Below, one piece after another: positions 1 to 30,879 of a stretch of 30,879 nucleotides of DNA (the first letter of the stretch is position 1; each line of letters opens with the position of its first letter). The translations under genes and the position numbers were made by a program. The stretch comes from an uncultured Acidobacteriota bacterium. Its GTDB lineage: Bacteria > Acidobacteriota > UBA6911 > RPQK01 > JAPXNP01. Where the stretch lies: positions 1 through 30,879 of the forward strand of contig CAVZRV010000003.1 in NCBI GenBank assembly GCA_963777605.1. The letters run 5' to 3'. Under the pieces are notes generated by a model that had not been told where the DNA came from, did not search any database, and was given only the letters and a program-made list of their open reading frames with translations.

Positions 1-1
1 G

Positions 2-259
2 GGAGTCCCCGTCGCGGCCACATCAAAGGGCGCCGAGGGGCTGGATGCAGTTTCCGGTGAACAGATCCTGATTGCTGATCGGCCAGCTGAATTTCAGGCG
101 GCCTGCGTGAGGCTTCTACGGGAGCCCGTGCTTCGATCGATGATCTCGACAAATGCCCGGAAGCTGGTCCGGGAACGATATGATTGGACAACGCTAGGAC
201 AGAACTTCATGGACCTTGTGGAACGTTGTGGAGCCGTGAATGCTCTACCTGCAAACTGA
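2..259 (+). CDS. Glycosyltransferase family 4 (GT-B), 3' end only
   Basis: Frame +2 reads GVPVAATSKGAEGLDAVSGEQILIAD...NARKLVRERYDW, a typical GT4 C-terminus. Stop TGA at 257-259. Truncated by the window edge. Confidence 0.85.
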   Translation, partial: GVPVAATSKGAEGLDAVSGEQILIADRPAEFQAACVRLLREPVLRSMISTNARKLVRERYDWTTLGQNFMDLVERCGAVNALPAN

Positions 260-1554
260 ACCGGCAATCGAACCGGAGAGGGAAGTCCCCGTGCAAAGTT
301 CGCCTATTCCGGCCCGCAAACTGGTCCGGTTCGAGGAGGTCTCGAAGGGGTACCGGTGGGCCTCACCCGCAACCAGCCTTCCCCGCCTCGTTGCGTCATG
401 GTTCCGGCGTACCCTGCATCGGTCGAAATGGGCGTCAGCACCACTCAGCGAGGCTACCTCTGGGCATTGAAGAACGTGAGCTTCGACCTCGAGCCCGGTG
501 AATCACTTGCTCTGGTTGGCCCCAACGGCGCCGGCAAAACGACGATTCTGAAACTCCTGGCCAACATCACCAAGCCGAGTACCGGTGAGATTCAACTGAA
601 TGCAGGTTGTCGGCCCTGATCGAACTGGGGGCCGGATTCCACCCGGAGTTGACCGGACGGGAGAATATCTTCCTGAATGGAACCATCCTCGGTTTCCAGT
701 GATCGGAAATCGAAAAGCGCTTCGATGAAATCGTCGAATTCTCGGAACTGAGCCGGTTCATCGATACGCCCGTGAAACGGTATTCGTCCGGCAATGACCG
801 TCCGGCTCGGGATTTGCTGTTGCAGCCTGCATCGATCCTGACCGTCGGCTGGTTGATGAGGTCCTGGCAGTCGGTGATGCTGCATTCAGACAGAAATGCC
901 TGGGTCGGATCCAGGAGCTCCTTGACCGGGGGACCAGCATCATCTTCGTCTCCCACAACCTTTACATGGTCCATGCGGTTTGCCGGAAGGCGATCTACCT
1001 GCGCAACGGTTCGATCCAACTGGCGGGGAAGACGGAGCAGATACTCGAGGCCTACGAATCGGATCTGCACGCCGATCGGGCCCGGAAGTTCGACCGGGAT
1101 CGGGGTGTCTCAAAGGGCCGATCGGCAGGTGGTGTCGAGATCACTGCAGTCCAGTGGAGTGGAAAGGGCGGTGCGGATGGGAGACTGCTCAACTCGGAAG
1201 CGGCGGAGATAGCAATCGACTACCTGGCCGAACGAGACCTGGGCCGCGTGCAGATGTCACTCTTTATTATTCGCTCGGACGGGATGAGTTGCTGCATGGT
1301 ACGCAGCCGCCATGCTGATTGCTGTCTCGAGGTCGGTCGGGGCCCGGGCCCGGTCACGGGTCCGCCTCCAGCCGCTCCAGTTGATCACGGGGACCGATTT
1401 CGTAGAGGCGTTCTTCCTCAACCAAGCCGACTCGCTGCCCCTGACGCCGGGCCCGGCCCGTTCGGAGTGGTTTCATGTCAAAGGGCTGGCCCGCAGTTAT
1501 GAAGACGACAGCGGAGTTTACGAGCCGATTACGTCCTGGTTTCAGGCGACGTAG
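240..1554 (+). CDS. wzt: Polysaccharide ABC transporter ATP-binding subunit with C-terminal Wzt_C-like domain (frameshifted in this read)
   Basis: Joined frames give [27 protein letters not shown] (Walker A), [34 protein letters not shown] (Wzt signature), [10 protein letters not shown] (Walker B) and IIFVSHNL, followed by a beta-rich C-terminal extension. Confidence 0.9.
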
Positions 1555-1567
1555 GTTCCGAGGAACA

Positions 1568-2341
1568 ATGATGATCGCTTCCCTTCTTGCTTCTCGTGAC
1601 CTTCTTTGGGATGGACCGTCGCAACGTGCGGGCCCGCTATCAGCAGTCCGTCCTGGGTTGGCTCTGGGCGCTGTTGCAGCCGGCGGGGCAGGTGGCTATC
1701 TTCACGGTGGTGTTCACCTACGTGGTCCGGGTGGACACCGGGGATATTCTTTATGTGATCTTCTCTTACGTGGCCACCGTCCCCTGGACCTTTCTCGCCA
1801 TGTCTCTGACCGACATGTCAAACGCTGTCGTGGAAAACATGAGCCTGGTCACCAAGATCTACTTTCCGAGGGAGATCCTGCCCATCGCCGCCATGTTGGC
1901 CCGGCTGATGGATTTTGCGGTGGCTTCCTCGATCGTGGTGATCCTGATGGTGGCCTACCGTGTGGAGATTTCCCTGCCGGCTCTGCTCTGTATTCCGGTG
2001 ATTCTGATCGTCCAGTTGATGTTGGTCGTTGGGTTGGGGCTCCTCCTCAGCGCCGCCAACGTCTTCGTTCGTGACGTGCGATCGGTTCTGGCGCTGGGAG
2101 TCCAGCTCTGGTTGATGCTTCTCCGATTCTTTACCCGGTCACCATGATCCCCAAAGCCGATCGTTCCTATTACTACCTGAACCCGATGGCGGGAATTCTC
2201 GAGGCCTACCGGGAGGCCCTCCTTCACGGGCAGGTGCCGGGTATTCACCCCGCCGTAGCGGCGGCCGTTTCAGTGCCGGTCTTTATCGCAGGGTACTGGA
2301 TCTTCAAACGTGTCGAGTTCCGATTTGCCGATATCATCTGA
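1568..2341 (+). CDS. wzm: Polysaccharide ABC transporter permease (ABC-2 type, frameshifted)
   Basis: RNVRARYQQSVLGWLWALLQP, SLVTKIYFPREILP, LNPMAGILEAYR and KRVEFRFADII are characteristic Wzm motifs. Several hydrophobic segments. GAGG upstream of ATG 1568. Confidence 0.92.
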
Positions 2342-3784
2342 TTCTCCTCCACTACCTGGCGATCCGGTTGTCAGTGTGATCATTCCCGCCTACGGCGGTG
2401 CGGCGGTCCTGCCCGCTGCGATCGAGAGCGTCCTGAAACAGACCTGGCAGGACTTCGAAATCGTCGTGGTGGACGATTGCTCGCCGGACAACACGGCGGA
2501 AGTGGTTCGAGGCATGTCCGATCCCCGCATCCGCTATCTTCGAAATGCCGAGAATCAAGGAGCATTCACGGCGAGGAAGACGGCAATGGGTCGGGCCAGA
2601 GGGAAGTTGATCGCCTTTCTGGATCAGGATGACGCATTCCACCCCGATAAGCTTGCCTGCCACGTCCGGTTCATGGAGGCCCACCCTGAGGTCGGAAGCA
2701 GTTGCAACGCGCGCTTTAACGTTGAGTCGTGGTCGGGAAAACTCTGGGTGTCGGACCCGCCAGGAGTCGTGGGATTGTCCGACCTCGTATTGGGTTTCCC
2801 GATTCACCCAGCGATGCCGTCGTCAGGAGAGAATGGGCGATTCGAGTGAGGTTTGGGACGATAGCTTCGCACTCCGACGTGGCGACCAGGTGATCTTCAA
2901 TGGTGGGGAGACGGTGATCTGGGGGCGAATGGCCCTCGCCGGCTGTCAGATAGGCAATGTCGGCAGAGTCCTCAATTATCGGCGCTATCACAAAGGCCGG
3001 ATACAGAGGGACCTTGCAGGGGATGTGAGGCCGAATTGCGTTGCCAGAGGCTCATTCTCGAGGACGCCCGCTGTCCCGGGACGGTACGCCAACTGGAGGA
3101 GTCGGCCTTCAGCGAAACGTACATGGTGTGGGTGTACACCGCCTACGCCCAGGGTGAGGTGGAGACCGGCCGAAGATTGCTGGCCCGTGCCTTGAAGGAA
3201 ATCCGGCGCTCCAAGGGGTCGCCCCCGCAAATCGTCGAACTGATTTTCCGGAAAGGGTTGGTTTCAGCACCCATGGACGGCACGGGACCGTTTCTGGGGA
3301 TTGTCAAGGAGTTGCCCCCTAACTGCGACCGGATACCCGAACCGTGGAGGAGATGAACGCGCACATTCTGCTGGCGGCGTTTTGCAGGAATGCTCTGTGG
3401 AATGGAATGAATGGCGACCGTCCACCGGCCCTCCCTCCTGGCTATGAACCCGGTGAGGTCATCCTCGCCGGACTGGTCCATCAACTCCGGTGTCATGATC
3501 TGGCGCACGGCGACGGGTCAGCCGAAGCCCCTCTGCGACGATCTGGCCCCACAACTCAACAAAGTCCTTCCCGGATTCGATCGAAGGGTGCTGGGACGCT
3601 ACCAATTCAACCGGGCGATCGCAGCACGACCAAGAAACGCAAGTTCAAGTGCCTTAGAATCGCGTTGCGGGCGGTGTTTCACGATCGACGGTTCCTTGGT
3701 AATCGGGGGTTTTACTCCATGTTGCTGGCACCGGTCAGGGACATTCCAGGCACTTTTCGAAGAGGCATCGGCGCCGGAAGGTAA
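2325..3784 (+). CDS. Glycosyltransferase family 2 with C-terminal extension (frameshifted)
   Basis: VSVIIPAY...IESVLKQTWQDFEIVVVDDCSPDNT...ARGKLIAFLDQDD (GT-A DxD). The C-terminal part is pieced together from ORFs 2629-3195, 3036-3356 and 3344-3784. Start and end are approximate. Confidence 0.8.
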
Positions 3785-3796
3785 ACGACGATCAGC

Positions 3797-4856
3797 ATGC
3801 AGCCAGACGTTTGTCTCCTTGTATTGGGTGTAGGTGGAAACGTGGGACAGGGGATTCTCAAGGCTCTTGCCCATTCGAAGTTGCATGCACGGGTCATCGG
3901 CGGCTGCATTTCACCTCTTTCGGCAGGACTTTACACCGTGGATCGAGGCTACCTTTCTCCCCCGGCGGCCGATCGGCAGTTCCTGGACTGGCGATGCGAC
4001 CTGCCGCAAGGAACGGGTCGATGGGGTACTTTCTGGGGTTGAGCCGGTGTTGAAGGTCCTATCTGAGAACGCGGATCTGATTCGACACGAGTCCGGAGCA
4101 GTATGCCTGGTCAGCTCTCCCGAGAAACTTGCCGTCGGTCAGGACAAGCTGGCCATGTGCCGGTGGCTCGAGAGCCTCGGCCTGAACACGCCTCGCTACG
4201 CCGATGCGAACGATGTGGACGCGGTGAATCGGCTCGTGGAACAGTGCGGGTTCCCACTCATCGCCAAGCCTCGTTCAGGGAAGGGATCCCACGGAATTGC
4301 AGAGGTGAGTACTCGGGAAGCGCTCGAGGCGGTTATTCGGCAGAACGCTTACTTGATACAGGAACAAGTCGGCGATGCCACGGAAGAATACACAACGGGG
4401 ACGTTTTCGGATCGGGATGGGGTGGTTCGAGGTGTGATTACGATGCGGCGCGAATTACAGTACGGAACCACTTACCGCGCCCGGCTCGGTGAATTTCCTG
4501 AAGTCGCGAATCAAGCCACGAAAATCGCTGCTGCGTTGCGTCCCGCCGGTCCTTGCAACGTTCAATCCCGACTGACCGGGGGGCGTTCCGCCTGCTTCGA
4601 GGTCAACCTGCGTTTCTCAGGCACAGCTCCGTTGCGGGCACATTTCGGATTCAACGACGTGGAGGCGGCTGTCCGCCACTACATCATGGGTGAGCCGGCC
4701 GCAGATCTTCCAAAGTTGACGCGTGGAGTCTGCCTGAGGTACTGGAACGAGATCTACATCTCCCCTGAATCTGTCGCCGAACTGGACGAAAACGGGGCCT
4801 TCGATCCCACGCCCTCCCGGGCGGGACAAGTGGAAGACTTCGGGATGAGCAAGTGA
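3797..4856 (+). CDS. ATP-grasp domain protein (carbamoyl-phosphate-synthase-like family found in polysaccharide loci)
   Basis: N-terminal LVLGVGGNVGQGILKAL, then QDKLAM, FPLIAKPRSGKGSHG, LIQEQV, EEYT, GPCNVQ and FEVNLRFSGT. One frameshift near 3990. Confidence 0.85.
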
Positions 4857-5737
4857 AGGTACTGGTATCGGGGCACACCGGGTTGATCGGACGTGTGGTT
4901 TGCCGGACGCTGGCGATGGCGGGACACCGCGTTTACGGCGTCAGCCGAGAGCCTGGTGGGCACGGCGAAGTTGCGGCGGAAGTAATCGCCGACCTCGGGA
5001 CGCCTGAGAGCCTCGAAGAGGTTCTGAGTTTGGATAAGTGTGACGCAGTGATTCATGGTGCCGCGATACTGCACGGAGGAGCATTGTCTCAAGAATTGAC
5101 GACTGTCAATTGCATCGGGACGCAGCATCTGCTGCAGGTTGCCTCGAAGTGGAAGGCGGGCTGCTTTGTCTACCTGTCCAGCATGCCTGTAATTGGAATT
5201 CCCAGGCATCTGCCGATCACCGAGGACCATCCCACGGTGCCAGAGTCGGCCTATCATGCTTCGAAACTCTACGGCGAGCAACTGTGCCGCCTTGTGGACG
5301 ATGGAATTTCCAGGAAGCCGATCCTGAGGCTGACGTCCCCGGTTGGCCCGGGCTTGCCATCAAGTCGAATCTTTCCGGTATTCATCAAGCGGGCACTGGC
5401 TGGAGAGCCTTTGGAATTGAGCGGGCTTGGCACCAGGAGACAGGACTACGTTGATTTGAGGGACATTGCCTCTGCCGTGAGTACGGTTCTTGAAAGTGAT
5501 TGTTCCGGGATTTACAACATCGGCAGGGGACAAAGCGTCTCGAACCGCGAACTCGCAGAAGAAGTCATTACGATCCTGGGATCGTCTTCCCGGATTTGCT
5601 TTTCCGGCGCAGCGGATCCGGATGACGAGCTGGATTGGACTGTCTCGATTGAACGGGCCCGCCGTGACTTGGGTTACGACCCTCGCCACTCACTGGGTGA
5701 TTCGATTCTGTGGAGTGCAGGCCGGCGATGCGGATAG
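4853..5737 (+). CDS. NAD-dependent epimerase/dehydratase (extended SDR)
   Basis: Intact ORF with VLVSGHTGLIG Rossmann motif, YLSS, YHASK (YxxxK), RRQDYVDLRD and IYNIG. Overlaps the upstream stop (GTGA). Confidence 0.92.
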   Translation: MKVLVSGHTGLIGRVVCRTLAMAGHRVYGVSREPGGHGEVAAEVIADLGTPESLEEVLSLDKCDAVIHGAAILHGGALSQELTTVNCIGTQHLLQVASKWKAGCFVYLSSMPVIGIPRHLPITEDHPTVPESAYHASKLYGEQLCRLVDDGISRKPILRLTSPVGPGLPSSRIFPVFIKRALAGEPLELSGLGTRRQDYVDLRDIASAVSTVLESDCSGIYNIGRGQSVSNRELAEEVITILGSSSRICFSGAADPDDELDWTVSIERARRDLGYDPRHSLGDSILWSAGRRCG

Positions 5738-6401
5738 CCCTGATCAGTGACATTCATGCCAACTTCGAAGCCTTGAATGCGCTCCAGGAAGACCTCGTCG
5801 GAGTTGATCGAGTCGTTTGTCTCGGAGACATCATCGGTTATTACTGCCAGGAAATGAGGTGGTCAGCACTCTTCGGGCATGGAACGCGCACTGCATCCTG
5901 GGGAACCACGACTGGTTCCTCGTCAACGGAGTCCCAGGGGAGGCAAACGACAGCGTCCGGTTCGGAATCGAGTTCGCTGATGCGGTGATCGATGCGGATC
6001 ACCGCGCCTGGCTCTCGGGCCTGCCGGTTGCCTGGAGCGGACAGATTGGCTCGCAGTTTTTCAACCTGGTCCACGGGAGTCCATGGAGTCCCCTGCACGA
6101 CTATCTCTACCCGGACAGCCCGAAGCTGGAACAACTGGATTGCTTCGACTACGACGTCATCGCGTTCGGGCAGACGCATCGTCCGTACCTCAGGGACGGG
6201 GCACACCCTCGCCTGATCAACCCGGGTTCGGTCGGCCAGTCCCGGCACAAGCCTAACGTGGCGTGCGCTGTTCTGATGGACACCGGAACCGGGGAGTGCC
6301 TCCCGATCGAACGACCTTATGATCCGAATCACGTGATCAGACTTGCAAGAAGCAGGGGGGCCGGCGCCTGGGTGGAACGACATTTCCGGGGCGGCGTTTA
6401 G
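5728..6401 (+). CDS. Calcineurin-like metallophosphoesterase (YfcE-like)
   Basis: MRIALISDIHAN, CLGDIIGY, ILGNHD, VHGSP, FGQTHRP and INPGSVGQSR motifs. One frameshift near 5850. Confidence 0.88.
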
Positions 6402-6427
6402 GCTTACGGGAGGAGATCCGACTGAAA

Positions 6428-7573
6428 ATGAACGAAGCGATCAAGATTCCCTTCAACAAGCCGACCCTGATCGGTCGCGAGCTCTTCTATATTTCACAGG
6501 TTATTCTCAGCGGCCGGTCCGCCGGTGACGCGGGATTTACCCGGCGCTGCCATACCCTGCTGGAGGAGGCCCTGGGCGTTCCCAGGGTCCTGCTGACTAC
6601 CTCCTGCACTGACGCCCTGGAGATGGCTGCACTCTTGCTGCAGATCGAACCGGGAGACGAAGTCATCGTCCCCTCCTTCACCTTCGTATCGACTGTCAAT
6701 GCCTTCGTCCTGCGAGGGGCCCGCCCCGTCTTTATTGATGTTCGGAAAGACACCCTGAACCTCGACGAATCGCTCCTGGAAGCTGCGATCACGCCCCGCA
6801 CGAAGGCGATCGTCCCGGTTCACTATGCCGGCGTCGGCTGCGAGATGGACGTCATCGGCAAGGTGGCCTCCCGAAACGGAATCCCCGTCGTCGAAGACAA
6901 CGCCCATGGCCTGTTCGGCAAGTACCGGGGGCGCTTTTCGGAACGTTCGGCACGTTTGCGGCCCAGAGTTTTCACGAAACCAAGAATTTCATCTGTGGAG
7001 AAGGCGGCGCCATCCTCATCAACGACCCCGGCTACTGGAGCGGGCCGAAATCGTGCGAGAGAAAGGCACCAATCGGAGCCGTTTCTTTCGGGGAGAAGTG
7101 GACAAGTACAGCTGGGTCGATATCGGGTCGAGTTTTCTTCCCTCCGACATCCTGGCCGCCTTTCTCTACGCCCAACTGCAAGCATGGGAAAAATCAAAGC
7201 CGGCGCAGGTGGATCTGGGAGTACTACCAGGATCACCTGTGCGATTGGGCGGATGAGAACCAGGTCCGCATGCCGGTCGTTCCTGGGTACTGCGAACAGT
7301 CCTACCACATGTTCTACCTGTTGCTTCCGTCGCTCGAAGCGCGGCAGGGATTGATTGAACATCTGCGAGAGCGCGGCATCTTGAGCGTGTTTCACTATTT
7401 GCCGCTGCACCTTTCGGAAATGGGAATCAAGTTTGGAGGCCGTCCGGGAGACTGCCCGGTGACCGAGTCAGTGAGTGATCGGCTGGTCAGAATTCCCTTT
7501 TACAACGACCTGACTGAAAAGGACCTGGCGGAGGTCGTTGAGGCGATTGCCGGTTTCGGGTACTTGCCGGTGA
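6428..7573 (+). CDS. wecE: dTDP-4-amino-4,6-dideoxygalactose transaminase (DegT/DnrJ family)
   Basis: IPFNKP, LLTTSCTDALEMAALLL, PVHYAGVGCEMD, SFHETKN, REKGTNRSRFFRGEVDKYSWVDIGSS, HMFYLLL and VFHYLPLHLS match the WecE/RffA subfamily. The 3' end is approximate: the last frame runs to 7704, but family length suggests about 7570. Confidence 0.9.
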
Positions 7574-7633
7574 TTCGACCCCGCTTGAATCGCTTGGGGA
7601 ATCCCCACGGCCTGCTCCGGGAGAAGCCGCCGA

Positions 7634-8649
7634 GTGAGCGACTCTGGAATCCGGCTGGGTGTGGCGATCGAAGAAACATGGAGTTTCTTCCGGGATCTCT
7701 TTGAGGATTTCCAACGTCACTATGAGGTCACCCAGTTCGAACGCAAGACATTCCAGTTGGCGATCTTCAACACGAGAATCAATCGGTATCGGTTGAATCG
7801 GGATATGGACCGATTCCTTGCCCGCAACGACGTCGTCTTCTTCGAGTGGGCGAGCGGGTTGCTGTCTGCGGCGACCCAGCTTTCGCAGAAGGCGCGAATC
7901 GTGACCCGGTTGCATCGGTATGAAATGTACGAGTGGGTCGAACGGATCAACTGGAACAGGGTTGACCGGGTAATTCTGGTCAGTGAGGCCATGAGGCGCG
8001 ATTCACAGCACGATTTCCCGAATACGCTTCCAAGACCCGGGTGATTATCAGTTCCGTGTCATTAGACCGCTTCCGGCAGGCCGAACGAACCTACCGGGGC
8101 AACCTGGGAGTGCTATGCCAGCTGATTCCGAGAAAGCGTGTCTACGACCTGATCCTGGTGCTTGCCGAGATGCTGAAGGACGGGGACCGGTTCCATCTCC
8201 ACATCGGGGGAGCGGATCATCCTGCTCACGGGGATTACTCGCTGGCGCTGCGCAGGATCGTAGAGCGCCTGGGCATTCAGGACCGGGTTACTTTCTATGG
8301 CAATGTTGAGGACACCCCCTCCTGGCTTGAGAAGATCGACGTGTTCATTTCCCACAGCTATTCGGAAGGGCTCCAGGTGGCCCCGATCAAGGCAATGGCC
8401 ACGGGGTGCTACACTCTCGTCCACGGTTGGAATGGGGCCGAGGAAATGGTACCCGGCGACTGCATCTACCTGACCGGCGATGAACTCAAAGCCAGGCTGA
8501 GGGCCTACGCCGCTGCCTCCGAGGAAGAGAAGAACCGGCAGCAGGCGCGAATGCGGTCGATTGCCTGTGAGCAGTTCGATGCCGAGGAATCGAGGCGGAA
8601 ATTCCGGGAAGTGATTGACGAACTCGCGTCTGGGAGGAAGGCTGGCTGA
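7634..8649 (+). CDS. Glycosyltransferase family 4
   Basis: VVFFEWA, RLHRYEMY, LIPRKRV, VTFYGNVED and DVFISHSYSEGLQVAPIKAMATG (GT4 E-x7-E region). Frameshift near 8000-8040. Confidence 0.85.
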
Positions 8650-11192
8650 TCAGTTGTCCTGGACGACGCGGAGGTTGCGGGGGCGCTCCGGTTCGGAAGG
8701 ACCGCCCGAGTTCTCAGTGGGCACGAGTTTGAACGCCGCATCAGTTGTCAGGTTCTGTATTAAATGGAAAGCCGGCCTTCTCCATCGCTCGTGACAACGG
8801 TCTCTGAAATGGGAACGGCCGGGTTGGCGATGCTGTACGGGTCCCACCGTTCCAGTTTGAAGGACGATCCGGCGGCAAATCCACCGATGGAGACCGTTCC
8901 TGACGCTGCCGGGATGGGAGCCCCGGAAACGACGTTCTTCCAGGTGTGCGACCGATTTTGAACCCAGAGATGAGCCAGTCCATCGCCGGGAGCCTTCTGG
9001 CCGACAACCCGGAACCCCGGGTTGTTCGTGGTGGCGGAAAGGTCCTGGTAGCGACCGTTGTTGAGATGAAGGCCGGAGAGGAAGGCGGCGACGCCGCGGT
9101 AAATCTCGTGCAAACCCTTGACCCCGTCGGGACCAGGCTGGTTCTCCCGATTCTCCGACCACCAGTACAACTCGTAGAGGGCTCCCGGGTCGAGCGATGA
9201 CCAGAGGAAGTTGTGAAGCCAGATACCCTGCCGGTCTTGTGACAGGGCGGGGTTTTCCTTCTGCTCCAGAGAGGAAATCGAGTCCTGCTTCACCACGGAC
9301 AATCGGTTTGCCCGCGAGGTGGGCAGATGAGACGGCCGAATCAGCAGAATGCGCGACGCACTGCTGTAGGCCAGGTCGTAGCCGGCTGCATCGGACTCCA
9401 GGGCGGCGTCCCGAATCCACCCGGTACTGACGTAAGCATGAACGTCCACGTAATCGATGTTGGGATAGCGCGGATTCTCCCAGACCTGCTGGGCGGGCAG
9501 GGAGTGCCAGAAAGAGGTGGTCACCAGGTGACCGTTGGGGTGGTCATAAGTGCACTTCGCGCTGTCGCCGGTTCCAACCGCTCGACCAAAGCCCGGCAAT
9601 GCATGTACTTGCCGAATTCATCCGTCAGAATGTAATGCTGATCGCTGTAGGGGTCCCCTTCATTGAGCAGTTCCCAGGAGTGGATCGAAGTCGAGTACCC
9701 CCAACGGGCCTGAAGGTAGCGCCACCATGCCTGTTGAAGCCAGCGTACCTTGCCGACCTCCCGTCCGCGCCCGAAGAAGAAGGCGTCGTTGTCCTGGGCG
9801 AAGTTCCCGTCGAAATCGATCTTCTTGGAGATGACCTCGCTCTTTTCGAGGATGACCACCTTCAGGTAGACCCCGTTGCGTTCGGCCATCTCAACCAGGC
9901 GGTCGAGGTGATGAGAGTTGTGCTGCTGAAAGTAGTTCTGATGCTCCATCGACGGCTTGTGGAGGATTTCAGGCCCAAAATGCCCGCCTCCCAGGTTTTC
10001 GCGGATGGAAATCGTGTCGATGTAGACCTGGCCCGCGAGGACGTTTTCCAGGGTCAGAAAGAACTTGGGGAGAAAGTTGTTCGTTCCCGAAAACCATTCT
10101 CCGGTGATTGTCCCCCAAGAGGAGGGGGTATTCCCGCCATAGCCGGTGACGGCGGAACCGGTTCCGGCGTCGAATGCCCGGGAGTAGTTCTGCCAGGCGA
10201 CGTCGGTCTTGACGACCAGACCATAGTTTTGATGTCCCGTGTCTCTCGGCCCGGAGACCCCAAATCCCCGGTAGCGGACCTCCACCCGGTAGGTGGTGTT
10301 CGGTTTGACCTCCGTTGGAGTTCCCCAATAGCCGATCACCCGGCAGGCATCGAACCAGCTGGTGTTGCCGTCCGCTTTGTAATCGAGGCGCATCTTGATC
10401 GAGGTTTTCCCCTCGACTTCATCCTCAAAAGGAAGGACACCGGGGCGTGGAACGTAGCCCAGGTACTGATTCCGGATTTCGTAATAGGGCTTCCACTGCG
10501 ATCCGAAAATCGATTCGGGCGTCCACCACATGCGGAGAAACTGGATCCCGTTGGCGGCCATCTTCTGAAAGTCTGCTTCGGTCAGGTCGGCGGCGGCCTG
10601 GTAACCGGGGCCGAGGAAGGGAGATCCATCGTCGAATTCGAAATAGCGGGGATCGTCGGGCTCACTTGGATGAAGCCCGGGGACGAAGCCTCCGCAACCT
10701 CAAATGTTCGTGGCGTGGATTCGACGGTGCCCCCCGCGTCGTGGGCTCTCAATCGAAACGCCCAGGTTCCCGGGCGGTTGGGCAAAAGCGGACTTTCCAG
10801 CTGTATTGACCGGTCGGGTAATACCAGGGCTTCCCGTCGCGGACTTCGTCTCCGAAGGATTCGTGACAGGAAGGCCGGCTGGACGTAGACGGTCGACCAG
10901 TTGTCCGGGCTGAAGAGGCCGTCAACCGAGATCCCCGATGCAGAAGGAAGGCCGATTGGAGGGGCGGAGTCGTAGGGCCACTGGAGATTGTCGGCTACAG
11001 TGGAGCCGACCTGAAAGGTGGCTTCAAATCGCCAAACTTCGATAGCGCTGGTCGGGTGACTGATCGAAGTGATCTCCGGAGATCCCTCGGCAAGGAAAGG
11101 CAAAGCAGGAATGCTGTCAGGACGATTCCAGAGGTTCGATTCCTCCCGGGAGAACCGGTCTGGATGTGGTGCGTCGAACTTCCCTGTTTCAT
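8650..11192 (-). CDS. Secreted DUF5060-like + clan GH-A (GH5-like) glycoside hydrolase with inserted CBM-like domain (frameshifted)
   Basis: GGAG RBS before ATG 11192 and a hydrophobic signal (IVLTAFLLCLSL). DUF5060-like N-terminus (RFEATF...GISVDGLFSPD...QPAF...PGTW). MAANGIQFLRMW, RYLQARWGYSTSIHSWELLNEGD (acid/base), DVHAY and KPIVRGEAG (nucleophile). Ends PERPRNLRVVQDN*. Confidence 0.72.
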
Positions 11193-11226
11193 CGTTCTTT
11201 CTCCGCCGCAACCCGGTGCGGATCAA

Positions 11227-11259
11227 AGCCCAGCGCCCTCGGCGACGGCATCCTGGGCT
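11227..11259. other. Intergenic stem-loop between the two secreted-protein genes
   Basis: AGCCCAG (11227-11233) pairs with CTGGGCT (11253-11259), with inner GCCCTC/GACGGC near-pairing. It lies just after the inferred stop of the upstream gene. No clear U-tract. Confidence 0.45.
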
Positions 11260-13437
11260 CAGTCTCCTCAGTCACACGAAGGTTGCGCGGGCTCGCCGGA
11301 GCCGCGCCGTCGCTCAACTCGAAGTCGAGGTAGTTAATGTCGTAGCCGCCGATCTCGAACTTCAACGTCAAATCATGTTGACCCTTCGAAAGCGAGACTC
11401 CTTCGACCGTAATGTCGGTGAACTGCTCCCAGCCTCCCGTAAAGACCGGATTCAAGGTGGCTGTCGATTTCCCGTCGATCATGACGGTTACCTTCTTGGA
11501 GCTGGTGTTGTTGAGCGAAGCGACTCTTGCCGTAATATCGTACGTGCCGGCGGTCTGGGCGTCGATCACAAAACGTGCTTCGGCGCCGGGAGTGATCCCT
11601 CCGATCTTCAGTCCTCCGCCATTGTCTCCGGTCACGGTGACCTGAAAACTTCCCGCGGAACCGGATACTGTTCGACCTCCAGCCTGCCGGGAAGCGGGAT
11701 TCGGTCGGGAACGATCCGCGATATCCCAGACGGGTAGACTGTCGGAGGAACGGGAAAGGCGGGGCTCCAACGCTCGTGAATGCCAGGTCGCCGGTTTGGG
11801 GCGTGCCGGCACCAGGAGAAAACGAGACGCGGACCGTACAGCTCTGGGATGCGCCGAGGGAAAACGCAAAACCCGGACAGGTCCCCGTCGCTACCGAGAA
11901 TGCAGTTCCGCTCCCGAAGCAAAGGAGTCTCCGGTGACCGTAATGGAGGCATTTCCAATGTTCTTCAGGACCACTTCCGATTGCGGGCGCGGTGCCTTCA
12001 ACAACGCCAAACGGCAGGTAGACGGGAGAAACGGCCAGGGAACCCTTATTCGGTCGGAGTGATTTGCCCCGCCTGCTCGGGGATAATGCCCGAGATGGGT
12101 TGGTCACCGAAACGCCGATCTCAGCTCGAATGCGGTCTTCCATCGGCCACGGCCACAGCGACTGGGCGTCCAGCCCCGTCCGAGCCGTCCTTGAGAACGC
12201 CTTCAACGTATCGGTGCCTCAGGCGGGCCCCTTCGCCCGTCAAGGAAGGGCTGGAACGGTCCCACTGATCCTTGATCACCTCGATGTGGCTTGCCGTCAC
12301 CGAATCCAGTTGGGCCAGGTCGGCCGGCCGGGCGTCGGCAACGTTATAGGCGTGGCCATTGTCGGTGAAAGTCGCCCGGTTAATACGGTTGTTGGTGGCG
12401 GTTTCGCCGAGTCTGCCGAGCGAATATTGACTTCCATTCCCAGTCCGGCATTGCGGGTGGCCAAAACGTCCTGGAGCAGGTTGTCCCTGAATTCACCGCT
12501 GGCCCGTATCGTGAATCCGTTTCTTGAAGGCCACCCCGGATTGGACACAAAACTCGCCGGGCGGCACTGGATGGCTGGGGGCGGATCGATCCCCAGTTGA
12601 AGAGGTTCCCCAGTTGATCGGTCCCGCCGCTGATCGAAATCGACCCCAGGATCTGGTTCCCTTCGACCAGGGTGTTCTGACTCAGGAGTCCGATCGAATC
12701 GAAATGACCGACCGAGATCACGTTCTCAAAGCTGTTGAAAGAGCCGTTGTATACCTCGACTCCGTCTCCCCATGGCCAGTGGTCGTGCCAATTTCTCCCG
12801 TCCCACCTCCGCCAGAATGCAAAGCAGCGCCGGTAAGTGTTGTCGTGCCCGTGGAAGATCTCGAACATCTTTCGGCCGCTTCCGGAGGCGACGGCGTCTT
12901 CGACCAGGTTGTAATTGCCGATGATGCCGATCACGTGACTGTTTCCATTGGTGTTGGCGTTGTAGCCGGAAATCCGTCGGAAAACGTTGTGATTCCCGAG
13001 ATCTGCCAGACCCAATCGTTGCTGTTGGCGGCGACGATTCCCTCGACAACGTAGTAGTCGCCGACCGGGTTTTCACCCTGCTCACCTTCCCAGGTGTCGC
13101 CGATTTTGACCGGGAGAAGATCCCCGGTTCCGTCTCCATTGAGGTCACCGTCGATGAGGACGGCGCCGTCATTTTCGGCTCGGATCGTTATCGGGTTTCC
13201 GGGGCGGCCGTTGCGGCGCTTGGGGTTGAGGGACTGCCGGTAGACGCCATCCAGGAGCACGAGAACGTCTCCCGGGTAGAGCGATTGCCATGCGCGGTTG
13301 AAACTTCCCCAGGGTTGAGAGCGGGTTCCGGGATCGGAGTCCCGCCCGTTCGGCGACATGTAGTAGGTAGCGCCTCGCGATATGGTTGCCGAGAAGCAGA
13401 GAACAATCAGGAACAAATGAAAAAAATGTTTATTCAT
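11259..13437 (-). CDS. Secreted right-handed beta-helix (pectate-lyase-like) protein with Ig-like (choice-of-anchor D/ASH-like) and CBM6-like domains (frameshifted)
   Basis: Signal peptide MNKHFFHLFLIVLCFSATISRGA, TYYMSPNGRDSDPGT..QPW and PGDVLVLLDGVY...GNPITIRAENDG, then N/G-rich beta-helix repeats. SLGASQSCTVRVSFSP is Ig-like. AGTYDITARVAS...TGGWEQF...GQHDLTLKF...DINYLDF is CBM6-like. Ends PASPRNLRV. The stop is inferred at 11259-11261 with one indel; the uncorrected frame ends at 11189. Confidence 0.72.
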
Positions 13438-13605
13438 TGGGCTTTACCTAAGAGTTGCCCCTCTGGTGAGATCAGCCACGATGGTAGCACACCGTTTTTG
13501 ACGAGAGAGTGACCAACAGCACAGCCGGATCGAGGTGGGGGATATCCCCAGTTCCGGCCTCAAGATACAGGGCAGCCGGCGAAAGACCTGCCGGAGGACA
13601 AGATC

Positions 13606-14583
13606 ATGATCATTACTCAGACGCCGTTACGGGTCAGTTTTTTTGGGGGAGGGACCGACTTTAGAGGGTTCTTTCGCCAGGAGGTAGGCTGTGTACTGTC
13701 GAGTGCAATCGACCGGTACATCTTCGTAATTGTCAAGGAGCGGTTCGACGACAAGATCCGCGTTGGATACACCAAGACTGAAATGGTGGACGACATCGAC
13801 GAGCTCGAGCACGAACTTGTCCGGGAATGCCTTCGCAAGACCGGGATAAGGAAGCGGATCGAAGTTTCTACAATGGGGGACATACCGTCCGCCGGGTCGG
13901 GAATGGGTTCCTCCAGCACCGTCACGGTCGGGCTACTGAACGCGATGTACGTCCATCAGGGAGTTGCCAAAGACTCGGCGACCTTGGCCAGGGAAGCCTG
14001 CGAAATCGAGATCGACATCCTCAAGAAGCCGATCGGAGAGCAGGATCAGTACATAGCGGCTTTTGGGGGACAGCGATTCATAGAGTTTGGGCGCAGCGGC
14101 GACGTCGGGGTCTCAACAGTCATCCTGGATGATGCCATCCGACGCCGGCTCAACGAGAACCTGATGCTCTTCTTCACCAACACGACCCGTCGCTCCGAGA
14201 CGGTCCTCTATGAGCAGGTGAGCCGGATGAACGGCCAGCTTCCGCTGCTGCGTGAACTAAAACGGCTGGCCGGAGTGGCTCGGGAGACTCTTCTAGCGGG
14301 AGAGTTGGACGAATTCGGACTTCTTCTCGACACCAGCTGGAAGATTAAGAAGCAGTTGGCGAGTCGTGTCTCCAACGGAGAAATCGACGGCATGTACGAG
14401 GCGGCCCGGAGCGCCGGGGCGCTCGGTGGTAAGATTGCCGGAGCAGGTGGTGGTGGTTTTCTTCTTCTCTACTGTCCCCGCAATCGACAGGATGACGTCC
14501 GGTCGGCGCTTCACGCTCTTCCAGAAATGCCATTCCATCTCGAACGCGACGGCACCAAGGTGATTTTCAACTACCGCCGCTGA
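13606..14583 (+). CDS. hddA: GHMP sugar kinase, D-glycero-alpha-D-manno-heptose-7-phosphate kinase-like
   Basis: Intact ORF with [26 protein letters not shown] (GHMP P-loop), IGEQDQY and [25 protein letters not shown] upstream. Confidence 0.85.
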
Positions 14584-14657
14584 ATGCCATTCGGGTCGGC
14601 AGTGCGCAATGGACATCCCCGGCGGGGTTTTCAACAACGAATGCAGGGAGTACTCCA

Positions 14658-15737
14658 GTGAATAACCGCAAAATGGCCCTTCATTTTCTGGTCCTGTGCG
14701 GGACCTTTCTCGTCTCAAATGTCCTGGTTCGCTCACAGGGCAGTGACTACATGGGCTATCCCTACAACTACGACAGCATGAAGGGGCGAGTCGCCGATGA
14801 TCGTCAACTCCAGTTCCTTCGCCTCCCGGGCACGTCGGAGGACTACAAAATCGGTCCTGGAGATGTGTTGGAGATCCACATCGTGGGGCTCAAAGACCTG
14901 TCACAAACGTTGAAGGTGAGCAATTCGGGCAGTGTCTCCCTTCCGTACCTGGGGACGCTCGAGGTTTCTGAAAAGACGGCCGTCCAACTGGAAGACGAGA
15001 TCTCGACGCGGCTTGCCGAGGAGAACCTGATCAAGAACCCGGAGGTGCTCGTGTACATTAGCGAGTACCGTGCCAAGCCGATTTACATCCTGGGGCAGGT
15101 CGATCGTCCGGGCCAGTACATCATGTCTCAGCAACTGACCCTGATGGACGCGATCCTGCTTGCGGGCGGGCTCGATTTCACAGCGGGCCGTTATGGCTAT
15201 CTCCATCGCCTGATCACGGAGTCCGACAATTCCGACAACGTCGCTCCTGCCGTGATCAGCGGCGACGGTTCTATTGGATCTCCACAGACTGTCGTTACCC
15301 GGATCGACCTGCAGCCGGCCAAAGAAGGCGGCGTGATTTCTCCCAATCCCGCGATGCGCCGGGGGGACACTTTCTTCATCCCAGAACGGAAGATTGAAAC
15401 CTTTTTTGTGGTCGGCGACGTGCACAGCGCCGGGGCTTTCGAAGTGCCTCCGGAAAACGAGCTCAAGGTATCCCAGGCCATTTCCCAGGCCGGAGGACCG
15501 ACCAAGACCGCGAAGCTGGGCGACGGCCTGCTGGTCCGTTACGACAAGACGGGTTCCCGGAAGGAGATGGCGGTGGACTTCGGCGCGATTTTGAGGGGCG
15601 ATCAGCCCGACATTCTGGTCCAGGCCAACGACGTTATCTTCATTCCTGGCAGTAACGCCAAGACGGTGGGGTTCGGGCTGCTGAACATTGTTCCGGGAAT
15701 CGTTCAGAGCGCAATTATCTACGGGCCGATTCGATGA
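14658..15737 (+). CDS. Polysaccharide biosynthesis/export protein (Wza/OPX family, SLBB repeats)
   Basis: Signal peptide, DYKIGPGDVLEIHI, GSVSLPYLG, IYILGQVDRPGQY, TLMDAILLAGG, FFVVGDVHSAGAF and VQANDVIFIP. Confidence 0.9.
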   Translation: MNNRKMALHFLVLCGTFLVSNVLVRSQGSDYMGYPYNYDSMKGRVADDRQLQFLRLPGTSEDYKIGPGDVLEIHIVGLKDLSQTLKVSNSGSVSLPYLGTLEVSEKTAVQLEDEISTRLAEENLIKNPEVLVYISEYRAKPIYILGQVDRPGQYIMSQQLTLMDAILLAGGLDFTAGRYGYLHRLITESDNSDNVAPAVISGDGSIGSPQTVVTRIDLQPAKEGGVISPNPAMRRGDTFFIPERKIETFFVVGDVHSAGAFEVPPENELKVSQAISQAGGPTKTAKLGDGLLVRYDKTGSRKEMAVDFGAILRGDQPDILVQANDVIFIPGSNAKTVGFGLLNIVPGIVQSAIIYGPIR

Positions 15738-16776
15738 AGCGGAGCGACTTCGCCATGAAAATACACTGGAAATCATTCGTCTTAATTCTGGCCGTCCTGT
15801 CGGCTTTGTGGGGCGTGCCGCAGGCTCAGGCAGGGGACGGGCCCAAGGACACGAAGAAACCGGTCGCACAGGATACCTCTCCCGATTACCGGTTGGGACC
15901 GGGTGATCTTCTCTCGATCCAGGTGTTCGGCCTGGACGACCTGAACCAGGAAACTCGCATCAGCAACTCGGGCAAGATCCACGTGCCGTACCTCGGATTA
16001 CTTTCCGTCGGCGGCCTCAGTGCTGCGGAGCTGGAGACCGGGATTGCACGCCGGCTCGAGGAGAAGCAGTTGATTCGCGATCCAAAGGTACACGTCTTTG
16101 TGACGGAGTATCGAGGGCAGCCTGTTTACTGCCTCGGGGAAGTGATGATGCCCGGTCAGTTCATCATCATGGACAAGCAGATGCACCTGATGGACCTGCT
16201 CACGATGGCCGGCGGCGCTAACGAGGTGGCCAGTTCAACCGCCTACCTCTACCGTCGGGGGGCGTCAGCATTGTCTGCAAAGGGTGAAGTGACGGCAGAG
16301 GAGACGCCGAAAATGGCCGGCGGAGACTCCGTTCAAGAGTCCCCCGACTACCAGGTGATCCCGGTTGATATCGACGCCCTTCGGGAGGGGAGCCAGATCG
16401 CGCTTAACGTTTCGCTCAAGGGTGGCGACGTGTTCTATGTGCCCGAGCGAAAGCGGAATTTCTTTTACGTGGTTGGCGATGTCGGGCATCCCGGCGCCTA
16501 CGAGATTCCCCAGGGAGAGCAACTGCTGGCCACCCAGGCCCTCTCGTCCGCCGGAGGGCTACCCGGACGGCAAAGATGAGTGACGGGATCCTGGTGCGGG
16601 AAGGCGAGTCCGGCAGCCGCCAGGAACTCAAGCTCGACTTCGCCGCGATCCTCAAAGGGAAATCCCCGGACTACCCGGTTCGACCGGACGACGTCATCTT
16701 CGTCCCGGGAAGCGCCGCCAAGACCATTGGCTACGGCCTGCTCGAATTATCCCCGGGCTTGCGCATGGAGCGGTGA
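15734..16776 (+). CDS. Second polysaccharide biosynthesis/export protein (Wza/OPX family paralog)
   Basis: Signal peptide ending QAQA, DYRLGPGDLLSIQV, GKIHVPYLG, VYCLGEVMMPGQF, FYVVGDVGHPGAY and VRPDDVIFVP. Frameshift near 16570. Confidence 0.88.
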
Positions 16777-16933
16777 TTTACGGCCCCCAGAGGCATTGAT
16801 TGGGATCGATCTCCGGCACTCCTGTCGGTGGAGCGTTCCATTTGTGGAAGCAGCACCATCCGGGTGTGTGCCGACAGCGGTCCCGTGGAGATTGATTGCT
16901 GCTTCACTCCTTTGATTCCGGCGACGGGGGGGA

Positions 16934-19900
16934 ATGTTTAATCGGATGACTACTGAGTACCCAAGGGACGGTCGTCTCGGCGCCCGTTCGAAGAACAGGC
17001 AGGGCGAACTCCCGACGCCGTTGCCGTGGTTTTTGAGAACTGTCGCCTTACCTACCGGGAACTGAATGACCGGTCGAACCGGGTAGCTCACCACCTGAGG
17101 CGGCTGGGGGTTGGGCGCGACCTGCTTGTCGGGGTTTGCCTGGAACGTTCGCTGGATCTGATCGTTGGGTTGCTGGGAGTTGTAAAGGCGGGAGGGCGCT
17201 TACCTCCCTCTCGACCCCGAATACCCGGGGCAGCGGCTCGAGTGGATGGTCCGGGACGGAGGTTCAAGTGGATCCTGACTCGACAGTCTGAGGCGGGAAC
17301 AGTTGCCGGCCTGGGGGCCGAGTTGGTGCTGATCGATGACTTGGAGTAGTTCTCGAAAGATACCGGCAATCCCAAGCCGGTCAATCAGGCTACCGACCTG
17401 GCTTATGTGATGTACACCTCGGGGTCAACCGGGGAGCCCAAGGGGGTGAATGTCGTCCACAGAGGGGTAGTCCGACTTGTTAAGGGCCCAAACTACGCCA
17501 GTTTCGAGACCGACGACGTCTTCCTGCAGCTGGCGCCGGCCGGATTTGACGCCTCCACGCTGGAGATCTGGGGATGCCTTCTGAACGGAGGACGCCTGGT
17601 GGTCATGAAGCCGGGGCAGCCGACACTGAGAGAACTGGGTGAGGCAATCCGGTCCGCGGGCGTCACCACTCTCTGGCTGACGGCGAGCTTGTTTCACCTG
17701 ATGGTCGAGGAGGAGTTGGAGAGCCTCGCCGTTGTCCGGCAGTTGTTGGCCGGGGGGGACGTCTTGTCTCCCACTCACGTCAGAATGGTGTTAAAGAAGT
17801 GCCCCGGAGTGACGGTCATTAACGGTTATGGGCCGACAGAGAACACGACGTTCACCTGCTGCCACCCGATGAAGTCGGTTGGGATCTTCGGGGAGGGGGC
17901 GGTCCCCATTGGGCAGCCGATTTCGAATACGTCGGTCTACCTCCTCGACGGGGCAGGCCAACCGGTGCCGGCGGGGGTTATCGGCGAACTCTATGCCGGC
18001 GGTGACGGGCTGGCCCGGGGCTACTGGGACCGGCCGGCCCTGACGGCGGATCGTTTTGTGCCGGATCCCTTCAGCGGGAACGGGTACCTGTACCGTACGG
18101 GCGACCTGGCTCGCCGCCGCGACGACGGGGTCATCGAGTTCCTGGGAAGGCGTGACCACCAGGTCAAGATCCGGGGCTACCGGGTCGAACTGGGAGAGAT
18201 CGAGGCTGCCCTGCGCTCTCTCGACGGAGTCAGAGACGCCGTCGTGGTTGCCCGTGACAATGGACCCGAACAGGAAAAGAGCTTGGTCGCATATGTTGTC
18301 GGGAACACTGAGCCCGATGGCAGTACCGCCGAAATCCGAAGTTTCTTGGAGGCGCGACTGCCGGCGTATATGGTCCCGACGATGATCCGTTCGTTGGAAT
18401 CTCTTCCGCTGACCGCGACCGGCAAAGTAGACCGGAACCTGCTCGCTCGCCAGCCGATTTCCGCGGCGCCTCCCACGCCCGGCGTAGCCGCCCCTCTGTC
18501 GGACATTGCTGCCGCGCTCGGGGACATCTGGGCAAGCGCTGCTTCGACCTCCCCCGGGTCAGCCCGAGCGACAACTTTCTCGAGTTGGGGGGGCACTCCT
18601 TGCTGGCCGTCCGGCTGATCGCCCGGATTGCTGACGCTTTTGGCGTGGATTTGCCGCTCCGGATGGTCTTCGAGAATCCGGCCCTGGCGGCCCAGGCCCA
18701 ATTGATCGAGAAGAACCTTCCTCATGCCCGGCCGCGGACCCGGCTGCTTCGGCACTTCGGGAGCCGGCAGGTGCCGGTTTCCTTCGGCCAGGAACAGCTC
18801 TGGTTTCTGGAGGAGCTGGGGGTGGAGGCGGGGACGTACAACGTGGTGAGCGGGGTACGCCTGAGGGGGGAATTGAAGGAGGAGGCGCTGGAGCGGGCAC
18901 TGGGGGAGATGGTGCGCCGGCACGAGGTGCTGCGGACGGTCTACCGGTGGGACGGGGAGCGGGTGGTGAAGGGAGTCCGGGAAGGGTTGAAGAACGAACA
19001 GAGCCGGGAGGACCTGAGGGAGCGGAGCCGGGAAGAGCGGGCAGGGCGGGTGCGGGGAGCGAGGCGTGGAAGCGGAGACGCGAGGCTACGACCTGGAACG
19101 GGACCCGATGTTGCGGGTGTGGCTGTTGCGGTTGGGCAAGGCGGAATGGGCGATGTGGGTGAGCCTGCATCACATTGCGACGGACGGCTGGTCGTTGGGG
19201 GTTTGGTGGGAGGAGCTGAGCGCGCTGTACGGGGCGTACTGCGAGGGCCGGGATTCGGAACTCGAAGAGCCGGAGGTGCAGTATGGAGATTACGCGATCT
19301 GGCAGCGGGAGCGGCTGACGGAATCGGAACTGGACGGGCAGCTGGAGTACTGGAAGGGGGAGCTGGCTGGGGTGCCGCTGCTGGAGTTGGCGACGGACCG
19401 GCGCAGGCCTGGGTGCAGAGCTACCGGGGCGGGCGATGTGAGTTTGAGCTGGGAGCGGAAGTGGCGAGCGGAGTGAGGGAGTTGAGCCGGGAGGAAGGGG
19501 CGACGGCGTACATGACGCTCCTGGCGGGGTTTGTGACGCTGTTGTACCGGTACACGGGGCAGGAGGATTTTGGGGTGGGGATGCCGGTGGCGAACCGGGA
19601 GCGGCCGGAAGTGGAAGGGCTGATCGGGTTTTTTGTGAACACGTTGGTGGTGCGGACAAAGCTGGGAGGAGAGGAAAGTTTTCGGGAGTTGGTGGGCGCG
19701 GTGAAGGAGAAGGTGCTGGCGGCGCAAGAGCAGAAGAGGTGCCGTTCGAGAAGGTGGTGGAGGTACTGAAGCCGGAGCGGGACCTGAGTCGGAGTCCGCT
19801 GTTCCAGGTGGTGTTTGCGCAGCAGGAGCGCGGGGATTGGGGGCTGTCAGGACTGGAAGGGGAGCGGCTGGAAGGAGAGGGGGAACGGGTCCGGTATGAG

Positions 19901-22900
19901 GTGGAGTTTCATGTATGGGAAGGAGAGGCGGGGATCCGGGGAGAGATTCTGTAAACCGGGACCTGTTTAAGGGAGAGACGGTAAAGGGGATGGCGGGACA
20001 CTACGGAAGGCTGGTGGAAGAGGCGGTGAAGGCCCCCGGGCTCCCCTCTCCCGGATTCCCCTGGCCAATCGGAACGACACCAGTTGCTGGCCGAGTGGAG
20101 CCCAGAACTCCCAGCTCGTTCCGAGGAGATCTGTATCAAGCAAGGCTTCGAGCAGCAGGTGGAACGAACCCCGGAAGCTGTTGCCGTTGTTTTCCGGGAT
20201 CGTCAACTGACCTACCGCGAGCTGAAGCCCGGGCGAACCGGCTGGCCCATCGTTTGCGAGCGCGCGGAGTGGGTCGAGGCGTCCTGGTCGGAGTCTGTCT
20301 GGAACGTTCACTCGAACTCGTCGAAGCGTTGCTGGAAGTCGTGAAAGCAGGGGGTGCTGATCTGCCCTCGATCTGAGAAATCCCCGCGAGCGTATCCAAT
20401 GGATGATGACTGATGCACTCGGACGCCAGGATTCGCGCATCGTCCTGGCGGACGAGGCATCGAAGCACCTGGTTGAAGCCGGGGGTTTCGAGGTGATCAT
20501 GATCGACGAGTTGTCGCCGGCGGACGAAATGGAGGTGACAACAAATCCGGTGTTGCCCGCGGGCGAGGGCGGGTCGGACCGGCTGGCTTACGTGATCTAC
20601 ACCTCGGGAATCACCGGGCATCCCAAAGGGGTCCTCGTGCCCGACCAAAACGTGATTCGGCTGCTCACGGCGACCGATCCGCTGTTCGGCTTCCGGAAGG
20701 CGCAGGAAATCAGCAGGAAGTCTGGACGCTGTTTCACAGCCCGGCCTTCGACTTCTCGGTCTGGGAATTTTGGGGTGCGCTCCTGCACGGCGACCGACTG
20801 GTCGTTGTCCCGCCGGAGACGGTGTTGTCGCCTCGCGATTTCTACAGCCTGCTGATTGACGAGAATGTGACGGTCCTGAACCAGACTCCGTCGGCTTTTC
20901 GGCAGTTAATCCGAGGACTCCGCCCGGTCCGCGCGGGAGCGGAGCTTCTGAACTGCGATATGTCATCTTCGGCGGTGAAATGCTCGACTTCACCCTACTG
21001 CGGGAGTGGACACGACACCATCCCCTCGGGAATCCGACTCTGGTGAACATGTACGGAATCACCGAGACGACCGTTCACGTCACGCACCACGAGGTCTCGC
21101 CGGAGGAACTTGACCTGGGAATGAGCCTGATCGGTCGGCCTCTTCCAGGATGGGCTGTCTGCCTGCTCGATTCCCATCAGGAGCCCGTTCCCATTGGAGT
21201 CTTCGGGGAGATTTACGTTGGTGGCTTGGGGTTGGCCAGGGGCTACCTGGGGCGACCCGACCTGACCGGATTCCGCTTCGTTTCCAGTTCATTCGAGAGT
21301 GAACCGCTGAAACGTCTCTATCGGAGCGGAGACCAGGCCCGGTGGCGCCGAGATGGCACTCTTGAATTCGGTGGGCGGATCGACAGCCAGATCAAGGTCC
21401 GGGGATTCCGGATCGAGCCGGCCGAGGTCGAGGCGGCAATCCGGCTCCACCGTCCGTGGCTGACGTTGCCGTGATCGATCGCGTCGAGGTGGAGACGGGT
21501 GAGTCGAGAATGGTCGCATACCTGGTCACCCGTGCGGGCCAGGCTGTCACCCCAGATGGCATGCGAACTTTTCTCTCGACGCGTCTTCCCGATTACATGA
21601 TTCCAGCGGCGTTTGGGAATTGCAGGCCCTCCCCTCACCGTCAACGGGAAACTGGATCGATCGGCCTTACCCGACCGGGGTTTGAGCGCCCGCAGCTGGC
21701 AACCCGCTACGCTGAGCCGCGGGATGTACTCGAGCGCACCGTTGCCAGGACATGGGAAGAAGTCCTGGGCCTCGAGCGGGTCGGCCTCTACGACAACTTC
21801 TTCGATTTGGGGGCCACTCCCTGAAGGCGGTACAGTTGGCGACTCGCCTCTCCGAGGCGACGGGCGTTTCAGTACCGGTCCGAAAGTTATTTGAGTCCCA
21901 GACAGTTTTCGCCCTGGCGGCCGCTCGGCCGAGCCCGAAGCCGTCACCCTGCCGTCGGTTGATCAGGGGATCCGTCAACGGTCGACTCAAGGTGCCCTTC
22001 CCCTTTCCTTTGGCCAGGAACGACTCTGGTTTCTGGAGGAGCTGGGGGTGGAGGCGGGGACGTACAACGTGGTGAGCGGGGTGCGCTTGAGGGGGGAATT
22101 GAAGGAGGAGGCGCTGGAGCGGGCACTGGGGGAGATGGTGCGCCGGCACGAGGTGCTGCGGACGGTCTACCGGTGGGACGGGGAGCGGGTGGTGCAGGAA
22201 GTCCGGGAAGGGTCGAAGTACGAACTGAGCCGGGAGGACCTGAGGGAGCGGAGCCGGGAAAAGCGGGCAGGGCGGGTGCGGGAGCGAGGCGTGGAAGCGG
22301 AGACGCGAGGCTACGACCTGGAACGGGACCCGATGTTGCGGGTGTGGCTGTTGCGGTTGGGCAAGGCGGAATGGGCGATGTGGGTGAGCCTGCATCACAT
22401 TGCGACGGACGGCTGGTCGTTGGGGGTTTGGTGGGAGGAGCTGAGCGCGCTGTACGGGGCGTACTGCGAGGGCCGGGATTCGGAACTCGAAGAGCCGGAG
22501 GTGCAGTATGGAGATTACGCGATCTGGCAGCGGGAGCGGCTGACGGAATCGGAACTGGACGGGCAGCTGGAGTACTGGAAGGGGGAGCTGGCTGGGGTGC
22601 CGCTGCTGGAGTTGGCGACGGACCGGCGCAGGCCTGCGGTGCAGAGCTACCGGGGCGGGCGATGTGAGTTTGAGCTGGGAGCGGAAGTGGCGAGCGGAGT
22701 GAGGGAGTTGAGCCGGGAGGAAGGGGCGACGGCGTACATGACGCTCCTGGCGGGGTTTGTGACGCTGTTGTACCGGTACACGGGGCAGGAGGATTTTGGG
22801 GTGGGGATGCCGGTGGCGAACCGGGAGCGGCCGGAAGTGGAAGGGCTGATCGGGTTTTTTGTGAACACGTTGGTGGTGCGGACAAAGCTGGGAGGAGAGG

Positions 22901-23843
22901 AAAGTTTTCGGGAGTTGGTGGGCGCGGTGAAGGAGAAGGTGCTGGCGGCGCAAGAGCATGAAGAGGTGCCGTTCGAGAAGGTGGTGGAGGTACTGAAGCC
23001 GGAGCGGGACCTGAGTCGGAGTCCGCTGTTCCAGGTGGTGTTTGCGCAGCAGGAGCGCGGGGATTGGGGGCTGTCAGGACTGGAAGGGGAGCGGCTGGAA
23101 GGAGAGGGGGAACGGGTCCGGTATGAGGTGGAGTTTCATGTATGGGAAGGAGAGGCGGGGATCCGGGGAGAGATTCTGTACAACCGGGACCTGTTTGAGG
23201 AAGAGACGGTGAAGGGGATGGCGGGACACTACGGGAGGCTGGTGGGAGAGGCTGTGAAGGCCCCCGAGATTCCCCTCTCCCGGATTCTCCTGATGGGCCC
23301 GGGTGCGGCGTTCTTGTCGGGAGGGCTTCCCGGAAGCAGAGAGAGTATCAATCCAGGAGATGCAATCGGTGTTCTCTCCAGGACTGGAGATCGCACGGCG
23401 GACCCACAGCCGGAGCAAGTGGTTGCTGAGCACTCCGTTCGGGGAGGCCGGCAACGCGTGGAGCCCCGAAGTGACCTGGAACGCCTAATGGTGGACATTT
23501 GGGCGGAGACCCTGGGGCTTGAGTCCTTGGGGTTGAGGAGGATTTCTTCGCGCTGGGGGGGCATTGGCTCCTGGCGTTGAAGCTGATGGCCCGTGTTCGT
23601 GAGGCGCTGGGTTTTGAAATCCCGCTCCGCCGGCTTTTTGAGAATCCGACGGTGGCCGACCTTGCGGAGGCCCTGGTCCGTGAGGAACCTCGCCCGGGTC
23701 ACGCGGCCGAGGTCGCTGCGTTGTACGCGCGGGTTGCCGCGCTTTCAGAAGACGAGGCAGCCGAACAGCTGAGACAACTGAATTCTGAAAGGAGCCGCGG
23801 TGAAGTCGCGTCCGCCGGCTGCGAGCAAGTGGCAGTTGTTTGA
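16934..23843 (+). CDS. Non-ribosomal peptide synthetase 1: A-T-C-A-T-C-T (many indels)
   Basis: A1 ~16934-18450 ([38 protein letters not shown]). T1 LGGHSLL ~18590. C1 HHIATDGWS ~19170. A2 ~20140-21670 ([34 protein letters not shown]). T2 LGGHSLK ~21810. C2 HHIATDGWS ~22395. T3 LGGHWLL 23553-23573. Ends in a docking-like helix [10 protein letters not shown]. Confidence 0.9.
18778..20060 (+). repeat. Condensation-domain repeat, copy 1 (near-identical to 22004-23290)
   Basis: Line-by-line comparison shows long identical stretches. Differences are mostly single-base indels plus a few substitutions near the ends. Confidence 0.92.
22004..23290 (+). repeat. Condensation-domain repeat, copy 2
   Basis: Direct repeat of 18778-20060. 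This copy is an open frame from 22048. Confidence 0.92.
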
Positions 23844-26800
23844 GGCACTGGCCTCGAAGGAGGGACTGTCTGCGCGAAGCTCGATCAGCCCCCGCGGTGG
23901 TTCGGGACCCTTGCCGCTTTCGTTCTCACAGGAACGGATGTGGTTCCTGGAGCAATTTGGCCTGCACGGGCACTTTCACATTGTTGAGTCGGTCCGCATT
24001 CGAGGCCGGCTGGACGAGGGGCTTCTCTCCAGGAGCCTCGAGGAAGTCGTCAGACGACACCAGGTCCTTCGGACCCGGTACTTCTCCCACGAGGGGACTC
24101 CGTCCCAGGAGGTCATGTCGGAGTGGGCGTTCGAGGTGCCTCGAGTCGATCTCGAAGGCCTCTCTCCCGAAGAGCAGAAAGAACGGGCGCGCACCTGGGC
24201 GGCGGAAGAGAGCGTGCGGCCATTCGACCTGCAGACGGAACCGACTTTTCGAGCCCGGCTGCTGAAGTTTTCGGCAGAGGAATACGTGCTCCTTCTGGTG
24301 ATGCATCACATCTCCTCGGACGGTTGGTCGCTGAGTGTCTTTTGGCGGGAGGTCTCCGAAATTTACACCTCACTGGAGTCGGGTGGACCGGCCGATGTTC
24401 TGGTTCCACCCCCGATTCAGTACAGTGACTTTGCGATCTGGCAGCGGGATTGGCTCCAGGGCGAAGAACTGGAACGTCACCTCGCCTTCTGGCGGGAGGA
24501 ACTCTCCGGAGTTGCCCGTTCTCCAACTCCCGTCGGACCGCCTGCGCCCGGCGGTTCAGGGTCACCGGGGTGCAATCGTGCGGATGCGGGTTCCCGAGGA
24601 TTTAACGGGACGCCTGAAGGAATTGAGCCGGGACCAGGGAGCGACGCTGTTCATGACGATGATGGCTGCGCTTCAAGTTCTTCTCAGCCGGGTAAGCGGC
24701 CAGGAAGATTTTGGGATTGGGGTGCCGGTGCAACCGGGATCGTGAGGAGATCGAGAACCTGGTCGGTTTCTTTGTGAACAGCCTGGTGTTGAGAGCCGAT
24801 CTCAGCGGGCGACCGACGTTCGTCCAGTTGTTGGAGAGGGTCCGCAACGTCACTCTTCGGGCCCTGGCAACCAGGATCTGCCGTTCGAGAAAGTCCTGGC
24901 GGAAGTTCACCCGGAACGGGATCTCAGCCGGACTCCCCTGTTCCAGGTTGCCTTCAACATGCTGTTTTCTCCCGACTATCAGCCGCGGCTCTGTGAAGTT
25001 GGAGGTGGAGAGACTGCCCCTGGAGCAGGAGGAATGCCAATTTTGACTTCACGTTCTACGTTGCCGACGCCGGGCCTGAGATCGAGATTTCCGTTGTTTT
25101 CAACGCCGACCTGTTCTCCCGGGAGCGGATGGAGGAGTTACTGGGCCAGTACTGCCACCTGCTGGAGGATATCGAACGGGACCCGGGTCACGACGTGGGG
25201 GACTATTCACTGGTTACACCAACCTTCCGATCGCTCCTGCCCGACCCCCAGGCCGAGTTGGAGGACGACTGGAAGGGCCCGGTCTTCAGCCCCTTGAGCC
25301 GGTGGGCCGCCGAGGAGCCGGCCCGGATCATCGTCTCCGACCCGAAGAAGGACTGGACTTGCCGGGGAACTGGAAGTCGCCTCCAACCGGCTGGCGCGCT
25401 ACCTGCTTAATCGTGGAGTGGCCAGGGGTGAAGGTGATCAGCATATGGGCATCGCGAAGTGCAGCGCTGGTCTGGGCCGTCCTCGGGATCCTGAAAGCGG
25501 GAGCGGCGTTCCTGATCCTCGATCCGGCCTACCCTCCCGAGCGCCTGGCCGAGTACGTGCGCCAGGCTCGACCGAAAGGACTGCTCTCGATTTCCGACGC
25601 CGAACTTCCGGGTGAAGGGCGTGTAGACCTTGTTCCCTGGGTGGACACGATCCCGACCGGTACAGGATCGGCACTGGGTATCGGAGAAGCCCTGGATAGC
25701 CAGCCGGATACTCTCCCGGAAGTCGTGCTGACGGCCGGTGACCTTGCATACGCGACCTTCACGTCAGGGTCTACAGGCCGGCCGAAAGGGGTACGAGGGC
25801 TTCACGGTTCTCTCTCCCACTTCCTCCCCTGGATGACGGAATCATTTGGTTTGCGGGCGGAAGATCGTTTCAGCATGCTCTCGGGACTCGCTTTTGACCC
25901 CCTTCAGCGGGAGATATTCACTCCGCTCTGGGTGGGCGCCCGGATCCGTATTCCCGGTCCGGACCTGCTTGACGGTATCGGGCGGCTGGCAGACTGGCTG
26001 ATCCGCGATGCGATTACGCCTGCCCACGCGATCCGGCGATGAGCCAGATCCTGATGGAGGGGATTGACGAGTCGCGCAGCCTGGACGGCCTCCGCGATGT
26101 CGATTTCGTCGGGGACCGCCTGACCGGCGATCTCGTGAATCGCATGCGGCAGTTCGCCTCCTCGGCCACTTTCGTCAATTCCTATGGCTCTACTGAGACC
26201 CAGAGAGCGGTTGGCATCTTCGAGATTCCCCCGGGACAGGGCCTCTACCAGGAGAGCGAGGTCCTGCCAGTTGGGCGCGGCATACCCGATGTTCAGCTCC
26301 TGGTTCTGAACCCGTGTGGAGCGCTCGCCGGGATGGGTGAGCTGGGGGAGATCCTGGTCAGGAGCCCCCACATCGCCGGGGGCTACATTGGAAGTCCTCT
26401 CGACCGCGAAGCCGCCTTTATAACGAACCCGCTTCGAGACCGGGACGCTGACCCCGTCTACCGGACGGGAGACCTGGGCCGGTACCTGCCCGACGGTACG
26501 GTGCTTTTCCTCGGCGGAATGACGATCAGCTCAAGATCCGTGGAATCCGGGTCGAGCCGGCCGAGATTTCTGCGGTCATTGCCCGCCATCGCGACGTGCG
26601 CTCGAGTGTCGTCCTCGGGGAGCCAGGCAGCGACGGGCAGCCGATCCTGGTGGCGTATGCAGTCGTCGAACCGGGCCGGAGCCTGGACACCGGCGAGCTT
26701 CGCCGGCACGTCGGACGATTTCTTCCCCGCGCCCTGGTTCCGTCTGCATTCACCTTCCTCGAACGAATCCCGCTTACTCCGCGGGGAAAGATCGACCGGG

Positions 26801-28007
26801 CCGCCCTTGCAGAGGAGCGGGTGAGACAGTCCAGAAGCGAACGATCCGGATCGGAAGCCCATTCCGATCTCGAGAAGAAAGTCTTGCGGATCTGGCAGGA
26901 ACTTCTCGGAGCCGGCTCGTCGGGGACCCGGGACAACTTTTTTGACTGCGGAGGCCATTCGTTGCTCGCGGTCCGGTTCCTGTACAGGGTTGAGTCGGAA
27001 TTGGGGGTGAATCTCCCGCTGGCACTGTTCTTCCAGAATCCGACCGTTGAAGGGGTGGCCCAGGCAATCGAACGCCAGAAGGGACTGGCCCGCTGGCCAG
27101 CCCTGGTTTCAATCCGGCCGTCCGGATGGAGACCGCCCTTCTTTTGTATTCATCCGTTCTGCGGCGACGTGGTGGGATTCGGGATCTGGACGAAGTACCT
27201 GGATGATGAACAGCCGTTCTATGGACTGAGAGCCCGAGGCCTGGATGGGATTGGAAGTCCCAGCGATCGAATCGAAGATATGGCGGCCGAGTACATCGAA
27301 GCGATCCAGGGAATCCAGCCGACCGGCCCCTACTATCTGGGTGGATATGGGCCGGGTTCGGTGACTGCGTTCGAGATGGCTCGCCAACTGCGGGTCGCAG
27401 GTGAGGAGGTCGCGTTGACGGCGGTCATCAACTGCGCGGCTCCGGGATCGAGCTACCACTCGATCGACTGGAGTCCCCGCTTCCCTCTCCGTCTTCTCCG
27501 TAACCTTCCTTATTGGATCGCCGAGCTGGCGCGGCTGGGCTACGCCAAGTCCGTTTTCCGGTTTCACGAGCTCCTCCGTCGAGAGGTCCTGGTGTCGCGG
27601 ATGGCTCGCAGCCTGCGGCTGGTCACCCTCCTCCAGTCTGCCAAGTTGAAACTCAAGGCCAAGGCACGCCAGGTCATCGACGAACATGACCTGGCCCGTC
27701 TCGACAGCGGGGGAGTCCCGACCACCCACGAAATGCGGCAGTCACGAGTTGCCCGGGCCCACCGCGATGCCCTTGCCGGGTATTTGCCGCCGGGCAGCTA
27801 CCCTGGAGATTTGGTGGTTTTCCGAACGAAGCGCCAGCCTCTGCTCTGCTCCTTCGCCCCCGACCTCGGCTGGAGTGAAATCGTCACCGGCCGAATCCAG
27901 GTCATCGAAATCCCGGGTTCCACCCGGGCCCTCCTCAAAGAACCCTACGCCCGCTCGTTCGCCAAAGAGTGGGGAGGGTCCTCCAGCAGATCCAATCCCG
28001 GTCGTAA
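23800..28007 (+). CDS. Non-ribosomal peptide synthetase 2: C-A-T-TE-like (many indels)
   Basis: [12 protein letters not shown] and HHISSDGWS (C). [43 protein letters not shown] and GKIDR (A). [12 protein letters not shown] (T). PPFFCIHP...IEDMAAEY...GPYYLGGY (TE fold). The stop is inferred at TAA 28005-28007 after an indel; the uncorrected frame runs to 28254. Confidence 0.88.
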
Positions 28008-28633
28008 CCCGGCCGGCCCCTCCGGATCGTATCTCCGTTGCCGATTGTCGAGAATTCTGACACAGGGGTTTACTTGCGTCCACGTATCGTTCGGGCTGGA
28101 CAACCACAGATTGCAGTGCTCTTGTCTGCCCGATTCCCGGGTGAAGTCCGAAAGGCGCGTTGCCCGCCCGGCCCTTGAGCGGTCCGACTGGCCAATGACT
28201 TTTCCCCAGAATTTGGCCAATAAAATTCCCCACCTTGATTACGATCTATTCTGAATCCGAGTCAAAGAGATTTCCCGGGTTTGGTTTTCCTTTCTGCTCG
28301 GGGGCCAGCTAGGAGTCTGCGCGGCAGGAACCTCCGCGAACAAGTACGCGAGTGGTAATGAGCGCTTCTCCGGAAGCTCAATAACCAATACCAGTGCTGC
28401 CGAAAGCCGAATCCATCAGGGTTCGAAGCCAGATCCAGGTCTGGCGGTTGAGTTGATCAGGCGTCGCGCCCATTGCATTCGCGACCGAAACTTCCGGCCT
28501 CGGTCCGTCCTTTCCACGCTTCGCGCAACAGTTTCCCCGCTGAATACTTCCGCCGATCGGACGGCCCTGCCTATCTGTAACCGTTAGAGCCAGGACTCGA
28601 CACTCCGAGAGCCTTGAAGCCTCGCGAATTCTC

Positions 28634-28673
28634 AAAAGGAAACGGCCGGCTACCCTGGAGAGCAACCGGCCGT
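28634..28673 (-). terminator. Rho-independent terminator of the PEP-CTERM gene
   Basis: Minus strand ACGGCCGGTTGC-TCTCCAGG-GTAGCCGGCCGT followed by TTCCTTTT, about 40 nt after the corrected stop. Confidence 0.8.
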
Positions 28674-28713
28674 GATCATCAGCAGTTCTGATAGGCCAGA
28701 GAGGCGACTGCGA

Positions 28714-29330
28714 CTAGATTCGGCGTTTCGGCCAAGGCCCAGCAGTCCAAAACCCAAGAAAAACAGAGTGCCCGGCTCCGGGACGCGAAGAAGAAAAGCA
28801 TCACTGTCACTCTTCACCACATAACCACCGTCAATACTGCGAACATGGATTCCAATCGGCATCGCTCCGCTTGCGATCGCTGCAGCTACATCCGCAGGAG
28901 TATGGTTTCCAGCCAAGTAAAAGAAGAACTTCGCCGACTCTCCTGGCGAGAGACCTGCCGAAGCGTCGCTGCCCACATCCGCTTCAGGGCTCCAGTAAGC
29001 ATCAGACGGGTTGCCACCCGGCAGATGTCCTGGACTGGCAGAGTCGCTCCAACCAGTTTGGAGTGGGGTCACGTAGCCATTCAGTAATCCCAGAGAGTCA
29101 TGCCAGTAAATCTCTGTAAGGTTGGAAGCCACAGGTCCAAGATTGGAGAACAAGAAACCGATCTGTGTCCCTCCTGCCTCACTTGAGATCGTCAACTTGA
29201 ACTGGGATCCATCGAGTGTTGTGTTTCCGTCAAGACTGGATGAGTTGAAATAGAACACCGGATCCGCCATTGCTGGCGTCAGGCAAAGAAACAACAGGGC
29301 AATTAAGGCGAGAGAGGATTTTCTATTCAT
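28714..29330 (-). CDS. PEP-CTERM sorting domain-containing secreted protein
   Basis: Signal peptide MNRKSSLALIALLFLCLTPAMA, a Ser/Gly/Thr-rich body, then VPEPGTLFFLGFGLLGLG. Adding one A to the AAA run gives the typical basic tail RKRRI* (stop 28714-28716). GGAG RBS before ATG 29330. Confidence 0.9.
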
Positions 29331-29364
29331 AAGAAGACAAACTCCGTTTTCTCCTTTAACTTGC

Positions 29365-29381
29365 AGCATGATCCATGCCAG
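29365..29381 (-). promoter_or_regulatory. Sigma-54 (-24/-12) promoter of the PEP-CTERM gene
   Basis: Minus strand CTGGCATGGATCATGCT has GG-N10-GC with exact spacing against consensus TGGCACG-N4-TTGC, about 35 nt upstream of the ATG. Confidence 0.8.
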
Positions 29382-29489
29382 AGTTCTGAATGTGCATTAC
29401 ACAGAGCCACAAGAGAATTAGAATCTGCAGGTTACGGCAATGAAGTGGGTACTATGGAATTTGGCGATTCTCTGTAAATGGAGGGAAAG

Positions 29490-29506
29490 TGTCGGAAAAG
29501 ATTACA
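29490..29506 (-). promoter_or_regulatory. Putative enhancer-binding-protein site (PrsR/PEP-CTERM box-like), TGT-N11-ACA
   Basis: TGTAATCTTTTCCGACA on the minus strand, about 110 bp upstream of the -24 element. This is the usual position of a sigma-54 activator site. Confidence 0.65.
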
Positions 29507-29751
29507 GGGCTTGAAAGCCAGAAGTAATGATAGGTCCCGAGGTTTGCCGGCGGGTTCCTGGTTCAACGTTCCGGGTTCCTGTTCACACACTCCCAATTGG
29601 TGCGTTCCAACGAAAGATTCCTCAGCACGAGCAGTGAGACGCGGAAAACGGTCGTTCTCCTCAGGCCGGCGTCGGCGGGGCGGTCAGGAGGATCGGCCTG
29701 TGTCGGAGCTGACATGCCGCCCGACCGGGTCGGGCTCGGGGCCGTTCACTG

Positions 29752-29793
29752 AGTTGACCCAGGACTACGCCTTCGGCTGCGTCCTGGGCTACT
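29752..29793. repeat. REP-like GC-rich palindrome
   Basis: CCCAGGAC (29758-29765) pairs with GTCCTGGG (29781-29788) around a TTCG-containing inner hairpin. A second palindrome GCCCGACC-G-GGTCGGGC is at 29719-29735. Confidence 0.55.
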
Positions 29794-30078
29794 TCATAAC
29801 GCCTCGCCAGAAGCGGTGCTCAGCCCGAAGCCGGTGTCGGGCTGCACGACCCCCTCGAAGAAGCCGATCCCCAATACCCAAAAACCAAGCCCCAGGCACC
29901 GGAAACCTGAAACCCCGGAACCTCGAAACCCTTGAATCATCCATTTTCCGCCAGCGTACTCCGTGCCTCGGCAGCGCCGTCGAAATCAGCCGAAAGCTCG
30001 AGCGCCTTCCGCGATCTCTCCCTGGCGTGGTTATGCCGGCTGCTTGTCGGCGTTTAGGGGGCTGGTTCCTGGTCGCTC

Positions 30079-30879
30079 CTACCCAATTTCCGCCAGGGTG
30101 GTCTTTGCTTCGGCTACGCCGTCGAAGTCCTGCGACATCTCGAGCGCCTTGCGCAGGGACTGCTTGGCGTGGATGCTGTCGCCCTTCTTGAAATAGGCCA
30201 TGCCGAGGCGGTAGTAGTGCTGGGCCTGCGGTTCACCCTGGTTGACGGAGAACTCGTACTGGTCGACGGCGAGCGTGTAATTGCCCATCTTGTAGTAGAT
30301 GTAGCCGAGCGTGTCGGCATAATGCGCGTTCTGGCCGTCGATCTCGTCGGGCCCGCTGGGCCAGACTCAAGGCTTCGGTCAGGCTCTCTCCCCGGCTCGC
30401 GAGCAGCCAGGCCAGGTTATTGGCGGCCGCTCCGTAGCCAGGACTGTCTTCGGGAAAGAAATCCAGGCTCTTGCGATAAAACTGAACGGCCTCGGCACCG
30501 TCGCCCGAGGCATCGAGGTAGTAAGCCTTGAGGAGATAGGCCGGAGCGAACTGGTTGTTCTTGGCGATCAGTTCGTCCACTTCCTTGATCGCTTCAGGAA
30601 GCTTCTTCTGGGCCATCATCAGATCGCCCAGCAACAGGTAGGGTTGGTAGTCGTCGGGACTGACGGCGACCGCCTCCCGAAGTTCTTTCTCCGCCTGGGC
30701 GTAATCCCCCTTGGCCATGTAAACCCGGCCCTTCAACACGAGATAGATCTGTTTCTTGTCCGACTTGGTGGAGAGCTGGTCCAGCTCCCGAATGGCTTCG
30801 TCGTAGCGTTTCTCCTGAACCAGAACGGCCACCATGTCGTTCAGTGCATCCGTAACGTCGGGGTACTTGGCGAGCGCGC
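30079..30879 (-). CDS. TPR-repeat protein, PrsT-like (PEP-CTERM system), 3' end only
   Basis: Tandem TPR helices, AANNLAWLLA...ALSLAQRA, ADTLGYIYYKMG, YRLGMAYFKKGD and the C-terminal FDGVAEAKTTL. Adjacent to a PEP-CTERM gene. One frameshift near 30340. Confidence 0.82.

Follow-up and report, generated by a model that had tools for sequence, protein, structure and literature searches.

The NRPS in the stretch of DNA analysed here (the window, 30,879 nucleotides) ends in a thioesterase-fold domain, which we call TE*, that carries neither the Ser/Cys nucleophile nor the catalytic His of type I thioesterases (TEs). This state is real and inherited and does not stem from read errors. Judged from its conservation, TE* is probably a pseudo-TE that was retained to serve some other function where the chain exits, of the type described as 'TE0', with the many frame breaks around it being assembly noise. 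As a variant of a known oddity, TE* is well defined and can be tested; the assembly in which it lies is error-rich.

TE* has a thioesterase fold without nucleophile and histidine

Matches to AMP-binding_C, PP-binding, and Thioesterase follow one another in a single frame (26452-28254, plus strand), the last of them (PF00975) with an E-value of 6.9e-20 and 72.7 bits against a cut-off of 26.4. TE* is thereby located where a type I TE is expected, directly after the last carrier domain. Its features, all on the plus strand, are the following, with residues numbered within TE* and with the clade described further below.

27085..28007, plus strand: terminal TE-fold domain without Ser/Cys and His (TE*), recognized by PF00975, a model with pLDDT 89, TEs as best fold matches, and membership of the His-less clade
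27187..27189, plus strand: Trp35, invariant in the clade and Leu in 95% of the other relatives
27343..27357, plus strand: nucleophile elbow G-Y-G-P-G, with the Gly codon GGG (27349-27351) at the Ser/Cys site
27430..27432, plus strand: Asn at the Asp 'position I' after strand beta6 (VINCAAP), Asn in 21/21 clade members
27445..27780, plus strand: lid of 112 aa with net charge +11, five predicted helices, and lower model confidence
27826..27855, plus strand: post-beta7 loop with the clade motif T-x-R-Q-P-L-x-C-S-F (T248 in 21/21, R250 in 20/21, C255 in 20/21)
27922..27924, plus strand: Thr at the catalytic His site after strand beta8 (IPGSTRAL), His absent in 21/21 clade members
27970..27978, plus strand: frame change, with a relatives-like C-terminal end in another frame and the stop TAA at 28005-28007

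An AlphaFold2 model of 27085-27975, based on an alignment of 56 sequences (mean pLDDT 89.2, pTM 0.86), displays the strand and helix order of alpha/beta hydrolases together with a long helical lid. Its top Foldseek matches in the PDB are NRPS, PKS, and FAS thioesterases (E 3e-19 to 1e-12), among them 7crn (E 3e-19), the AB3403 termination module 4zxh, the human FAS TE 2px6, the Pks13 TE, EntF, Vlm2, and NocB. NCBIfam contains no specific family for TE*; its only hits are weak, partial ones to the TE portions of Pks13 and EntF. With type I TEs (PF00975; 7crn, AB3403 4zxh, human FAS TE 2px6, EntF), TE* shares the fold and the place after the carrier as well as the framework motifs, namely the HP loop, the GxxxG shape of the elbow, W263, and the PG before the His site. 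Unlike them, it has no Ser/Cys nucleophile and no His, and an Asn occupies the Asp site after beta6.

The residues were matched by aligning the clade profile to solved chains. The Gly of TE* aligns to the Ser of 7crn (GWSLGS; GWALGS in the mutant entry 7dxo) and of the human FAS TE (GYSYGA), and its Asn to the Asp of 7crn (NLDQ). The Thr aligns to the His of the FAS TE (GDHRTLL); a second, weak stretch also places it on that of 7crn (CSHPHMM). We take the FAS TE residues matched by the Gly and the Thr to be the catalytic residues of that enzyme. Two hallmarks of type I TEs are consequently missing from TE*: the Ser/Cys nucleophile within GxS/CxG, which reads GYGPG, and the His after beta8, where the sequence is PGSTRAL. 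The post-beta7 loop does contain an acidic residue (APDLGW; most clade members carry D/E two residues earlier), but in a domain that has no His a triad cannot form despite this residue.

A preceding sequence-only reading had reported the same three sites, and the in-frame translation of 26596-28254 reproduces its residues and coordinates exactly. Its assignment of a TE fold devoid of nucleophile and His is borne out by the alignment to solved TEs, with both copies of the domain and the 20 nearest TE domains agreeing on the His loss. Its end coordinate, 28007, is likewise sound: the frame change near 27970-27978, which lies in the last helix of TE* and is present in both copies, is followed by a relatives-like end in another frame that reaches the stop at 28005-28007. 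What does not hold is the use of the Asn at the usual Asp position as, by itself, a sign of inactivity, since 21 related TEs that retain Cys and His (CNH type) also carry Asn there. SulM and ObiF have their catalytic Asp after strand beta7 (PMC11298585). The relatives of TE* frequently rely on Cys, and Asn is common at their beta6 site; SulM and ObiF are active enzymes that retain Cys and His, whereas TE* has neither. What counts is therefore the loss of the nucleophile and the His, and not that of the Asp.

The substituted residues are inherited

The window (positions 1-30879) is the whole of contig C3 (30,879 bases), one of the 53 contigs of a 6.73-Mb genome, and over its full length it repeats the inside of the 333-kb contig C35 (291105-260208, minus strand) at 97.2% identity. 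The domain can thus be read a second time, at C35:263118-264008. The locus is visibly error-rich, and the three substitutions might accordingly be suspected to be sequencing or assembly errors in a normal TE. We regard this explanation as scarcely credible, because the two independently assembled copies agree in Gly, Asn, and Thr and no gap event between the contigs falls within 27085-28007. The Gly codons differ only synonymously, being GGG in the window and GGT in C35, and the Asn (AAC) and Thr (ACC) codons are the same in both. Moreover, the closest relatives, which come from other datasets, read alike. The nearest of them, P0152, is an intact C-A-T-TE protein of 1407 aa that is colinear with the entire last NRPS module of the window; its TE domain is 65-67% identical to TE* and has the same Gly, Asn, and Thr. 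This combination recurs in P0003, P0153, P0154, and P0155, and P0156 and P0008 have Ala, Asn, and Thr at the three sites.

Since the second copy agrees, with a synonymous Gly codon, and the 20 closest TE domains share the state, the Gly/Asn/Thr state of TE* is real and inherited and is no read error. The sequence-only reading had judged the GGG codon hard to explain as an error, and the Gly found in C35 and in relatives agrees with this. It had also considered that the His might have been lost by a homopolymer slip; this assumption is unneeded, as PGST is also present in P0152, P0003, P0153-P0156, and P0008. The comparison with homologs that it had called for agrees with its view, all of the 20 closest homologues (36-67% identity) being devoid of His and carrying Asn.

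TE* belongs to a His-less clade with invariant residues of its own

For the phylogeny, 1.84 billion representative proteins were searched exhaustively with HMMER, and longer proteins also by a word-based method. The 285 TE domain instances taken from 258 proteins gave 286 rows together with the query. The tree (FastTree, LG+gamma, midpoint rooted) contains 280 of these rows; six were dropped for covering less than 75% of the kept columns. The query is placed in a clade of 21 members (support 0.952), which consists of the query and the 20 nearest TE domains, all from other datasets and at 36-67% identity; because similarity to the query guided the choice of homologues, the clade is represented here by a sample, in its extent as in its composition. 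No member has a His at the catalytic position (T, N, M, P, or I in 21/21), and the beta6 Asp site is Asn without exception (21/21). The elbow is more variable: Cys and Ser are both absent in 13/21 (nine Gly, two Ala, one Asp, one Glu), and Cys is present in the remaining 8/21. The ten nearest domains form an inner clade that includes no nucleophile-bearing member (support 0.982). Loss of His and Asp throughout and a subsequently drifting elbow are what is expected once the classical site has stopped working.

The clade is additionally marked by residues that are fixed within it and rare outside. W35 occurs in all 21 members and in 0% of the 265 other rows, of which 95% have Leu, and T248 (21/21), R250 (20/21), C255, F257, S279, and A289 behave in the same way. 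The query carries every clade mark, that is, the absent His, Asn at beta6, W35, T248, R250, C255, F257, and S279. In four intact C-A-T-TE* proteins, pairwise identity amounts to 49-60% for TE*, 41-53% for the C domain, and 31-56% for the A domain; TE* is as conserved as the domains that adjoin it. By these sequence comparisons, the clade evidently is under purifying selection, with W35, N116, T248, and R250 together with C255, F257, and S279 as its own invariant residues. The His-less TE is always protein-terminal and follows C-A-T, A-T, C-T, or, once, KS-AT-ACP, so that both NRPS and PKS contexts are represented.

A changed chemistry that makes use of the clade's own polar residues is the main rival to the pseudo-TE reading. 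TE* might still be an enzyme, either by direct transfer (aminolysis or transesterification) that proceeds without a covalent intermediate, or by means of Cys255 or the basal elbow Cys, with Thr248, Arg250, Ser279, and Asn116 binding the acceptor or stabilizing the transition state. The elbow Cys in 8/21 members and the conserved polar residues T248, R250, C255, and S279, which flank the old active site, make such a chemistry conceivable. The invariant polar residues specific to the clade cluster after beta7 and before the old His site, and the post-beta7 loop is the place of the catalytic Asp in SulM and ObiF (PMC11298585). Constant location at the release position past the last carrier and conservation equal to that of the neighbouring C and A domains would also suit an enzyme, and R*-type reductase-like domains are an earlier case of degenerate release domains that took up a new chemistry (PMC8949500). 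Against it, the elbow varies freely within the clade (C, G, A, D, E), as expected of a site that does not act. Further, no general base is conserved in the place of the His, and C255 with its PxxCSF motif is not an invention of the clade, because the 21 CNH-type relatives, whose Cys and His are normal, share this loop. Taken together, we consider a changed chemistry to be a serious possibility, well short of probable, and favour the conserved pseudo-TE.

The lid offered another route to a new function. The sequence-only reading had seen it as long and basic and had proposed that the domain docks to the membrane; on this proposal the basic, hydrophobic lid would anchor the synthetase, at a locus that makes and exports polysaccharide at the envelope. 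The lid is indeed long and basic (112 aa, net charge +11), but this is not special to the clade, since lids outside the clade are similar, with a median of 92 aa and +7 over 260 rows. Long and basic lids being a property of the whole branch, membrane docking is left with no specific support, and an anchor is a very improbable explanation of TE*.

The His-less clade is rare in the genomes searched

In the data covered the clade is rare: it has no member in 60 relative genomes or in 400 sampled genomes of the phylum. The former yielded no TE* match at E<=1e-30, and the six matches obtained from the latter at E<=1e-55 are all ordinary Ser-Asp-His TEs. A search of genome and metagenome contigs with the clade alignment returned mostly ordinary TEs; among the matches listed, only L084, the contig of P0154, and L043, which is of a CNN type, are clade-like. 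At both of these flanked loci, a gene for an Sfp-type 4'-phosphopantetheinyl transferase directly adjoins the gene of the His-less TE (L084:4647-5426 and L043:10819-11649), which may be ordinary cluster content.

A different arrangement is seen in seven loci labelled Acidobacteriota (L027, L030, L049, L066, L077, L078, and L079), where a TE-like domain combines an elbow Cys with a Pro in place of the His. The beta6 site is Asp in four of them and an alignment gap in L030, L077, and L078. A second TE-like match with Ser and Asp lies 0.1-1.6 kb downstream (2.4 kb in L049), and these second matches end before the His position.

Proposed role at the chain exit

Having neither nucleophile nor base, TE* could not form an acyl-enzyme and hence could not perform classical chain release. 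We propose that TE* continues to accept the loaded carrier arm and keeps the PCP-bound thioester in place or presents it, most likely as a pseudoenzyme of the 'TE0' type, and that another enzyme or an incoming nucleophile would take the product off the carrier. The only precedent that we found for an inactive TE after a carrier is the TE0 of PacP (A-T-TE0) from pacidamycin biosynthesis. This TE0 is regarded as inactive for want of the typical triad, and the aminoacyl group moves on to another carrier (PMC8748450). Both domains are TE-like, follow a carrier, and are devoid of a typical triad, and TE* falls under the definition of a TE0 as worded there. PacP is a single module of the loading type, whereas TE* ends a multi-module line, and the likeness is one of description.

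A broader analogy is provided by the X domain of glycopeptide NRPSs, which recruits P450s, and by the R* domain, which performs a Dieckmann cyclization (PMC8949500, PMC10510592). Both are degenerate copies of NRPS catalytic domains that were kept for a new role, as we propose for TE*; their fold and ancestry differ from those of TE*, and the analogy is one of principle only. Our literature search found no account of a clade of conserved, catalytically dead terminal TEs; subscription papers lay mostly outside the search, which makes this weak evidence of absence.

The sequence-only reading had concluded that the domain is a pseudo-TE and that an acceptor must therefore take over the product. 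The former stands as a conserved state, and membrane docking and acceptor transfer are unproven additions to it. The word 'must' goes too far, because neither a partner nor an acceptor nor a release enzyme acting in trans came to light, and the window showed no candidate for such an enzyme.

For genome-mining tools, a terminal TE is the release step, from which a hydrolysed or cyclized product is predicted. With a conserved clade of dead terminal TEs, predictions of this kind would be wrong for the clusters concerned, and the clade points to another release or hand-over step. It also supplies defined residues (W35, T248, R250, and C255) and intact relatives that can be expressed, for instance the 1407-aa C-A-T-TE* protein.

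The NRPS is assembled twice with many small indels

The NRPS that TE* terminates is spread over many frame pieces. Its parts, and the genes that follow it, are listed here.

about 16957..28007, plus strand: NRPS with the order A-T-C-A-T-C-T-C-A-T-TE*, from Pfam matches on stop-to-stop frames, in many frame pieces
23782..25407, plus strand: C domain of the last module, split over frames (PF00668 model positions 5-205 at 23782-24774 and 384-452 at 24997-25407)
25080..26790, plus strand: A domain of the last module including AMP-binding_C, split over frames (PF00501, PF13193)
26878..27069, plus strand: carrier (PCP) with the phosphopantetheine site GGHSL (PF00550, E 1.8e-15)
28650-29369 and 30233-30877, minus strand: PEP-CTERM protein and TPR protein (PrsT-like, weak)

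Between the window and C35:260208-291105 there are 737 mismatches and 137 gap events. Every one of the latter comprises 1-4 bases, 114 being single bases, and larger deletions are absent. The NRPS stretch accounts for 78 of the gap events, and the sites at which the two copies break mostly differ. Reading through this stretch requires at least 17 frame changes in the window and at least 21 in C35; the frame-switch totals of 57 and 42 take in ordinary gene boundaries. In the window, non-NRPS genes recognized by Pfam are split as well. Indels of 1-2 bases break the DegT gene (6323-7701), the metallophosphoesterase gene (5701-6398), and the GT4 gene (7589-8646). Homopolymer errors are ruled out as the cause of the indels, as just 32 of the 114 one-base indels are in runs of at least three. 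Within the Pfam-confirmed NRPS frames, the base differences between the copies number 57, 51, and 112 at codon positions 1, 2, and 3 (chi-square p 2e-7), a skew that fits two alleles under purifying selection.

These observations bear on the possibility that the NRPS of this organism has become a decaying pseudogene together with its TE, which would then be idle here. The non-NRPS neighbours in C35 are mostly unbroken and in single frames, but the NRPS there needs at least 21 frame changes, a distribution that also fits decay of the NRPS; the at least 17 changes in the window and the frame change shared by both copies in the last helix of the TE point in the same direction. On the other hand, all 137 length differences are of 1-4 bases, with no larger deletion among them, and the copies mostly break at different places, yet their differences favour third codon positions. 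Moreover, the last module, in which the C domain stretch is colinear with that of P0152, matches this intact relative over its whole length, and the Gly/Asn/Thr state is older than this genome. The bin contamination of 5.68% likewise speaks against decay, as does the fact that the window, a whole small contig, repeats an internal part of a large one, such duplication being a setting where polishing fails. On balance, a decaying NRPS is improbable. The frame breaks are most likely assembly noise in a twice-assembled stretch and not gene decay, and the window has the appearance of a haplotig or of a stretch that was assembled twice and left unpolished. We therefore read the locus as two alleles, or a double assembly, of what would be a working gene overlaid by unpolished small indel errors. 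Gene calls in a locus that was assembled twice with so many small indel errors are not trustworthy.

Two further features of the NRPS concern its modules. Over 1290 bases, the condensation stretches at 18778-20063 and 22004-23292 share 98% identity, which represents either a recent internal duplication or a source of the assembly trouble. The module at 21895-23843 consists of C and carrier with no A domain between them and would therefore need loading in trans.

The NRPS lies in an exopolysaccharide locus

The first 16.9 kb of the window encode polysaccharide functions, as Pfam matches across the plus-strand frames show. Transport is represented by parts of ABC and ABC-2 transporters and two Wza-like Poly_export proteins; the enzymes comprise GT2, GT4, ATP-grasp, epimerase/dehydratase, metallophosphoesterase, DegT aminotransferase, and GHMP kinase. 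Upstream in C35 follow further glycosyltransferases, an epimerase, and a Bac_transf sugar transferase, in single frames throughout. Directly past the NRPS, a PEP-CTERM protein and a TPR protein are encoded, the latter weakly like PrsT of the XrtA/PEP-CTERM system, which places the NRPS in a locus of the exosortase type for exopolysaccharide.

These surroundings invite a bolder proposal. The His-less clade might be a new off-loading domain of NRPSs and PKSs that passes the chain from the carrier to a bound acceptor with no acyl-enzyme step. Here, an amino sugar or the polysaccharide under construction could serve as the acceptor, which would give a peptide- or acyl-decorated exopolysaccharide. 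The proposal draws on the nearby genes, namely the DegT aminotransferase, epimerases, glycosyltransferases, GHMP kinase, ABC-2 and Wza-like exporters, PEP-CTERM, and the PrsT-like TPR protein, and we put it forward as speculative, with small odds of being correct.

The polysaccharide cluster also contains a large open frame (window about 9300-13500) with no Pfam or NCBIfam match. Its C35 version is a single frame of 1032 aa (L003:16667-19762, minus strand), and a 4.5-kb copy with 90% identity is present on contig C23 (10371-14918).
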